Positions 1 through 64,000 of a stretch of DNA of 64,000 nt are shown here, piece by piece. The translations under genes and the position numbers were made by a program. Under the pieces are notes generated by a model. It was not told the DNA's origin and did no database searches. It saw only the letters and a list, made by a program, of their open reading frames with translations. Every line of letters begins with the position of its first letter. The stretch's first letter is position 1. Source of the DNA: a virus. The stretch lies in the IMG/VR virus record IMGVR_UViG_3300013004_000026, positions 1-64,000 of that record; one strand, written 5' to 3'.

Positions 1-491
1 ATGCCGTTGATCACACCTGCGGCCCAGAATGGGATCCACAACATTTGTATGCCCCATATTATGGCGCCAACCCAACCAAAGACGATGATGTTGAACAAAA
101 AGAGAATGCCAATGCCAAGTCTGGAGTGAGCACTGTATAAGTTGTGCTCAATCCAATCATCAGGAGTACCAGCACCGTATGAATTAACCATGACTTTATC
201 TTTTGACGCTGCATGATATAACAATGCTCCTTGTGTTACTACTTTGAAAATACCAAACACATGCGGTGAATGTGGATCACCGGCATGATCAGAATGTTGG
301 TGATGTTTGCGATGTATAGCCACCCACTGCTTGGTAACCATACCTGTGGTAAGCCATAACCAAAAACGCATGGCATGTGCTACCACCGGATGAAATGTCA
401 CTCCACGATGTGCCTGACTACGATGTAGATACAGTGTCACACAGGCTATAGTAATGTGTGTTGCAATCAGAGTGTATAGTATTTCAATCAA
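1..491 (-). CDS. Membrane fatty-acid (acyl-CoA delta-9-type) desaturase, 3' end beyond window
   Basis: Not in ORF track. Manual translation from TTG at 491: MIEILYTLIATHITIACVTLYLHRSQAHRG...WVAIHRKHHQHSDHAGDPHSPH...WIPFWAAGVING; His boxes HRSQAH and HRKHH plus DPHSP. Confidence 0.9.
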   Translation of the reverse strand, partial: MIEILYTLIATHITIACVTLYLHRSQAHRGVTFHPVVAHAMRFWLWLTTGMVTKQWVAIHRKHHQHSDHAGDPHSPHVFGIFKVVTQGALLYHAASKDKVMVNSYGAGTPDDWIEHNLYSAHSRLGIGILFLFNIIVFGWVGAIIWGIQMLWIPFWAAGVING

Positions 492-517
492 TGGAATTGT
501 TCTCTCTAGGTGTTTGT

Positions 518-1153
518 TTACTCGTAAGTGACTAAATCAGAATCACCTAGTCGCCATTTGGGATTTTGTTCTACTACATATTTTTTGGTGCAAACCTTGA
601 AGTCTGGAAACTTCATTTCTCGAGGATTACTTGCTGCATCAAAGAACAAACAACGATTATTAGGCTGCGCAGCGTATTGACCATTATCCAATTCTATAAA
701 GTTAAAACTTTTGTGATCTTCGGGCCATTCACTGTATCCCGTATCTATCAAGTTGTGATCTGGATGTGCATTGTCTACTGTAAACATGTAGTTGCCAGAA
801 TACATGTTTTTGTCTTTGGCATAGAATTGACAGCTGAGATTTCGTAAAAATGCTTTTTGAATGACTGCTATGTTGTAATCAAAGCAGTCCCAAATTTGCA
901 GTGTGTCTAAAGGTAAAAACAGTTTAGGGTCAAGATTCTCTGTGCGTGATACAAACGCATGGAGAGGTAGTTTGTCATAAAGTGCGCCATAGTTGGGTAA
1001 GTATGCCTCTATTCTAAATGCTTGTCCACGAATACTTTTAATTGATACCCATATACATGGTTCATATTCGCCGTGGCCTTTTTCAAAGTCATACAAAAAT
1101 TCTTTGCAAATATAACAGTGTACAGGGGGGATGTTAGCGACTAGAAAACTCAT
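518..1153 (-). CDS. Conserved phage hypothetical protein
   Basis: 211-aa ORF in gene run; no recognised catalytic motif. Confidence 0.75.
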   Translation of the reverse strand: MSFLVANIPPVHCYICKEFLYDFEKGHGEYEPCIWVSIKSIRGQAFRIEAYLPNYGALYDKLPLHAFVSRTENLDPKLFLPLDTLQIWDCFDYNIAVIQKAFLRNLSCQFYAKDKNMYSGNYMFTVDNAHPDHNLIDTGYSEWPEDHKSFNFIELDNGQYAAQPNNRCLFFDAASNPREMKFPDFKVCTKKYVVEQNPKWRLGDSDLVTYE

Positions 1154-1454
1154 GTTTGATCGATTTTATTTCTTTAAGGTCTTGTTTGGTTTCTTCTAAT
1201 AGTTTGGTAGCATGATCAATACTTAGCTGAAGATCCACCCACCAGGTCATTATATTTCTAAATGTGCGCACTATCCAAAGACACCAAAGCACAGAAAAAC
1301 TGGCCCCAGCTGCAATTACCAATTCTTTGCTCAGTGTGTATCCTGGCACATGTGTCACAATAGAATACACCGCAAGAAACACCAGCAAACTTATGCCTGC
1401 AACTTCCCACCAGACACACTGAGTTCTGGTTTGTTTAGGACAAGTTTTTTTCAT
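1134..1454 (-). CDS. Small membrane protein (2 TM + coiled-coil tail)
   Basis: Two hydrophobic stretches; ATGA overlap with dps stop. Confidence 0.65.
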   Translation of the reverse strand: MKKTCPKQTRTQCVWWEVAGISLLVFLAVYSIVTHVPGYTLSKELVIAAGASFSVLWCLWIVRTFRNIMTWWVDLQLSIDHATKLLEETKQDLKEIKSIKHEFSSR

Positions 1455-1888
1455 TGTGAGATTGTTGCTCTCAACATCCAGGAGTGTTTGCGATGTGCAT
1501 CCATGCGCTGTGCAACAAAATCTGCCAGACCTTCTTCGCCTAGTTCTGTTGCAATATCAAACACATATTTCAAAATTTTCACCATTTTATCACTATCGGC
1601 TAATAATTCTGCAACCATGTCGCCGTCGTCAGGGATACTGGTCTCATCTTCAATCTGACTCAACATACTGAATCTAGTGTAGCTGGCAGGAACAAAAGCC
1701 CCAGCACTGCGAATTTCTTCTGCAAAATGATCAATGCTGCCATACACTTCTTCGTAAATTTTTCCAAACAAGTCATGCAGTTGGCTAAAGAACGGGCCTG
1801 TCACATTCCAGTGATAGTTGTGAGCTTTTAGGTAAAAGCTAAACTCGCTTGCAAAAGCTATTTTTAATGCTTTGTGTAGTTGTTCCAT
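1451..1888 (-). CDS. dps: Dps / ferritin-like DNA protection protein
   Basis: KAHNYHWNVTGPFFSQLHDLF, DHFAEEIR, HRKHSWML Dps signatures. Confidence 0.92.
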   Translation of the reverse strand: MEQLHKALKIAFASEFSFYLKAHNYHWNVTGPFFSQLHDLFGKIYEEVYGSIDHFAEEIRSAGAFVPASYTRFSMLSQIEDETSIPDDGDMVAELLADSDKMVKILKYVFDIATELGEEGLADFVAQRMDAHRKHSWMLRATISQ

Positions 1889-1904
1889 TGTAATATCCTA
1901 ATAC

Positions 1905-2951
1905 TTAAGAGTCGTCTGCAGGTGCAGCTCTAGTGCCGCCACTGCCATATCTGAGATTTTCCGCCAACTCAGTTGACGACAATGATTGATCTTGACTAAG
2001 TCGACGCCATGTACTTGCTACTTTAATGTAAGTTTCGTCAAGTTCAACCCAAGTAGATTCATCTGTTTTGATATAGGCGTTGGTAACTGGCTTCCATACA
2101 CCATCTACTTTTACATAAGGCATGGCAACTGGCTCCAGTGATACAATCATATGCCCAGGAGTGCCACTTGTGCCACTTGCTGCAACTCTTCCTGATACTC
2201 CGCCAGTGGCAAAAGTGGGTGTTACTGTGTATCCATCAATCGCAGGAGGAGTTCTGCCACTGCCTGTATATGTGGTTGCGCTTACAACTGCTCCACCAAC
2301 AGAGGCTACAAAACTTGCACCAGTTCCACCAGCTAAAGCACCTTGGTCACCGCTGCGTAGTCCGCCAAACACTCCGCCAAACTTTCCGCCACCGCCGCCA
2401 CCACCGCCACCACCGTCTCCGTCTTTTCCTTGACCGTTTTGCCCAGTGCTACTGCTATTTGCACCAGTGGAAGGCGTTGCACTTGCATTTTCGCCTGGTG
2501 TAGTGCCAACATTGCCACCGCCACCGCCACCAGCGCCACCGGCTGCAATAGCAACTATGGTATCATTGAGCAACAGCACTGTTGCGCCGCCACCGCCACC
2601 GCCACTGCCGGAACTGCCTCTAGCTCCGCAAGGCCCGCCTGTGCCACCACCGTAACGATTGTTACTGGTATCAATGTAAGATTCACCTGCTGCGCCTCCT
2701 GCGGTGCGTTTACCACCGGTGCCTGCTGTGCCTTTATTACCAATACCAAATTCTAGTACATCTCCTGCAGAAAGATTAAGAACAATTTTAATTGCATTAC
2801 CGCAGGCTCCTGCACCACCTGCCCCAGGACTATCGTCACCGCCTGCACCACCACCTGCGCCCCATAGATAAATGGTAGCCTGTGGCTGGAACCCACTGGG
2901 TATTGTTATTCGTTGTGCGCGAGAAGCAAATGTGAAATTGTACAAAGGCAT
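1905..2951 (-). CDS. Glycine-rich virion protein, possible fibre-tip adhesin
   Basis: LWGAGGGAGG and poly-Gly runs; three C-terminal YVK/YIK-x4-5-W repeats. Confidence 0.6.
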   Translation of the reverse strand: MPLYNFTFASRAQRITIPSGFQPQATIYLWGAGGGAGGDDSPGAGGAGACGNAIKIVLNLSAGDVLEFGIGNKGTAGTGGKRTAGGAAGESYIDTSNNRYGGGTGGPCGARGSSGSGGGGGGATVLLLNDTIVAIAAGGAGGGGGGNVGTTPGENASATPSTGANSSSTGQNGQGKDGDGGGGGGGGGGKFGGVFGGLRSGDQGALAGGTGASFVASVGGAVVSATTYTGSGRTPPAIDGYTVTPTFATGGVSGRVAASGTSGTPGHMIVSLEPVAMPYVKVDGVWKPVTNAYIKTDESTWVELDETYIKVASTWRRLSQDQSLSSTELAENLRYGSGGTRAAPADDS

Positions 2952-2953
2952 GA

Positions 2954-3313
2954 TTATTTTTTCGCAGTTTTAGCAGCGTCCTTCCAGGCCTGTGCTGTGG
3001 GTGCTTTGGGATGATCTTTGTCTCTACTTGTGCCGGCCTTTTTGCGCTTGTTCACATTGTAGTACAGTCCTTTGTTTTCTTCTTCTATAGGCACGCAGTT
3101 GTTCACGCGAACATCGCCCTTCATTTTAGTACCTTGTTTTTTGTAACCAGTCCAGCACTTGGGGTCAAGACGCTGTTTGGCTTCATTTTTTACATCCAAT
3201 GCATCACCAACATCCATTGGCTCTAACCCGTGCTTGGGACAATCTGGATCCTTGTCGTTTGGCAAACAAGTACATTTATACTCCTTGCCTTCAAACAATT
3301 CGTATATAAACAT
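2954..3313 (-). CDS. Putative head-internal protein, modular and basic
   Basis: N-term MFIYELFE; short Cys/Lys-rich modules separated by Glu. Confidence 0.5.
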   Translation of the reverse strand: MFIYELFEGKEYKCTCLPNDKDPDCPKHGLEPMDVGDALDVKNEAKQRLDPKCWTGYKKQGTKMKGDVRVNNCVPIEEENKGLYYNVNKRKKAGTSRDKDHPKAPTAQAWKDAAKTAKK

Positions 3314-3981
3314 TATTGTGGTCCTTTTGTCATCATGCGTTTGAGATTGCTGGTTAGTCCTGCTGCTGCCTGATTATTTTTTAACATTGGTTCAATAGCA
3401 TTTACCACATGAGCAAGAGCTTCGGCGTCTGCGGCAGTAACATGTTGTGGATCTTTTTCAATCGCATCTACCGTTTTTTGAATGTTCAGTGTTGGATCTA
3501 AACTTTTTAAGCCTGTTATATTTTTTGTTAAGTCAGCTGACTGTTTCATTTTTTGCGCAGCTTGTTGACTTGTTGCTGGTTGTTGCTGGTTTTGTTGTGG
3601 TTGACCAGGTTGATCATTGGCTTTGCTGGCCAAACTAGATTTTTGATCATCCTGTGCTTGTAAAGCAGGATTGGTATTAGCAGTACCCATTCCTGGTGGA
3701 TTGATCTGTGCTACAGGACTATTAGGTTGATCTGAGTTGGTTTGGTTCTGTGCAAGATTACCAACTTCAAACATTTTATATTCTAACATAAGACTTTGGA
3801 CCAGGTCATCATCGTGGTCTTCTTTGCTTTCATTGGCGCCAACCAGGCGTCCTGCAAAAGGATGTTTTTTACTGTTGCTGCTTTTGGCCTTTTCATGGCC
3901 GCGTACCTGATCCCCAGGCTTTTGTTTTGGTTCGCCAGAAAATTTATCAATACTTTCTAACAGCTTGCGCATATTACTCAT
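3313..3981 (-). CDS. Putative head-internal protein
   Basis: N-term MSNMRKLLES; Q/N-rich low-complexity middle. Confidence 0.5.
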   Translation of the reverse strand: MSNMRKLLESIDKFSGEPKQKPGDQVRGHEKAKSSNSKKHPFAGRLVGANESKEDHDDDLVQSLMLEYKMFEVGNLAQNQTNSDQPNSPVAQINPPGMGTANTNPALQAQDDQKSSLASKANDQPGQPQQNQQQPATSQQAAQKMKQSADLTKNITGLKSLDPTLNIQKTVDAIEKDPQHVTAADAEALAHVVNAIEPMLKNNQAAAGLTSNLKRMMTKGPQ

Positions 3982-4157
3982 TTTTTCTTCCTTGTTTTTT
4001 TTGCCGGCTGTCGAAAAGGATTATCTCTTTGTTGATATTCTCCGCCAAACAAAGTGCCGGCACCTGGCTTAATAAAACTGGCCATGCCGCCGGCACTGGA
4101 ACTGCCACTGGTAGCAAATTCTTGCAACGGTCTAGAAACTATTTCTTTTATTTTCAT
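3978..4157 (-). CDS. Small hypothetical protein (59 aa), not in ORF track
   Basis: MKIKEIVSRPLQEFATSGSSSAGGMASF...KKTRKKK; TAAATA 5 nt upstream; ATGA overlap with next gene. Confidence 0.7.
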   Translation of the reverse strand: MKIKEIVSRPLQEFATSGSSSAGGMASFIKPGAGTLFGGEYQQRDNPFRQPAKKTRKKK

Positions 4158-4165
4158 TATAATAT

Positions 4166-4492
4166 TTACTCAAGTGAAAATTGTGCCTGGGATATGCCCA
4201 CAGTGTTAAGTTTAATATTTTTTAATGATATATCCAGCCAGCCACTTGGGTCCTGAACTGTTAATTTATAACTGCCGTGGTCAAGACTCAGATGGTGCGT
4301 TTCATATATAAAGAATGGATTAAAAATATCAAACATTCTATCACTCAGCAGTTCATTGCTAGGCTCCAGATAGATTCGATAAGGTACCTGTTTACCAAGG
4401 GCTCTCAGTCCTCTACCCATTGGATCCTTGAGCATTTTTTCTGTATTCAAAGTCCAATGCACTTCGTATTCTAATTTTATTGGCTGTTTCAT
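4166..4492 (-). CDS. Hypothetical protein
   Basis: 108-aa ORF, coupled to upstream gene by ATGA overlap. Confidence 0.65.
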   Translation of the reverse strand: MKQPIKLEYEVHWTLNTEKMLKDPMGRGLRALGKQVPYRIYLEPSNELLSDRMFDIFNPFFIYETHHLSLDHGSYKLTVQDPSGWLDISLKNIKLNTVGISQAQFSLE

Positions 4493-5658
4493 TTCTTGAA
4501 CGCCCTTGATCTTACACCACCACGACGCCTGATGTTTTCAAGCTCTTGATGTGCCAATTCAATTTCTTGCGCTATTGGATCAAGATTCATGCTTTTGAGT
4601 TTTTTGTGAATATGATCCCATAACGCTGCTCTGTCAAGATCTTGACCATTGCGTTCTAGCTCTGCTGCAAATTCTTTTACTCGACGAATCATGCTCAACT
4701 TCCAACTTCGTAGAGTCATTCTGCCCATGCCCACATCAGGAGCAAATTCGCTGTTGTAAGGGTCATCCTTATCATATTGATACATGCTTTCCTCTACATC
4801 ACTTTCAGCAAACGGGTCAAGTTTTTTCAATGAGCGGAATCTATTTTTCTTGTAGTTAAGATGCAGATTTTTATAACTGCCTTCATCAAACTCGTCTTCG
4901 GCCAATGGAGCATCATCAGCAGACACAGTATCCTTTTTGAGTTTTTTGGGCTTGACAGCAGGCACTTGCACAAGATCTTTTTTTGCATTTTTCATTTTAG
5001 CCGCGGGAGGCTCTACAGGTTCTAGGGCGCCATGTGGAATTTTGTCAAGTATGTGTCCTAGTTCTGGATCAGTGCGCCCGTACAGTTGTTGTAAAAATTC
5101 TTTGCGTTGTTCTGGGTTGTCACGCACCTGATTCCACAGTTCTCGAGTTTGAGTGCCGTGACTGGCGTCGTAATTCTTACCGCCTATGCTAATGCTTTGC
5201 GGATATTCGGGTGCAATGATTACATATCCGTGCTCGTCGGCTGTTTTGAAATCTTTGCTGTCATTGGGTACTGGTTGAAAAAAACCTGGGCTACCATCTT
5301 TTTTTACACGCCCTGGTTGAAGTCTTTTTTCGTCTGGTTGACCTACTGCGGTAATAAAAACTACTTGATCTTTGATTGGTTCAAATTGAGCAGGCAAATT
5401 ATACACATTGCTGCTTTCAATCACCTGGTTGTCAGGAACACCCATGGCATGCATGAAGCGTATTTTATCACTGAAGTTGAATGGACTTTTTACACCGTCA
5501 GTGTTATTACTGGTGATAATAAAAACATTGTCGCTGCCAAATTTGCGTTGCAGACTGGCAAAAACTTCACGGTGCCCTTTATGAAAAGGCTGAAAACGCC
5601 CAGGATATGTTACAACAATCCTTTTGGCTTTATTTTCAAACAGTTGCGCAATAAACAT
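4489..5658 (-). CDS. Cytidylyltransferase-like (HIGH-motif) nucleotidyltransferase with C-terminal extension
   Basis: YPGRFQPFHKGH, KSPFNFSDKI; N-term MFIAQLFE leader. Confidence 0.8.
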   Translation of the reverse strand: MFIAQLFENKAKRIVVTYPGRFQPFHKGHREVFASLQRKFGSDNVFIITSNNTDGVKSPFNFSDKIRFMHAMGVPDNQVIESSNVYNLPAQFEPIKDQVVFITAVGQPDEKRLQPGRVKKDGSPGFFQPVPNDSKDFKTADEHGYVIIAPEYPQSISIGGKNYDASHGTQTRELWNQVRDNPEQRKEFLQQLYGRTDPELGHILDKIPHGALEPVEPPAAKMKNAKKDLVQVPAVKPKKLKKDTVSADDAPLAEDEFDEGSYKNLHLNYKKNRFRSLKKLDPFAESDVEESMYQYDKDDPYNSEFAPDVGMGRMTLRSWKLSMIRRVKEFAAELERNGQDLDRAALWDHIHKKLKSMNLDPIAQEIELAHQELENIRRRGGVRSRAFKK

Positions 5659-5699
5659 AGTAATCTTTACTCTAGATCACTTATTTATGCTGATTTAGA

Positions 5700-6224
5700 C
5701 TACAGGCGTTCCAGTAACCAAATGTAAAAGGGTATGCTAAAACGCAGCTTGTACACACCATTGAACCCAAGATTTATACAGCGTTCCAATATCTCTAGTT
5801 CTGTTCCGTTGATTTGTGTAGGAGAATCAAGCTCATAGATTGACTCTTCGTAGATCAAATTACCAAGATCCATGCTGTCAATTTTGACTTTTTCAATGTT
5901 TAGTAACACATCTCTTGTGTAAGTACCGTCGTCATTGAACCCGCAGGTGTCAGTTGGGAGTTTGTTCTTGAGTCGTATGCCCAGCACATGTGATCCTGGG
6001 GCCAGATCCACACTAAATTTTTCAGTATGTAGAGTTTGCAGCACCTGGGCAGCAGTCATAAAATCCTGTTCTGGGATTCCTTTTTTGCTTGGAGGTGCTG
6101 CAATAACACTGTCGATCACAATCTGATCATTTATTAATATTTCAAATGCTGGATTACGATTACCCCAGTAGGTGCCACTTAGGGTAATCTCAAAATCTAG
6201 CTTTTGAATACTATCGTTGCTCAC
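5700..6224 (-). CDS. Hypothetical beta-rich protein (probable GTG start at 6224)
   Basis: ORF track 5700..6314 overlaps the upstream gene; GTG at 6224 gives a short overlap. Confidence 0.6.
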   Translation of the reverse strand: MSNDSIQKLDFEITLSGTYWGNRNPAFEILINDQIVIDSVIAAPPSKKGIPEQDFMTAAQVLQTLHTEKFSVDLAPGSHVLGIRLKNKLPTDTCGFNDDGTYTRDVLLNIEKVKIDSMDLGNLIYEESIYELDSPTQINGTELEILERCINLGFNGVYKLRFSIPFYIWLLERL

Positions 6225-7149
6225 TTGGTGTAGGATTGGTCTGAGCGTGGGCCTGTTGAGCCATAGTATTAATATCCAGTTTTGCAATGTCGCCCTGGAA
6301 TTCATAATGACCAATATGATTCAACAATGTTTTGCTGTGTGCCCAGATGTCGCCACCTAGTGCTTGCCAGCGACGGCAGAAAGTCCAGTCTTCGCTCAAA
6401 TAGTGACCACGATGATCAATTTCAGTATCAAAAATAGCGTACATCATGGGTTCGTACTGTTTGCCTAGTCCGATGTCGTCTACATATTTGGTTTCTGGGT
6501 GAGCCTTGATCAATTTCTCGTATACCTGTCGTTTGAACAACAAGAATCCAGTGCCCATGGTATCTACAGTGTAGATGTCACCTTGCACAGTAACCTGTGG
6601 TTTCAAATTAATAACATAGTTGATAGGCAGGCTTTTCTTAGGATACAAGCCGCCAATAACTTCTTTGTCATAGGCTATCATTTGCAAAATGCTTTCAGGC
6701 TGAAAGCGAATGTCTGCGTCAATGAACATAAAATGCGTGGCACTTTGATTGGTCATCATCTTGGCCATTAAGTTGTTGCGTCCACGAGGAATCAAACTTT
6801 CGTTGACCATTGTGTCCAAACTCCAGTTTAATCCAACTTGTTGTGCTAACAGCACAAAGCGTAGGAAACTGGTCATTGTAGGCTCACTGACCATACCACC
6901 GTAGCAAGGAATACCAATGTGTAAATGGCATTTTGAAAAATCAAAAGGTGTGCCTTGTTGTTGTGTAGTAGTTTGTTGTTGTTGAACTTTGGCAATTTCG
7001 TCCAGCACACGGCGTTGTTCAGCAGCACCAGGCACACCAGTCATTGGTTGACCAGGTGGGGTGCCGCCGTTGGGCGCAGCAGGTTGGGCCGTTGTAGGCC
7101 CAGGGATAACAATTTTTTTGCCCTTGTGGGGTGGGTTTTGATCTGACAT
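6211..7149 (-). CDS. GT-A fold glycosyltransferase (GT2-like)
   Basis: IGIPCYGG, NESLIPRGRN, FMFIDADI (DxD), GTGFLL, LSEDWTFC..W, H-x-G motifs. Confidence 0.8.
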   Translation of the reverse strand: MSDQNPPHKGKKIVIPGPTTAQPAAPNGGTPPGQPMTGVPGAAEQRRVLDEIAKVQQQQTTTQQQGTPFDFSKCHLHIGIPCYGGMVSEPTMTSFLRFVLLAQQVGLNWSLDTMVNESLIPRGRNNLMAKMMTNQSATHFMFIDADIRFQPESILQMIAYDKEVIGGLYPKKSLPINYVINLKPQVTVQGDIYTVDTMGTGFLLFKRQVYEKLIKAHPETKYVDDIGLGKQYEPMMYAIFDTEIDHRGHYLSEDWTFCRRWQALGGDIWAHSKTLLNHIGHYEFQGDIAKLDINTMAQQAHAQTNPTPSEQR

Positions 7150-7204
7150 TTAGGTCCTCTTTGAAAAACAGTTTTGTATTTACTTTGGCATTGCAGATGC
7201 CGTT

Positions 7205-7372
7205 TTATTTTGCTTCTTCAACTTCAACAATTACACCGTCACCTACTAGTTCTTGTGCTACTTGTTCTAATGCGATAGCTGTATCAGTAGTGATCAGTTG
7301 GGGCGTATTGCTGTTGTCCTTAACCAATTTACTTACTTTGATAATTAATATTTCTTCATGGATTGTGGCCAT
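7205..7372 (-). CDS. Small hypothetical protein (55 aa), not in ORF track
   Basis: MATIHEEILIIKVSKLVKD...LEQVAQELVGDGVIVEVEEAK; AGGAG RBS and TAAATA upstream. Confidence 0.75.
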   Translation of the reverse strand: MATIHEEILIIKVSKLVKDNSNTPQLITTDTAIALEQVAQELVGDGVIVEVEEAK

Positions 7373-7399
7373 TTTGGGCTCCTAACATAATATATGTAT

Positions 7400-8125
7400 T
7401 TATTTTGTGTTAGAGCTTATTCTAAATTCTTCTAGTCGACCAATCATGTTGGCATCTATCATGCTGAACATGGTAGCCATTTGTTTGTCTTTGACATAAA
7501 TGTATCCTCCCCAAATCCAGCCTCCTTTTTCCAATTGTTCCCAAAGATTCCGGGGAGCCTTAACTTCGTCGCCTAGTTGTAAAAGATAATTTTTTAAGTT
7601 TGTTTTTGACTCTGTATTGTACCGTCCGTCACGAATAACAATTCTATAGGGCCAATCAATCTTTTTCTTTTTGAGTACAAAGCCTTGCTTCAGAAGATCT
7701 GCATTTTGTTCAGATTCTGGACACATGAAACTTACAAAATGACTGTTGTCTGTGTGTCTTAACTTCAATGCAAGATCTTTTAGCACAGCAGCGTCAACGC
7801 TGTAGAATTGAATATGCGGGTCTTCGATTCTAACTTTTAAGTTGCCAGGGTGACTGAGATCATCTGCATAAACTATGTTCTTAATAAGTTTTAACAGTTG
7901 AACATCTTCATCGGTTAACTGTCTAGTTTGACGCCAACTGCCTCCATAGCTGTAGGCTCGTTGATTGTAATGTGTAATCTCATAATCTAGTCTCGAAAGA
8001 TCACGCAGTAATCTACTGCCAAAGCTCAACATGCTCAAACGGTACATGTACTGACCGTGGAGCAGTTTCTTAGCATCCAAGATTTGGATATTAGGATTTA
8101 ATGCCGTCCAGAACGATGTATCCAT
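7400..8125 (-). CDS. Hypothetical protein
   Basis: 241-aa ORF overlapping the clpA end. Confidence 0.7.
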   Translation of the reverse strand: MDTSFWTALNPNIQILDAKKLLHGQYMYRLSMLSFGSRLLRDLSRLDYEITHYNQRAYSYGGSWRQTRQLTDEDVQLLKLIKNIVYADDLSHPGNLKVRIEDPHIQFYSVDAAVLKDLALKLRHTDNSHFVSFMCPESEQNADLLKQGFVLKKKKIDWPYRIVIRDGRYNTESKTNLKNYLLQLGDEVKAPRNLWEQLEKGGWIWGGYIYVKDKQMATMFSMIDANMIGRLEEFRISSNTK

Positions 8126-10391
8126 TGCTGTCTATAGAAGGAATTACTGCCAAATTGGTTGTGGTGATATCAAATTCTAGCTTGTCGTTACGATAGTCTA
8201 CTGACACCGTGTTATTTGCCCCTAGGCGATCAAAAAGAATTTTACGACTTAACGGAACCTTTATCAGATCATTAATCTTACGACCCAACGGGCGGGCACC
8301 CATCTTGGGATCAAAGCCTTGGTCAATAATGTGTTCAATCGCTGAGTCAGATAATTTTACCTTGATGCCTTTGTCAATCAACAAGTCATTCATTTCATTG
8401 ATGAACTTGTTCACAATAAGGCGCATGCTGTTCTTTTCTAGCTTGTTAAACTTGCATATTGCATCTAGTCTATTTCTAAACTCTGGCCTAAAGTAATTTT
8501 TCACTGCTTTATCGTCTTCACCTGACTTTTGCAAGTCGCGTCCAAAGCCAATATTGTTTCTTTCGTTGTCTGCTGCACCTAGGTTACTGGTCATTATCAC
8601 AATGCAATTACGGCAATCTGCTTTTTTGCCATTGCTGCTGGTAACAGTGCCTTCATCCATAACAGTGAGCATGATGTTGCTGACATCAGGGTGAGCTTTT
8701 TCAATTTCGTCAAAAAGAATAATAGCATTGGGATTCTTTTCAATGTCACTGATCAACAAGCCCCCGCCTAGATTACTGTCATCATATCCAACATAGCCAG
8801 GTGGTGCGCCAATTAGTTTGGCCACACTGTGTTTTTCCTGATACTCGCTCATGTCGTAGCGTAACAATTTCATGCCTAAAAACTCAGCCAACAACTTGGC
8901 AAGCTCAGTTTTACCAGTGCCTGTGGGACCAGTAAACAAAAATGTGCCAACTGGTTTGTTCAATGGTTTTAGTCCTGCACGACTTACATAAATCTTTTCA
9001 AGCACCATTTCAACTGCACTGTCTTGTCCGTAAAGTCTGCTCTTTACTTTTGGTTCAAGATTCTGAATGTTGCTGCCATCGCCTTCAACATCGCCGGTGA
9101 GTTGCTCAACTGGAATTTTTGTAAACTTACTCAAACATTCAATGATGTTTTTACGATTTACTGTCCAATTTGTTTGATAGATCTTGGCTTTGGCACAAGC
9201 AGTATCAATCAAATCAATTGCTTTGTCTGGCAATTTTTTGTCACTTTGATAGCGCACACTGAGGTCCACGGCGCTTTCAATTGCATCGTCTGAAATATTA
9301 CCGCCATGAAATTCTTCAAAGTGAACACGGAGGCCAAATAGAATATCTTTGGCCACAGCCGGTGTGGGTTCGTCTACTGTGAGTCTATAGAACCTGCGCA
9401 TGAGCGCACGATCTTTTTCAAAAGTTTGAGTGTATTCTTCCCAAGTAGTAGACGCAATCACTTTGATACGACCCTTGGTCAATGCAGGTTTGATCATGTT
9501 TGCAAAGTCAACATTGCTACCCGACCCTGAGCCTGCACCACGCATTTGATGTGCTTCGTCAATGAACAAAATTGTTTTGCCACGAATGTTCAGCGCCTTG
9601 ATTACATCTTTGAGTTTTTCTTCAAACTCTCCGCGGTACTTACTACCTGCTAGCAAACTGCCAATGTCAAGATTGTAAACAGTATAGTCTCTCAAATAGT
9701 CAGGAACATCTCCTTCAACAATGCGTCGAGCCAGTCCTTCGGCAATAGCTGTTTTACCAACCCCTGCGTCGCCTACCATGAGAATGTTGCTTTTGTTTCG
9801 TTTGGCAAGCACATGCGCTATTTCGTCGAGCTCGTGCTCGCGACCAATTACAGGATCAATTTTGCCTTCAGTGGCTAATTCGTTAAGATCATCGCAGTAT
9901 TCTTTTAGTACTTCGATTGCTCGTTGCTTAGAGGCATTTTTCCTACTGTTGCCTTCTTTGTAGTTTTCATTGTAGAATTCAATTATCTTGGCTCTGTCAA
10001 TGCCGTGTTTAATAATAAAATAAGCAGCATGACTGTTTTGTTCGCCGGTGATGCTCAAAAATAAATCCATGACCTGCATGTGATTGCGACCACTGAACAG
10101 AACTTGTGTTAGACTACGATTAAACACACGCTCTAACGCATGAGTTTTTTTTGGTTGCAGATCTTCGTCGTTGGCTTGATTGCCATTGTCAAATCTATTG
10201 TTGTAACTGTCAATATCGTTTAATATCGCGTCAACATCTGTGCCAAAGTTCTTGAGAAGATCACCAAATGGACGGTAATTAAGTATGGCATACAATAGAT
10301 GCTCCAAGGTTACATATTCGTGTTTGTGCCTTTTAGCATTATCGCCAGCAGCAGAAATAATGAGTTCAATTTCAGGATTAGCCTGTATCAT
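8091..10391 (-). CDS. clpA: ClpA-type Hsp100 AAA+ ATPase
   Basis: Clp N-domain ([10 protein letters not shown]), two Walker A motifs ([16 protein letters not shown]), [22 protein letters not shown] ClpP-docking loop; no ClpB middle domain. Confidence 0.92.
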
Positions 10392-10414
10392 GCTTTGCCT
10401 TTAGATAAAGATAT

Positions 10415-11251
10415 TTATAAAACTTGCTTTAATTGTTCAATCAGGTCAACTGCTTGTGGATTTGTAATCACCGGCACAGTCAGAGCGATTTCTACAATCA
10501 GATTACCACGACGCATGGTGTTGATGTCATACAAGCCTTGATTTGGCAGTCTTAGTCTTGCACCATGTTTAGCACCGGCTGGTATAGAAAGTCTAAACAC
10601 TTTGTTTTCAATGTTAGGAACATCTATATCTGTACCAGTCATTGCATCTAAACAGTTTACATTGACCTTGTACACAAGATCAATGCCTTCAAGTTGAAAT
10701 CTAACATCCTCTCTGACCAAAAAATTTATATACAAGTCGCCTCTTGGGATAGTAGCAAACATGTTATCGCCTAAGCCGGCATAACGCATTTGATGTCCTG
10801 TTGCTATGCCACGCGGTATTTTTACTTCAACAGTTTGTCTTTCGCCGGTGGTAGTTTGTACACTGATAGTTTTGGTTTGTTCGCTTAGTGTGCTTTCTAG
10901 CTCTAGTTCAATTTGAATTCTTAAATCTTTATTTTTTCGATGCTGTTGCCGCATATGAGCAAATGGATCTGGGCCGCCGGCGCCACCAAACCCAAACGAA
11001 GCAAAAATTTCATCAAGGGGGTTTCCTTGACCAAAATGGAAATGAAATCCTTGATGCTGCGGTTGCGGGTTATCATATTCCTGGCGTTTCTGTGAGTCGC
11101 CTAGAGTAGCATACGCTTCTTGAATTTTTTGAAATTGATTTTGATCGCCGCCGCGATCCGGATGGTGCTTCATCGCTAGTTTGCGATAAGCCTTTTTGAT
11201 ATCTTCGTCAGATGCCCCTCGGGGAACACCCAGTATTGAATAGTAGTCCAT
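10415..11251 (-). CDS. dnaJ: DnaJ-family co-chaperone (no Zn finger, CbpA-like)
   Basis: DYYSILGV...HHPDRGG J-domain, G/F region, DnaJ C-domain; start moved to MDYY because the -10 box abuts the first ATG. Confidence 0.9.
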
Positions 11252-11257
11252 GCGCAT

Positions 11258-11286
11258 AGTTTACACGTTAATTAACCATGTGTCAA
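11258..11286 (-). promoter_or_regulatory. sigma70-type promoter for dnaJ (leaderless)
   Basis: TTGACA-17 nt-TAAACT, 6 nt before ATG at 11251. Confidence 0.75.
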
Positions 11287-11315
11287 GCGGAAATCCCTTG
11301 TTAGGCAATTTCCGC
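11287..11315 (-). terminator. Hairpin terminating the lysis run, abutting the dnaJ -35 box
   Basis: GCGGAAAT...ATTTCCGC inverted repeat; weak U tail. Confidence 0.5.
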
Positions 11316-11343
11316 TGACTTGTTTATGCAATTACTTATTTGA

Positions 11344-11832
11344 CTACTGCTTGTCGCCGAGTTTTTCTTTGGTACGACCGTATGCGGCAATACCAAGCAC
11401 AGCACCCATGGCAATATGATACAGGCCTGCGCCTTGTAGTGTCAGTGGTTGCCATTGACTTGTAACCTGCCCGCCTTGTAGTGTTTGCAAAATACTCCAA
11501 AGAATTGGAAAGATAACAAAGTCAAAGAAACAGGTAAGCATGTACAACCAACCCATTGCTGGACGCCACTTGTTATTGATCCAATCTGTGTTGGTGTTGG
11601 CCACGGTGCTTTCTGCGCCGCCGGCCACTGCCGCGGCTGCACTGGCTGTGCGGTCTGGTGCATGACCCTGTGGTGCTGCTTGTGGTACTGATGCTGGTGT
11701 TGGACTTGGTGATGCACCAAAGCCCGGAGTTACTGCACCAAAACTGTTGCTAGGTAAGCCTGCAGGAATTCTTCCGTCTGCATCGCCTGTGTCGCCTAGA
11801 TCGCCAATTGGCGTTTTTCCAAATGCTGCCAT
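11344..11832 (-). CDS. Holin-like protein (GTA 3TM-holin-like) with disordered N-terminus
   Basis: WINNKWRPAMGWLY, C-terminal LGIAAYGRTKEK; located in the lysis run. Confidence 0.65.
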   Translation of the reverse strand: MAAFGKTPIGDLGDTGDADGRIPAGLPSNSFGAVTPGFGASPSPTPASVPQAAPQGHAPDRTASAAAAVAGGAESTVANTNTDWINNKWRPAMGWLYMLTCFFDFVIFPILWSILQTLQGGQVTSQWQPLTLQGAGLYHIAMGAVLGIAAYGRTKEKLGDKQ

Positions 11833-11845
11833 TTTGATTGCTCCT

Positions 11846-11962
11846 TTATGTTTTCTTGAATGCTGCTAAAATTTTTGTCTGTATGGTTTTGGCAAATTCG
11901 GGCTGAGGAAAATTCCACCCAATGAATGCACCAATAGCTAACCAAAATAATGTTTCAAGCAT
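11846..11962 (-). CDS. 38-aa single-TM peptide, not in ORF track
   Basis: MLETLFWLAIGAFIGWNFPQPEFAKTIQTKILAAFKKT; GGAGGAG RBS. Confidence 0.65.
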   Translation of the reverse strand: MLETLFWLAIGAFIGWNFPQPEFAKTIQTKILAAFKKT

Positions 11963-11974
11963 GATACTCCTCCG

Positions 11975-12538
11975 TTATAGAAATAAAAATACACCCTGGG
12001 CACTTAGAGCCAACCCAGCTGCGGCCACTACAAAACTGCCCCAGAACATGGGCGTGCTCACAGCCAAAATGCTAGCAGACAACACCACAATAGCCAGCTG
12101 GTATGCAGTTGATGCGTATCCTATCCATGGACTAGACTTCTTGGCTTCTTCACGAGCCGCTTCCATTTCTCTTGCTTTGACAGCAATTTCTTTCTTGTCA
12201 GCATCCATGCGCTCTTTCTCTGCCATGAACTGTGCTTTGATTTTTGGATCACTAGTTGTTTTGGCAGCGATTTCGTAGCTGACACCGCGACTTGCTTTGG
12301 CTTGATACTGGGCCCAGGTGTTGTTGGCTCCCAGGGTATTGTTAAGCACTGTTGAACTTAACTTACCACCATACCAGGAATTCACTGCCAGAAATAAAGC
12401 AAATACAGAAATAACCATACCTGCTTTGTCTTTGATTTTTGCCTCGCGCTCGCTGCGACTGCCCGGAGCTGGCTTTGGGGCATTGTCGTCTTTGGGTTCT
12501 TTGTTAATTAATTTGAGAATAGAATCTTGTATTGCCAT
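11975..12538 (-). CDS. DUF4337-like membrane protein
   Basis: TM, ANNTWAQYQAK, coiled coil, QLAIVVLSASIL, C-terminal TM. Confidence 0.65.
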   Translation of the reverse strand: MAIQDSILKLINKEPKDDNAPKPAPGSRSEREAKIKDKAGMVISVFALFLAVNSWYGGKLSSTVLNNTLGANNTWAQYQAKASRGVSYEIAAKTTSDPKIKAQFMAEKERMDADKKEIAVKAREMEAAREEAKKSSPWIGYASTAYQLAIVVLSASILAVSTPMFWGSFVVAAAGLALSAQGVFLFL

Positions 12539-12549
12539 TGTTAAACTCC

Positions 12550-12804
12550 TTAAACTGTTTGTGCTTCTGCAATAATAGCAGACAACACACCATTGAGATC
12601 ATCCTTCTTTAGAATTTCGTCTGGTGTGGCATTCACGCTGGTCATTTTCATCATTTCTGTGAACATGTGAGTAAGTGCCGGTTCTGGCATTTCTTTGCTT
12701 TCAAACAGGCGTACAAGATTCTTTGCCTTGAATCCAATGTCGCCTAACCACCCGCCCATGTTGTGGTACATGTCTAGGTTGTCTTTGTGAGATGATGTAA
12801 TCAT
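12550..12804 (-). CDS. Hypothetical helical protein (paralogue of 12817..13080)
   Basis: Shared NA..D....K..LN...SA....A pattern. Confidence 0.6.
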   Translation of the reverse strand: MITSSHKDNLDMYHNMGGWLGDIGFKAKNLVRLFESKEMPEPALTHMFTEMMKMTSVNATPDEILKKDDLNGVLSAIIAEAQTV

Positions 12805-12816
12805 AATTATTTTACC

Positions 12817-13080
12817 TTATACGCTGGATAGTAAGCTGGCTGCATTTAGCACAGCTGAACAAATACTATTTAATCTTTCTTTGGCAGCCAGATCGTCGCA
12901 TTGTGCATTGATCAAGTTTTCTACCTGCAGGTCAGCGACCAATTCTTGATACTCGTCGCTGCTCATTCTACCTGCTTGAAACTCCATGGTATACTCGGAT
13001 AGCATGGCAGCAGCCTGCGCCATACGAGGATCCTGTGTTTCAGTACCATGCACACTGTCTAGTATGTCTTGTGCTTTCAT
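12817..13080 (-). CDS. Hypothetical helical protein
   Basis: 87-aa ORF coupled to the lipoprotein gene. Confidence 0.65.
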   Translation of the reverse strand: MKAQDILDSVHGTETQDPRMAQAAAMLSEYTMEFQAGRMSSDEYQELVADLQVENLINAQCDDLAAKERLNSICSAVLNAASLLSSV

Positions 13081-13481
13081 CTTGGCTTGGCTCCTATTAC
13101 TTTTTGTATGTTTTCTGCACTGCGTTCAATGGCTGCAAATTTTGCCTTGCAGTAAACAGTACTGGGCGGTTTGTCGCCTTGATATCTTTTATAAAACTCA
13201 TCAGTAATTGTTGTCAAGGTGTCGGCCAATTGAAAACTGTTTTCATTGCGTGGAATCATTTCTGCATAGTTCTTGTACTCTTGAGACACCACATGAATGT
13301 ACTTCACATGTTCAACCACAGCATCTGTTCCACATTTTGGTATCCCCAGCTGAGCATGTGTGCGTATCCGAGTTATGTATTGGTATTCATTGACATCAAA
13401 CTTGGCCATGAAATAGGCATCCCAAACAGCACAGCCTGATAACGCACTGGTCAACAATATCACAGCAAGAACTTTTTTCAT
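13077..13481 (-). CDS. Lipoprotein
   Basis: MKK + hydrophobic stretch + ALSGC lipobox. Confidence 0.75.
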   Translation of the reverse strand: MKKVLAVILLTSALSGCAVWDAYFMAKFDVNEYQYITRIRTHAQLGIPKCGTDAVVEHVKYIHVVSQEYKNYAEMIPRNENSFQLADTLTTITDEFYKRYQGDKPPSTVYCKAKFAAIERSAENIQKVIGAKPR

Positions 13482-13744
13482 TTCAAACTTTCATATATTT
13501 TTTTCTGGGTGGTATACCACTCTAACCAACCTTCGACCTTGATTGAACACTCGTGATATTTGGTATAATTGTCTAGTACAGTTTTGTGTAAATCAACTAT
13601 GCTGACTTTTTCACCTTGGATTTTGTCCAAGGTGACACAGCTTTGATCTAACGAAGGGGGAATATCAGGAAATTTCATTACCACAGGCACTGTGGTGGAA
13701 CATCCTGTGAGCAACATGGCAAATACGATTGAATATGTTTTCAT
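13478..13744 (-). CDS. o-spanin (Rz1-like) lipoprotein
   Basis: LLTGC lipobox, Pro-rich segment, two further Cys; follows the i-spanin candidate. Confidence 0.75.
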   Translation of the reverse strand: MKTYSIVFAMLLTGCSTTVPVVMKFPDIPPSLDQSCVTLDKIQGEKVSIVDLHKTVLDNYTKYHECSIKVEGWLEWYTTQKKIYESLK

Positions 13745-14274
13745 TTTGATTCAGCGGCCTTATTGAGTTCTTCCACTATAATTTGCGGAACTGAGAAATT
13801 CTTGATAGAATCTTCCAATTCCTTTTGTTTGACCAAGAACTTTTGGCGTTCTTCATCGCTCATGTCTTTGATGATTTCTGTTGTGTCGCCTTTGACCACA
13901 CGATCAATGTACTCTATCTGTTGCTGGCCTTTTTCTTTGACGACCTTGACTTTTTCCACTATCTTGGTTTGAATCACAGTGTTGACCTGTTGAGATTTTA
14001 CTTCAGCTTCGGCTACCTTTTTCTCCAGTTCAGCCACACGCTCGCGCCAGCCTAGTTCTGTGCCCAGACCACCAATCATGAAAGCACCTAGACCATAGGC
14101 TAGAATACCAACCACTTGAGTAGGAAAGCGATATTGATTAATGAATGGAATGAAACTTACAAACCAGCTGATCAATATTAGAGCAATGCCTAGAAAGAAA
14201 CAGCCGTAAAAAACCAACATGAGCAGACTATCTGGTAACCAGTTGACCATCCAACTTATGGCTGACCAGCTCAT
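13741..14274 (-). CDS. i-spanin (Rz-like)
   Basis: N-terminal TMs then coiled coil; directly after the endolysin. Confidence 0.7.
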   Translation of the reverse strand: MSWSAISWMVNWLPDSLLMLVFYGCFFLGIALILISWFVSFIPFINQYRFPTQVVGILAYGLGAFMIGGLGTELGWRERVAELEKKVAEAEVKSQQVNTVIQTKIVEKVKVVKEKGQQQIEYIDRVVKGDTTEIIKDMSDEERQKFLVKQKELEDSIKNFSVPQIIVEELNKAAESK

Positions 14275-14276
14275 GA

Positions 14277-14906
14277 TTAGTGCCCTTTCAGCACATGCAT
14301 GGCATGGGTGATGTGTTTGATACGATCTTCAAGTCCAATGAAACCGCCGTTGATTTTTCTAGTCAACAGTTTCACATCCATCTTGTCAGCTTGGTTGTTG
14401 AGGTTGTTTGCTTCCCAGAACCAGCAGGCGCTTTGCACAGAGCCTTCATATGTTTCCAGGAACTTGACAGTTTCTTCAACTGTTTCTTCAATACTCATTG
14501 CAAAGTTTTCGTAGTTGTCTTTGCCAGTGAGTTGAATCAATCCACGGCCACGGTATTTCCACCCGTCGCCTGATCGCTCATCACCGTTGCCCATGCGGCT
14601 AGCATAAACTCTATTGGCAATCTTTTCTGGATTGCGAGCATAAGGCTTGGCACTTTCTACTGTGGGGAAATACTTCTTAAATATTTTGTTCAAGCCTTCT
14701 GCTGAATAGTTTAGATTTTCTCTCAGGAATCTATAGTTGCCGCTTTCGTGGGCAGTCTGCCCTATCCAGCATGCCACACGCTCGGGCGTGTCAATTTCAT
14801 AGTCAGGTAGAATGGCCTGAATGGCCAAGAACCATTGATCCACATGTGGGGCTCCAACCAGTATCTGTCTAAGTTTTGCTTCAGTGAATTCAAATTTGAA
14901 ACTCAT
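14277..14906 (-). CDS. GH19 (chitinase-like) endolysin
   Basis: AHES, ENLNYS, GDGWKYRGRGLIQLTGKDNY, INGG..GLEDR. Confidence 0.9.
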   Translation of the reverse strand: MSFKFEFTEAKLRQILVGAPHVDQWFLAIQAILPDYEIDTPERVACWIGQTAHESGNYRFLRENLNYSAEGLNKIFKKYFPTVESAKPYARNPEKIANRVYASRMGNGDERSGDGWKYRGRGLIQLTGKDNYENFAMSIEETVEETVKFLETYEGSVQSACWFWEANNLNNQADKMDVKLLTRKINGGFIGLEDRIKHITHAMHVLKGH

Positions 14907-14915
14907 AATTGCTCC

Positions 14916-15446
14916 TTAAAGTATGCCTGCTGCTACTCGCAGGCTTTCGGTAAAATCGTTCTTAGGTGCCTTGGTGTCGACATCGATACCAGCGGCAGTT
15001 TTTAATTGGTCAATTTCTTGCTTGCTATACATGCGTTTGTATTCTTTAGCACTGCATGGAATAACTCTTTCAAGTGTTTCTAATTCTAGAGGATACTCTA
15101 TTGATTGATGACGGTATTTCACTCTATAGTCCTCTAACTTTTGTTCAGTGAGATTCATAAGATCGGTCATGAATTCTAAGATATGCTTCACGCAGTTGTT
15201 GTCTCTGGGCAATTCTATAAACACTACATGGGCGCCGTCTTCCAACTCGCCTGGACTTACATCTGCGTCAAGCACCCAGTCATAACCTTTTTCTACAAAC
15301 GCACAGATATCTTGACATGGTTCTTTACCTGCTACCTTAAGGCTCACTACTACCACATCTTTGTTGTCGCCTAGTTTGCTTGAAAACTCGTCAATGTGTA
15401 GCTCGTCGTGTACCAGTCGTTTTAGATCGCCGTATTCAAGACTCAT
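14916..15446 (-). CDS. Conserved phage hypothetical protein
   Basis: 176-aa acidic ORF, ATGA coupled. Confidence 0.7.
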   Translation of the reverse strand: MSLEYGDLKRLVHDELHIDEFSSKLGDNKDVVVVSLKVAGKEPCQDICAFVEKGYDWVLDADVSPGELEDGAHVVFIELPRDNNCVKHILEFMTDLMNLTEQKLEDYRVKYRHQSIEYPLELETLERVIPCSAKEYKRMYSKQEIDQLKTAAGIDVDTKAPKNDFTESLRVAAGIL

Positions 15447-15991
15447 ACTTGTCCTCCAGTGGCAGGTTGTTCTGCACTGCTCTGATTTTCTTCTGTACGA
15501 TTTACATCATCGTCGGTACCTGCTTCGTAGGCCTGATCAACGTCCTGCATGTCAATCACATCATCTTCTAGTTCTAAACTGCCTTGATTTATTTCTGTAA
15601 TCAGGCTCTTGGGCATGACCATTTCAACTAACCAAATTGGTTTGCTATCCATGCGTGGATATTTGGTCCCTGGTTCGTAGTCGTCTGGGCTTTTTACTCG
15701 GCGAGGAGATTCTAATCTCTCACGCTTGTAACGGATTTCAATATCATATTCTGTCAATCGCTCTGCACCGCGAGGATCTGGCATGAGTTTGTAAGGCCAC
15801 ATAAAAATGCAAGTTACAAAATATTTTTCAATAGTGGGACCTTCTACCAACTCGCCTTTTTTCCAGTTGCGGAATGCATATAAATCTAATTCATCAAGCA
15901 CACGCTCAAAGTCCAGCAAGATATTAAGGGCACTATCTGTCATATAGATGTCCTTGGTATTTTCAATGATGTCCTTGAGTGAAGCTGGCAT
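15443..15991 (-). CDS. Conserved phage hypothetical protein (late promoter)
   Basis: 182-aa ORF, GGAG RBS, TAAATA at 16008-16013. Confidence 0.7.
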   Translation of the reverse strand: MPASLKDIIENTKDIYMTDSALNILLDFERVLDELDLYAFRNWKKGELVEGPTIEKYFVTCIFMWPYKLMPDPRGAERLTEYDIEIRYKRERLESPRRVKSPDDYEPGTKYPRMDSKPIWLVEMVMPKSLITEINQGSLELEDDVIDMQDVDQAYEAGTDDDVNRTEENQSSAEQPATGGQV

Positions 15992-16010
15992 TTTTATCTC
16001 CGTAGTATAT

Positions 16011-16763
16011 TTATTTTGTTTTTTCGATGCTGCTCAAACGCTTCATCAATTGGCGCCAGCTGTTGGTTACAACTTCATTGTTGCGTAAAACTTCATTGCC
16101 TAGGAAATTTATAACTTTAACAATGGCATCATCAGTGTTGCCATGTTCTGGAATGCACAGCTCTTTGAAACTGATTGGTAAGAATGATTGGCTTGCTGTT
16201 TCAAACACTTCATTATGATAATAACTGATGGCATAGGGCCATATGTTGTGTCCTCTACTCAACAGGTTCAGTAATAAAGTAAGTCTAGGATCTGAGTAAC
16301 TTTGGGGGTCTTTTAGTAGCTCAATGAAGTCTAAATCTGGATCATTATGAGCATTTTTTACAAAGTTGATGAAATAATCATCTACAAACAAATGCCCCAT
16401 ACTTTTGAATTGATCTTCGTACACATGATTCCAGGCCATTTGCAAGTAGTCTTGTCTGTCGCAAACTACCTGTATGATTTTGCAATTACTGTATTGTTGT
16501 CTAATGGTCTCTGCTGGCAAACTGGAAAATCTAACTGGTATGTCAGATTCTGCATGCAATAAACCAAGTAATTGTTTAACATCCAGTACAGACTGGGCAA
16601 ATAAAATATCCTGTTTATCTGCGTAGTCTGGCAACACCGGAACAGCCCAGTCTGGTGTTTCGGATGCGCGATTTATTGCGTAATCAATCAACAGACTTAA
16701 TTGTTTTGCCAGTCCGCCTGGCGGTGCACAAACTATGATATGATACTTGCTGTTAGGTGTCAT
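16011..16763 (-). CDS. Hypothetical protein, possibly sulfotransferase-like P-loop fold
   Basis: IIVCAPPGGLA N-terminal loop and ISFKEL...INFLG C-terminal pattern; weak. Confidence 0.4.
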   Translation of the reverse strand: MTPNSKYHIIVCAPPGGLAKQLSLLIDYAINRASETPDWAVPVLPDYADKQDILFAQSVLDVKQLLGLLHAESDIPVRFSSLPAETIRQQYSNCKIIQVVCDRQDYLQMAWNHVYEDQFKSMGHLFVDDYFINFVKNAHNDPDLDFIELLKDPQSYSDPRLTLLLNLLSRGHNIWPYAISYYHNEVFETASQSFLPISFKELCIPEHGNTDDAIVKVINFLGNEVLRNNEVVTNSWRQLMKRLSSIEKTK

Positions 16764-16896
16764 GATAAAGCCCTCTACGGGTATTTATCAACGAACGCAG
16801 GTGTTGTTGGATCTACCAAAAAATCAGTGGTAGCCTAATACTTAGCTTTATTTTATCAAAAGAAACAGTACACTTATCCAGTGAAGAGAATGTCCG

Positions 16897-16929
16897 TAAA
16901 TATTTGTGTAGACTTGTGTAGCAAGTCTA
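16897..16929 (+). promoter_or_regulatory. Late promoter and 5' hairpin of phoH
   Basis: TAAATA 16897-16902; TAGACTTG-TGTAG-CAAGTCTA 8-bp stem 16909-16929. Confidence 0.55.
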
Positions 16930-16978
16930 ACTTGCTAATATGACAAACTCTACAACATCAATCACAGGAGAGTTACCC

Positions 16979-17710
16979 TTGAGTAAAAGGAAAAATAGAC
17001 TAGCCCTTCAGCCAGTCCATGCAGATAACACAATAAGTTTCAAAGAATACAGTTATCAAAGAAAAGATCCGGTATTAATTCCAAAAAGTCGTAATCAAGA
17101 AATCTACATTGATCTACTCAAAGACGATGAGCGTAAAATCGTGTTTGCCACAGGCCCTGCCGGCACAGGTAAAACCATGTTGGCAGTTGTAGCAGCGGTT
17201 AGAGCTTTGCGTTCAGGGCAGGTAAACAAGTTGATAATCACTCGTCCAGCTGTGGGTGTAGATGACGAAAAACATGGTTTTTTACCCGGCGATATAAATG
17301 CCAAGATGGAGCCTTGGACTCGACCTATTTTTGATATTCTAAAGGAGTACTATAAACCACAAGAAATCACCCGTATGCTAGAAGACCAATTGATAGAGAT
17401 TTCTCCACTGGCATACATGCGAGGGCGAACATTTAAGAACGCATGGATCATCGCAGATGAAATGCAAAACGCCACACCAGGGCAAATGAAGATGCTGCTT
17501 ACTCGTTTAGGTGAAGGTTCTAAAATTGTGGTTACTGGCGACACTCGTCAGGCCGACCGCGCTGATCCAGACAACGGACTACTGGATTTTAGGCGTTTGG
17601 TTGAACAGTACAAACAAAGCCAGTATGTCGCTGGTGTTGAATTGTCGGGCAGGGACATTCATAGACATCCTGCAGTCTTGGAGGTGTTGAAAATTTACAA
17701 AGAAATTTAA
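16979..17710 (+). CDS. phoH: PhoH-family ATPase (probable TTG start)
   Basis: GPAGTGKT, TRPAV, GFLPG, PLAYMRGRTF, ADEMQN, LTRLG, TGD..QAD; AGGAG before TTG at 16979. Confidence 0.93.
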   Translation: MSKRKNRLALQPVHADNTISFKEYSYQRKDPVLIPKSRNQEIYIDLLKDDERKIVFATGPAGTGKTMLAVVAAVRALRSGQVNKLIITRPAVGVDDEKHGFLPGDINAKMEPWTRPIFDILKEYYKPQEITRMLEDQLIEISPLAYMRGRTFKNAWIIADEMQNATPGQMKMLLTRLGEGSKIVVTGDTRQADRADPDNGLLDFRRLVEQYKQSQYVAGVELSGRDIHRHPAVLEVLKIYKEI

Positions 17711-18189
17711 CTAAATTGATTCAGCGCAGCCAAGGTGGTTTCGTAATCCACATGATGTATTGCGTTACCGCCTGCTGCTCGCCATTCAGCAATATTGCTC
17801 TTGCGATCATCAATCAGTATATCGCCAGGCTTACAGTGTGTCCATTTGTCCTTGCTAAAAGGACCAAACATAACTGGAATATCCGGGAAGTAATTCTGCG
17901 CCCAGACAACCTTATCGTAGAATGCCCACGGAACATCGTTGCCTTTAGGTACCGCAGTTAAAAACATCAGTTCCCAGCCCTGAACGGCACATATGGCTTT
18001 GCAGTTGTTGACTAATTCATCGGCATAGGGTGTCTTGACAAGATCTCTATAGAGTCTAGCATTCGTGGCCAGATTGTACCATACTTGATCAGGATAGATT
18101 CCTGCACTAGGTGGTACCCCAAGAGTCCGTGCAGCATATTCATCAAAATCGGCTACCACGCCGTCCATGTCTAAATATAGTGTTTTCAT
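17707..18189 (-). CDS. HAD-family 5'(3')-deoxyribonucleotidase (NT5C-like)
   Basis: LYLDMDGVVADF, ILIDDR..NI.EW...GG. Confidence 0.85.
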   Translation of the reverse strand: MKTLYLDMDGVVADFDEYAARTLGVPPSAGIYPDQVWYNLATNARLYRDLVKTPYADELVNNCKAICAVQGWELMFLTAVPKGNDVPWAFYDKVVWAQNYFPDIPVMFGPFSKDKWTHCKPGDILIDDRKSNIAEWRAAGGNAIHHVDYETTLAALNQFS

Positions 18190-18214
18190 AAAAGTAAGGG
18201 GCCGAAGCCCCTTA
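18190..18214 (-). terminator. Rho-independent terminator after dnaK
   Basis: UAAGGGGC-UUCG-GCCCCUUA followed by CUUUU. Confidence 0.75.
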
Positions 18215-18220
18215 GTGAGT

Positions 18221-20146
18221 TTACTTGTTGTCTTTGACTTCGGTGAACTGAGCATCTACCACTGTTTCATCATTGCCAGTTTTCTTGGCTTTGACTTCTT
18301 CGGCGTCAGCTGTTTGTTTTTCTGCTTCAGCTTGACCTACTAGATCAAACAAAGGCATACTCTTTGGCACAAATGCTTGTAACGCCTCGGTAATTTTATC
18401 TGGATCAGTTTCTGTTTTCAACAGCTCTTTGAGATCATGCAAGCCAGTTTTGATTGCTTCGCGTTGTTCATCTTGCAGTTTATCGCCGTGCTCTTTGAGA
18501 TTCTTTTCCACACCCCAGATCTGATGTTCGGCAGCATTCTTGGTTTCTGCAAGTTCTTTGGCTTTGGCATCTGTTTCTGCATTTGCTTCGGCATCCGCAA
18601 CCATTTTCTGTATTTCTTCTTCACTCAAACCTGAGTTGGCCTTGATTGTGATGTTGTTTTGCTTGCCTGTGTTTTTGTCCTTGGCACTAACCTTGAGAAT
18701 ACCATTGGCATCAATATCAAACGCCACTTCAATTTGTGGTGTACCGCGTGGTGCCGCTGGAATACCTTCTAGGTTAAACTCGCCCAGCAGTTTGTTATGC
18801 TGTGCCATTTCGCGTTCACCCTGGTATACTTTGATGGTTACTGCTGGTTGGTTGTCGTCCGCAGTTGAAAACACCTGTGTCTGTTTGGTTGGAATAGTTG
18901 TATTCTTGGTAACTACCTTGGCCATGATGCCACCTTGTGTTTCAATACCCAATGACAATGGTGTAACATCTAGTAGCAACACATCCTTCTTGTCTCCTGC
19001 TAACACAGCACCTTGAATGGCAGCACCTGCGGCAACTGCCTCGTCTGGATTAACATCCTTTCGTGGAGCCTTGCCAAAGAAACTTTCCACATAGCCTTGC
19101 ACCATGGGCATGCGAGTTTGTCCACCCACAAGTATGATGTCGTCGATGTCGGCAGCAACCAGCCCTGCATCCTTGAGAGCAGTACGACACGGCTCTATAC
19201 TGCGCTCAACCAGATCTGTCACAAGACTTTCAAGTTTGCTACGACTTAGTTTAATAGCCATGTGTTTTGGCCCACTGGCGTCAGCAGTGATATATGGCAA
19301 ATTAATCTCAGTTTGCGCACTTGACGAAAGTTCAATTTTTGCCTTCTCGGCTGCATCCTTGAGTCGTTGTAGTGCCAAAGTATCCTTGGCAAGGTCTGTA
19401 CCTGACTCACGCTTGAATTCGTCGACCAGGAAGTCCATAATGCGTTGATCAAAGTCTTCACCGCCTAGGAATGTATCACCATTGGTGGCAAGCACTTCAA
19501 ACTGTTTGTCACCATCAATGTTGGCAATTTCAATGATTGAAATATCAAAGGTACCACCGCCTAGGTCGTACACAGCAACCTTGGCGTCTTTCTTTGTGGC
19601 CTTGTCCATACCATAGGCCAGTGCAGCCGCAGTGGGCTCATTGATAATGCGCTTGACATCTAGACCTGCAATCTTACCTGCATCCTTGGTTGCTTGACGC
19701 TGGCTGTCATTGAAGTAAGCAGGCACCGTGATCACAGCTTCTGTGACTTCGTGGCCAAGATAGGCTTCTGCTGTTTGCTTCATCTTGCGCAGGACTTCAG
19801 CAGAGATTTGCGGTGGTGCTAGGTCTTCGTTGTTTGCATTGATCCATGCATCGCCATTCTTGGCTTCAACAATTTTGAAAGGCATCATGTTGATGTCTTT
19901 TTGCACAGCTTCTTCTTTGAATTTACGACCAATCAGGCGCTTGGCAGCGTAGATGGTGTTCTTTGAATTGGTCACTGCCTGGCGCTTGGCACTGGCACCC
20001 ACCAGTATTTCATCGTTGGCATAGGCCACGATACTAGGTGTAGTACGGGCGCCTTCTGAGTTTTCAATTACTTTGGGTTTGTCGCCTTCCATTACGGCGA
20101 CGCAAGAGTTGGTGGTACCTAGGTCGATACCTATGATTTTGGCCAT
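18221..20146 (-). CDS. dnaK: Hsp70 chaperone DnaK
   Basis: [40 protein letters not shown]; full length 641 aa. Confidence 0.97.
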
Positions 20147-20170
20147 TTTTTATCTCCTTAAACAAATGGT

Positions 20171-20211
20171 TTTGCATGTGGGCCCCGAGGGCACCCACAT
20201 GCAAATATTTA
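20171..20211 (-). promoter_or_regulatory. Late promoter fused to a long hairpin upstream of dnaK
   Basis: TAAATA 20206-20211 immediately followed by 12-bp stem TTTGCATGTGGG/CCCACATGCAAA. Confidence 0.65.
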
Positions 20212-20237
20212 TACCAAGTTTAACAGATAACCGCAAA

Positions 20238-20525
20238 TTAAGCAATATCTTTTGGACCTCTTGACTTCGTTGAAGGATGTTCTTGTATCCAACGAAGTAC
20301 CAGGGCTTCACTACCCCAACTGCCCTGTGGAGCCTGCATAAAAATCCAGCCGGTGATGTCCTTGAGTGCGGGCAAATTTTGTGCGTCAGCACGACCCACA
20401 GCACCAAAAAGATCGTTGCTGAGTACAGCATGCAAGAATCCGCCCACAGGAATACCACGCTCAATATAGTCTGTCAGCGCAGTTTGTGTATGATTGGGAA
20501 CATGATAACCACTAAAATCAAGCAT
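20238..20525 (-). CDS. Early hypothetical protein
   Basis: GGFLHAVLSNDLFGAVGRAD; overlaps upstream stop. Confidence 0.7.
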   Translation of the reverse strand: MLDFSGYHVPNHTQTALTDYIERGIPVGGFLHAVLSNDLFGAVGRADAQNLPALKDITGWIFMQAPQGSWGSEALVLRWIQEHPSTKSRGPKDIA

Positions 20526-20910
20526 TGATAGCCTCTTTGTTGATGGTAAAACGATACATGGGTTCTACTTCGCGCAGGAATTCTGGGCCCACATCCATGC
20601 TCACAAAGTTGTAGCCTTGCATGCCCTGCTCACTGTAGTTGATGTCGTTCACAGCGTTGCGAGTAAAACCCAACGAGCGCATGAGCGCACGGAACTCGTT
20701 GATCCAGATACCATCTGTGTAGATTAAACCGTCCTGATTGCAGTTCCAGGTTTTGGTGTCAAATCTTGCACACAGTTCGCCAAAATCACCCTCGTCATTG
20801 ACATTGCGTAACGATACCTCAAGGATGGTAACAGCCTTGGCCGCATTGCTCCACAGACCGTTTACATCACCAGTGTGAGTTTGCCAATGTACTTTTTTTT
20901 CAAATTCCAT
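20518..20910 (-). CDS. Early hypothetical protein
   Basis: GLIYTD...YSEQGMQG..VSMDV. Confidence 0.7.
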   Translation of the reverse strand: MEFEKKVHWQTHTGDVNGLWSNAAKAVTILEVSLRNVNDEGDFGELCARFDTKTWNCNQDGLIYTDGIWINEFRALMRSLGFTRNAVNDINYSEQGMQGYNFVSMDVGPEFLREVEPMYRFTINKEAINA

Positions 20911-20915
20911 TACTA

Positions 20916-21602
20916 TTAAACCCTTTTTACAAAATTCAGTTGGGTGGTCTTAGCACCATTGTGATACTGGCTGACTTCGGTGCGCTTGACCTTGCCCTGT
21001 ATGCGCCCGCTGACTGCCAAATTTTGATGCGCGGTCAAGAAGCTGACCATGTTGCCGCAGCCGTCATGCCCAGTTACACTGTAACAATTATACTGCTGAA
21101 GGTATCTGCTGTCAATCAGGGCAAAGTCCAATTGGATTTTTTCGCCCACACGGCCCAGGTATTCGCTGGTACTGGCCAGTCCAATTTTGGCTTCATCTTT
21201 TTCCTGGCGCTCTAGCATGCCAGCATAGGTCTTGGGCACAAACGCAACCAAGCCGCAGTCACGTTGGGTGCAAGTGGGCTGGCTGATGGCTTCGCTGAGT
21301 GAAAATATGAAATCGCTCACACGACGGTCTGCCAGCTTCTTGATCAGCACATCTCCCTGGATTGCAGTGATGGCAGCATCTGCTTGAGCACGGTCTTCGT
21401 CTGTGGGTACCAGTTCTGGATTGCTACCAGGCTCAAAGGCAAAACTGTTGAACATCAGCGTCTTGTTTGGCACCACTTCGACAACCGCGTCCTTTTCGGT
21501 GTCAAAGAACGAGGTGTCTTTGTACATGGCGCCGTTCACACGCTGAGCCGCAAAGGCCAGGGCAACCAGTTCGCGAGATTCAATCTTGTAGGTCTTGGCC
21601 AT
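20916..21602 (-). CDS. Early protein with possible C-terminal OB fold
   Basis: SEYLGRVGEKI...GKVK...TTQLNFVK beta pattern; start uncertain (21602/21608). Confidence 0.55.
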   Translation of the reverse strand: MAKTYKIESRELVALAFAAQRVNGAMYKDTSFFDTEKDAVVEVVPNKTLMFNSFAFEPGSNPELVPTDEDRAQADAAITAIQGDVLIKKLADRRVSDFIFSLSEAISQPTCTQRDCGLVAFVPKTYAGMLERQEKDEAKIGLASTSEYLGRVGEKIQLDFALIDSRYLQQYNCYSVTGHDGCGNMVSFLTAHQNLAVSGRIQGKVKRTEVSQYHNGAKTTQLNFVKRV

Positions 21603-21619
21603 GTTCATGTGCTCCAATG

Positions 21620-21775
21620 TTAATCAGTAAAACTAAGTTCTTCAAAAACTTCTTCAACATCATCATAGCTTACCTGTAACTCACAGGCAATGTAGTCTAT
21701 GGTTTCTTCGCTGAAGCCAGTTGGGTCACCTATTTGTTCGGCTAGGGTCAAAACCTGTTTGGCAAATTTTGTCAT
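21620..21775 (-). CDS. Small acidic protein (51 aa), not in ORF track
   Basis: MTKFAKQVLTLAEQIGDP...EEVFEELSFTD fills the gap between genes. Confidence 0.6.
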   Translation of the reverse strand: MTKFAKQVLTLAEQIGDPTGFSEETIDYIACELQVSYDDVEEVFEELSFTD

Positions 21776-21777
21776 GA

Positions 21778-22041
21778 TTACATGCTCCAATAAGTTTCGC
21801 TCGAAGGTGAGCAGTAGTAGGGACGGTCATAACGCTCTTGGAACTCCTGCCCACTCATTAAGTTAGTCTTGGTCACAAAGGTTTTGTGGATTTCGTAACG
21901 ATAGCCATCACGCTTGAGCCAGGTGTGTTTGACAGTGTGCTCCAGCATGCTGAGGTTGTTGGTGTCGTAGTCCTGCTTGAGCACCTGACGCTCGCCTGAC
22001 TTCTTGCGCTTGTCTGCTTTGTAGATTTCAACGGTGTACAT
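21778..22041 (-). CDS. Early hypothetical protein
   Basis: NLMSG...PYYCSPSSETYWSM; TAATG coupling. Confidence 0.7.
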   Translation of the reverse strand: MYTVEIYKADKRKKSGERQVLKQDYDTNNLSMLEHTVKHTWLKRDGYRYEIHKTFVTKTNLMSGQEFQERYDRPYYCSPSSETYWSM

Positions 22042-22310
22042 TATTTGTTCTCCATAACATAAGTAAACAACACAAATTTGGCACGGTTCAGCAGTTGACG
22101 CTGATCTTCAATGGTGTTGAAATCGGGCTGTTCGTATGCCATCATCTCTTGTGCATCCGACATCATGCTGGCGGCTATCATAGCAGGACCGCTGAGCTTG
22201 AATGTAATGCTGGACTCTACTGCTTCGCGCATTTGCGCTTCAGTGCATCCGTACATGCGCACTTCGCGCTTTTGTTGCTCGGTGAGTGCATCGTATGTTG
22301 CTGTGGACAT
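22041..22310 (-). CDS. Early hypothetical protein
   Basis: AAGGAG RBS before MSTATY; first gene after the sigma70 promoter. Confidence 0.7.
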   Translation of the reverse strand: MSTATYDALTEQQKREVRMYGCTEAQMREAVESSITFKLSGPAMIAASMMSDAQEMMAYEQPDFNTIEDQRQLLNRAKFVLFTYVMENK

Positions 22311-22340
22311 TTTGGGCTCCTTATTAATCACTATGCCACT

Positions 22341-22369
22341 AGTATAGCAAAATGGACCAATACGGTCAA
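22341..22369 (-). promoter_or_regulatory. Strong early sigma70-type promoter
   Basis: TTGACC-17 nt-TATACT with extended -10 TG; A/T-rich upstream. Confidence 0.8.
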
Positions 22370-22455
22370 CCGTTTTTGCAGCAATTTCAGATGCTGTAAG
22401 TGCTTGATTTTACAGGGTTTTTTGTTGCAAAAATAGCAAAATCAGCTAAAAAGTG

Positions 22456-22695
22456 TTACTTTTTTAGCACTACCCGCTGATTCAGGGCACCAATATAGTC
22501 TGCTTGTGCCTGCACTTTGCGTTCTAACTTACGCACCTGATCCTGCAAATGCGTGATTTGTTGTGCTACTGTTTCGTTGGTTGTTTTAATTCCACGAATT
22601 TCTTTGTCATGCGAAAACAAATTAGGGCGTGGAATATTAGGATCCATCACCCGCTTTTTCTTTGCCTTCATGGCTTTAAGAAACTTTGGATTCAT
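22456..22695 (-). CDS. Basic coiled-coil protein (leaderless late gene)
   Basis: TAAATA-CTGT-ATG; MNPKFLKAMKAKKKR... Confidence 0.65.
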   Translation of the reverse strand: MNPKFLKAMKAKKKRVMDPNIPRPNLFSHDKEIRGIKTTNETVAQQITHLQDQVRKLERKVQAQADYIGALNQRVVLKK

Positions 22696-22702
22696 ACAGT
22701 AT

Positions 22703-23404
22703 TTATGCTCTTGTGCGTGGCGGCTGTCCGCCTTCAGGGAAGTCTTGCAAATCCAAAATAGATTCTCTTCCTTGTCCAAAAAATCTGCCGTTGTAAATTT
22801 CGCCGGCTTTTACCTTCCAACGATATTTTCCGTCCACTAAATCGTAGGCCATGCGACTGGGATATTCTGACGCCGAATCTTTGTTCTTGACAAACACTGC
22901 CACAAAATCATTCCATGCGCTGTCATCGTCACCTTTTTTGCTGAACCAGCTTTCTAAAAAAGCCACATTGAGTCCATTGCGAGCTGCCCAAGTGACCAAT
23001 GCTTCGGCTGCGTCCGGATAAAAACGCCAGCAATCCACTGGATGGCGGTGAAAAGCACCATTGCTGGGCACATTGAGATAAAACAATCCATTGGGTTTGA
23101 GTATGCGCATGATGTCCAAGAACAGCACCCAGAACATTTCGCTGTGCTCAAACACACTGCTGGCTGTGACGATGTCGACTTTTTCGTCATGCACAGGCAC
23201 AACATAGGGATCCAACATGACCAGATCTACATTTTTACCTGACTCGAAATCTATGCCCACATAATTGAATCGAGTTGGACACACATCTTTGATGCTGCCA
23301 TTGATATCCATGCTGCCTACATCTACCACAATGGCGCCATCGGGCATGGCAGTTGAATAGGTGTCAAAGAACTTTTTGGCATTGGTGAGAGCAGAGCTGT
23401 GCAT
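22703..23404 (-). CDS. SAM-dependent methyltransferase (type 11-like)
   Basis: VVDVGSMDINGS, VFEHSE, RILKPNG, H..PVDCWRF. Confidence 0.85.
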   Translation of the reverse strand: MHSSALTNAKKFFDTYSTAMPDGAIVVDVGSMDINGSIKDVCPTRFNYVGIDFESGKNVDLVMLDPYVVPVHDEKVDIVTASSVFEHSEMFWVLFLDIMRILKPNGLFYLNVPSNGAFHRHPVDCWRFYPDAAEALVTWAARNGLNVAFLESWFSKKGDDDSAWNDFVAVFVKNKDSASEYPSRMAYDLVDGKYRWKVKAGEIYNGRFFGQGRESILDLQDFPEGGQPPRTRA

Positions 23405-23406
23405 GT

Positions 23407-23727
23407 TTATAGATAATATTTGTCGTTGGGCACACTGGGAACTTTCACAGCCACAGTGTCTGTTTGTTCTAGAAATTCTACCTGGCAAAGATCACCAGGT
23501 TCAAACATGAATATGTCCCCGGCCTCATATATCTGACCATTGACCAATATGCGTCCTCGCGTGACCAATTGTATTTCATGTACCACCTTGTGATAGTGGC
23601 TGGTGGCATGACCAGGTTCGTTGGTCTGCCAGTTCACTTCAAAATCTTTAGTACGCCATACAGCCTCAGGGAAATCTCCTATGAACCAGCCGCGGGCGCC
23701 AGTTTCACTTAGTTTCCAGTTCTTCAT
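23407..23727 (-). CDS. Cupin (RmlC-like) protein
   Basis: RGWFIGDF, HYHK...E, GDIF..EPG; start MKNWKL. Confidence 0.7.
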   Translation of the reverse strand: MKNWKLSETGARGWFIGDFPEAVWRTKDFEVNWQTNEPGHATSHYHKVVHEIQLVTRGRILVNGQIYEAGDIFMFEPGDLCQVEFLEQTDTVAVKVPSVPNDKYYL

Positions 23728-24109
23728 ATTTTGCTTCCGTGATATTATCATCTGTGGGTATGGCAGATAATTCTTGTTCAATTTCTTTGGCCATTTGATC
23801 AAGATAGTCTGGATGCAGTTGTCCCATTACTGGAATCAAATATTTGTTGTAATTGTTAAAATAGTATCTAAAAATTTCATCAAAGGTTCGTTCAGTTTTG
23901 AAAGTATTACGATCAATACGCAAGTTGCTTAGATCTAAAATTACATTGGCTGAATCCATGTCTCTTTTTTTAACTCCGCGAGTTATCTCAATCTTTTCAT
24001 CATACCTGATGTTTGCAGGATCATCCTTCCATCCTTTTTTGCTGGTATTAACATGATCCTTGGGTTTCATGATATAGGTTGCAACCAGATAAATGCTTTT
24101 TTCTTTCAT
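23705..24109 (-). CDS. Hypothetical protein
   Basis: Start MKEKSIYL with ATGA overlap. Confidence 0.65.
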   Translation of the reverse strand: MKEKSIYLVATYIMKPKDHVNTSKKGWKDDPANIRYDEKIEITRGVKKRDMDSANVILDLSNLRIDRNTFKTERTFDEIFRYYFNNYNKYLIPVMGQLHPDYLDQMAKEIEQELSAIPTDDNITEAKYEELETK

Positions 24110-25194
24110 GATATTCTCCTCTGATATTTTTGCATGATGCTTGTGTATTTTTCCATGGTCTGTGCTTTGGGCGCACACAATCCACACCAGCAACTATGCT
24201 TCTTGCACTGAATAACAGGTAGCGAATTGTTTTGTAACTGTGTTTTTAATTTATCCAGTAACTGTGTAGACTCGCTTAGATTTCCAATTGGTCCCACGGA
24301 GCCGTCAAAGTTCATCATACAATCTTTGTTGACAAACACTTCTCCGTTGACTTGTTTAACATATACAAAGAACCAATTGACTGAACAATACCAGTCTGGA
24401 AATTTATTGTAAACAAACGACACAGATTGTTTATAGTTTTCGTCATGAAACAATTGCCTGCTTCCGCAACAGGCCCTGCCTTGCTCACTTACATCTGTGC
24501 TAGCAGCCGGAGAGATATCTGTGTTGTACAGTTGATTAAGCCAAATAACCTGTTTGGGGTCATAGTTAAACTGTGGCCATTCTTTGGGATGGTCAATGGC
24601 CTTGGGTTGACAGGCAATTTCATGTTCTTGACACCACTGTACCTGCTGTTGAGCGTCTTCGAAATATTGAGGATGCATTAGTACCACACACTTTATTGCT
24701 CGACCGCTGTTTTTTATAACAAGTAGATTGTTTCTAAATTGTTGTTTGTGTTTATCAGTTGACTCTGGATGATAGCTCACAGTAAACTGATCAATCAACG
24801 GCAGCAACGACTGTAACTTTTTTTCGCTAATAATAGCATTGGTGGTAGTGGTAATGGTAATTGGCCATGCGTAATCTTGATGCTTTTGTTTTGCAGCCTC
24901 AAGGATGCTTACTATGTGGGGATGATGGAGAGCTTCGCCGCCATACACATTCAAAACTACTTTTTGTAAACCTCGTGTCTTGTATGCCAAATATGCATCA
25001 GCATACGCATACATGAAATCAATGGTGTTAAGACAATCTTGTAAGGGTGGATGCGCAGTGGTATTATCATGCCCGCCATACAATCCAGTGCCACAATACG
25101 AACAGTCTAGATTACACTTCATGGTAAGCTCCCAGTCTAATAAAAAACTAGGAGCATGACCCGGCTGGGCAAGAGGCTCTAAACAAACCGGCAT
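24106..25194 (-). CDS. Radical SAM protein with Cys-rich C-terminal (auxiliary cluster) region
   Basis: CNLDCSYC, GGEA, TTN, SYH; C-terminal CKKHSCWCGLC. Confidence 0.85.
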   Translation of the reverse strand: MPVCLEPLAQPGHAPSFLLDWELTMKCNLDCSYCGTGLYGGHDNTTAHPPLQDCLNTIDFMYAYADAYLAYKTRGLQKVVLNVYGGEALHHPHIVSILEAAKQKHQDYAWPITITTTTNAIISEKKLQSLLPLIDQFTVSYHPESTDKHKQQFRNNLLVIKNSGRAIKCVVLMHPQYFEDAQQQVQWCQEHEIACQPKAIDHPKEWPQFNYDPKQVIWLNQLYNTDISPAASTDVSEQGRACCGSRQLFHDENYKQSVSFVYNKFPDWYCSVNWFFVYVKQVNGEVFVNKDCMMNFDGSVGPIGNLSESTQLLDKLKTQLQNNSLPVIQCKKHSCWCGLCAPKAQTMEKYTSIMQKYQRRIS

Positions 25195-26111
25195 TAGATC
25201 TGTGACAGTTCAATAATGGTTGCGCTGAGATTGATCTCAGGGTCGGCACAACTCACATGATTCACAAGACCTGTACGAATGATCTTGATTGCTTCGTCTT
25301 GTTTCTCGTGCGTGGTACCCCATAAAGTGATGTTGTCATACATCCATCGAAAGATATCTTCCATTTCTTCTGGTGCTGCTTGTGAACATAACAACACACG
25401 AGCTTCACGAATTTTGCCAGCTTTGAACAATTCAACAGCATCCAGTTTCCAGTCCCCAACTGCTTTATCGCCCTCGCGAGGCTTGTTCAGATGTCCGTCG
25501 TTGCTGTTTAATTGCACAAGATTCAAACATTTACGCAGATCTGGATATGTTGCTTTGACATAGCTGTCCAAGGTATCCAGATCAAATTCTATGCCTTCAC
25601 TAACCAACACAGTGGCCACTCGTGCAGTAAACTCTGTGTGATCCTGTTTGGCAATGTGGAAACCTTGGCAACGACTGTGCAGTGCTGGGATTATCTTGTG
25701 CGGTGCGTTACAAGTAAAAATAAATCGCACACTGGCATGATATGTTTCCATAGCATTGCGCAACAGTGCCTGGCTGTTTTGACTAAGATAATCTGCTTCG
25801 TCCAATAGAATTATCTTAAACTCACCAAACGGCATGGTGCTGGCAAATCCCAGCACCTTGTCTCTCATGGTCTCAACCTTGGTTTCGTTGCTTGCATTTA
25901 CCTGCAACACATCATACTCGTCCACTTTAAGTTCGTGAATTAACATACGAGCTAGTGTGGTTTTACCGGTACCGGGGCCGCCACTGAGTAAGAGATGTGG
26001 GATGTGGCCTTCCTTGATCCATTGTACAACTTGTTCTCGTTGATTGTTGTCAATGAACACATACTCTTTTACGGTACAAGGACGATATTTTTCAACCCAT
26101 AGTTCTTTCAT
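25194..26111 (-). CDS. Sliding-clamp loader subunit (RFC small / T4 gp44-like)
   Basis: LWVEKYRP, GPGTGKT, NAS, DEAD, SRC. Confidence 0.92.
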   Translation of the reverse strand: MKELWVEKYRPCTVKEYVFIDNNQREQVVQWIKEGHIPHLLLSGGPGTGKTTLARMLIHELKVDEYDVLQVNASNETKVETMRDKVLGFASTMPFGEFKIILLDEADYLSQNSQALLRNAMETYHASVRFIFTCNAPHKIIPALHSRCQGFHIAKQDHTEFTARVATVLVSEGIEFDLDTLDSYVKATYPDLRKCLNLVQLNSNDGHLNKPREGDKAVGDWKLDAVELFKAGKIREARVLLCSQAAPEEMEDIFRWMYDNITLWGTTHEKQDEAIKIIRTGLVNHVSCADPEINLSATIIELSQI

Positions 26112-26506
26112 TTTTTCTCAACCTTGGCTTCTTCGTACACCACTCGGCGCACAACATTTTTTGATTCTTCTGATTTGTCAAACACAGGTTCTTGCCCTGG
26201 CTCATCCTGATGTTGATAATTTTTGCCAAACCAACTGCCTGTGAACAATTCTATCAAGCACCGCAGCGGCCATGCAACGACCACCAGTGTGGCAACCAGT
26301 AGTACGCCAACAAAGTGTACTGTTTGAACATACACATTAAAAATCAACTCCATGAGCATGCGCCAGAAGCCCATCATTTCGGTGTAGCTAAATTCTGATT
26401 CTTCGCCGCGATCAAAACTGCGAATATGCGCAACCAACGCAGTGCTTAGATGTTCGTTTTTGGTTTTGAGAATATCAAGCAAGCCTCGATAAAGACGAGC
26501 CGTCAT
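26108..26506 (-). CDS. Hypothetical membrane protein
   Basis: One TM segment; start MTARLY with ATGA overlap. Confidence 0.55.
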   Translation of the reverse strand: MTARLYRGLLDILKTKNEHLSTALVAHIRSFDRGEESEFSYTEMMGFWRMLMELIFNVYVQTVHFVGVLLVATLVVVAWPLRCLIELFTGSWFGKNYQHQDEPGQEPVFDKSEESKNVVRRVVYEEAKVEKK

Positions 26507-26745
26507 GTGGCTGCGTTTTTTGGCTTCCTCTTTAAGATTTGAATCATCCGTTCCTGTTCCCATTTGTCTTCTCCATCAAAGATTGGTAAACTATCATAGT
26601 TGTCCTCTAACCAGCATTTTAACTGATATAGCTCTTGCTTGCAAGCTATTCCGGTGAAACCATCGTTGTACGGAGAATTTATTTCTAACAGACTTGTACG
26701 GATAGCTGCGTAAGCATCCTCAAGGCTGGGCTTTCGGAATCCCAT
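26503..26745 (-). CDS. Hypothetical protein
   Basis: Start MGFRKP; SPYNDGFTG. Confidence 0.6.
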   Translation of the reverse strand: MGFRKPSLEDAYAAIRTSLLEINSPYNDGFTGIACKQELYQLKCWLEDNYDSLPIFDGEDKWEQERMIQILKRKPKNAAT

Positions 26746-26749
26746 TTGG

Positions 26750-27169
26750 TTATCTTGTTTTGCTATGTGCCTGGACGGCAGAGCTAATGGTATCATCGGC
26801 GTCTGGTGCGTGGTCACTTACAAAAATGATACAGTTTGGGTCAACTCGCCTTAAGGTGAATTGCTCATTATCAATTTCAACCTCAATGCCTCGACTCCAG
26901 CGACCGTGTTCTACCAAGATCCATTGTCCTGGAACAACATCTTGTTGTTCTGGACCAACTTCATATACCTGCGCCCAGCGCGGACGAATACCGGTGGTAG
27001 TGGCATCGTCTCCTAACAACACTATACCACTGGAAAGAGTTCTACCACTAAAATTCATGTCCTTGATCAAGACATTGTTGCCCAATGGGCGAAGTTTTTC
27101 TATGTGATGAGTATGTCGATAACTTCCTTGTGTGGGAAATAATCCTTGTCCAATTGGTAATTCGCTCAT
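26750..27169 (-). CDS. groES: GroES-like co-chaperonin
   Basis: LRPLGNNVLI, TLSSGIVL mobile loop, VYEVGP, V..G. Confidence 0.8.
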   Translation of the reverse strand: MSELPIGQGLFPTQGSYRHTHHIEKLRPLGNNVLIKDMNFSGRTLSSGIVLLGDDATTTGIRPRWAQVYEVGPEQQDVVPGQWILVEHGRWSRGIEVEIDNEQFTLRRVDPNCIIFVSDHAPDADDTISSAVQAHSKTR

Positions 27170-27598
27170 TTAGATCCTCGACGGTCCGTTGCCATTGTTC
27201 TTTTTTGGTTGAAGAAGTTTTTGTTCAACCTTGGTACTCTTGGCCACTGCGTCTGCAAGTGCACCGCGCATTTTTGGTTGCTCAATTTCATCCATGGTTT
27301 GATCTTGCTCTAGTATTTCGTCTGGAATGCCAGTATTCACAGGTGGCACATTTGCTCTGGCATTTTGAGCATCTTCTCGTTGCTGCTCTACTCGTTCTTT
27401 GGTGTACACAGCATTGGTATTGTAGTATTCTTTCATCACTTGTTCGCGTGTGCGTACCACAATACCGCCCGGACCAAGTTCGTCGCCGCGGGCATTGGTT
27501 TTCATATTGCCCACAGCCACTGACTGTTCGTTGCGCACTCTAAGCGCATCCAAATCAATGGGTTTGCCTTGTGCTGTTCTATAAATTTGTTTTGCCAT
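27170..27598 (-). CDS. Conserved phage hypothetical protein
   Basis: YRTAQGK, AVGNMKTNARGDELG; AGGAG RBS, TAAATA upstream. Confidence 0.7.
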   Translation of the reverse strand: MAKQIYRTAQGKPIDLDALRVRNEQSVAVGNMKTNARGDELGPGGIVVRTREQVMKEYYNTNAVYTKERVEQQREDAQNARANVPPVNTGIPDEILEQDQTMDEIEQPKMRGALADAVAKSTKVEQKLLQPKKNNGNGPSRI

Positions 27599-27620
27599 TT
27601 TATTCTCCTAAGGTAGATAT

Positions 27621-28133
27621 TTATTTGAGGAATTCATTGGGATCTAAATCATAATATAAACTGTTAATCTTATGCACACCCAGCAGAAACAGTACATAAC
27701 TAGCCACACTACTACCTCGCCCAACACCCCACACAATGTTGTGTGCTCGCATGGTGTCCACAAGATATTTTAGATATTTGAGCAAGTTGAATAAGTTGCG
27801 TTCTTGAAACAGCAGCAGCTCAGTGCCAACTCGTTGTAGTTCTGCATCATTTGTGCATAATGACAACACATGCTCTGCAATATCCAACGATTGATAAGAT
27901 TCAGGCATGAGCCATTGCTGTTGGTTAGTATGATCAAAAGATTCTATATCCACAACATCAGGATTATAAATCTGAAGAGATGGAAATTCTGCATACAAAG
28001 CAGCTACCGCATAGTTGTAGATAGTGGGATCTATAACATGAACCTTGCCTAGGTCAAGTGCAGGTTTTTGATACAATAGGTCGCAAAGCTCGTCACAGCT
28101 GGCATACGCTACTCCGTATTGATCGTATTTCAT
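27621..28133 (-). CDS. DNA polymerase III alpha-like fragment (split DnaE piece)
   Basis: WGVGRGSSVASYVLFLLGVHKINSLYYDL..EFLK, corresponding to DnaE GRGS..GSLVAY.L.IT..DP; stops before PDxD. Confidence 0.8.
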   Translation of the reverse strand: MKYDQYGVAYASCDELCDLLYQKPALDLGKVHVIDPTIYNYAVAALYAEFPSLQIYNPDVVDIESFDHTNQQQWLMPESYQSLDIAEHVLSLCTNDAELQRVGTELLLFQERNLFNLLKYLKYLVDTMRAHNIVWGVGRGSSVASYVLFLLGVHKINSLYYDLDPNEFLK

Positions 28134-28375
28134 TTTTTGATATCTATGATTTTGCTAAAGTTTTTACTGTTCTTTTCCATGTCCTCAAGACGCTTGCGAT
28201 TTCTATTTGCTAGCTCGTCTTGATAGTGTTGCATGATCATTTGCATTTGCCGCAAAGCATCCCCGGATCCTAGTCTATAAGCAGAATTCATCTTATTTGT
28301 AAGTTCGGTTATTTTGTTGTACAGTTCTTCGTCTTTTAGATGAGTCACACTGTCAACTAATGGATGAAATCCCAT
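28130..28375 (-). CDS. Small helical hypothetical protein
   Basis: 81 aa, coupled on both sides. Confidence 0.65.
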   Translation of the reverse strand: MGFHPLVDSVTHLKDEELYNKITELTNKMNSAYRLGSGDALRQMQMIMQHYQDELANRNRKRLEDMEKNSKNFSKIIDIKK

Positions 28376-28809
28376 TATATATCGCCTTGTTGTCTGTGTT
28401 CGCTGTGATGTACATCAAATTCGCCACCTGGGTAACGAGCTTTCAATTTATTTACATTCTCAGCAATGACTTCGTTTGGATCTAGATTCAAAGCTCTACA
28501 TGCATTAATCCAGTACCACATGATATCGCCTAGTTCGCGTTTCATGTGAAACACATTTTCTTCGGTAAGTGGTTTGCCTTGAAAAAAGATCTTTTTTGGA
28601 ATTTCACAAAATTCACCGGTTTCTGCGGCAAGTCCCAGAGCACCTGTCAGCAGCAGCGGGACATTGATGTCTGGCCCGTGAGCGTCTTTTTCGTAATCAA
28701 AATTTCCGTCCAAGTAGTCTAGACGGTTCATGAATGTGGTTAAGTCACGAGAAGCTTCGCTGGTTACTGCACCAACGAATTCGGAATATTTGTTTAGGTC
28801 AATGTTCAT
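28375..28809 (-). CDS. MazG-like NTP pyrophosphohydrolase
   Basis: LGLAAETGEFCEIPKK, RELGDIMWY, NVNKLKARYP. Confidence 0.88.
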   Translation of the reverse strand: MNIDLNKYSEFVGAVTSEASRDLTTFMNRLDYLDGNFDYEKDAHGPDINVPLLLTGALGLAAETGEFCEIPKKIFFQGKPLTEENVFHMKRELGDIMWYWINACRALNLDPNEVIAENVNKLKARYPGGEFDVHHSEHRQQGDI

Positions 28810-28820
28810 GTTGATCTCCA

Positions 28821-28857
28821 GTCCAGTTAGTTTAACACTAACTGGACCAAGAGTCAA
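28821..28857 (-). promoter_or_regulatory. sigma70-type promoter overlapped by a 10-bp inverted repeat
   Basis: TTGACT-17-TAAACT (28852-57, 28829-34); GTCCAGTTAG/CTAACTGGAC IR 28821-28847. Confidence 0.65.
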
Positions 28858-28860
28858 TGA

Positions 28861-31800
28861 TTATGATGCAGCAAAATTACCAGTTGAGATGTCGGATGCA
28901 CCACCAACAGGTGACATCTTCCAGTATGATCCTTGTAGAGCCCTAGTGATCACACCAGGTGCATTAGGAGCACCAAATCCAATCTGAGGAATTACAGTTC
29001 CGCCAACATTTATAACCAAGATACCTTTAGCTCTAATAGATTTATTTGCAAGTGTATTTGCAGTTAGTATTATGGCTTGACCAGTTGATATACTGGGCAA
29101 TGTTGTTGTGCCAGACCATACTGTATCTACTGGACTTGTAGGAGCTGCTGCTGTGGCTACTCCATCGGTGTACACCTGTGGAACTACCGACACTTGATAA
29201 TGATACATGGTATATGTTGCTGTACCTCCAAAATTAAACAACAGTGTACCACTGGAAGGAGTAAGAGCATGAGTAATGTTGAGTTGAATCTCAAATTCAT
29301 ATGTGGTTGATGCTGCCACGGTCAATTGCCCTGCTGTGCCAGAAGTACCGCCAAATATACCATAAGCAGTATTTGTTCCAGCAGTAGGAATAAGGCTACC
29401 ATTGTTAAATGCAGCATTGCCACTGATAACGTACATGTGTGGTGTTTGAATAACAGCACGGCTGCTGGTGGTTGGGGTAGCATACCAAACTCCACTAGCA
29501 AATTCAACTGCGCCAACTTTTGGTGTGGTTAGCAGCGTGCCGGTCGGAACAAGCAAACTTTCTTGAGTGTTGGTTGCTGCATCTAGACTGATGTTTGCAG
29601 CAGTAATGCCGCCGCCCACACCAAGACCGCCTGAGCCGGTTATAACAATAGAACCGATAGTCTTGGATGTACTGTTGATTCCAGCATTGGCTGCAATAAC
29701 ACCGCCAACATTGAGTTTGCTTTGAATACCAGCGCCACCTAGCACTGTCAGACTACCGTTTGGATCTGTTCCGCCTTTGGTACTTTCGGTTGAACTTGCT
29801 GCAACCAGGTTAGCATAAGAACTGCTGAACCCTAAACCACCCAGATAGCTGGCGCCATTGGCATACACATTACCTGCAACACCTAGCCCGCCATCACTGG
29901 TGCTGCCGTCAGCAAGGATAACTTGTTTGATTTGTAGTGCGCCACTGTTGAAGTTTGTGGCCCAGGCGCCGCTGTTGAGTACCAGGTTGCCACTCCACGC
30001 ACCAACTGGTTTTGTAGTTGCACCGTTGTAAACGCCAGACCATGTATTGGTATTGTTATCATACGATGTGCCGTCGTGTGGTTGTCCTATGTGTAGGTTA
30101 CCAAACACATTTACGCCACCCAGCGCAGTCATAGCACCCAAAGTTGGATTGCCGCCAGTTAGTACAGTTTCGTTTGGCTTGATTGGTGATGTGGTAGGAG
30201 TGCCCCGGGCGGCTTCTCTATTGAGAATGAATATAGAACCGGAGTCACTGGTACCAATATTGATATCACCGCTTACGCTCATGCCCACACGAGCCGAGCC
30301 GTTGCCTAGTACTAGGCCGCCTGTGGAAATATCTCCAGCTGTGACATTTTCAGAATTGTCAATGAACACACGACCTTGTGAGCCAGAACCAATTCCAATG
30401 ACCACATTGCTTTCAAACAGTGTGCCGCCAATCACTCGCAATGCTGCTGTAGCACTCCTTGCATCTGCATTGCTGTTAATCATTGCAGTACCATTGGTAC
30501 GCAGTGTACTGGTAATTACCAGGCCATTTGCACCGCCTGCGTCACCAACATACAAATTACCTGCAATACCAACCCCGCCTTTGACTACCAATGCACCTGT
30601 AGAAACATCTGTGGCTCTACTGCCTGCCAACACAAACATACCGCCTTTGAGAGCTCCGTCAACAGTTTGCCCGCCAACATACAAATTACCTTTGATGGCT
30701 GCACCACCTTGTACCTGGAAAGCTCCAGCATTCAAGTTACTTGCAGTGGTAGTCGCGTTTGAGTATAAGTTTGTCCCGGCAATTATATTCTTTTGAGCAC
30801 TGATACCGCCAGCCACAGAAAACGCACCTGTGGTTGAGCTAGTAGCATCTGTGGTGCTGGCCAGGCCAAATGTACCACCCACATTCAAGTCACCACCAAC
30901 ACCTACACCGCCTTGTACCACTAAAGCACCAGTTGCTGTGCTGTTTGAAAGTGTAGAAGGCATGCCAATGGTCACTGCTTTGTTGAAACTCCAACGATCG
31001 TCGCTGGCCAAAGTTAACCCACTGTTTACATATTCAATGTTTGCAAACGCTGTATCCACGCTGAGACCAGCGCCATTGGCCAAGGTTGCTGATGCTGCAC
31101 CGCTGGCCACAATTATGTTTTTGTCATCCACTGTCATCACAGTAGAATTGATAGTTGTTGTGGTACCATTAACAGTCAAGCAGCCAGTGATAATAACATT
31201 TTGATCGTTGTCAATGGTAACTGCAGGAGTCATTACACCACCATCGCGCTTGGTGCTGATCACAATGTTGCCGCCTAGGCCGTATGAAGTATTACTACCA
31301 GTGGCATACATGCCAATGGCTGCTACCTGTTGATAACTGTTGTTGCTATCGTCTTTGTTCTTTGTGAAAGCTAGGCCGTTAAAATAACCAATGTAGTCAC
31401 CAGTGTTGACCACAGTTTCAGTTGGATTGGCAGCACCTGCTGCACCTGGGTCAGCAGTACGACTTTTAGCAACGCTAAAACCGGCCTGTGTCATTGTGGC
31501 AGGATTATTTCCGCCATCTGCAAAATTCTGGAATGAAGTTACTCCGCCGCGCACACTGAAAGTGTCTGTGCCTGCCTTGGTGTTACTGTCAATCTTGGCA
31601 CTTACGGCAAACAAATTGCCCCATCCCAGTCTCAGCGTAGGAGTTGGATAACCGCCAATGCCGGCCATGTAGAAGTTGGGATCACGGAACACTGGGTTGC
31701 CGCGAGTGAGTTCGCGAACAAAAGTAGTTGTACCACTGTCAACACTGGAGAATTCAAAAATGTAATCACCAGGATCAGTAAAGGTAATCAGCCTACTGGA

Positions 31801-32298
31801 ACTCACTGTGCGCAAACCAGGAATTCCAGACAAATCGGTGGTCAGTGTACTTGGTAATTCCAATGTGTTTTCTACACTGCTGATGTTAACATAAAATAAC
31901 AATCGTGCAAACTGAAGCGCCGCTGGCCAGTTCTTGATCACAGAGTTGATCTTGATTGAACCAGTTGCATTAAGTTTGTGAATATTGCCAAGAGCCAGAT
32001 CCAGCTGAATTTCTGTAGCGGTGGCTGCGCCTACTTCGCCCCAGTCATACACTGTTTCACTTTGATTCTTGGTTTGAATATTTTTTACCTGACTGCCCAA
32101 AAAGTTGTTATCCAACGAGCTTCCGCTGAGCGCACTCTTAAGAATAACTTTGGATTGCAGGTCTTCAACTTCTTGTTTGATAAAAATGAAGTTGTTTTTG
32201 ATGTTGGTAAAGTTATCGCGGAAGCCTTGACTGTCATTGTCTTGCCCTGCGATTGGGTAATTACCATTGATATTAAACGGATTTACTAAGCTGGCCAT
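28861..32298 (-). CDS. Virion structural / tail fibre protein
   Basis: N-term PIAGQDNDSQGFRDNF plus coiled coil; many GALxVxGGVG(I/V)xGNL repeats. Confidence 0.75.
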   Translation of the reverse strand: MASLVNPFNINGNYPIAGQDNDSQGFRDNFTNIKNNFIFIKQEVEDLQSKVILKSALSGSSLDNNFLGSQVKNIQTKNQSETVYDWGEVGAATATEIQLDLALGNIHKLNATGSIKINSVIKNWPAALQFARLLFYVNISSVENTLELPSTLTTDLSGIPGLRTVSSSRLITFTDPGDYIFEFSSVDSGTTTFVRELTRGNPVFRDPNFYMAGIGGYPTPTLRLGWGNLFAVSAKIDSNTKAGTDTFSVRGGVTSFQNFADGGNNPATMTQAGFSVAKSRTADPGAAGAANPTETVVNTGDYIGYFNGLAFTKNKDDSNNSYQQVAAIGMYATGSNTSYGLGGNIVISTKRDGGVMTPAVTIDNDQNVIITGCLTVNGTTTTINSTVMTVDDKNIIVASGAASATLANGAGLSVDTAFANIEYVNSGLTLASDDRWSFNKAVTIGMPSTLSNSTATGALVVQGGVGVGGDLNVGGTFGLASTTDATSSTTGAFSVAGGISAQKNIIAGTNLYSNATTTASNLNAGAFQVQGGAAIKGNLYVGGQTVDGALKGGMFVLAGSRATDVSTGALVVKGGVGIAGNLYVGDAGGANGLVITSTLRTNGTAMINSNADARSATAALRVIGGTLFESNVVIGIGSGSQGRVFIDNSENVTAGDISTGGLVLGNGSARVGMSVSGDINIGTSDSGSIFILNREAARGTPTTSPIKPNETVLTGGNPTLGAMTALGGVNVFGNLHIGQPHDGTSYDNNTNTWSGVYNGATTKPVGAWSGNLVLNSGAWATNFNSGALQIKQVILADGSTSDGGLGVAGNVYANGASYLGGLGFSSSYANLVAASSTESTKGGTDPNGSLTVLGGAGIQSKLNVGGVIAANAGINSTSKTIGSIVITGSGGLGVGGGITAANISLDAATNTQESLLVPTGTLLTTPKVGAVEFASGVWYATPTTSSRAVIQTPHMYVISGNAAFNNGSLIPTAGTNTAYGIFGGTSGTAGQLTVAASTTYEFEIQLNITHALTPSSGTLLFNFGGTATYTMYHYQVSVVPQVYTDGVATAAAPTSPVDTVWSGTTTLPSISTGQAIILTANTLANKSIRAKGILVINVGGTVIPQIGFGAPNAPGVITRALQGSYWKMSPVGGASDISTGNFAAS

Positions 32299-35200
32299 TA
32301 TCTAAATACTCCGGTTTTAGGGAACTTGATATATTTATCCAGAGCTCCTGGTTCGGTATAGTTGTCTCTGTTGCTAACAAAACGGGTGCCTTCGGTGTCA
32401 AAACTGGTGTTTTGAGTGCTATCTGGCAGGTTAGTACTGATCAAACTATACTCTGGTACTGTTTTACCCGTCTTGATCAACGGGTCATAAAACAGCTTGG
32501 TTGTTTCTCTAATTACTGTAACCACTTGGTTAAGCAGAATTTGTCGTATAAAAGTCAGGACAACCAAATCGTTGGCAATTTCCACTTGCCAAATACCTGC
32601 TCGTTGGTTGCTGATGTTGGTATTAATACTGTCTAGATATCCTGGAATAATTGTGAGTTCATCATATGCACCTGTATCAAATCCTGAACCAGAACTGGGT
32701 TCTGAACCAAATGTTTCGTTAAACAAGTTCCAACCATCATTTACACCGCCAAACCCTTCTTGTTGTGCAAAAATCAAGGTGTCTCCAGTTTGTAAGCTGT
32801 ATCCACGCTGTGTCACAGATTGAACTGTGTTGAGATTAATTTGATCAAATCGCACATTGCGTATGGCCCAGGTCACTGTAAAGTTTGGAGACTCGCGCAG
32901 TACAACACCTGCTGTGCCAACTGCCACTGGTATTACCGTGTCTCTACTTACTGCATTCAATTGATTGTTCACAAAACGATCGGACTGGCGCCAGCTGGTG
33001 CCATCGGTGCTGTACACAATAGAACCTCTATCGCCTACTGCAACATATTGATTGTTTACAAAAGCCACAGATCTCAAGGTGTCTGTAACACCGGCTGTGT
33101 AACGTTGCCAAACTGTATCTTCCTGATTTTTCAACCATACACTGCCCTTTTGCCCTACTATCACCCACTGGCCTGCATAATAAACATCATACAAGTTTAG
33201 GCTAGTGGTAGAATTATCTAAGGTCCAAGTCAGCCCATCGTCGACACTGGTAATAATTTGCCCACCCTCCCCCACTGCAATCCATGTATCAACATTGTGA
33301 TACACAGCAGTTAGTGTTCTATTGGCCAGAGTAATAATTGGCAAGCTCCAAATTTCGCCATTGGTGCTGCGGATCACAGTACCCTCATTTCCAACTGCAA
33401 CATAGGTATACAATGTGTTTACGCCGCTGGTGTAACTACGCACTCCGACTGACTTCAAATCGCCGTACAACAAACCAAACTGCTGACTCCATGCACGATC
33501 TGCAACAGATTTTTGAATAATTAATCCTCGATCGCCTACTGCTAACCAACGATCTGCCACACTAATAACTTTATTCAATACCACCCCAGTAAGACCAAAT
33601 GTTATTACATTGTCGTATCCAACATTTATGTTTGCAGTCAATGGGTTGCTCAGTGTAATGGAAGTATCTGTTTTTGCAATGATAGAAGTATTTTCCAACA
33701 CTGATTCTGGTGTACTGAAGTTGATTGAAACATTGCTTTGCGCTGCTACTGTTGAATTAGCAAACACCACAGTCAAATTACTATAAGTGGCATTGGCAGA
33801 TATTTCTGCTATTCTAGCAGTAATTGGAATCCCAGGGCCAACCACATTCATTCCTCTAAAGATGCTACCATTAATGCCAGCTGTGCGAACTGTGATGTAC
33901 ATGCTGGTCCCAAAAGGTGTTACTGAGGCCCAGGCCGCAGTATTATCGCTGTTTGCAATTTCTGTAACATTGAAAATTTGACTACCAATTGGCAACAAGG
34001 TTGTGTCACTAACATTAATCACAGAGTTGCCTGCCATAGCCGTGGTTGTGATTCGATGCACCAGCGTTAGGTCTGACCCAGCTTGAATATTTGCACTTGG
34101 TGGCACACTGATGTTGGCATAAATGTATTTGGTTAGAACTGTAGCACCAGCATTGATAGCAGTTAATCTTGGATAGTAGTTAGCAGATACATTGCCAACA
34201 CTGGTAAAAGTTATGTTGTTGACAAAAGCCGGTGTAGTATTTGCTGTGACCAATACCTCTATATTTCCTCGTAGGTCGTCAAAGGTAATACTAGTGCCTG
34301 TGGGTATAACATTGGTAGTGACATTGCTAAGAAACAGAGTGTTGCCAACATTGGCTGTAATTACTGCTGCATTGGCCAAGTCAATGCCTTTGGTATACAC
34401 AGCATACCCTGTTTGAATATTTGTTGCTGTGTCAATATACACTTCGCTATGGCCGGCGGCGGCTGTACGAGTAACATTAGCGTAAAATTTAGTACCATCT
34501 TGCCATGACACAAATTCTAACGCAGTGCCTGACACAATGGTATTGGCTATATTACTACTCACCCGAATACTGTTTTCAATTGCTGTAACAAAACTTCTTG
34601 CGTTGGATACAAAAATACTTGACTGTGCAATTTCGTCACCGATCTTTACTACCGAGGTAGACGGAAATCTTATCACGCTTGTGCTGCCAGCAGTGAGACT
34701 GTTCAATATTCCCAAAGTATATGTAAAGTTTATTCTTGCATTGTCAGCAGCCCATTTTTCTCCACTACGACTTTGAAGTATGGCACTGTTGGCACCAATG
34801 GCAAGATAGCCTGCGCCAACTTTGTATGCTATACTGGTAAGTTGGTTGCCTGTGCCACTGGTTTCAATCAGCCATGCTCCTTTATCTACTATACCAACAC
34901 TGGGAATCCTATTAAAAGTTGTGGTCTGACTACGCACAAAAGAGTTTGAATCTGCGTTGTAGTTTTCGCTCAGAGTTCTATCCCATTGATATCTGTCGGC
35001 AGTAAATTTGAACGAGTTCATGATATCGCCGACACTGAATCCGCTTTGCTCCAAAGCCGCTTGATAACGATACAGCAATTTATCACCTTCGCCGGGATTA
35101 GCATAAGCCAGAACCAACCCTCTAGTCAGGCCCAGTGGCTGATTGGTTTCTGGCTGGACACTCAACATCCAGTCTGGCAATGCTCCTTGAAATTCGTACC

Positions 35201-38200
35201 CAATACGCTCAATGTCTTTTGCCATGTTGGCAAAGCTATTGGTATATACTGTGTTTTCGCCTGTGAGATCGTCGCTGGTAATAAGTCCAAAATCGTCAGT
35301 TCGTGTTATTCTATCGTCCACACTGTGATAATCATCAATGTCCAGACCAGGAGAAATCAAGGTTCCATAATCTATACCTGTGTTTCTGCGCACACTGATT
35401 ATTTCTCCTGGACGATTGGCTGAGTTATAATCCAGTACATCTACATACAATACTTCGTATTTGATAGATCCATCTATGTTTCTAGCCACAGCCTTGCGAA
35501 TAGTGCCAAAGTTTATTTTTTTATTGATATGATGATCACTCATTGCATCCACATAATGTGCTGCTGTTTCTGCTCGTAGCCCTGCCTGAACCAGCATAGT
35601 CAGATCAAGATGTACTCCAAAATATGGATCATTTGGACGATATATCAAATCATTGCTGCTTAGATTTGCGTCAGTTACAATAGATCTAAACACCTGTCTA
35701 AGGCCAGCTGGTAACAAAGCCTTGAGATATAAATTTTCAAAAGGTCGTTGATTTATATTTTTCACCACTAGTGAAAATTCTTTTTCACTGTAAATTTGTC
35801 CTGTAACATCTTCTGCAATGACTGTGAATGTAAATTTACTATCATAGGTATTTGTACCTGTATCAAACTGTATTTGACTAGTGTTCCTGTCTATGCTAAA
35901 AAAATCAAATGATGTTCTACCGCTGATAAGTCCATTAGGTAACAGTCGTAGACCTTGTGGAATTCGTAGGTATTGTCCGCTCTTGACTCTATAAGTCAAA
36001 CTAGTATTACTTCTGCTGGTAGCTTCAATTTGTAAAGTGCTTATAGCACCGTTGTCAATGGAATCTAAATTAGTTGGTGTGTTCCAAGTTACAAGGTCTT
36101 GGGCTGCACTCAGCACTTTTAGGGTAAATTTAACAGGCTGACTACTGCGTCGACTGGTAACAGATTCACTAATAGGAACATCAACATAAGCTGTCACTAT
36201 AAATTCATAAGTGGATTCGTATGATGTACTGGTACCTAGTGTACCTAGTAACCAGCCAGTATTAAGATCAAGAAAAATACCACCCGGCAGGCTTAGATCA
36301 GATTGATCAAAACTTTTGTTGTCAAATGGAACAATAGTATACACATTATCCTGATCGTCAGGGGATGGTGCGGCACCTTGATCAAACCTAGCAGGCCCAG
36401 ATGCATTAACTGACCACTTTACTTGGCCATTTGGATTTGCATAATAGGCCTGAAATCTATAGGCATAACTTTGCAATTGTCGTACAGGCGGCAACTCAAC
36501 CGAGGTTGTTATAATACTTGGATACAAGTACCCATCTCGATCAACAGAATATAATGTGCTATCAGCAGTAATTAATTCATTGTCAACCAAGAAAAATGAT
36601 CTAGCATAAATTCCAATGGAATATCTTTGATAAGAATAATTTATTCCATCATAGATTCGAATGGTAAATTGGTATCTACGACTGTCGGCAGCGCCTTCAA
36701 AATCCCATACATATTGATCGTAACCGCCAACATCATATGCTGAAGTGCCTGCTTCTCCGGCTGCCGACGGAGCTAGTGCAAACCCACTGATCAACCCTGA
36801 TTGACTGAGTGCAAGTCCTGGAGGTAATCTGCCTTGACTCACACTCCATTCTAATTTGCCAGTTGGGCTGGTTTCTAGAGCGTTGATTTGAAGTACCACT
36901 GGGTCACTGTCAAAGAAGTACCCTAGATCTTCGATACCAAAGCTGGTAAGATTGTCGATGGTGGCACTGGCTGTGGTTGTATTGGCACCACTAAATGTGA
37001 TTGTAGGAATAGAGGTATATCCGGTGCCGGCCTTGGTCAACCCAATGCTTTTGATTGCACCATTGGCAAATAAAAATATTTTGCCCGGCAAAGCCGATTC
37101 ACTGTCTAGGAGGTCGGGCGCACTTATACTTACAGCTACATTTGCAGCAAAATACCCACTGCCTCTGTTGGTGAAACTTAAATTAATGTTACCTCGTGTT
37201 TGACCAACTCCTTCGCCGCGCACTCCTGTTGGCAAAATCGTAGGAAGCACAATCTGATTTACAAATATGCTAAATGTTCTGTCGGCAATTTGATTTACGG
37301 TATTCTTGACTCTTATAGTAAAACGGAATTCTCTAGCCACAGGATCGCCGGAGGTTACAACCTGAGGAAAACCATAAATTCTACCGCTTGGTACTACCTG
37401 TAGTCCTGGAGGAAGTTGTCCACTGAGCAAACTATAGGTTAAATTGCTTGCTTGAGGTTCAATGTTTGCCACACCGGAAACTTCGTCACTACTGAGACTG
37501 CCGTAGAATCTGGCTCCAACTATGTACGGAAATGTTGGCTGATCATCCAAATCTTGTGACATGAAATAGGCATAGGTGCCATTGGGAAATTCTGGAGTTA
37601 CACAAAATCTTCCATTGCTTTGATCTAATGTTGTACCGCTAGGAGCGGTATATTCATAATCTTGTACAAAGATACCCAATGGCCAGATACCTTGCACCCT
37701 GGTATCAGTTCTGAACTCATAATTTATTTCTGCGTTCACTTGTATTGCATTTGAAAGCACCCGCACAATTTTATAGGTTTTTGCTGGCCAGGGGCCGCGC
37801 AGTTCCATACCAGGATACAATCCTTGTGTGGTGCTTACTGGAATTTGAGTACCGGGATACCGGCCTGGTAATACACTTACACTTGCGGGCAACGGGCGCC
37901 CTGATTTTTCAACAAGAGTATAGCCTGAACGCATTCTTACCACACCACCAATGGTGCTTGGGTTATCATATCCATACGGACCGTAAATAGGATAACCATC
38001 AATGGCCCATCCTAGTATTTTGCTATGACCGTCGGTGTGTCGATATCCTGATTTCCATGCAAGCAAGTTTTGCCAAGCATCTGCATTTATAAATTGACTG
38101 GTACGATAGTTATAGGTACCATTTGCTGCTGGCTGACCTCCACTGGCATCTTCTCCTAGTACTCCAGCTGCTACTGCATTCACAGTCCAGTTTGAATCAA

Positions 38201-38624
38201 ATGATGTGATTGTTGTTTCAGATGCAGGCGCAAACAGCACAATGCCAACTGCGCTAATACCAATCACACCAGTGCTGACCGGAGTTTGTACCAATGCCAC
38301 TCGATTTAGGCCGCCTCGGTAAGGGGTAAGTAAGTCGATTGACTGTGCAGCTATTCTGTTGAGATTTTTGTCATTTGGAAATGCCCCAACTGTGACCAGT
38401 CCAGTGAGATTATTTGTTTGAATACGCCATGTGGTTTTGTCTGTTAGGATACTGGTTTGCACAGCATTTTCAATACCATTTCCTGTGATACTGTCCCTGG
38501 GGTCAAAGCCTGCAGAAGGGGCAGGTGCAACTGGATTTTCTACATCCAGTTGCAGACTTACTTCTGTGTTTTCTGCGTAGGTACCTAAATTGCCTTCAGG
38601 TGTTATCCAGCGTAGTTTTGCCAT
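32298..38624 (-). CDS. Large baseplate-wedge-like protein with degenerate YHYH domain, Ig-like repeats and beta-propeller repeats
   Basis: GWAIDGYPIYGPYG...NGRFCVTPEFPNGTYAYF; G.LPPGL...G.ISG Ig repeats; AVG..G.I..S.DG..W repeats; C-term DKYIKFPK. Confidence 0.7.
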   Translation of the reverse strand: MAKLRWITPEGNLGTYAENTEVSLQLDVENPVAPAPSAGFDPRDSITGNGIENAVQTSILTDKTTWRIQTNNLTGLVTVGAFPNDKNLNRIAAQSIDLLTPYRGGLNRVALVQTPVSTGVIGISAVGIVLFAPASETTITSFDSNWTVNAVAAGVLGEDASGGQPAANGTYNYRTSQFINADAWQNLLAWKSGYRHTDGHSKILGWAIDGYPIYGPYGYDNPSTIGGVVRMRSGYTLVEKSGRPLPASVSVLPGRYPGTQIPVSTTQGLYPGMELRGPWPAKTYKIVRVLSNAIQVNAEINYEFRTDTRVQGIWPLGIFVQDYEYTAPSGTTLDQSNGRFCVTPEFPNGTYAYFMSQDLDDQPTFPYIVGARFYGSLSSDEVSGVANIEPQASNLTYSLLSGQLPPGLQVVPSGRIYGFPQVVTSGDPVAREFRFTIRVKNTVNQIADRTFSIFVNQIVLPTILPTGVRGEGVGQTRGNINLSFTNRGSGYFAANVAVSISAPDLLDSESALPGKIFLFANGAIKSIGLTKAGTGYTSIPTITFSGANTTTASATIDNLTSFGIEDLGYFFDSDPVVLQINALETSPTGKLEWSVSQGRLPPGLALSQSGLISGFALAPSAAGEAGTSAYDVGGYDQYVWDFEGAADSRRYQFTIRIYDGINYSYQRYSIGIYARSFFLVDNELITADSTLYSVDRDGYLYPSIITTSVELPPVRQLQSYAYRFQAYYANPNGQVKWSVNASGPARFDQGAAPSPDDQDNVYTIVPFDNKSFDQSDLSLPGGIFLDLNTGWLLGTLGTSTSYESTYEFIVTAYVDVPISESVTSRRSSQPVKFTLKVLSAAQDLVTWNTPTNLDSIDNGAISTLQIEATSRSNTSLTYRVKSGQYLRIPQGLRLLPNGLISGRTSFDFFSIDRNTSQIQFDTGTNTYDSKFTFTVIAEDVTGQIYSEKEFSLVVKNINQRPFENLYLKALLPAGLRQVFRSIVTDANLSSNDLIYRPNDPYFGVHLDLTMLVQAGLRAETAAHYVDAMSDHHINKKINFGTIRKAVARNIDGSIKYEVLYVDVLDYNSANRPGEIISVRRNTGIDYGTLISPGLDIDDYHSVDDRITRTDDFGLITSDDLTGENTVYTNSFANMAKDIERIGYEFQGALPDWMLSVQPETNQPLGLTRGLVLAYANPGEGDKLLYRYQAALEQSGFSVGDIMNSFKFTADRYQWDRTLSENYNADSNSFVRSQTTTFNRIPSVGIVDKGAWLIETSGTGNQLTSIAYKVGAGYLAIGANSAILQSRSGEKWAADNARINFTYTLGILNSLTAGSTSVIRFPSTSVVKIGDEIAQSSIFVSNARSFVTAIENSIRVSSNIANTIVSGTALEFVSWQDGTKFYANVTRTAAAGHSEVYIDTATNIQTGYAVYTKGIDLANAAVITANVGNTLFLSNVTTNVIPTGTSITFDDLRGNIEVLVTANTTPAFVNNITFTSVGNVSANYYPRLTAINAGATVLTKYIYANISVPPSANIQAGSDLTLVHRITTTAMAGNSVINVSDTTLLPIGSQIFNVTEIANSDNTAAWASVTPFGTSMYITVRTAGINGSIFRGMNVVGPGIPITARIAEISANATYSNLTVVFANSTVAAQSNVSINFSTPESVLENTSIIAKTDTSITLSNPLTANINVGYDNVITFGLTGVVLNKVISVADRWLAVGDRGLIIQKSVADRAWSQQFGLLYGDLKSVGVRSYTSGVNTLYTYVAVGNEGTVIRSTNGEIWSLPIITLANRTLTAVYHNVDTWIAVGEGGQIITSVDDGLTWTLDNSTTSLNLYDVYYAGQWVIVGQKGSVWLKNQEDTVWQRYTAGVTDTLRSVAFVNNQYVAVGDRGSIVYSTDGTSWRQSDRFVNNQLNAVSRDTVIPVAVGTAGVVLRESPNFTVTWAIRNVRFDQINLNTVQSVTQRGYSLQTGDTLIFAQQEGFGGVNDGWNLFNETFGSEPSSGSGFDTGAYDELTIIPGYLDSINTNISNQRAGIWQVEIANDLVVLTFIRQILLNQVVTVIRETTKLFYDPLIKTGKTVPEYSLISTNLPDSTQNTSFDTEGTRFVSNRDNYTEPGALDKYIKFPKTGVFR

Positions 38625-38665
38625 GTCTGTTCCATTTTATGTATTTATGGAACTGCAAAACTGGA

Positions 38666-41600
38666 TTAGGCCTGTGCTTCGTTCCAACGAAGCGTTGCAC
38701 TTACATTGCCAATAATGCGGTCGCCTGTGCTATCAGTTGGATATAGCGCCATATTAATATACAGTGTGTCTGATCCATTTGGGAATGTACCGCGCCCACC
38801 AATGGCACTTTGAGTCAATTCTTTAATTCCGCTCAAATCCAATTGATTCGACTGCCCGGGGCTAGACACAAATTCAAATATTTTTTCACCTGCTATCGCT
38901 GCATTTCCTGTAGTAGGGGCAAAAGTTGGAATTGTTGCTATTTGTGTAAAACTCGGCTGATTACCATATGTTGTGGCATTCAAAGATGTCCAGGTTTCGT
39001 TTTCGCTGTAGTTTGCAGGGTTAAGAATACCCTGAACTAATATGCTGGTGTTAGCTCCAGTTTGGACTCTAGCCAGGCCTGGTGCATCTCCTGCTCCTAC
39101 TGCTACTTGTACATTGCCCACAGTAACATCAATGTCTTGCAGTAACAGCTGAGCTCGATTGAGCAGTTCTTTTACTCCTAGATCTCCGGTCAATCCATTA
39201 CTTGCACTTGGTGCTAGTCTAATACCAAAGTATGCCTGAAGATTACTGTATACTGGAGTCGGCGTTTGTGAATATGAGAACGCATAACCCCGGTCAAGAT
39301 CAAACCCGCCATCCATGATATATGAACTACCCCAGTGGCTCATGTTTGGACTTGCTACTAGACTAACCAGCTCAACGCCGGATCCTTCGCCGTGACTCTG
39401 CGGCACTGGACGGCCATGAATAGTTCTATATGCGCCTCCCAAGAACACATTGGCACCGGCACATCTAGTTAGGCTGTTCAATGTTGGCCACGGTATGTCG
39501 TTACGAGAAATCGAATTATACTTTATTAATTCATAGTTCATGTACACAAAACCACTGTCTGGGAAGAAGTCTGCATTTTCCACAGCCATGGTAGCTGTTA
39601 TAGAAGCTCCTAAAACACTTGTTTTTAGTGCAGTTACACCTGCGGCACCTTCATTATTAACCTCATAGCGCACTGGCAAGTTGGCACTGCGCATGGATGC
39701 GGTAACATTAATGTTGTTTTGCTTCATACGATGCATGATAATAAAGTTTGCATCGGTGCCACGAATCATGAAGTCCATAAAACCTGCGCCATACCATGTA
39801 AACTGAATACCAATCATTTGCATGTGATTTGGATCAAATTTATAACCACTTGACCCACTGCCATCCACAGTGTCGTAATTAAAATCTTCTTGCTTTATTC
39901 GAACTTCTTCCACCTTGTACATGTAGTTGCCGTCTGAAGTAACACTGCCTCTAAAATCCGGAGTCACTGAAATTTCTGTGCCGGTGGTGATAAAGTTTAC
40001 TTTGTGGACCATGCCTTTAATTACCACACGGTCGCCAATTTTAAGCTGTTGGCCCCACAGAGTATTTGCACCATAAATGGTATTTGACCCCACAGTAAAG
40101 GTAGCAGTACCTGCCAGCTGAAGTGTGCTTGTTCGCTTGACTGCGTTAAATTGACTTCCGTCATATTCCAAGAACATGCCATTGGCATCATCATGCGGGC
40201 CTGTTCTAATCACTGAGCCATGCCATCTAAACATATAGAGTTTTGGCACCTTGCTCAAATCGCCCTCAGTACTGTCCAGCAATTGCACCGCAATAACCTT
40301 AAGTTGTACATCGCTGTCCACTGCAATCACAGTGTATTGAGCATTGTAACCACCGGTAGCGATACCTTGTAGTCTAATTACTGCACCAATTTGACATCCA
40401 TGCGGTACCGCAGTCTCAATGGTAATTGTTGAGCCTATGCCAACCCCACTGGACTGAACATCTGTTACATCATAGTTGGGAGCAAACAGCACACCGGTGG
40501 TGTACAAAAATCCTTTACCAGACTGATATCGGAAATATTTTTTACTTTGGCGAGTTGCAGCCGCACCATGTACAGCACTGGCAGTTCCAAGTAATACACC
40601 GCCGTCACCTGGTCTATGTAGGAAAAATCCGTCATTGCGAGTGTACACTCTAAACTGGTTTGTATTTGTATCAGGAGCAATATTGCCCCCTGTTATAACT
40701 TGTCCACGAGCGGCAAATTCTACTTGATAAGCTGTAGGTATGCTGTTGGCATAATACCCGCCCGGTAAATTAGCAAATTGTCCAGCACTAACTGTTGAAT
40801 TTGCACCAATCATTAAAGGCATACCGGGCGTGAACCCATGCGGCGAACTGAAATGTATAGTGATACTACTAGGAGTTGCGCCGTTGCTGTTGAATTGAAT
40901 AACAGGTAGATCAGCACCAGAATAAAAACCGCCTTTGCGCACAATTGTTCTAGGACTAATAATACTGTTGTTGGTACCTGCCCAGAACGAAGTGATCTCT
41001 CCTTTGGCAAAGTATGTAAACGTGTTGGCTGTAACAGAGTATACTAGTGAAGTTCCTTGACCTCGTGTGAATCCAGGAGCATTCACATCCAGTTGCTGTA
41101 AAGTAAATGCATCGTTTACTACTAGTCCATGAAATACAGATGTCACAGTAACTAAACTTGGATTGCTACCATTTGTTTCCACAGCAGTAACTGGCAGTTC
41201 AGCACCTGGTAATTCATAAACGCTGGGATATGCGTTTACTGTTTCAAAGCCTTGCCATTTGGTACCTTGTAAACCATATTCAAAGTCAGCGTCAATCTGT
41301 GATTGAGGATTGGCCACACGCTGGCGTTCAATGGCGTCTGTGCCAAAGTCATTCCAGGTTCGTACCAATTGGTATTGTTCTTCAATGAAAATACTAATCT
41401 CATCGCTGGGGTTGTGTGTGCTGGTATCAATATCAGTTATATAGATATAGGTTTCGCCTAGTGTAATGGCATTTTGTAGTAATGCAGTACCAACCGTGCC
41501 TGTGCCTGCAGGTATGTTATCATAAGTTACCACGGTGTTGTCAGCATCGTTGGTTTTGATACCACCGGGCCTATAGGTTACAGTTGCGCCTGTGTTTTGT

Positions 41601-41776
41601 GTGTCAGCAAAGTTATAATAGATTACTCCACGAGTGACATTTGTGATCAGCAGCAGTTTGAACAGATCCTGTTTTCCTTCAACCGCGATATAACCGCTGA
41701 ACCCGTCACCACCACTGCGTCCTGCACCCACGCCGCCTGGTACAAATAAATATTTTCGAACTTGTCTTTTTGCCAT
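38666..41776 (-). CDS. Virion structural protein
   Basis: LLLITNVT...IYYNF, IDADFEYGLQ, RQSKKYFRYQSGKG, WYGAG, HWGSS as recalled from T4-like phage structural proteins. Confidence 0.7.
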   Translation of the reverse strand: MAKRQVRKYLFVPGGVGAGRSGGDGFSGYIAVEGKQDLFKLLLITNVTRGVIYYNFADTQNTGATVTYRPGGIKTNDADNTVVTYDNIPAGTGTVGTALLQNAITLGETYIYITDIDTSTHNPSDEISIFIEEQYQLVRTWNDFGTDAIERQRVANPQSQIDADFEYGLQGTKWQGFETVNAYPSVYELPGAELPVTAVETNGSNPSLVTVTSVFHGLVVNDAFTLQQLDVNAPGFTRGQGTSLVYSVTANTFTYFAKGEITSFWAGTNNSIISPRTIVRKGGFYSGADLPVIQFNSNGATPSSITIHFSSPHGFTPGMPLMIGANSTVSAGQFANLPGGYYANSIPTAYQVEFAARGQVITGGNIAPDTNTNQFRVYTRNDGFFLHRPGDGGVLLGTASAVHGAAATRQSKKYFRYQSGKGFLYTTGVLFAPNYDVTDVQSSGVGIGSTITIETAVPHGCQIGAVIRLQGIATGGYNAQYTVIAVDSDVQLKVIAVQLLDSTEGDLSKVPKLYMFRWHGSVIRTGPHDDANGMFLEYDGSQFNAVKRTSTLQLAGTATFTVGSNTIYGANTLWGQQLKIGDRVVIKGMVHKVNFITTGTEISVTPDFRGSVTSDGNYMYKVEEVRIKQEDFNYDTVDGSGSSGYKFDPNHMQMIGIQFTWYGAGFMDFMIRGTDANFIIMHRMKQNNINVTASMRSANLPVRYEVNNEGAAGVTALKTSVLGASITATMAVENADFFPDSGFVYMNYELIKYNSISRNDIPWPTLNSLTRCAGANVFLGGAYRTIHGRPVPQSHGEGSGVELVSLVASPNMSHWGSSYIMDGGFDLDRGYAFSYSQTPTPVYSNLQAYFGIRLAPSASNGLTGDLGVKELLNRAQLLLQDIDVTVGNVQVAVGAGDAPGLARVQTGANTSILVQGILNPANYSENETWTSLNATTYGNQPSFTQIATIPTFAPTTGNAAIAGEKIFEFVSSPGQSNQLDLSGIKELTQSAIGGRGTFPNGSDTLYINMALYPTDSTGDRIIGNVSATLRWNEAQA

Positions 41777-41792
41777 TTAGAAATTACTCCGA

Positions 41793-42677
41793 TTATGATC
41801 CTAATCCAATGGCGAACCCCACTACGGTTGCCGTTACATATTCTTTGGTAGTTACGCTTTTTGGTGTAGGAATCGTTGTCACCGTCAAGTTACCAAATGT
41901 GCCTATACCTGAGATAACATTTCCTGCTGTGAGATTAGCCTGAATTGTTGTGTTGGCAGTTACCAAGAGATTAGCTGTGGTTAATTTGCCAGACAACGAC
42001 GCATTAGCAGCCGTTAAGTTTCCCCAGGTGAGCGTAAGGTTAGACGCTGTAATATTTCCAACCACACTGAGTGTGGTCAAACTACCAACACTGGTCACAT
42101 GAGGTTGAGCATTGGTCAACAGTGTGCCAGTAAGCTGTGTATATGATCCTTTGAAGCCTGCAACATTTGCACCTGTGATATTGCCGCTGGTGGTGTTGAA
42201 TCCTGTGGTAGTGACATTGCCGGTTTCTACACCAGCTTGCAACTGAGTTAAACCACCAATGGTAAGTGTAGCACCGGCAATGCTGGTTTCGCTGGTAAAG
42301 CTTCTTGCAAACAGCTCACTGGTATAGGCAGAACCGCCAACGCCCAGGCCGCCGGCAATTACCACTGCACCTGTAATATTACTGGAGCTGGGTGTGGTGG
42401 ATTGAAATGTGGTTGGGTTGGCAACAGCACCACCAGAGAACAATGTCCCCACTGTGGCTATCTGCACACCATTTAGGAAAAAAGTACCACTGAGATAACT
42501 GGGTTGCACTGCTGTGAGTGAAATGTTTCCTGACGCCGTGAGATTACCAGTGACTAAATTTTGTCTAGCTTCATCTAAAAATGTGAAGTTATCGTTGGCC
42601 TTGATGAAAGCATCGCGAATACTATCCCCGGTGCCATCATTGGGTATTGCGCCAACATTAATTTCAGAAATTGCCAT
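41793..42677 (-). CDS. Short tail fibre / baseplate-attached protein
   Basis: INVGAIPNDGTGDSIRDAFIKANDNF baseplate-anchor motif; one QPxxTSVGxL repeat. Confidence 0.75.
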   Translation of the reverse strand: MAISEINVGAIPNDGTGDSIRDAFIKANDNFTFLDEARQNLVTGNLTASGNISLTAVQPSYLSGTFFLNGVQIATVGTLFSGGAVANPTTFQSTTPSSSNITGAVVIAGGLGVGGSAYTSELFARSFTSETSIAGATLTIGGLTQLQAGVETGNVTTTGFNTTSGNITGANVAGFKGSYTQLTGTLLTNAQPHVTSVGSLTTLSVVGNITASNLTLTWGNLTAANASLSGKLTTANLLVTANTTIQANLTAGNVISGIGTFGNLTVTTIPTPKSVTTKEYVTATVVGFAIGLGS

Positions 42678-42716
42678 TTGTAATCCTATTTGTCATATTT
42701 ATTCGTGCGACTCTGG

Positions 42717-43127
42717 TCAACTTGTAAATGCAGCTCTGGTAACAGTGATTTCCACATTGGTGCCAACATTGTTAGTGAATCTAAAGTTAACCTGTGTGCC
42801 CACAATAACTGCGTCAAAAGTTGCCAGCAAAAGACTGGGTTGATTACTCAGTCTAGCATATTCGGTGTAATACACAGAGTTGCTGTCATGAGTAAGCAGG
42901 ATTTCACTGGCAAATACAAATGTGCTGTAAGTTGCCTGTACAACATATTTTACAGTTCTAAATCTGTCTACGGAAAAACGATCAAGCACAGTAGTTGTTG
43001 CAGCAGCCACGGTTCGTCGGACACTACGGTTATCAACATATGGATCATGATCTTCAAATGCCAAAGAACCCAAATCTGCATTTGTTGGGATCTGGTTTGG
43101 GGCGTTACCTATGATATTGATTGCCAT
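42717..43127 (-). CDS. Small fibre-associated structural protein
   Basis: PNQIPTNADLGSLAF; FRTVKYVVQ...EILLTHD...TEYA module. Confidence 0.6.
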   Translation of the reverse strand: MAINIIGNAPNQIPTNADLGSLAFEDHDPYVDNRSVRRTVAAATTTVLDRFSVDRFRTVKYVVQATYSTFVFASEILLTHDSNSVYYTEYARLSNQPSLLLATFDAVIVGTQVNFRFTNNVGTNVEITVTRAAFTS

Positions 43128-46100
43128 TAGAATGTTCCTTCTGACTTGTTGATGGATAGTGTGCGTAATTCGTTGCCGTCAACGATGCCAGGATAAATCT
43201 GTATCTTACGAATTGTGCCGTTCAATGAATCAGTTCCTGGGCCTGTACCAAATTCAATACGCGAAACTGATTGAGGAATATTGCCGGTGGTTACAAAAAC
43301 ATTGGCAATGTTGTTGAACGCTCGGCCTATCATGTTTTTCTTGAAATAAACCGCTATTTTGTCTGTGCCAGTATTAAGGTTAGCAGTTGCCACATTTGCG
43401 GTCAATATACTTGTGTTGGTTTGCAACACACCACCGGAGTAAATTATTAAATTGGCTGTGCGATCCACTGGTGCATTTTTGTTTTCTGCCAACACTGTTA
43501 TTCTATTGTTTACAGTACCATCGTTAAAACTTACAAATGTACTGCGACGATTGTTATTTACAGCAGTGGTTGGACGGTAGTCTAGTGCTGCATCGACAAA
43601 CACAGTGCTGGCACTATAATCATACAGTCTAGCAAAATCAAAATTGTTCACAGTCAAACTATCTGCACTTCTTGTATTGGCCACCGTGGTAGTCGGAACA
43701 TAACTGGTTGCAAAATCACCAAGTTCCATTTGCAATCCAAATCCATAAATGCCTTGTCCATTGGCCCAAAACTGTTCAGATCCACTGTCTGCCAGCGCCA
43801 GCAATATATTGCCGCTGGTATTGGTCTTGGTCACTGTGCTTTGAATTCTATACCAACCATTGGCTAGAGTTTGAATACTGCTTCTATAACTTGGGCCTTC
43901 GGTGTCTACGGTGCCATTGGTCAAATCAAATATTGTTGGAGAACCTTCGTTCTCAAAAATTAATGTAGCTTGGTCTAGTTCAGCTGCCTTGACAAATGCA
44001 CTGGCAACAACCTCTTGCCCAATGCCTAATGTGGGGTGATATGTGGCATCTTGATAGATACCGTGTATGCTGTTGCTGGTATCGCCAGTGATCTTGAATG
44101 CGTTGTATAAACTATCAGGACTGGTTGTTGCATTGCTCACAGTGTCTACATTGCCGTTAAGAGTAAAATACACAGTGCTATTGGCAAAACTGTTGCTTTC
44201 GCGCAGCAGGTTCTGTCGGCTTTCTTCAATCATGATCCCCATGGGCGTAAGGTTGCTTGGGTCATGTGTAAATCTTGGTTCTTCGGCAAATGCTAGTTTC
44301 AATATACCAGTTTTTGTAAAGTAGGTAGCTGTGCTAGTTCTGCTGAAAGTTAATATCATTGGTAATTCTGAACTATTACCAAAGTCAAAATTCATAGTTG
44401 GTCGTTTGGCAGGTCTGACATTGCCCATTCCGATGGTAGTAAACACACCAGAACTTGGTGTTGCATTACCAATCGGAGTGTTGTTAATAGATGCTGCCAA
44501 GAATGCTGTAAAGTTAACATTACCAACAATAGTAGCATCACCATTGACCCAAAGATTACCAGCAGTGCTAATGCCGCCTAACACACGCAGAGCACCAGTG
44601 TTGGAGTTAAAGGTTGGAGTTGTACTGTTGATATACACATTGGCATTGCTAGCCAACCCAGCCCATTCTGATCTAGTGCTGCGAACAGGATCGGTGTCCC
44701 ATACTGCCTTGCCAATGATAACATTACTTTGGAAACTGGCGCCGCCACGAACTTGTAAAGCACCACTGTTTATGTTTGCATTACCAATTGTGTGAGCATT
44801 GGCAAATGTGTTGCCTAACACTAACCTATCGCCAATTACCACACTGTTGGCAATGCTTGCGCTCAATGCAGTAATACTGGTTATACCAGTTAAACTTCCA
44901 TTGGCTGTGATATTACCTGTGCCTGTAATATCTCCATTGGCTGTTATGCTGCCATTGAATGTCCCGCTGCCATTGGCTGTTATGCTGCCATTGGCCAATA
45001 GACTGTTTGCAAACAAATCATTAGCAACTGTTAAATCGTGGTTGATGTAAACATTACCAATTCCAACTTCGCCCCAACCACCTGTCAGGAACAATCCGCC
45101 ATTTACAGTCAGATCATTTCGAATTGTGGTGTTACCAAATCCGCTTAATGCACCTATGTTGACCGTGGTTGCTTCACCACCAATCTCAATCACTGTTACA
45201 TTACTAGAGAAAAGACTGATATTACCAACATTGCTCTTGAAGTCTACACTGGTTTGAGAGCTGTTGAAATAGATGTCTCCACCTATATGAGCATTTCCAA
45301 ATGTAAACAAATTGCTTGCAAAGTAACCGCTTTCATTAGAAATAACATTGCCTAACACTGCAATGTTAGCGCCAATACCAACACCACCGGCCACAAGTAA
45401 TGCACCTTCTAGAGGAGAAAAACTGTCAGTAGTGCTAGTAATGCGAACAACATTAGCAGTTAGGTTAGAAGTGATATTAGCTGCACTAACAAATAAGTTT
45501 GCAGCAAGCGCAACAACATTGCCGTTTGACACCACAAGGTTGTTGTTGATTTCTAGATTACCAATTGATGTATTGCCAACAATTACACCAACACCATTCA
45601 CAGTCAAATTGGTTGTGGTCAATGTAGAATTGGCATTGATGTTGCCTGCTAGCACATTACCAGCGACAGTGATGCTGTTATTGACAATGGCGTTGCTAAC
45701 CACAATGTTGCCTGCTGCTACAGTGATACTATTTGCACTGATATTGTTGCCAACCACAACATCTTGAGCATAAACAGTTGCAGAGCTTATAACATTACCA
45801 ATGGTGGAAATATTGCTTGCTACCTCTAAACTAGTCAAATTACCAACGGTGGTAATTGCCGTTTGACTTGGTGTTACAACACTGCCTTCGATGCTGGTTG
45901 TTTTTACAATTGGGCTTATCACCCAGCCAAATGTAGTGATATTGCCTGCGCTGGTAAGACTGCTTAACTGACCCACTTGCGTGATATTTGGTTGAATTGC
46001 CTGAGTCAAGAAACCGTTTTGGAATAGAGTTGCACTTATATTACCAGTTATCAACCCACTTACAGTAAGGTTACCCAAAGTGCCAACACTGGTTATGAAT

Positions 46101-49100
46101 GGTTGTGCATTGGTAAGCAGCGTTCCTTCAACTTGTGAGAATGAACCTTTGAATGTTGAAATATTGGCACTGGTTACATTTCCGGTAACAATCAATGAAC
46201 TTAGATTACCAATTGATGTAATGTTGGTCTGAGCTGTGGTTACTAGTGTACCAACTATATTTGAAAATGTTCCTGTGCTGCCACTCACATTACCTGTGCT
46301 AACATTCGCAGTAAATGTAGCTTGGTCTGCATTGAGTTGTACTGTAGTTACATTGGCAAATGATCCTGTGTTGCCACTGATGTTTCCTGAACTGATATTT
46401 CCGGTTACCGTTAAACTCGGTAGTGTGCCTATCTCAGTTATGAACGGCTGAGAATTAGTTAACAGTGTGCCAACTACATTTGTAAATGTTCCAGTGCTGG
46501 CAGTTATATTTCCAACAGCGGCATTGCCCAATACAGCCAATGCATCACTCACCGTGACATCAGTGAAAGTACCAGTGGCACCGCTTACATTACCTGTGCT
46601 GACATTGCCAGTCACAGACAATGCATCAAGTGTACCAACAGAGGTAATATTGGGCTGACTGTTGGTCAATAAGGTACCAGTGATGTTGCCAAATGTTGCA
46701 GAGTTACCAATAAGCGTGTTAATAGTACCAAAATCTGTTACAACAAGGTTACTAATTGTAAATGAAGCATCAATGCTAGCAAAAGCAAACGCATTTGCAG
46801 TAATTGTGCCTGCAACATTAAGATTGCCTAGCGTACCAACAGATGTAATATTAGTTTGTACAGGTGTCAGCAGAGTGCCTACCAGGCCGGTAAATGCACC
46901 AGTGACAGCACTTACATTACCTGTGTTTAAGTTTCCTGTTATGGTTAGGTTGGCTAGTGTGCCAATTTGTGTAATATTTGGTTGCAGAGAGGTTCGTAAA
47001 CTACCCACTAGGCCAGTGAATTCTCCAACGGTGCCAAGCACATTGCCTTGTGCAAAAACATGTGATGCAGATCTTACCACACCAAGATTGGCATTGGTAG
47101 CGTTTAGGTCAAGAGTAGTAGTTCCAACAACATCAATATTGGCGCCAAGAATTGCACCTGAGGTTGTTACAGAATTTAATACTCCCACACTGGTTATGTT
47201 AGGTTGTGCAGCAGTTTGCAGAGTACCTGCAACTATGTTAAATGTACCTTGGGTGGCTGTGACATTGCCTGCGTTGACATTGCCTGCAATTGCAAATGCA
47301 TTTGGAGTAGTCCACACACCATCATATATGGTAAGATTACCAAATGCTCCGCCTTGCCCAATTAAAATACCTGATCCTCGGGCAGCAGTGGCACTCACTG
47401 CGCCATTGGCCAAGGTTAAATCTAGATCTGATGTGGTAACATTTCCAGCACTGACTGTGGTGGTATTACCATTAACAAACAAATTGCCTGTTACATAAAA
47501 ATCTTGTGCAACAAATTGTGATCCTGATATTTCAACTGGGCCGTTTACACGCAGTTCTGTCAGTATACCAACTGATGTAATGTAAGGCTGTGAGTTGATG
47601 TACAATAGACCATTCAGAGTACTGAAGTCACCAATGTCTGCATGTACATAGCTACCAGTTCCGGTGCTGAACAAGTTGCCGGTAATATTGAGATTGCCTG
47701 CATTTACATTGCCAGTTGTGATATTAGTATTAGCATTTATATTTCCAACCAACAAAGTGCTGCTTACAAAAGCATTGGTAGCAACTAGATTACCCAACAG
47801 TGTTACCGCAGTGACACTACTGTTGCTGACTACAGTATCTGCTCTGGCCTGACCATTTACATTCAGACCATTGAGTGTGCCCACACTGACAATGTTGGGC
47901 TGAGTGCCTGTGTTTATTGGTCCGCGTATGTCGTCGCTAACCAAGGTAAGAGCAGTTAGGTTAGAAGTAAAAACTTTACCAAATGCTACATTGGCTGCCT
48001 GAATGGTGCTGACATTACCAAACACTATCAAGTTGCCAGCAATTTCCAAATTGGTCAAATTGCCCAGTGTAGTAATATTTGGTTGTGCAGCAGTTAGAAC
48101 AGTGCCTTCAACATTGCCTGCTCGTAATGTGCCAGCGGTGGTCAAGTTACCTGCTGTGGTGTTGCCAGTGACACTGAGATTAACCAAAGTACCAACACGA
48201 GTGATTGCTGTTTGCGCAGTGGTTAAGATGTTACCAACAAATCCGTCGCTGGCGGTCATTCTAAATGCGCTTACATTACCACTAGTATTCAAATTGCCCA
48301 CTGTGGCATTACCGCTCACAGCAATTGTTCCAAGAGTACCTACACTGGTAATGTTTGTTTGAGCAGGTGTAAGCAAGGTGCCTGTCAAACTAGTAAAGGC
48401 ACCAGTTGCACCAGAAACATTGCCAGATGAAATATTACCTACCACTGTGAGGCTGGTAAGATTACCAACAGCAGTGATGTTTGGCTGCGATGCAGTTCTC
48501 AATGGGCCAAAAATTTGACTAGAGGTCAAGCGATCCGCGGTGATGTTGCCGTCAACATCTAGGTCGTCAAGAGTGCCGACTGTGGTTATGTTTGGTTGTG
48601 CTGCGGTTAAGATTGTTCCACTGACCACAGAGAAATTGCCATGGTATGCTCGAACATTGCCCATGATCACATTACCTGACAGGTCTGGCAATGTTATATT
48701 GGCTATTGCCGCATTGGCCGCAGCAACATTGGCTTGTAATGATTGTATACTATTGTGTTGTACAACATCATTGGCAATCAAATTGGTGATTGCCACGGCC
48801 TGACTAGACGCATTGCTGGTCAAGGTAGATAGGGTAGTGGCCTGAGCAGCAGCATTGGCAGTCCAGGCCACTGTTACCGCAGCAATAGCAGCATTTGCCG
48901 CCTCTACATTTGCTCGCAGTGCAGCAATCTGCACATTGGCAATAGTAAGATTGGCTGCGGCTATTTGTGCATTGGCAGCACTCAAATTGGCATTGAGAGA
49001 GGCAATTTGTTGTGCCTGAGTTACGCTGTTGGCAGTGAGGGTGTTTAACAGCGTGGCCTGCGTAATTGCATTGGCTGTGGTAACTGAGTCAAGAGTTATA

Positions 49101-50113
49101 ATAGCAACATTGGCCGCGGCAATGTTGGCTTGAAGTGCAGCAATGGCAGCATTGGCAGCCGTTAGTCCACTGCTGGCATTTAAGGATGCAATAGCAACAT
49201 TGGCAGCTGACACATTTGCATTTAGAGAATTAATTGCAACAGCCTGCGAGGCAGCATTGCTGGTATGAATAGCATAATGACTGTCAATGGTTGCATTGGC
49301 AGCAGTGATGTTGGCTCGTAATTCATTGATCTGAATAGTCTGTGCATTGTTGGTAGTCAACAAACTGTCCAACTTGGCAGATTGAATACTGTTGGCGCCT
49401 TGCAGAGAAATGATAGCTAGATTTTGTGAAGCTGCATTGGCATATAGAGTTACTATGTCAGCATTGGCCAAAGTGATTGCAGCATTGGCAGCAGCTACCC
49501 GATTGGTATTAATCAGTATCGCTGCATTGGCAGCAGTGAGGTTGGCTCGTAGTGCGTTCACAGCAGAGTTCAGTGGTGTCAAATTTACCACTGTGTTCAT
49601 GCTACTACCATCACCAAAGGTAATGGTATCTACGGTGACATTGCCGCCTAGAACAAAGTTGCCATTGACACTTAGTCCGCCGTCAATGATCAAGCTGCCT
49701 AAAATGGTTTGATTACCGCCAACTGTAAGGTTGGCCACATTGCCCCAGCTGTTGCCAGTTAATCGAACATTGCCCAGTGTGCCGCCAGTAATGGCAATGT
49801 TGGCAATGCTGGTAAGGTTTCCAATTGCACTGTCTGTGTATGCATTTGCGGCAGCAGTGTTGCTAGTTATGTATTGTTTTAATTCTGTGACATTGCCCAG
49901 CGTGGCCACGCCTGCTACATCTAGCCAGGTGAGCGTGACATTGCCTTGTCGGCCTGCCACGGAATACACCAGATTATTGGCAGCAGTGGTTACATTGCCA
50001 GCCCAGATGTTTGCAAAGTTTTTGTTTGTTTTGTCAAACGCAACACGCAGATCGTCGCCATCACCTGCACCCGCGCTTGAACCAATATCTATTATTAAGC
50101 GATCAGACATCAT
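43127..50113 (-). CDS. Long tail fibre (2328 aa)
   Basis: GDGDDLRVAFDKTNKNF anchor, SVAGRQGNV, Ala/Asn coiled coil, 16 QPNITSVGTL-type repeats, C-terminal TFSRTSTATY...GIMIEESRQNL beta-sandwich head. Confidence 0.8.
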   Translation of the reverse strand: MMSDRLIIDIGSSAGAGDGDDLRVAFDKTNKNFANIWAGNVTTAANNLVYSVAGRQGNVTLTWLDVAGVATLGNVTELKQYITSNTAAANAYTDSAIGNLTSIANIAITGGTLGNVRLTGNSWGNVANLTVGGNQTILGSLIIDGGLSVNGNFVLGGNVTVDTITFGDGSSMNTVVNLTPLNSAVNALRANLTAANAAILINTNRVAAANAAITLANADIVTLYANAASQNLAIISLQGANSIQSAKLDSLLTTNNAQTIQINELRANITAANATIDSHYAIHTSNAASQAVAINSLNANVSAANVAIASLNASSGLTAANAAIAALQANIAAANVAIITLDSVTTANAITQATLLNTLTANSVTQAQQIASLNANLSAANAQIAAANLTIANVQIAALRANVEAANAAIAAVTVAWTANAAAQATTLSTLTSNASSQAVAITNLIANDVVQHNSIQSLQANVAAANAAIANITLPDLSGNVIMGNVRAYHGNFSVVSGTILTAAQPNITTVGTLDDLDVDGNITADRLTSSQIFGPLRTASQPNITAVGNLTSLTVVGNISSGNVSGATGAFTSLTGTLLTPAQTNITSVGTLGTIAVSGNATVGNLNTSGNVSAFRMTASDGFVGNILTTAQTAITRVGTLVNLSVTGNTTAGNLTTAGTLRAGNVEGTVLTAAQPNITTLGNLTNLEIAGNLIVFGNVSTIQAANVAFGKVFTSNLTALTLVSDDIRGPINTGTQPNIVSVGTLNGLNVNGQARADTVVSNSSVTAVTLLGNLVATNAFVSSTLLVGNINANTNITTGNVNAGNLNITGNLFSTGTGSYVHADIGDFSTLNGLLYINSQPYITSVGILTELRVNGPVEISGSQFVAQDFYVTGNLFVNGNTTTVSAGNVTTSDLDLTLANGAVSATAARGSGILIGQGGAFGNLTIYDGVWTTPNAFAIAGNVNAGNVTATQGTFNIVAGTLQTAAQPNITSVGVLNSVTTSGAILGANIDVVGTTTLDLNATNANLGVVRSASHVFAQGNVLGTVGEFTGLVGSLRTSLQPNITQIGTLANLTITGNLNTGNVSAVTGAFTGLVGTLLTPVQTNITSVGTLGNLNVAGTITANAFAFASIDASFTISNLVVTDFGTINTLIGNSATFGNITGTLLTNSQPNITSVGTLDALSVTGNVSTGNVSGATGTFTDVTVSDALAVLGNAAVGNITASTGTFTNVVGTLLTNSQPFITEIGTLPSLTVTGNISSGNISGNTGSFANVTTVQLNADQATFTANVSTGNVSGSTGTFSNIVGTLVTTAQTNITSIGNLSSLIVTGNVTSANISTFKGSFSQVEGTLLTNAQPFITSVGTLGNLTVSGLITGNISATLFQNGFLTQAIQPNITQVGQLSSLTSAGNITTFGWVISPIVKTTSIEGSVVTPSQTAITTVGNLTSLEVASNISTIGNVISSATVYAQDVVVGNNISANSITVAAGNIVVSNAIVNNSITVAGNVLAGNINANSTLTTTNLTVNGVGVIVGNTSIGNLEINNNLVVSNGNVVALAANLFVSAANITSNLTANVVRITSTTDSFSPLEGALLVAGGVGIGANIAVLGNVISNESGYFASNLFTFGNAHIGGDIYFNSSQTSVDFKSNVGNISLFSSNVTVIEIGGEATTVNIGALSGFGNTTIRNDLTVNGGLFLTGGWGEVGIGNVYINHDLTVANDLFANSLLANGSITANGSGTFNGSITANGDITGTGNITANGSLTGITSITALSASIANSVVIGDRLVLGNTFANAHTIGNANINSGALQVRGGASFQSNVIIGKAVWDTDPVRSTRSEWAGLASNANVYINSTTPTFNSNTGALRVLGGISTAGNLWVNGDATIVGNVNFTAFLAASINNTPIGNATPSSGVFTTIGMGNVRPAKRPTMNFDFGNSSELPMILTFSRTSTATYFTKTGILKLAFAEEPRFTHDPSNLTPMGIMIEESRQNLLRESNSFANSTVYFTLNGNVDTVSNATTSPDSLYNAFKITGDTSNSIHGIYQDATYHPTLGIGQEVVASAFVKAAELDQATLIFENEGSPTIFDLTNGTVDTEGPSYRSSIQTLANGWYRIQSTVTKTNTSGNILLALADSGSEQFWANGQGIYGFGLQMELGDFATSYVPTTTVANTRSADSLTVNNFDFARLYDYSASTVFVDAALDYRPTTAVNNNRRSTFVSFNDGTVNNRITVLAENKNAPVDRTANLIIYSGGVLQTNTSILTANVATANLNTGTDKIAVYFKKNMIGRAFNNIANVFVTTGNIPQSVSRIEFGTGPGTDSLNGTIRKIQIYPGIVDGNELRTLSINKSEGTF

Positions 50114-50164
50114 CCACCCTCATATTTGATATTTATGAAGGTGTAGGTATAAAGGAATTTGGCG

Positions 50165-50488
50165 TTAGATACTAAAACTGCTGCCGCAACCGCAGGTTGT
50201 TTGTGCGTTTGGGTTCTTGATTTTGAACTCACTGCCCATGAGATTTTCGGTATAATCCACTTCTGCACCTTGTAAATACTGGCTGCTCATGCTGTCTACC
50301 AGCAGATGCATGCCGTCAAATTCAAGGTCAAAGTCATCTTCGTTTACAATTTCATCAAATGTAAACCCATAGCTGAAGCCGGAGCAACCACCACCTTGTA
50401 CAAATATGCGTAGTTTAAGATCTGGATTGTTTTCTTCTGCTATTAGATCTTTAATTTTGGCAATTGCGCTAGGTTTAATTTCAATCAT
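50165..50488 (-). CDS. erpA: A-type Fe-S cluster carrier ErpA/IscA
   Basis: [31 protein letters not shown]. Confidence 0.92.
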
Positions 50489-50817
50489 AGTAGGTCCTTT
50501 TTGTCACCAACACTGGTATTTAATCTAGGGTTCCATGAGTCTGCATATTCAGGAACTGAGCCCTTTACACTTATGGGTTTATAAACTGTGACTAGTTCTT
50601 GATTTTTTGCAGCCCAATATTCCAGTTCTGGAGTCATGTGGGTATCGGGGTGTATGGCACCAGCCGGGCATTCAGGCTCACATACTCCGCAGTCTATGCA
50701 CTGGTCAGGATCAATTACTAGAAATTCCGGTCCTTCAAAAAAACAATCCACCGGACATACAGAAACGCAGTCTTGATACTTGCAGCGTATGCAAGCACCA
50801 TCTACAATATAAGTCAT
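50485..50817 (-). CDS. fdxA: 7Fe-type ferredoxin
   Basis: [30 protein letters not shown]. Confidence 0.88.
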
Positions 50818-50818
50818 G

Positions 50819-51382
50819 TTATCTTAATCCGCCGTAGATTCTGCGGTTGATCATTTCCCAGTTGATCATCCGCCAGGTATTTTTTAGATACTTGGCTTTG
50901 TCAGCTCGATAATCTAGAACCCAGGCATGTTCCCACCAGTCAATGAGCAGAGCTATGTCTTTTTTAATTTGATGATTCTTGATAGTCTTGATTTCACCCG
51001 ACCGACTCATGTACACCCAACCAGACCCTTGTATGCTCATGGCTTCTTTTTCTATGGCTTTTTGGAACTTGTTGTAGTTATTAAACTTACGATTGATCAG
51101 TTCCAGGCTTGCACCATGTGGTTTGTTACCGGGCGAGGGTGGTTGCAGTTGTGTGAAATAGATGTTGTGCAAGAAGGCGCCTGCTTCATTGAAGTCAGCA
51201 TCACCCTCGCCGGCATTGTAACGATCCACATAACCTCGATACAGAGTACCGTAGTGATAGTCCAGTGTTTCTTTGGATTTTACGGGATCAAGATCTGTGC
51301 GTTTGTAAGGCAAGTCTGCCTGCACTAGATCCTTTTTCTCCTTGCTTTCTACCAAGGCTATCAACTGTCGTATATTGCTCAT
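50819..51382 (-). CDS. Fe/Mn superoxide dismutase with N-terminal leader
   Basis: LPY...L.P, TLDYHYG, FLHNIYF, QGSGW, DWWEHAW..DY; start MSNIRQL 5 nt after TAAATA. Confidence 0.88.
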
Positions 51383-51386
51383 ACAA

Positions 51387-51611
51387 CTATTTATTACGAT
51401 AGGTAATGCGTCCTTTGGTAAGATCATATGGGCTCATTTCAATTTCTACTTCGTCGCCCATCAATACCTTGATATTGTTTTGGCGCAGTCTGCCGCCTAA
51501 ATATGCTGTTATTTTGTGTTGACTGTCTTTCAGAATAACTCTGAATGTTGCGTTGGGTAATACTTCGTCCACGGTGCCTTGTGCCGTTACGAATTCGTCT
51601 TTCTTGGCCAC
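51387..51611 (-). CDS. infA: Translation initiation factor IF-1
   Basis: GTVDEVLPNATFRV, GDEVEIEMSPYDLTKGRITYR; GTG start with AAGGAG. Confidence 0.95.
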   Translation of the reverse strand: MAKKDEFVTAQGTVDEVLPNATFRVILKDSQHKITAYLGGRLRQNNIKVLMGDEVEIEMSPYDLTKGRITYRNK

Positions 51612-51636
51612 TGAAAAATTTTCTCCTTATCTGCCG

Positions 51637-52029
51637 TTAACCACGGCGCATCTTACTTATCTCAACAGCTTCTTCATCGCTAAACACCGGCACAGCATTT
51701 GACTTGTGCATGGTAGCAATACCTTTGACCTTGGTACCTGTATAGACCTTTGCAGGTGCTAGCACAGCGTTACCTAAGCCTGTGTCGCGGCTGGGCAGGC
51801 GAGGTTGCTCGGCACCGCGATGCATTGTACGAGGCGGTACATAGGCGGGTGCTGCCATGGCACGATTTTTGCGTTTGGTTTCAAGTTCTAGCCCCCACTT
51901 GGCTTGCAGTTCTTTCCAGCTGGCGTCAAGTTCGCGAGACTTTTTGGCTTCATCGGCATTACGAAATTTTATCTTGCCTTTTTTCTTACCGGTTAGGCTC
52001 AGCGCAGGGTGTGCAAGATGCATGGTCAT
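51637..52029 (-). CDS. Conserved basic phage protein
   Basis: YTGTKVKGIATMHKSNAVPVF...ISKMRR motif. Confidence 0.7.
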   Translation of the reverse strand: MTMHLAHPALSLTGKKKGKIKFRNADEAKKSRELDASWKELQAKWGLELETKRKNRAMAAPAYVPPRTMHRGAEQPRLPSRDTGLGNAVLAPAKVYTGTKVKGIATMHKSNAVPVFSDEEAVEISKMRRG

Positions 52030-52192
52030 AGATCAGGTCCTCGGTGCCATTGTTGTCTTGCTAGTTTATACTCTTCTACACATTTTGTCAAGAAGCGCCA
52101 AACAGGTGTGGCTAAAAAACCACAAACAAATCCGTACACAAACCATTCTAACCCAAAGATAAAGTTAGTCATGCTTGGCCCATGTGTTGGTT
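52026..52192 (-). CDS. Small membrane protein
   Basis: MTNFIFGLEWFVYGFVCGFLATPVW; start trimmed from ORF track. Confidence 0.5.
52063..52091 (-). promoter_or_regulatory. sigma70-type promoter (intragenic)
   Basis: TTGACA-17 nt-TAAACT upstream of 51637..52029. Confidence 0.65.
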
Positions 52193-52455
52193 TTGTAATC
52201 CCAATGTCGGCGGTCTGGCAGAGATAGTTGCACACCTAGCCCTAGTATACCAAAGCTGATTTCAAAACCTGCATGATCCCGCCCCTGCAAACGAGTGTCC
52301 AAGTTGGCATGTGCCAGTGCAATTGGATAGTAGTCTACACATATTTCCAGTGTTTTATTTTTACTAACACGCCAGCCACCCTGATACAGTGTGCGCCAGG
52401 GCCAGCGATGTTCGTTGTGCCAGGGATTTACAATGTCAAAATGCAAATAAATCAT
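52165..52455 (-). CDS. Hypothetical protein
   Basis: DHAG...D.RHWDY motif. Confidence 0.65.
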   Translation of the reverse strand: MIYLHFDIVNPWHNEHRWPWRTLYQGGWRVSKNKTLEICVDYYPIALAHANLDTRLQGRDHAGFEISFGILGLGVQLSLPDRRHWDYKTNTWAKHD

Positions 52456-52796
52456 TTCTTTGCTTGTCGTTGCTTGCGAAACGCTGCCACATCTTTACTG
52501 GCACTTTGTAGCACAGCAGAGTAGTTGAGCGCAGCTTGAGGAGTCATTATGATCGAGGCTTCATATTTGACATAGCCTCGTGTAAGTAGTCCCCAAATGA
52601 CTTGCCACCTGTTTTGGCTCCACCAATTGGTTTTCTGGGTGGTGTATGTGGTGACTGTGACTCCTGTTTCGTCTGCTTCGATGCAGACATCGTGGGTGCA
52701 TTCGGAGTTACAGCAGTCACACGGAACCGTATAGAATTTGGCATCTCCAAAATCCTTGTGTAGTAGAATCCCTTCAGCGGGTGCTTGATGTTTCAA
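52452..52796 (-). CDS. Hypothetical protein with CxCC...H motif
   Basis: Probable TTG start; PCDCCNSECTH. Confidence 0.6.
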   Translation of the reverse strand: MKHQAPAEGILLHKDFGDAKFYTVPCDCCNSECTHDVCIEADETGVTVTTYTTQKTNWWSQNRWQVIWGLLTRGYVKYEASIIMTPQAALNYSAVLQSASKDVAAFRKQRQAKK

Positions 52797-53118
52797 ATTT
52801 AATCTCCGCATTAGCTCTGTGTAGAGCACTAAAAACTTTGTCATGTAAAATAAAAATCTTGTCAGGAAATCTTGTTATGATACTGAGTTTTACATCTTCC
52901 TCTGTGATACCCTGACCAAGAAACTGACTGTTTTCTTTGTCATAGGCCAATAACGCATTCTGCTCAGGAAGAGGCTGCAGGTCTACGATTCTAATGCGCC
53001 TGTCTGCTTCGGCTTTGAGTTTGTCAAAATTTTCCTGAGCTTCCATACGCAATATCATTATGCGAACAACCAATACCAACAAGTAAATGGCCACAAACCA
53101 ACCAATTAATTCTGTCAT
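52774..53118 (-). CDS. Membrane-anchored hypothetical protein
   Basis: N-terminal TM; YDK...FLGQG. Confidence 0.65.
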   Translation of the reverse strand: MTELIGWFVAIYLLVLVVRIMILRMEAQENFDKLKAEADRRIRIVDLQPLPEQNALLAYDKENSQFLGQGITEEDVKLSIITRFPDKIFILHDKVFSALHRANAEIKFETSSTR

Positions 53119-53167
53119 GATTTCTCCAAACTATATTTGTTAGTTATTCAAATTTGATACAGATTCA

Positions 53168-54010
53168 TCAAGTCCACAAACTGTTGCGAATTTTGATCAA
53201 ACGAATCATCATGGCTTCGTCTTCTTTTTCATACTGCATTTCAATTTTATGAGTCAGATCCAGTGCCCGCTTGCCCAATTTTTTGGTTTCAGGATTCTGA
53301 CTTTCAACACCAATCCAGCGCACACCTTCGCCTTTTTCTTGGCGCATGCGATCGCAGTATTCGGTCCAACCACTGGCGTCGTGTGGATCTGGGCGATTAA
53401 GGTACACTTCGGTCCACCATTTATACAAGGCCATAATTTCTGCAGCATTTTTGGCCTGAAGCGTTGGTTTGCCGTAGCCTTTGTCGTCAGGGTTAAGGCC
53501 ATAGTCTTCCTTGGCAGTAATGCTCATTTGCCAGACAAGATTGTCTAGGCCTGCTTGACGACAGCGCCAGGTGCGCCAACGGAACCAGCCAGTTGCATAC
53601 CAAGGAGATTCGTACTTCTTGCGAGCCTCTCCGTCCCATACTATCTGCCACCAAGCTAATTCAACTTCAACAAAGTCAACTAGTTCGTTAAAAAGACATG
53701 GAAGAAAACGGTTGCCAACATCGCGCCACTCGCCAGGCTTAATATCCCTAGGGTGAGCAGTGAGCGCATGGGTGCGAGTGACCCAGCGATTATTAACATA
53801 GTACTTGATGTCATAGAGTCTATCCACCGGCCACATGATAAAAGTTTGTAATTTGTCCAGGCCTTCTTCGGCTAGCCACCAGCGTATGGGATAAGCAGCT
53901 TTGGCGCGATCTTCCCACTCGCCCCATTCTTCGCTGGTACCGCATTTGAGCTTGGTTGTGCCACGCAGCCAATCTGCAAATTTTGAACATGTCCAATAAT
54001 TACTTCTCAT
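53168..54010 (-). CDS. Trp-rich conserved phage hypothetical protein
   Basis: 280 aa, AAGGA RBS. Confidence 0.75.
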   Translation of the reverse strand: MRSNYWTCSKFADWLRGTTKLKCGTSEEWGEWEDRAKAAYPIRWWLAEEGLDKLQTFIMWPVDRLYDIKYYVNNRWVTRTHALTAHPRDIKPGEWRDVGNRFLPCLFNELVDFVEVELAWWQIVWDGEARKKYESPWYATGWFRWRTWRCRQAGLDNLVWQMSITAKEDYGLNPDDKGYGKPTLQAKNAAEIMALYKWWTEVYLNRPDPHDASGWTEYCDRMRQEKGEGVRWIGVESQNPETKKLGKRALDLTHKIEMQYEKEDEAMMIRLIKIRNSLWT

Positions 54011-54019
54011 TTGTTTTCC

Positions 54020-54436
54020 TTACTTAATTGTTACAGATTGTAAGCCTTCTATTGTGATATTACCAACCCAGGTCAAATCGCTGGCTGTCAGCGGAGTGAT
54101 GTTTATGGTGTCTGTGCCTGTACTGTACACATATGGCATGTTACTGCTGTTCATGTTTTGTCCAAGATCAAACACAGAATTTTCCCCAGCAAAAGAATAG
54201 TCGCCTCTGCTTTGCATGATTTGTACATCTCGTCGAAGGTCTTTGAGTTCCGATTCGGCCCAATCCAGTCTTTTTAACAACATGGCAAATGGCCCGGGTT
54301 CTTCTTTTTCTTGCCTGGCCAGGCTGCTGAGCAGTGCCAGTCTTTGAAAGGCACTTTGCACAGCAACGCTGTCACTGGTTATCACATCATCAAAGATGGC
54401 TGCCAGTTCGGCAATTTGTTGTTCGCTAAGTTTCAT
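54020..54436 (-). CDS. Hypothetical protein
   Basis: Start MKLSEQ with ATGA overlap. Confidence 0.6.
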   Translation of the reverse strand: MKLSEQQIAELAAIFDDVITSDSVAVQSAFQRLALLSSLARQEKEEPGPFAMLLKRLDWAESELKDLRRDVQIMQSRGDYSFAGENSVFDLGQNMNSSNMPYVYSTGTDTINITPLTASDLTWVGNITIEGLQSVTIK

Positions 54437-54672
54437 GTGTATTTTAGTATATACCAAGTTTTCATGCGTTCATCGTAGAAATCCAAACAAACTATCACTT
54501 TATGATGTCGTCCGTCTTGGCTCCATTGAGTATGAGTACGCACAGTGAATCCGCACTCGCGTTTCATAACCCAGCTGATCAAGATCTTTTGGCCAAAGTC
54601 TTCAAGCAGGCGTTGCTTGACCTTTTCCCACTCTTCACATGACAGTTCCAGATGTTTGATTGGTTTGTCCAT
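54433..54672 (-). CDS. Small LKW-family protein (variant, ILKYT)
   Basis: C-term LDFYDERMKTWYILKYT. Confidence 0.65.
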   Translation of the reverse strand: MDKPIKHLELSCEEWEKVKQRLLEDFGQKILISWVMKRECGFTVRTHTQWSQDGRHHKVIVCLDFYDERMKTWYILKYT

Positions 54673-54673
54673 A

Positions 54674-55021
54674 TTACAACCATTTAAGTGTCATTAGTAT
54701 AGCATCTTTTTCATTTTTGAACAAGAACAACATGTGGTCTGTGCTGGGGTGAGTGACATATTTTTCGCCCGGAAGTCCAAAATTTTCCACAGCCCAGGCA
54801 CAGGCTTGATTCCAAAAATAAGTTGTGTCTTTGCCCTTTTCCCATTTTAGTTCAACAGGATGCCAATCTTTGCATTCTTTCAATGTAGCCTCCCAGAGTG
54901 CGTTGTTCAGAACCTCACGATCAATTTCGTCTTTTAGGATTTTGGCAAATTGATTTTCTAACCCGTCCTGCAGATTTTCTCGACCTGTGATTTGTACTAG
55001 ACCTCGCCCACGATATTTCAT
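54674..55021 (-). CDS. LKW-family protein with N-terminal GH19-like peptide
   Basis: MKYRGRGLVQITGRENL...FKNEKDAILMTLKWL. Confidence 0.7.
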   Translation of the reverse strand: MKYRGRGLVQITGRENLQDGLENQFAKILKDEIDREVLNNALWEATLKECKDWHPVELKWEKGKDTTYFWNQACAWAVENFGLPGEKYVTHPSTDHMLFLFKNEKDAILMTLKWL

Positions 55022-55248
55022 GACCATTTTAGTGTAAACAGAGTGGCTTCACTTTCTTCCCCAAACATCAATCCGCAGCCTTTTTCTTCACCAACTGCGC
55101 TAGGATTGCTCACAATGTACACTTGATATGCTCCATATTCGCGTTTGAGCCAATCCCAAAAATCTTCGTCACACTGCTGCTGCCGGTGATGCTCCTGTAA
55201 TTTTTCCCAATAGGGTTCAATGGGCACAGTAATCATTGCTTTAGCCAT
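55018..55248 (-). CDS. Small LKW-family protein
   Basis: C-term FGEESEATLFTLKWS. Confidence 0.7.
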   Translation of the reverse strand: MAKAMITVPIEPYWEKLQEHHRQQQCDEDFWDWLKREYGAYQVYIVSNPSAVGEEKGCGLMFGEESEATLFTLKWS

Positions 55249-55460
55249 CTCAAACTGAACAGAGTAGCGTCTCCTTCATTTTTGAATGCAAACTTGCTAT
55301 CGGCAGACTCACCTGTAAGTCTGCCAATCCAGGTGTTGTCTTGAAATACTTTAGCGCACCAGGCTCTTGCGCTATGATAATTTTTTACATCAAACAACGA
55401 CGCCTCCAACACAACCACAGTCCAACCTTGCTTGACATAATAGCGCATGCGTTTTTTCAC
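55233..55460 (-). CDS. Small LKW-family protein
   Basis: C-term FKNEGDATLFSLRWLKQ. Confidence 0.7.
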   Translation of the reverse strand: MKKRMRYYVKQGWTVVVLEASLFDVKNYHSARAWCAKVFQDNTWIGRLTGESADSKFAFKNEGDATLFSLRWLKQ

Positions 55461-55462
55461 AG

Positions 55463-55714
55463 CTATCTATTCCATCGCAGTAAAAACAATGTTAAATCTG
55501 TTTGGTTGCGGAACCAAAACTTAGCATTGTTAGCATACCAACGCATATTAGGAGTCCACACCCCGTTATCAGCACTAGGTCCAAAAGTCTCAATCATCCA
55601 AGCCATCATGTGCGGCCACTCTTTACCAGCTTCCAATGGCGCGGCTGTGTAATACCTCTGGTCGTACACTGTGCCTTCGTTTACCTCAATACTGAAATTT
55701 GATTGTACATGCAT
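55463..55714 (-). CDS. Small LKW-family protein
   Basis: C-term FRNQTDLTLFLLRWNR; TAATG coupling. Confidence 0.7.
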   Translation of the reverse strand: MHVQSNFSIEVNEGTVYDQRYYTAAPLEAGKEWPHMMAWMIETFGPSADNGVWTPNMRWYANNAKFWFRNQTDLTLFLLRWNR

Positions 55715-55920
55715 TACAGTTCTTTCATGGTGATCATACTGGCCCAACTCTGTGCATCATTGGCAAACATGAACACAATTTCTTTCTGTGTAGTGTCCAG
55801 ACGCCAGGTATAATCGCGGCCAATCACAAGCTCATGCTCTTTGAGGAATCTACTGATTCTAATTCCTCGTTCGCTTTCATTGTGTTGTTCGCCTTTCCAG
55901 GCCAATCTAACCTGTTCCAT
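55714..55920 (-). CDS. Small LKW-family protein (degenerate)
   Basis: C-term FMFANDAQSWASMITMKEL. Confidence 0.55.
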   Translation of the reverse strand: MEQVRLAWKGEQHNESERGIRISRFLKEHELVIGRDYTWRLDTTQKEIVFMFANDAQSWASMITMKEL

Positions 55921-55921
55921 A

Positions 55922-56161
55922 CTAGCACCATTTGAGAATAAAGGCCATTAGGTCTTTTTCGTTTTTGAAATTCCACATGTCAAAACTCATGCGCACTCCG
56001 CATTGATGTTCCATGCTCCATAACATTATAGCATCGGCTTCCTTTTCTGTCAAGGTACTGTCGGGAAAAGGAGGGCTATCAGGCTCGATGCCCAAAAGAC
56101 GAATGTAGTATCGTCCTTTGTCGGTCTGGTGTTGATATCTTTGTGGTATTCTTACATCCAT
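55922..56161 (-). CDS. Small LKW-family protein
   Basis: C-term FKNEKDLMAFILKWC. Confidence 0.7.
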   Translation of the reverse strand: MDVRIPQRYQHQTDKGRYYIRLLGIEPDSPPFPDSTLTEKEADAIMLWSMEHQCGVRMSFDMWNFKNEKDLMAFILKWC

Positions 56162-56394
56162 TTTAATATAAAAACCTCTGCGTCTCTTGCATCTTCAAAG
56201 TAAAACAAAAAACCTGCGGTAGGATTCCACTCTGGTCCACGCAACTGATATCTACCAAATCCTGCATACTCATTCACCCAATTGGTCAAGTCATGACAGT
56301 TAGGGTGTTGTTCCAACATGCGTTCCCAGGGCATGAACACCTGTGTCCAGTGTGCAGGAAACGGCAAGCTGTCATCCTTGATCATGACGATCAT
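56152..56394 (-). CDS. Small LKW-family protein
   Basis: C-term FEDARDAEVFILKWM. Confidence 0.7.
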   Translation of the reverse strand: MIVMIKDDSLPFPAHWTQVFMPWERMLEQHPNCHDLTNWVNEYAGFGRYQLRGPEWNPTAGFLFYFEDARDAEVFILKWM

Positions 56395-56830
56395 GCATGG
56401 TTACCCCATTCAAGTGATCCAGCTCATGCTGATAGCACACAGCGGCAAGTTCTTCTAGTTCTTCTTCATGCCAGTCACCGTGTATGTCTTGGTATCTAGC
56501 CCAGATCTTTCTTGGACGATGTGTAAGTACATATTCATCAGGAAAGCTCAAACAACCTTCCTGGCATTCAAACAGTTGATCTGTTGTGGCATCAAAAAAT
56601 TCAGGATTGAAACAGGTCCTGGTCAATCCGTTAACACTCATCACAAACACTCTGCGGCTGATGCCCACCTGTGGTGCAGCCAAGCCAATTGCATCACTGT
56701 TAGTCATGAACTGGTGCATCATGGTGGCCAGGCGCATGAGTGGCCGTGCATCCTCAAAGGTGACAGGCTTGGCAACATTTTTTAGCACACGATGTGTGAG
56801 ACGAAGCTTGTTTGGAATCAAGATGCCCAT
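56372..56830 (-). CDS. def: Peptide deformylase (short, phage-type)
   Basis: GLAAPQVG, EGCLS, QHELDHLNG; ends shortly after the HExxH motif. Confidence 0.93.
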   Translation of the reverse strand: MGILIPNKLRLTHRVLKNVAKPVTFEDARPLMRLATMMHQFMTNSDAIGLAAPQVGISRRVFVMSVNGLTRTCFNPEFFDATTDQLFECQEGCLSFPDEYVLTHRPRKIWARYQDIHGDWHEEELEELAAVCYQHELDHLNGVTMHDRHDQG

Positions 56831-57003
56831 TTTAGTGAAAATAGAACAGCGTCTTTTTTGTGTTTGAATTTGAAATGATACAATGGTTTTTTAGAAAAAA
56901 TATTGTCTGCATTCAGCGTCCAATACTTGTAACCAATGTTATTCACAGCCCATTCGCCTGCTAGGCTGGCAATTTCGGGATCAATAAGTGTAATTGTAGT
57001 CAT
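56818..57003 (-). CDS. Small LKW-family protein (leaderless)
   Basis: MTTITLID...FKHKKDAVLFSLKWAS; ATG 6 nt after TATAAT. Confidence 0.7.
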   Translation of the reverse strand: MTTITLIDPEIASLAGEWAVNNIGYKYWTLNADNIFSKKPLYHFKFKHKKDAVLFSLKWAS

Positions 57004-57009
57004 GCTATA

Positions 57010-57038
57010 ATTATACGCATTCTCATGGATTATGTCAA
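57010..57038 (-). promoter_or_regulatory. Perfect consensus sigma70 promoter driving def and the LKW array
   Basis: TTGACA-17 nt-TATAAT. Confidence 0.85.
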
Positions 57039-57232
57039 CTCCAACGCAGCATGAACCAATCAGCTTGGCCGGCCTGCTTGAAAATAAAAATAGTATTGCC
57101 CAAACTGGTGTCACATTCGCCCCAGCCGCCGTCCCAGCAGTCATGGCACCATTTTATCATTATATCTCGTTGTTCGCGTGTGATACGCCCTGCGTTGATA
57201 TACCATTGGTCATTTAGGTGTGTTAGTTTCAT
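57035..57232 (-). CDS. Small LKW-family protein
   Basis: C-term FKQAGQADWFMLRWS. Confidence 0.65.
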   Translation of the reverse strand: MKLTHLNDQWYINAGRITREQRDIMIKWCHDCWDGGWGECDTSLGNTIFIFKQAGQADWFMLRWS

Positions 57233-57539
57233 CTAGGCACAGTGCCTCTAGTGTTTTGTAATGTTCATAGGCTTGACGCAGTGCATCATATTTTTCTAAC
57301 AGTTTTGGGTCAGGAACCAATATACTCAGCCGCTGTTGTATTTTTTCTAAACTTTGTGCTAGATCTTGTCCGTTAATCGTTACCTTGCCGCCAAATTCAG
57401 CATCACCACGCACTTGCAAGGATCCCTGGTTGGTTATATTTACATGATTGGAACTTGATCCACTCCATGTATACGCACTACCAGATAATAGTCCTGATCC
57501 TATAATTACATTGCTACTGGGTTTGATTGAAGTTGTCAT
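57210..57539 (-). CDS. Hypothetical protein
   Basis: LQVRGDAEFGG...RLSILVPDPKL...AYEHYKTLEAL. Confidence 0.7.
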   Translation of the reverse strand: MTTSIKPSSNVIIGSGLLSGSAYTWSGSSSNHVNITNQGSLQVRGDAEFGGKVTINGQDLAQSLEKIQQRLSILVPDPKLLEKYDALRQAYEHYKTLEALCLDETNTPK

Positions 57540-57581
57540 ACCCGTGACTTTAGCATAAATACAACAAAGGAGTCAACAGCT

Positions 57582-57881
57582 ATGGCTATACAAGTAATCA
57601 TTAAGGTTACCAAAACTGACAATAAGGATTGGGTATTTGCTCGCAGCGAGCCTGCTGCAATACTACATAGCATGGAGCAAGCCAAGGCTTGGTTATGCAG
57701 TGACTGGAACATGCCCAGCAATCAAGAAGCTATCTTGGTCAAGACCTTTGCCGACATGATCGAAGCTAACAAGTTTATTATAAAACAGGTTGACACTGAT
57801 TTTCCAGACTACGAAGCTGTACGCGATTTATTTGTGGAATATGAAAACAAAGACGAGCAGATTACTACCAAAGAAATTTAG
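57582..57881 (+). CDS. Hypothetical protein (late, opposite strand)
   Basis: TAAATA 57556-57561 and AAGGAG RBS; converges on the putative ncRNA. Confidence 0.7.
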   Translation: MAIQVIIKVTKTDNKDWVFARSEPAAILHSMEQAKAWLCSDWNMPSNQEAILVKTFADMIEANKFIIKQVDTDFPDYEAVRDLFVEYENKDEQITTKEI

Positions 57882-57882
57882 C

Positions 57883-58170
57883 AAAGCAAGCGGTTAAGTA
57901 GTAGCTGAACAAATGACACCAAGTTGGGCTAATAACCAATGGGACAAAAGTCAACCAACAACCAACAGAGGACCTAATATTTGCCGGATTCAAAGGACAA
58001 GCTCTCTATGACTTGGCCGGCTGACACTAGGACACGGAGGCTTATCAGGCCATTAAGCGTTATAGTATGCATAATCTTCTTTTGGAAGAGATGCAATCTA
58101 CGGTGCTACTCTCATCTCCCTCTTGCTTTCCAAGGACACCAACCAATGCTGATGCCCTATTGCTTTCCCT
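57883..58170 (-). ncRNA. Putative structured ncRNA downstream of the DIP1984-like gene
   Basis: Largest non-coding gap in the window; terminal stem 58105-58129 pairing with 57883-57905, internal hairpins, G-U pairs only on the minus strand, repeated UGUCCUUUG-like motif. Confidence 0.7.
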
Positions 58171-58236
58171 GTCTTGATTTCATTGACCACGGTTTTAGGC
58201 CGGGTATTTTACTTTCTCAACAGGTTCCACAACTCT

Positions 58237-58812
58237 TTACAAAATACCCTCTTTCTTGAGAATATTTTCTACCTCGTCTGTGAGTTCAATCTCAGTGGTT
58301 ACATTGAGATGCAGAACCTCATCATTGAGGCTTTGTTTTTGCTTTTTCAATTCGCGCATGATGCCACGAATGCTTTCAACTTGTGATGTTTGCAAAACGC
58401 CACTGCTCACAGTGTTGTCGTAACCATACATGCGATGTTCTTCGCGACGATTGCGAATCTTTTCCAGCTGACCAGCCACCACCTGCAGATCCTTAAGAGC
58501 CGCAGATTCCTGCACCAATGGATCCAACTGTGCCAGGCGTTTGTCAATGTAGGCCAAGTGACTCAGCTTGTTGCCAATACCGCACTGGAAATTGGCAATA
58601 CCCATGGTTGCACGAATGCTGTACAAGGCCATGAGTAGGTCACTACGGCGCACATCAGCTGCCATTAGTGAATCATTGGCTGCCTGCAACACTGCTGTGG
58701 GTTCTTGAAACTCACTGATGTCCACAGTGGTTTTCACAGCGATGTTTTTCAACAGATCGTTGATGTTGGTTTGAATTGCATTTGCTTTGCGTAGACTGAC
58801 TTTGATTGCCAT
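58237..58812 (-). CDS. Helical coiled-coil protein, DIP1984/DUF6847-like (by recalled motif)
   Basis: SLRKANAIQ start, LYSIR..MG.AN middle, KQKQSLNDEVLHLNVTTEIEL end resembling R.LD..IQ..NW.TEL; AAGGAG RBS. Confidence 0.55.
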   Translation of the reverse strand: MAIKVSLRKANAIQTNINDLLKNIAVKTTVDISEFQEPTAVLQAANDSLMAADVRRSDLLMALYSIRATMGIANFQCGIGNKLSHLAYIDKRLAQLDPLVQESAALKDLQVVAGQLEKIRNRREEHRMYGYDNTVSSGVLQTSQVESIRGIMRELKKQKQSLNDEVLHLNVTTEIELTDEVENILKKEGIL

Positions 58813-58826
58813 GTGTTTCTCCTTGT

Positions 58827-59648
58827 TTAGATATCAAAACCCACTGTGGGGTCAAATAATTTTGCCTGTTGTTCGTAGCCCATGTAACCGCGTGGGTTGC
58901 ATATCACACGACATTGTCCGATCATGTAGTCTGATGGATCGTGCATGTGACCGTGTGTCCAGAACTGAATGTTCTCATGATCCAGTATGAAATCGCTTAG
59001 GTCACTGGCATATCCACCGTTCATGTCTACATCATGCTTGTAGTGCTCATGCACACTCTTGTAACTAGGAGCATGATGTGTACACACCACAATCTTCTTG
59101 TCGCGGTTTTGTTCCAGCATGAGCCGGAAGTATTCTTTGGTACGCATGTGAGTTTCCATGGTATCCTGCGGAATCAGCTTGCGATAGATAGCGCCAGCCT
59201 TGTTGGTGATAGCACGATAGTCATTCATGCCATGCTTCAACACCTGAATGCACATGGGGTTACCCTTGTTGCAGTCAGTCCACAGTGTGGCACCCAAGAA
59301 CAACACACCGTCAATTTCAATATGTTCATTCTCTAGCACGTTTACATTGTCAGGAACCATGGACTTGAGCTCATGCACAGTCTTGTCATAGCGTCCGTGA
59401 TAGTGCTCGTGGTTGCCCATCACATAGATAACTTCGCGATACTTGGCACATTCTTCAATAAAGAAACGCTGGGCACGATCTGTCCGTTTGGGATTGTCGT
59501 GCCCATCCATGATGTTCAGTGGATCATACTTGTACTTGAGCAATGTACGGCTTTCAACCACATCACCCGACAAGATTAGCACATCGCCGCCCGGCAATAC
59601 AAGGTCGCTAAACTCAAGGTGAAGGTCAGAAATTACATTAACTCGCAT
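58827..59648 (-). CDS. Calcineurin-like metallophosphoesterase
   Basis: SDLHLE, LSGD, GNHEHY, THHAP, HGHMH, NPRGY. Confidence 0.9.
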   Translation of the reverse strand: MRVNVISDLHLEFSDLVLPGGDVLILSGDVVESRTLLKYKYDPLNIMDGHDNPKRTDRAQRFFIEECAKYREVIYVMGNHEHYHGRYDKTVHELKSMVPDNVNVLENEHIEIDGVLFLGATLWTDCNKGNPMCIQVLKHGMNDYRAITNKAGAIYRKLIPQDTMETHMRTKEYFRLMLEQNRDKKIVVCTHHAPSYKSVHEHYKHDVDMNGGYASDLSDFILDHENIQFWTHGHMHDPSDYMIGQCRVICNPRGYMGYEQQAKLFDPTVGFDI

Positions 59649-59675
59649 GTTGATTCCAATTTAGTTTAACTTGTA

Positions 59676-60047
59676 TTATAGCAGATTTTTGGTGTTACGA
59701 TCAACCACTAGCCAACCTAATTTCTCCAAATCGCGTTCTATTGTGGGAACAATAACACTTTCGGGAACATAGTTCGGATTGATCAATTGCACACCCGAGC
59801 AGTACCAGGTGTCCATGACATCATGGCGTATTTCAGCAACCATGTTGGCAGCATAGCGCCAGGAACAGTTCCACTTGATGTTCTTGAGTATGGCCCATAC
59901 ATCATATGGCCCAAATTCGTTGTTGCACATGGCAGCATAGAGATTTTGAGCATACACCTGATCATGGCGGATACGATCTATCATCCACCATGTTCCTTTA
60001 ACATCGCGTTCTAGATTGAACACAGGGTTAAAAACTTCATATGACAT
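59676..60047 (-). CDS. Hypothetical protein (leaderless late)
   Basis: YAQNLYAAMCNNEF, CSWR, WYCSG; TAAATA-CTGTT-ATG. Confidence 0.7.
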   Translation of the reverse strand: MSYEVFNPVFNLERDVKGTWWMIDRIRHDQVYAQNLYAAMCNNEFGPYDVWAILKNIKWNCSWRYAANMVAEIRHDVMDTWYCSGVQLINPNYVPESVIVPTIERDLEKLGWLVVDRNTKNLL

Positions 60048-60066
60048 AACAGTATTTACTATGCCA

Positions 60067-60093
60067 AAATAAAAGGCGCTGAATCAGCGCCTT
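60067..60093 (-). terminator. Rho-independent terminator
   Basis: AAGGCGCUG-AUU-CAGCGCCUU followed by UUAUUUU. Confidence 0.8.
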
Positions 60094-60113
60094 GTGTCTG
60101 GTCTCTCTCGAGA

Positions 60114-60407
60114 TTAGACTGTGATACCCAGGCTCTGTGCGCGGTAGGCCAGTGCAACCAGCTTGCGGCTAGCGTTACCATGCTTGTACTCAGTTACCAT
60201 AACACCATTGCCAGCTTTGCGGGTGTTTGCATAGATAGCATAACCACGCTGGCGGATGTTGCTGATAGTAGCAGTTGGGTTTTTAACTCCAAAACGCTTG
60301 CTGATGTCGGCGGCGCTGAGCACCTCGCCCTTGCGGACCAGTGCGTTAAACACCTTGCCAGTTTTGGTATCTAGATCAAAGTTACGAATAGTTTCGGTTT
60401 TGTGCAT
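60114..60407 (-). CDS. Winged-helix/HTH DNA-binding protein
   Basis: LSAADISKRFGVKNPTATISNIRQRGYAIY; own promoter (TTGCTT-17-TATACT), GAGGA RBS and terminator. Confidence 0.65.
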   Translation of the reverse strand: MHKTETIRNFDLDTKTGKVFNALVRKGEVLSAADISKRFGVKNPTATISNIRQRGYAIYANTRKAGNGVMVTEYKHGNASRKLVALAYRAQSLGITV

Positions 60408-60474
60408 TTTAATTTCCTCTATATAAAGTAGCTGTTTAACAGCATGACTAGAGTATAGCAAAATCCTGCAGAAC

Positions 60475-60500
60475 AAGCAAGACCTTTGGTGATCTTGCTT
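60475..60500 (-). terminator. Hairpin overlapping the next -35 box
   Basis: AAGCAAGA...TCTTGCTT inverted repeat. Confidence 0.5.
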
Positions 60501-60515
60501 GCAGTTTGTTAACCG

Positions 60516-60743
60516 TTATGCTTGGTCAACAAACTTCTTCAGTTCCTCGGCCTTAGCAATGATATCCGTAGTTGACGGAAAATCAGGCATGGTTGGGTAC
60601 GGAAGGATTCCTCGGTTGGCATCATTCAGCTTGGAATGATATTCATCATTGAGACATACTCGTTTTTGGTGAATAGGTGTTTCAAGGATTTCCTTGGCCA
60701 AGGTCAAGAGTTCGAGACGGATCTCGTAGGGTGTTTTGCTCAT
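60516..60743 (-). CDS. Conserved phage small protein
   Basis: TPYEIRLELL..AK...FPSTTDIIAKAEELKKFV; AAGGAG RBS. Confidence 0.7.
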   Translation of the reverse strand: MSKTPYEIRLELLTLAKEILETPIHQKRVCLNDEYHSKLNDANRGILPYPTMPDFPSTTDIIAKAEELKKFVDQA

Positions 60744-60809
60744 ATTTTTCTCCTTTGTGTGTGATGTGTGTCTAACACGAGCTGTGACTGTTGTCACAAT
60801 AATACTTAT

Positions 60810-60830
60810 AAGAAAGCCCCTTGCGGGGCT
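60810..60830 (-). terminator. Rho-independent terminator
   Basis: AGCCCC-GCAA-GGGGCU followed by UUCUU. Confidence 0.75.
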
Positions 60831-60836
60831 AAATTT

Positions 60837-61115
60837 TTATTTCTTTTTCTGTTCTTCTTTTTTCACCGGATCAGCTGGCTTTTTCTTGTCTTCTTTTTTT
60901 ACTGGATCATTTGGGTTACCGGTAGTAACAGTTTCTGCTTTTTTGTGAACCTTGATCTTCTTGCACTGTTGCTTGGGTTTGCCGTCTTTACCGACCACCG
61001 GCTTACCATCTTTGCCTACTACATCTTTGCACACTTCTTTGATTTGTGCTTCTGCAAAAGCTGGTGGATAAGCAAGTGAAAGTGCGATTCCTACTGCTAG
61101 AATGATATGCTTCAT
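60837..61115 (-). CDS. Secreted Lys-rich small protein
   Basis: Signal peptide ...PAFA; one Cys pair; GKDGKP repeat. Confidence 0.7.
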   Translation of the reverse strand: MKHIILAVGIALSLAYPPAFAEAQIKEVCKDVVGKDGKPVVGKDGKPKQQCKKIKVHKKAETVTTGNPNDPVKKEDKKKPADPVKKEEQKKK

Positions 61116-61134
61116 GATTGAGCTCCTGGTTAGT

Positions 61135-61323
61135 TCAAGTATTTAGCTTTTTGGTCAACGAAACTTCGCCTGTTTCGTCTATGTTCCAGGTCAGTGTGTC
61201 GCCTGGTATCCAGCCAAGATCTGCCAGCAGTTCAGGTGGCAACGGCATCATGAGATCGCCTGTTTCTGGGTCTTCCTCAAGCTCAACTATCCAATGTGTA
61301 AGTTTAGTCATCTGTGTCTCCAA
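61135..61323 (-). CDS. AbrB/SpoVT-like small protein
   Basis: GDLMMPLPPELLADLGWIPGDTLTW swapped-hairpin pattern. Confidence 0.55.
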   Translation of the reverse strand: METQMTKLTHWIVELEEDPETGDLMMPLPPELLADLGWIPGDTLTWNIDETGEVSLTKKLNT

Positions 61324-61492
61324 ATATCAGCGCCTTCATGCGTTTTTCTACCATGTTTGGGTCGCACTTTTCCATAGCACAAATAAAACATATTTGTTCA
61401 TGGTTTGGTCCGTACGGTCTGCACTCGTCGATGTTACCGCACATTTCACACATGCGCGGAATTTCTTCGCAGATTACACCTCTAGTTGTCAC
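61304..61492 (-). CDS. Small Zn-finger-like protein
   Basis: CEMC...CRPYGP...CFIC. Confidence 0.6.
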   Translation of the reverse strand: MTTRGVICEEIPRMCEMCGNIDECRPYGPNHEQICFICAMEKCDPNMVEKRMKALIFGDTDD

Positions 61493-61629
61493 CGGGATTC
61501 TTTCTTAACTTGCTGCTCTTGTTTTACTTCAACTGTTTGTTCTGGCGGCCAAATTTGTTCCTTGATATAGTTAGCACCAAACCAGCCCCAGGCTGAAAAA
61601 AATCCCCACATCATTATTTCTAGTATCAT
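61489..61629 (-). CDS. 46-aa membrane peptide, not in ORF track
   Basis: MILEIMMWGFFSAWGWFGANYIKEQIWP...; GTGA overlap. Confidence 0.55.
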   Translation of the reverse strand: MILEIMMWGFFSAWGWFGANYIKEQIWPPEQTVEVKQEQQVKKESR

Positions 61630-61647
61630 AACAGTTCCAGTCCATAA

Positions 61648-61911
61648 TCAGTACTGCCTTCGTAAAGCTGTCCAGGTCATCCATTCTCTAAAAGCATTGT
61701 AAACCAGGGCAGCTTCCTTTTCATCCTGTTCGACCAGTTTCCCACGAACATAAAAGCCCGTCTTGGTAATCTTGAGCATTTCACTGCTTTCGATATCAGT
61801 ACCAGCATGAAACACAATGTTGCCAGCTTCGGGTTCATTGCCACGCAAGGCCAACACCGTGCCAGGAAAACTGGGATCGCGGCTGGCTGTTAGAGCTCGC
61901 TTCTTTTTCAT
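61648..61911 (-). CDS. Hypothetical protein
   Basis: EMLKITKTGFYVRG. Confidence 0.6.
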   Translation of the reverse strand: MKKKRALTASRDPSFPGTVLALRGNEPEAGNIVFHAGTDIESSEMLKITKTGFYVRGKLVEQDEKEAALVYNAFREWMTWTALRRQY

Positions 61912-62093
61912 TGTGGCACCCGAAAGTATTCGGTCAACAGCATGTCAATGGCATCGATGTAACGATGATATCTACCGCGGTCCTCGTCGTGCAGTTTGCC
62001 TTCTTCGATAAACTGCCGGAACATGGATCGGTGTTCGTCTAGTGTCAACGCAGTTATACGATCTGCTGTTTCGCCGTCAAGTTTGATTTCCAT
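61908..62093 (-). CDS. Hypothetical protein
   Basis: LDGETADRIT..L; ATGA coupling. Confidence 0.6.
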   Translation of the reverse strand: MEIKLDGETADRITALTLDEHRSMFRQFIEEGKLHDEDRGRYHRYIDAIDMLLTEYFRVPQ

Positions 62094-62167
62094 TGTTCAG
62101 TCCGTATGTGGCGGTAGATCGTAGTCTGCTGGGTCTGCAGGGAATCTAGGTATGTTGGGTGTCATGA

Positions 62168-62434
62168 TTATCCTTGAATGTTAGGAATATTGATTTCTCT
62201 GTTGTACTGGGATTCTATACTATTTGCAGGATCAGGGCAAGTGTATTTGATATTGCTCTCTACCGGAAGTCCAAACGCTGCGCGAATATTTTTTTTGTCT
62301 ACTTGACTGCCGCAGATTTGCGCACACTCTTCTGCTACTAGTGCTACCACAAATTCTATACGCTGTTGGCACTCTTTACTAATGTATTTGTGAACACCAG
62401 ATTCCTGCATGAGATTTTTCAGTCGTTGATTCAT
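62168..62434 (-). CDS. MNxR-family small protein
   Basis: MNQRLKNL...VAEECAQIC. Confidence 0.6.
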   Translation of the reverse strand: MNQRLKNLMQESGVHKYISKECQQRIEFVVALVAEECAQICGSQVDKKNIRAAFGLPVESNIKYTCPDPANSIESQYNREINIPNIQG

Positions 62435-62438
62435 GTGT

Positions 62439-62654
62439 TTACTCGTACATGTTAAAATGTTTAAGAATGGTCTTGTCTATTCTGCGCTGATACTGTTCGT
62501 CTGTGTGTACCAGTCTAAAAAGTTCAGCACATTCTCGAACCACTAGCTCTCCATAAATTTTGTTGTACTGCTCTACCCAGGCATCTACATCAAGTATGCT
62601 TTTGGGCACTGCTTGTTTGGCTTCACTGGCCAGTTGTTGCAGGCGTTGATTCAT
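62439..62654 (-). CDS. MNxR-family small protein
   Basis: MNQRLQQLA...LVVRECAE...ILKHF. Confidence 0.6.
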   Translation of the reverse strand: MNQRLQQLASEAKQAVPKSILDVDAWVEQYNKIYGELVVRECAELFRLVHTDEQYQRRIDKTILKHFNMYE

Positions 62655-63378
62655 TATTGTCCTTTGTGGTGTCTGCCAACAATGCATGAAGTTTTGTAGC
62701 ATAGTTCATGTGATAGTCGGCGTCTTTTATATGAAAGATAGGTTCCGAGTACTCCCTATTAGGATACTTCCATGCATTTGGTAATACTAACACAGATTGA
62801 TATTTTGTAAAATCAATTTGAACATTTTGTATGGTTTGACCCACAAAAGATTCAAACCCACCCAATGATGCATAATGTCTACATCCAGTATCAGCTAAGA
62901 ATTGTAAAGTTTGTGTTATGTACAAATAATTTTTTAGTGTGTCAAATGACTCAATATAAAATTTGTCAAACCATTGTTCAAATATATGATAATTGCCATT
63001 GGGCATACAGTGTTCAACTGGGCTCACATCCTTTTGTATCTGTTGTTCTAGGTCTCCAAAACAAGCAATGTCTTTGTGTTCGTGCTTGATCATGCCTTTT
63101 ATATACCCAGACATTTTTCGCCAGGGCTCTACCAAAGACGAATAAAAAGTTGGTTCACTGGCCAGAAATTCTATCCTAGGACAGTTAGTAAAACTGATCA
63201 ACACAACATCTGGATCAAATCGACTGCTTTGCATGACCTGGTGGTAGATACTGAAATTACTGCAACCTCCCCGGGCTAGTCGGTAGACTTCATGAGGAGC
63301 CAGTCGATCGGCCCAGTGTAGACCTGGGTACCGGTCATCAACAGTATTAAAACTATCCCCACAAATTACAATTCTCAT
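62623..63378 (-). CDS. SGNH/GDSL-hydrolase-like protein
   Basis: ICGDSF, LARGGCSN, late His (IFH). Confidence 0.55.
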   Translation of the reverse strand: MRIVICGDSFNTVDDRYPGLHWADRLAPHEVYRLARGGCSNFSIYHQVMQSSRFDPDVVLISFTNCPRIEFLASEPTFYSSLVEPWRKMSGYIKGMIKHEHKDIACFGDLEQQIQKDVSPVEHCMPNGNYHIFEQWFDKFYIESFDTLKNYLYITQTLQFLADTGCRHYASLGGFESFVGQTIQNVQIDFTKYQSVLVLPNAWKYPNREYSEPIFHIKDADYHMNYATKLHALLADTTKDNNESTPATTGQ

Positions 63379-63388
63379 AGATGATCGA

Positions 63389-63811
63389 TCACTTCCACTC
63401 TTCCATGAGCAGTTGCCTACTTACTTCAGGACCAAGTGCTTGCAGTTCTTGCACTAGTTTTTTGCCTTGGTATTGTATCCATTCGTCCACAAAGGCCTGG
63501 AACTTTTCTCGACCTCGCACAGCATCTGCCACAAAACCGTCAATGGTGCCATAGCACACTCGATCACGAATCCAGGCCTGATCCACCACCATGCTCTGGC
63601 TTACATCAAAGGTCCAATGACCTGCATCCGCGGTCTTTACAGCATTGGGGCCGTAACTGGACAAACAGTTCAACACTGTGATATGATCATGACTCTTGAC
63701 CTGTACCACCAGGAAGTAAGGATGGAACATTTCTTGCCAGTAATCACCTGGCTGAGGATTGTCCAGTGCCGCTTGATTAGTGCGTTGTTGCTCTTGATAA
63801 TCATATGTCAT
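63389..63811 (-). CDS. Hypothetical protein
   Basis: Start MTYDYQ; NPQPGDYWQEMF. Confidence 0.6.
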   Translation of the reverse strand: MTYDYQEQQRTNQAALDNPQPGDYWQEMFHPYFLVVQVKSHDHITVLNCLSSYGPNAVKTADAGHWTFDVSQSMVVDQAWIRDRVCYGTIDGFVADAVRGREKFQAFVDEWIQYQGKKLVQELQALGPEVSRQLLMEEWK

Positions 63812-64000
63812 TGGCATTCCTAAAGTATTGTTTGATAAGATCCGCAGATTGGTAAGGTTCGGCTGTTTCTGCAATTTCTGCACACTTGAGCACAATCAAC
63901 TCGGCAAACTTTTCCACATCAAAATGCAAATGACCATCAATCAATACTCCGTTGACATAATGGCTCCAACATTGCTTTTCAAATTCTTTGATTGTTTTGT
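63801..64000 (-). CDS. MNxR-family small protein, 5' end beyond window
   Basis: Manual translation ...KTIKEFEKQCW...EKFAELIVLKCAEIA...IKQYFRNANDI*. Confidence 0.6.
   Translation of the reverse strand, partial: KTIKEFEKQCWSHYVNGVLIDGHLHFDVEKFAELIVLKCAEIAETAEPYQSADLIKQYFRNANDI

Follow-up and report, generated by a model that had tools for sequence, protein, structure and literature searches.

Structured or stable RNAs lie beside the tRNA genes of several phages, among them ROOL, GOLLD and the stable RNAs C and D of T4, and each OB fold of the cold-shock or S1 type covers about 7 nt. The HutP hexamer contacts NAG triplets at U498, U505 and U512, arranged in two sets, and TRAP likewise reads triplet repeats (PMC2425495). 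CspB of B. subtilis prefers the heptamer GTCTTTG/T, and cold-shock domains have subsites of 6-7 bases (PMC1904285, PMC7825780).

The RNA described here comes from a window of 64,000 nucleotides, by which we mean the whole stretch of DNA that was analysed; it is the first 64 kb of a viral record (IMG/VR record IMGVR_UViG_3300013004_000026) of 168,427 bases, judged to be ~47% complete. Since its close relatives lie on contigs of 330-375 kb, the record can be assigned to a jumbo phage. The RNA resembles the leaders read by HutP and TRAP in that short conserved triplets stand at a fixed spacing in single-stranded RNA, with free spacers between them, and regularly spaced triplets of this kind, with variable spacers and in unpaired RNA, form runs of 4-6 across its clades. 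As in HutP, the sites are 7 nt apart, and the two sets of HutP sites resemble the sets of 2, 4 and 2 found in the window. There are also clear differences. The triplet is UUG, whereas HutP reads NAG and TRAP reads G/UAG, the array sits within a large closed fold and not in a terminator/antiterminator, and the setting is a phage tRNA array and not an amino-acid operon; homologues of HutP (PF09021), TRAP (PF02081) and Hfq are absent from the 168-kb record, which represents ~47% of the genome.

Ligands of cold-shock and S1-type OB folds would share the 7-nt footprint, and the CspB heptamer is pyrimidine-rich and ends in G. The GUC(C/A)UUUG of the family equals the heptamer GUCUUUG/U with one extra base, although the match is not exact; the average heptad is UAYAUUG, and cold-shock domains have low sequence specificity. 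Genes for cold-shock-domain proteins occur in two of four related complete genomes and are not beside the RNA. With ROOL, GOLLD and the T4 RNAs C and D, the family shares its character as a structured or stable phage RNA near tRNA genes. It differs from ROOL and GOLLD in its smaller size (265-355 nt), its UUG heptads and its tie to a particular protein gene, and their models do not match it.

One folded RNA between convergent genes

A preliminary description of this region had picked out six GUC-containing words on the minus strand, placed them in a putative non-coding RNA and read them as a periodic motif. All six lie inside one structured non-coding RNA of 355 nt on the minus strand (about 57882-58236), which fills the gap between two convergent genes. 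It adjoins, on the same strand, the gene for a 191-aa protein predicted to be helical (58237-58812, minus strand), and its 3′ end abuts the stop codon of a 99-aa gene on the other strand (57582-57881, plus strand, with an AGGAG ribosome-binding site and an ATG start). Syntenic loci were obtained via homologues of the 191-aa protein with 66-90% identity. In 7 of 7 of them the same place is taken by 351-393 nt of non-coding sequence that shows both conserved blocks and compensatory changes, and an opposite-strand gene of 99-114 aa is called at the position of the 99-aa gene. In the aligned gaps, invariant blocks alternate with hairpins that change in sequence yet stay complementary.

The consensus fold of the close clade, calculated with RNAalifold, has 70 pairs, 35 of them with double-sided changes; 94% of the cells are paired and the covariation score is 0.42, against 35-46% paired, 5-9 double-sided pairs and scores of 0.06-0.12 when the partners are slid as a control. 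For a distant clade, 47 distinct sequences were aligned; of the 47 pairs in their consensus, 32 have double-sided changes, 98% of the cells are paired and the score is 0.40 (slid controls: 6-12 double-sided pairs, scores of 0.06-0.08). Strong covariation in two clades shows that the gap is one folded RNA molecule, as does a long-range helix that closes the whole element (about 58105-58127 with 57885-57905). Folding of the gap is strand-specific, with a z of -2.6 relative to shuffled sequences on the minus strand and +0.8 on the plus strand. The RNA was assigned to the minus strand of the window because it has many invariant G-U pairs, which the opposite strand would turn into A-C mismatches, and it is thus co-directional with the 191-aa gene. 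The placement of the six words within a non-coding RNA is therefore borne out by covariation, by the conserved gap and by the strand-specific fold.

In outline, the core of the RNA consists of a long, bulged closing helix between its 5′ and 3′ parts with several covarying hairpins inside, and its 3′ half is unpaired and bears UG at heptad spacing. All coordinates that follow are on the minus strand. The 5′ domain (58155-58236) is specific to the window's clade and is formed by nested helices with invariant AAGUAAAAUA, GUCAAUGAA and UAUAGGG; helices 1, 2 and 4 have double-sided changes, and the invariant G-U pairs here favour the minus strand. The other gene-then-RNA clades, of which the 193-aa clade and CcrColossus were compared, have a simple hairpin plus (U)AGGG in its place. 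A sigma-70 promoter inside the 5′ domain of the window is unlikely, as the spacing is wrong and the region is made of covarying RNA helices. Next comes the P1 hairpin (AUCAGC/GUUGGU, 58138-58153), with double-sided changes in 5 of its 6 pairs in the close clade and in 6 of the 8 pairs of its distant-clade homologue. The 5′ strand of the closing helix (58105-58127) contains the second copy of GGAAAGCAAGAGGG and a conserved GAUGAGAG; it pairs with the 3′ strand at 57885-57905, and both strands rest on the same covariation (16 pairs in the close clade, 5 of them with double-sided changes; 11 of 16 pairs for the homologue in the distant clade). An internal hairpin of 14 bp (58062-58101) has double-sided changes in 8 of its 14 pairs. 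The closing helix may extend by another 3-4 nt, over the stop codon of the convergent gene.

Distribution of the family and its protein neighbour

The RNA belongs to a family of at least 260 phage loci, found in freshwater metagenomic jumbo phages and in the Caulobacter phages CcrColossus and CcrPW, with RNA lengths of 265-355 nt. An nhmmer model of the close clade finds the 3′ 110-240 nt of the RNA in >100 further loci, the distant clade, where the neighbouring protein is 45-52% identical and the RNA lies upstream of the protein gene; the distant-clade model finds the window RNA reciprocally (E 5e-16). When IMG/VR was searched for the RNA itself by an exact 22-mer of its 3′ end, 109 loci were obtained (RNA-first loci). 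Nine protein-first loci with adequate flanks had no nhmmer match, all of them from the 193-aa clade, and a diverged copy of the RNA could be read downstream of the gene in six of those nine. Homologues of the 191-aa protein at 27% identity were found by tblastn in the cultured phages CcrColossus (gp272) and CcrPW, each followed by an unannotated gap of 284-292 nt. This gap has a 5′ hairpin and a closing helix of GGUGGAAGCGG with CCGCUUCCAC, wholly different in sequence, so that the closing helix of CcrColossus is retained with no relation in sequence to that of the window. It also has CUCUUUGCUAACCGG where the first UUG set described below (set A) sits and UUUGUCCAG before the 3′ strand, and UUUGUCCAG is common to CcrColossus and the region of set C in the window.

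No Rfam family accounts for the RNA. The window had no match in Rfam 15 at the gathering threshold, and at E up to 10 the region and the loci of four clades gave only flanking tRNAs and chance-level snoRNA/sRNA rows. None of the ROOL, GOLLD, 6S, tmRNA, RNase P or riboswitch models matched; readings as tmRNA, RNase P, 6S or group I intron are without model support. A blastn search of the region against 50,697 phage records gave no match, and a loose gapped DNA pattern was run against IMG/VR as well: of the at least 118 matches listed, none fit the RNA model (E <= 1e-3), and they were taken as chance. We found no paper describing this RNA. Fremin et al. (2023) have predicted covarying RNA motifs of viruses computationally and on a large scale, and some of these motifs lie within 25 nt upstream of genes (PMC10690425). 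The family may, when compared by description only, be among their 8495 unnamed IMG/VR candidates; the text of that paper does not mention this protein neighbour or a heptad array. With hundreds of members, strong covariation and a strong promoter, this is a well-supported RNA family that has neither a name nor an Rfam model.

The neighbouring protein has at least 270 homologues, nearly all of them viral, is essentially absent from 185,579 prokaryote species (one genome each) and belongs to no Pfam, NCBIfam or PHROG family. Among protein-first loci, the RNA is adjacent and on the same strand in 157 of 174 (140 upstream, 17 downstream); among RNA-first loci the protein gene adjoins the RNA in 104 of 109, downstream in 102, and the other five are cut at the locus end. 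The RNA stands upstream of the gene in most clades and downstream in the window's clade, the 193-aa clade and the Caulobacter phages, so the adjacency is kept despite the swapped order, always on one transcript strand. As gene neighbourhoods are generally conserved among related phages, adjacency alone is weak evidence of partnership. The AlphaFold2 model of the 191-aa protein is all-helical (pLDDT 86), and 3kdq was the top match in both fold searches, with a Foldseek E of 0.03 and a VIA Z of 10.6 over 142 residues at an rmsd of 5.1, although for helical bundles values below about 13 do not settle the fold; 3kdq itself, an uncharacterised structure with a DIP1984-like fold, has no sequence-level match to the protein. 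Proteins of the family, ~190 aa long, are near neutral (pI 5.7-6.3), and family and fold searches found no recognisable RNA-binding domain in them, which together weaken the case for this protein as the direct partner of the RNA. The tandem genes of 191 aa in some relatives were considered as a related pair and proved to encode unrelated proteins.

Around the window RNA, the other neighbours are a metallophosphoesterase and small unknown ORFs, and no nuclease, Cas-like gene or toxin family is present among them. In the RNA-then-gene clade, a sigma-70 promoter near the TTGACA-N17-TATAAT consensus (TTGACA-N16-18-TAnAAT) stands at a fixed distance in 70 of 104 loci and the RNA runs about 260-280 nt to a conserved GACCCGU. 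Of 215 loci of this clade, 190 have a downstream tRNA on the same strand, no more than 1300 nt away and usually straight after the protein gene. A tRNA is also found within 500 nt before the RNA in 118 of 182 loci, its end typically about 51 nt from the RNA start; in a few loci just 1-6 nt separate the two, and no promoter intervenes. About 40% of RNA-first loci encode a homologue of the RNA polymerase omega subunit (PF01192, E 1e-15), 69-84 aa long, whose gene is placed after the RNA and before the protein gene. The 168-kb record of the window, at ~47% of a genome, contains neither tRNA nor omega genes.

The seven-nucleotide UUG array

The six words, here numbered by position, were all present where the preliminary description had put them, and a direct reading places the first four GUC cores 28, 28 and 25 nt apart. 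They are in excess over shuffled sequence. [G/U]GUC[C/A] occurs 8 times, compared with 1.65 +/- 1.14 in 2000 dinucleotide-preserving shuffles of the 355-nt gap, of which 0 of 2000 reached 8, and with an expectation of 0.9 from the whole minus strand of the window; the P-values are generous, as the motif was defined after looking. UUGGUU recurs as had been reported (4 times, 0.22 expected), and the 14-mer GGAAAGCAA[G/U]AGGG does occur twice (58118-58131 and 58155-58168). This 14-mer was considered as an alternative pairing partner, as in a switch; it is confined to the three closest sequences and is not a feature of the family. The enrichment of the words thus stood, but the periodicity did not: they are not one periodic motif, and the 25-28-nt spacing is lost in relatives.

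The GUCC-like words are partly helix strands and partly units of the form UG-N5-UG, which is all that the consensus UGUCCUUUG of the preliminary description amounts to. The core of site 5 (GUCCUA, 58028-58033, within 58027-58035) is the 5′ strand of a helix and pairs with 57971-57976, and the core of site 3 (UAGGUC, 57971-57976, within 57966-57975) is the 3′ strand of the same helix. Five of the 6 pairs have double-sided changes. The GUC of both sites comes from the pairing itself and is not kept in relatives. Site 6 (GUGUCCUUG, 58131-58139) is the linker from P1 to the closing helix. Each of the 8 close-clade sequences has GUCCUUG here or differs from it by one base (AUCCUUG, AGCCUUG); the seven loci of the 193-aa clade that were read have GUCCUUG itself, and the RNA-then-gene clade has AACCGG instead. 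Sites 4 and 1 and the start of site 2 are parts of heptad sets.

What is conserved as a regularity is UG, mostly as UUG, at an exact spacing of 7 nt in unpaired RNA. In the window RNA, two UGs stand 7 nt apart 9 times, where 2.6 are expected (z 4.4), and none of the other distances from 3 to 14 is in excess; when 32 of the 127 unique family members were sampled, the mean excess of UG pairs came to 4.3 for distance 7 and to 1.3 for distance 14. The heptads of the window form sets of 2, 4 and 2, with four variable bases between one UUG and the next. Set A is site 4 (UUGUCCUUUG, 57991-58000), UG-5 bases-UG, and is the most conserved word of the family: UGUC(C/A)UUUG (57991-57999) is invariant in 8 of 8 close-clade sequences, and the form UGUYNNUUG is found in 119 of the 127 unique members. 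In the distant clade it lies inside a large loop, and a local pairing proposed for it in the close clade (helix 11) is without covariation. Set B (57945-57968) reads CUG-N4-UUG-N4-UUG-N4-UUG, with its UGs at RNA positions 270, 277, 284 and 291; the UUGGUU repeats lie inside it and its last unit is the start of site 2. Tandem Repeats Finder detects its 7-nt unit, and 110 of the 127 unique members have the four-unit array. Set C is site 1 (GUGUCAUUUG, 57910-57919), which runs into UUGU(U/C)CAG and then into the 3′ strand of the closing helix. Of the 8 close-clade sequences, 7 have one of its UGs and all 8 have the other, and UG-N5-UGUYCRG occurs in 118 of the 127 unique members.

The heptad regions are unpaired in the consensus folds of both the close and the distant clade. 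The logo of the heptads is U-A-Y-A-U-U-G; its positions 6-7 were set in building it, U fills position 5 in 79%, and the remainder is loose. Six consecutive UUGs occur in the 193-aa clade and in the Caulobacter phages; for CcrColossus, CcrPW and two further loci (L006 and L110), 0 of 2000 shuffles match the row of six in each case. The array is kept across clades whose neighbouring proteins share only 27-50% identity, and this conservation is what selection on phased protein contacts would be expected to give. The preliminary description had proposed iterated sites for the subunits of an oligomeric protein. As one GUCC word per 25-28 nt this does not hold, but in the form of one UUG every 7 nt in unpaired RNA it may hold.

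Base-pairing partners for the heptads were also considered. A kissing pair between the P1 loop (GCAAUA) and a heptad (UAUUGC) fits some sequences and is without covariation. In an all-against-all, single-column covariation scan for pseudoknot partners of the heptads, the signal of two subgroups was dominant and would mask such contacts, and the best non-nested pairs were in parallel register. The heptads might alternatively make RNA-RNA tertiary or intermolecular contacts.

A candidate docking RNA and its alternatives

From the exact phase, the free spacers, the unpaired state of the RNA and the very deep conservation, we infer several identical protein contacts. On these grounds, the explanation we favour, with a probability of roughly 45%, is that of a stable RNA displaying docking sites at heptad spacing for a multimeric or multi-domain protein that would bind single-stranded RNA. 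Such an RNA would be transcribed within a longer transcript and then probably trimmed to a stable species, its ends being set by the closing helix, as in tRNAs and other stable RNAs of such arrays. The scaffold would hold out the phased row of UUGs, each site taking up one subunit or domain with a footprint of 7 nt. Two candidates for the partner are the co-encoded 190-aa protein, with which the RNA would form a phage ribonucleoprotein, and some abundant factor of the host, to be recruited or soaked up by the phage. A fuller version is more speculative and, on sequence evidence, rather doubtful: that the RNA, with the 190-aa protein or with a captured host OB-fold or oligomeric RNA-binding protein, makes up a new phage ribonucleoprotein, a scaffold with 4-8 UUGs in strict 7-nt phase that would redirect or titrate a host RNA-handling factor near a module of tRNA and RNA-polymerase-omega genes.

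The large, multi-branched and strongly covarying fold, with a core conserved over very deep divergence, would also suit an ornate RNA that is self-contained, either a ribozyme or a self-assembling RNA like ROOL and GOLLD, in which the UUGs would make tertiary or intermolecular RNA-RNA contacts. The phage setting beside tRNAs recalls ROOL and GOLLD, and a neighbouring protein without RNA-binding features fits as well. We nevertheless consider this unlikely, because no ROOL, GOLLD or ribozyme model matched at E up to 10, neither a complementary CAA-type array nor a covarying partner of the UUGs was found, and free spacers with an exact phase are more typical of protein footprints. Somewhat less probable still is a cis-acting elongation element, a boxA/nut-like or put-like leader conferring termination resistance through the untranslated tRNA array, with set A (UGUCCUUUGAA) as its boxA-like site. 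Like the boxA of rrn operons and of lambda, the RNA stands directly behind a near-consensus promoter in most loci and ahead of untranslated RNA genes, the gene or genes and then the tRNAs following on the same strand, and the omega homologue comes right behind the RNA in about 40% of RNA-first loci. Set A resembles boxA, and the window word UUGUCCUUUGAAU shares 9 of 13 positions with AUGAUCUUUGAAA, the boxA of B. subtilis rrn (PMC13753749), which may not be the boxA of the host. The agreement is 8 of 11 with the gamma-proteobacterial GYTCTTTAANA (PMC5725501) and 7 of 12 with the E. coli UGCUCUUUAACA (PMC5725501, PMC13753749), neither of which may be the consensus of the host, and in contrast to a true boxA the imperfect match lies in the middle of a closed fold. 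Moreover, the promoter-proximal position of a leader is found in the RNA-then-gene clade and fails in the window's clade, the 193-aa clade and CcrColossus, where the RNA comes after the gene. The RNA of the window's clade does not head an operon, and in the window itself it runs towards a convergent gene. A closed fold of 265-355 nt far exceeds the needs of boxA, and the heptads would be left unexplained.

Autoregulation alone, in which the 190-aa protein would bind its own transcript to control translation or stability and the RNA would have no role in trans, appears improbable. The RNA and the gene are always on one transcript strand, and of the 104 RNA-first loci with the gene, about 60 have its start codon 15-70 nt after the end of the RNA. 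Yet three clades have the opposite order, many others have an omega gene in between, the Shine-Dalgarno sequence lies outside the fold, and both size and conservation are above those of known autoregulatory operators. By far the least probable reading is the one that the preliminary description had offered beside the oligomeric protein, a mini repeat-spacer or type III antitoxin-like array cut to ~27-nt RNAs at the GUCC words. The enriched GUC-containing words and the 28, 28 and 25 nt between the first four are what speak for it. However, no direct repeat is longer than 14 nt, the 7-mer is the sole tandem unit, relatives keep neither the 25-28-nt spacing nor two of the six words, a pair of the words forms a helix, the spacers hold covarying helices, and a long-range helix closes the element. 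CRISPR arrays have at least three near-identical direct repeats of about 23-50 nt with unique spacers of similar length. Neither a repeat search nor Tandem Repeats Finder found such an array in the 355-nt region; the matches were of 8-14 nt in two or three copies, plus the 7-nt unit, in keeping with the statement of the preliminary description that this is not CRISPR. Type III antitoxins of the ToxI kind have tandem near-identical repeats of about 30-40 nt beside an endoribonuclease toxin gene, and here no such tandem repeats occur, no toxin family adjoins the RNA, and no neighbouring gene is nuclease- or Cas-like.

It is worth considering what a docking RNA with phased UUGs would mean for phages of this size. 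Giant phages have many unexplained non-coding regions, and the UUG phase points to a testable mode of protein recognition for one of them. Because the cultured phages CcrColossus and CcrPW carry a diverged copy, after gp272 in CcrColossus, its function can be tested in a model bacterium, beyond metagenomes. The family would add a case to the small set of RNAs that are read via phased short repeats, so far represented by those of TRAP and HutP. It would also link a stable RNA to tRNA arrays and to a phage-encoded RNA polymerase omega subunit.

Protein genes carried with the RNA

Some jumbo phages that bear the RNA also carry a homologue of RNA polymerase subunit omega of 69–84 aa (PF01192, E-values of 1e-15 and 6e-11), as seen in the related phage loci L028 (2290-2499) and L005 (2745-2999). 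In about 40% of the loci found by RNA sequence search, this gene occupies the interval separating the RNA from the 190-aa helical-protein gene. The 168-kb record from which the window comes yielded no omega gene. Cold-shock-domain proteins of their own (PF00313, E-values of 8e-31 and 5e-18) are encoded by two of the four near-complete related jumbo phage genomes, with both genes (L403, G002:24710-24901; L404, G003:157888-158064) distant from the RNA locus. Some close relatives of the window contain an additional gene of 189–191 aa immediately upstream of the 191-aa gene (L087:1907-2482, L089:1902-2477 and L092:1847-2416). The L087 product is basic (pI 9.5) and equal in length to the 191-aa protein, but unrelated to it in sequence.

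Other possible non-coding RNAs

Outside the window, ARAGORN predicted a tmRNA of the permuted type, with a tag of 32 residues, on the complementary strand of genome record G000:C1 (75710-76196). One distant subgroup has a second non-coding stretch, ~350 nt long and containing an inverted repeat of 19 bp, located between the 190-aa gene and tRNA-Met (L002:3574-3925). No alignment of this stretch with the window RNA was possible, so it may be another, separate unannotated RNA.

Transcription across the RNA locus

A sequence scan flagged a terminator-like hairpin followed by UAUUUUACUU on the plus strand of the window (58187-58215); on the minus strand, this hairpin belongs to the 5′ domain of the RNA. 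If this putative terminator is functional, the transcript of the convergent 99-aa gene would run ~310 nt antisense and span the whole RNA before ending.

In a minority of distant-clade loci, a tRNA gene ends just 1–6 nt ahead of the RNA 5′ end with no promoter in between; at these loci the 5′ end would then be produced by tRNA 3′ processing. Ahead of the RNA in 70 of the 104 distant-clade loci there is a near-perfect TTGACA-N17-TATAAT predicted promoter (for example, L028:1975-2003 and L002:2680-2707), and similar promoters are predicted on the minus strand of the window at 57038 and 56053. Thus, the phages that carry the RNA appear to rely on the host sigma-70 polymerase.
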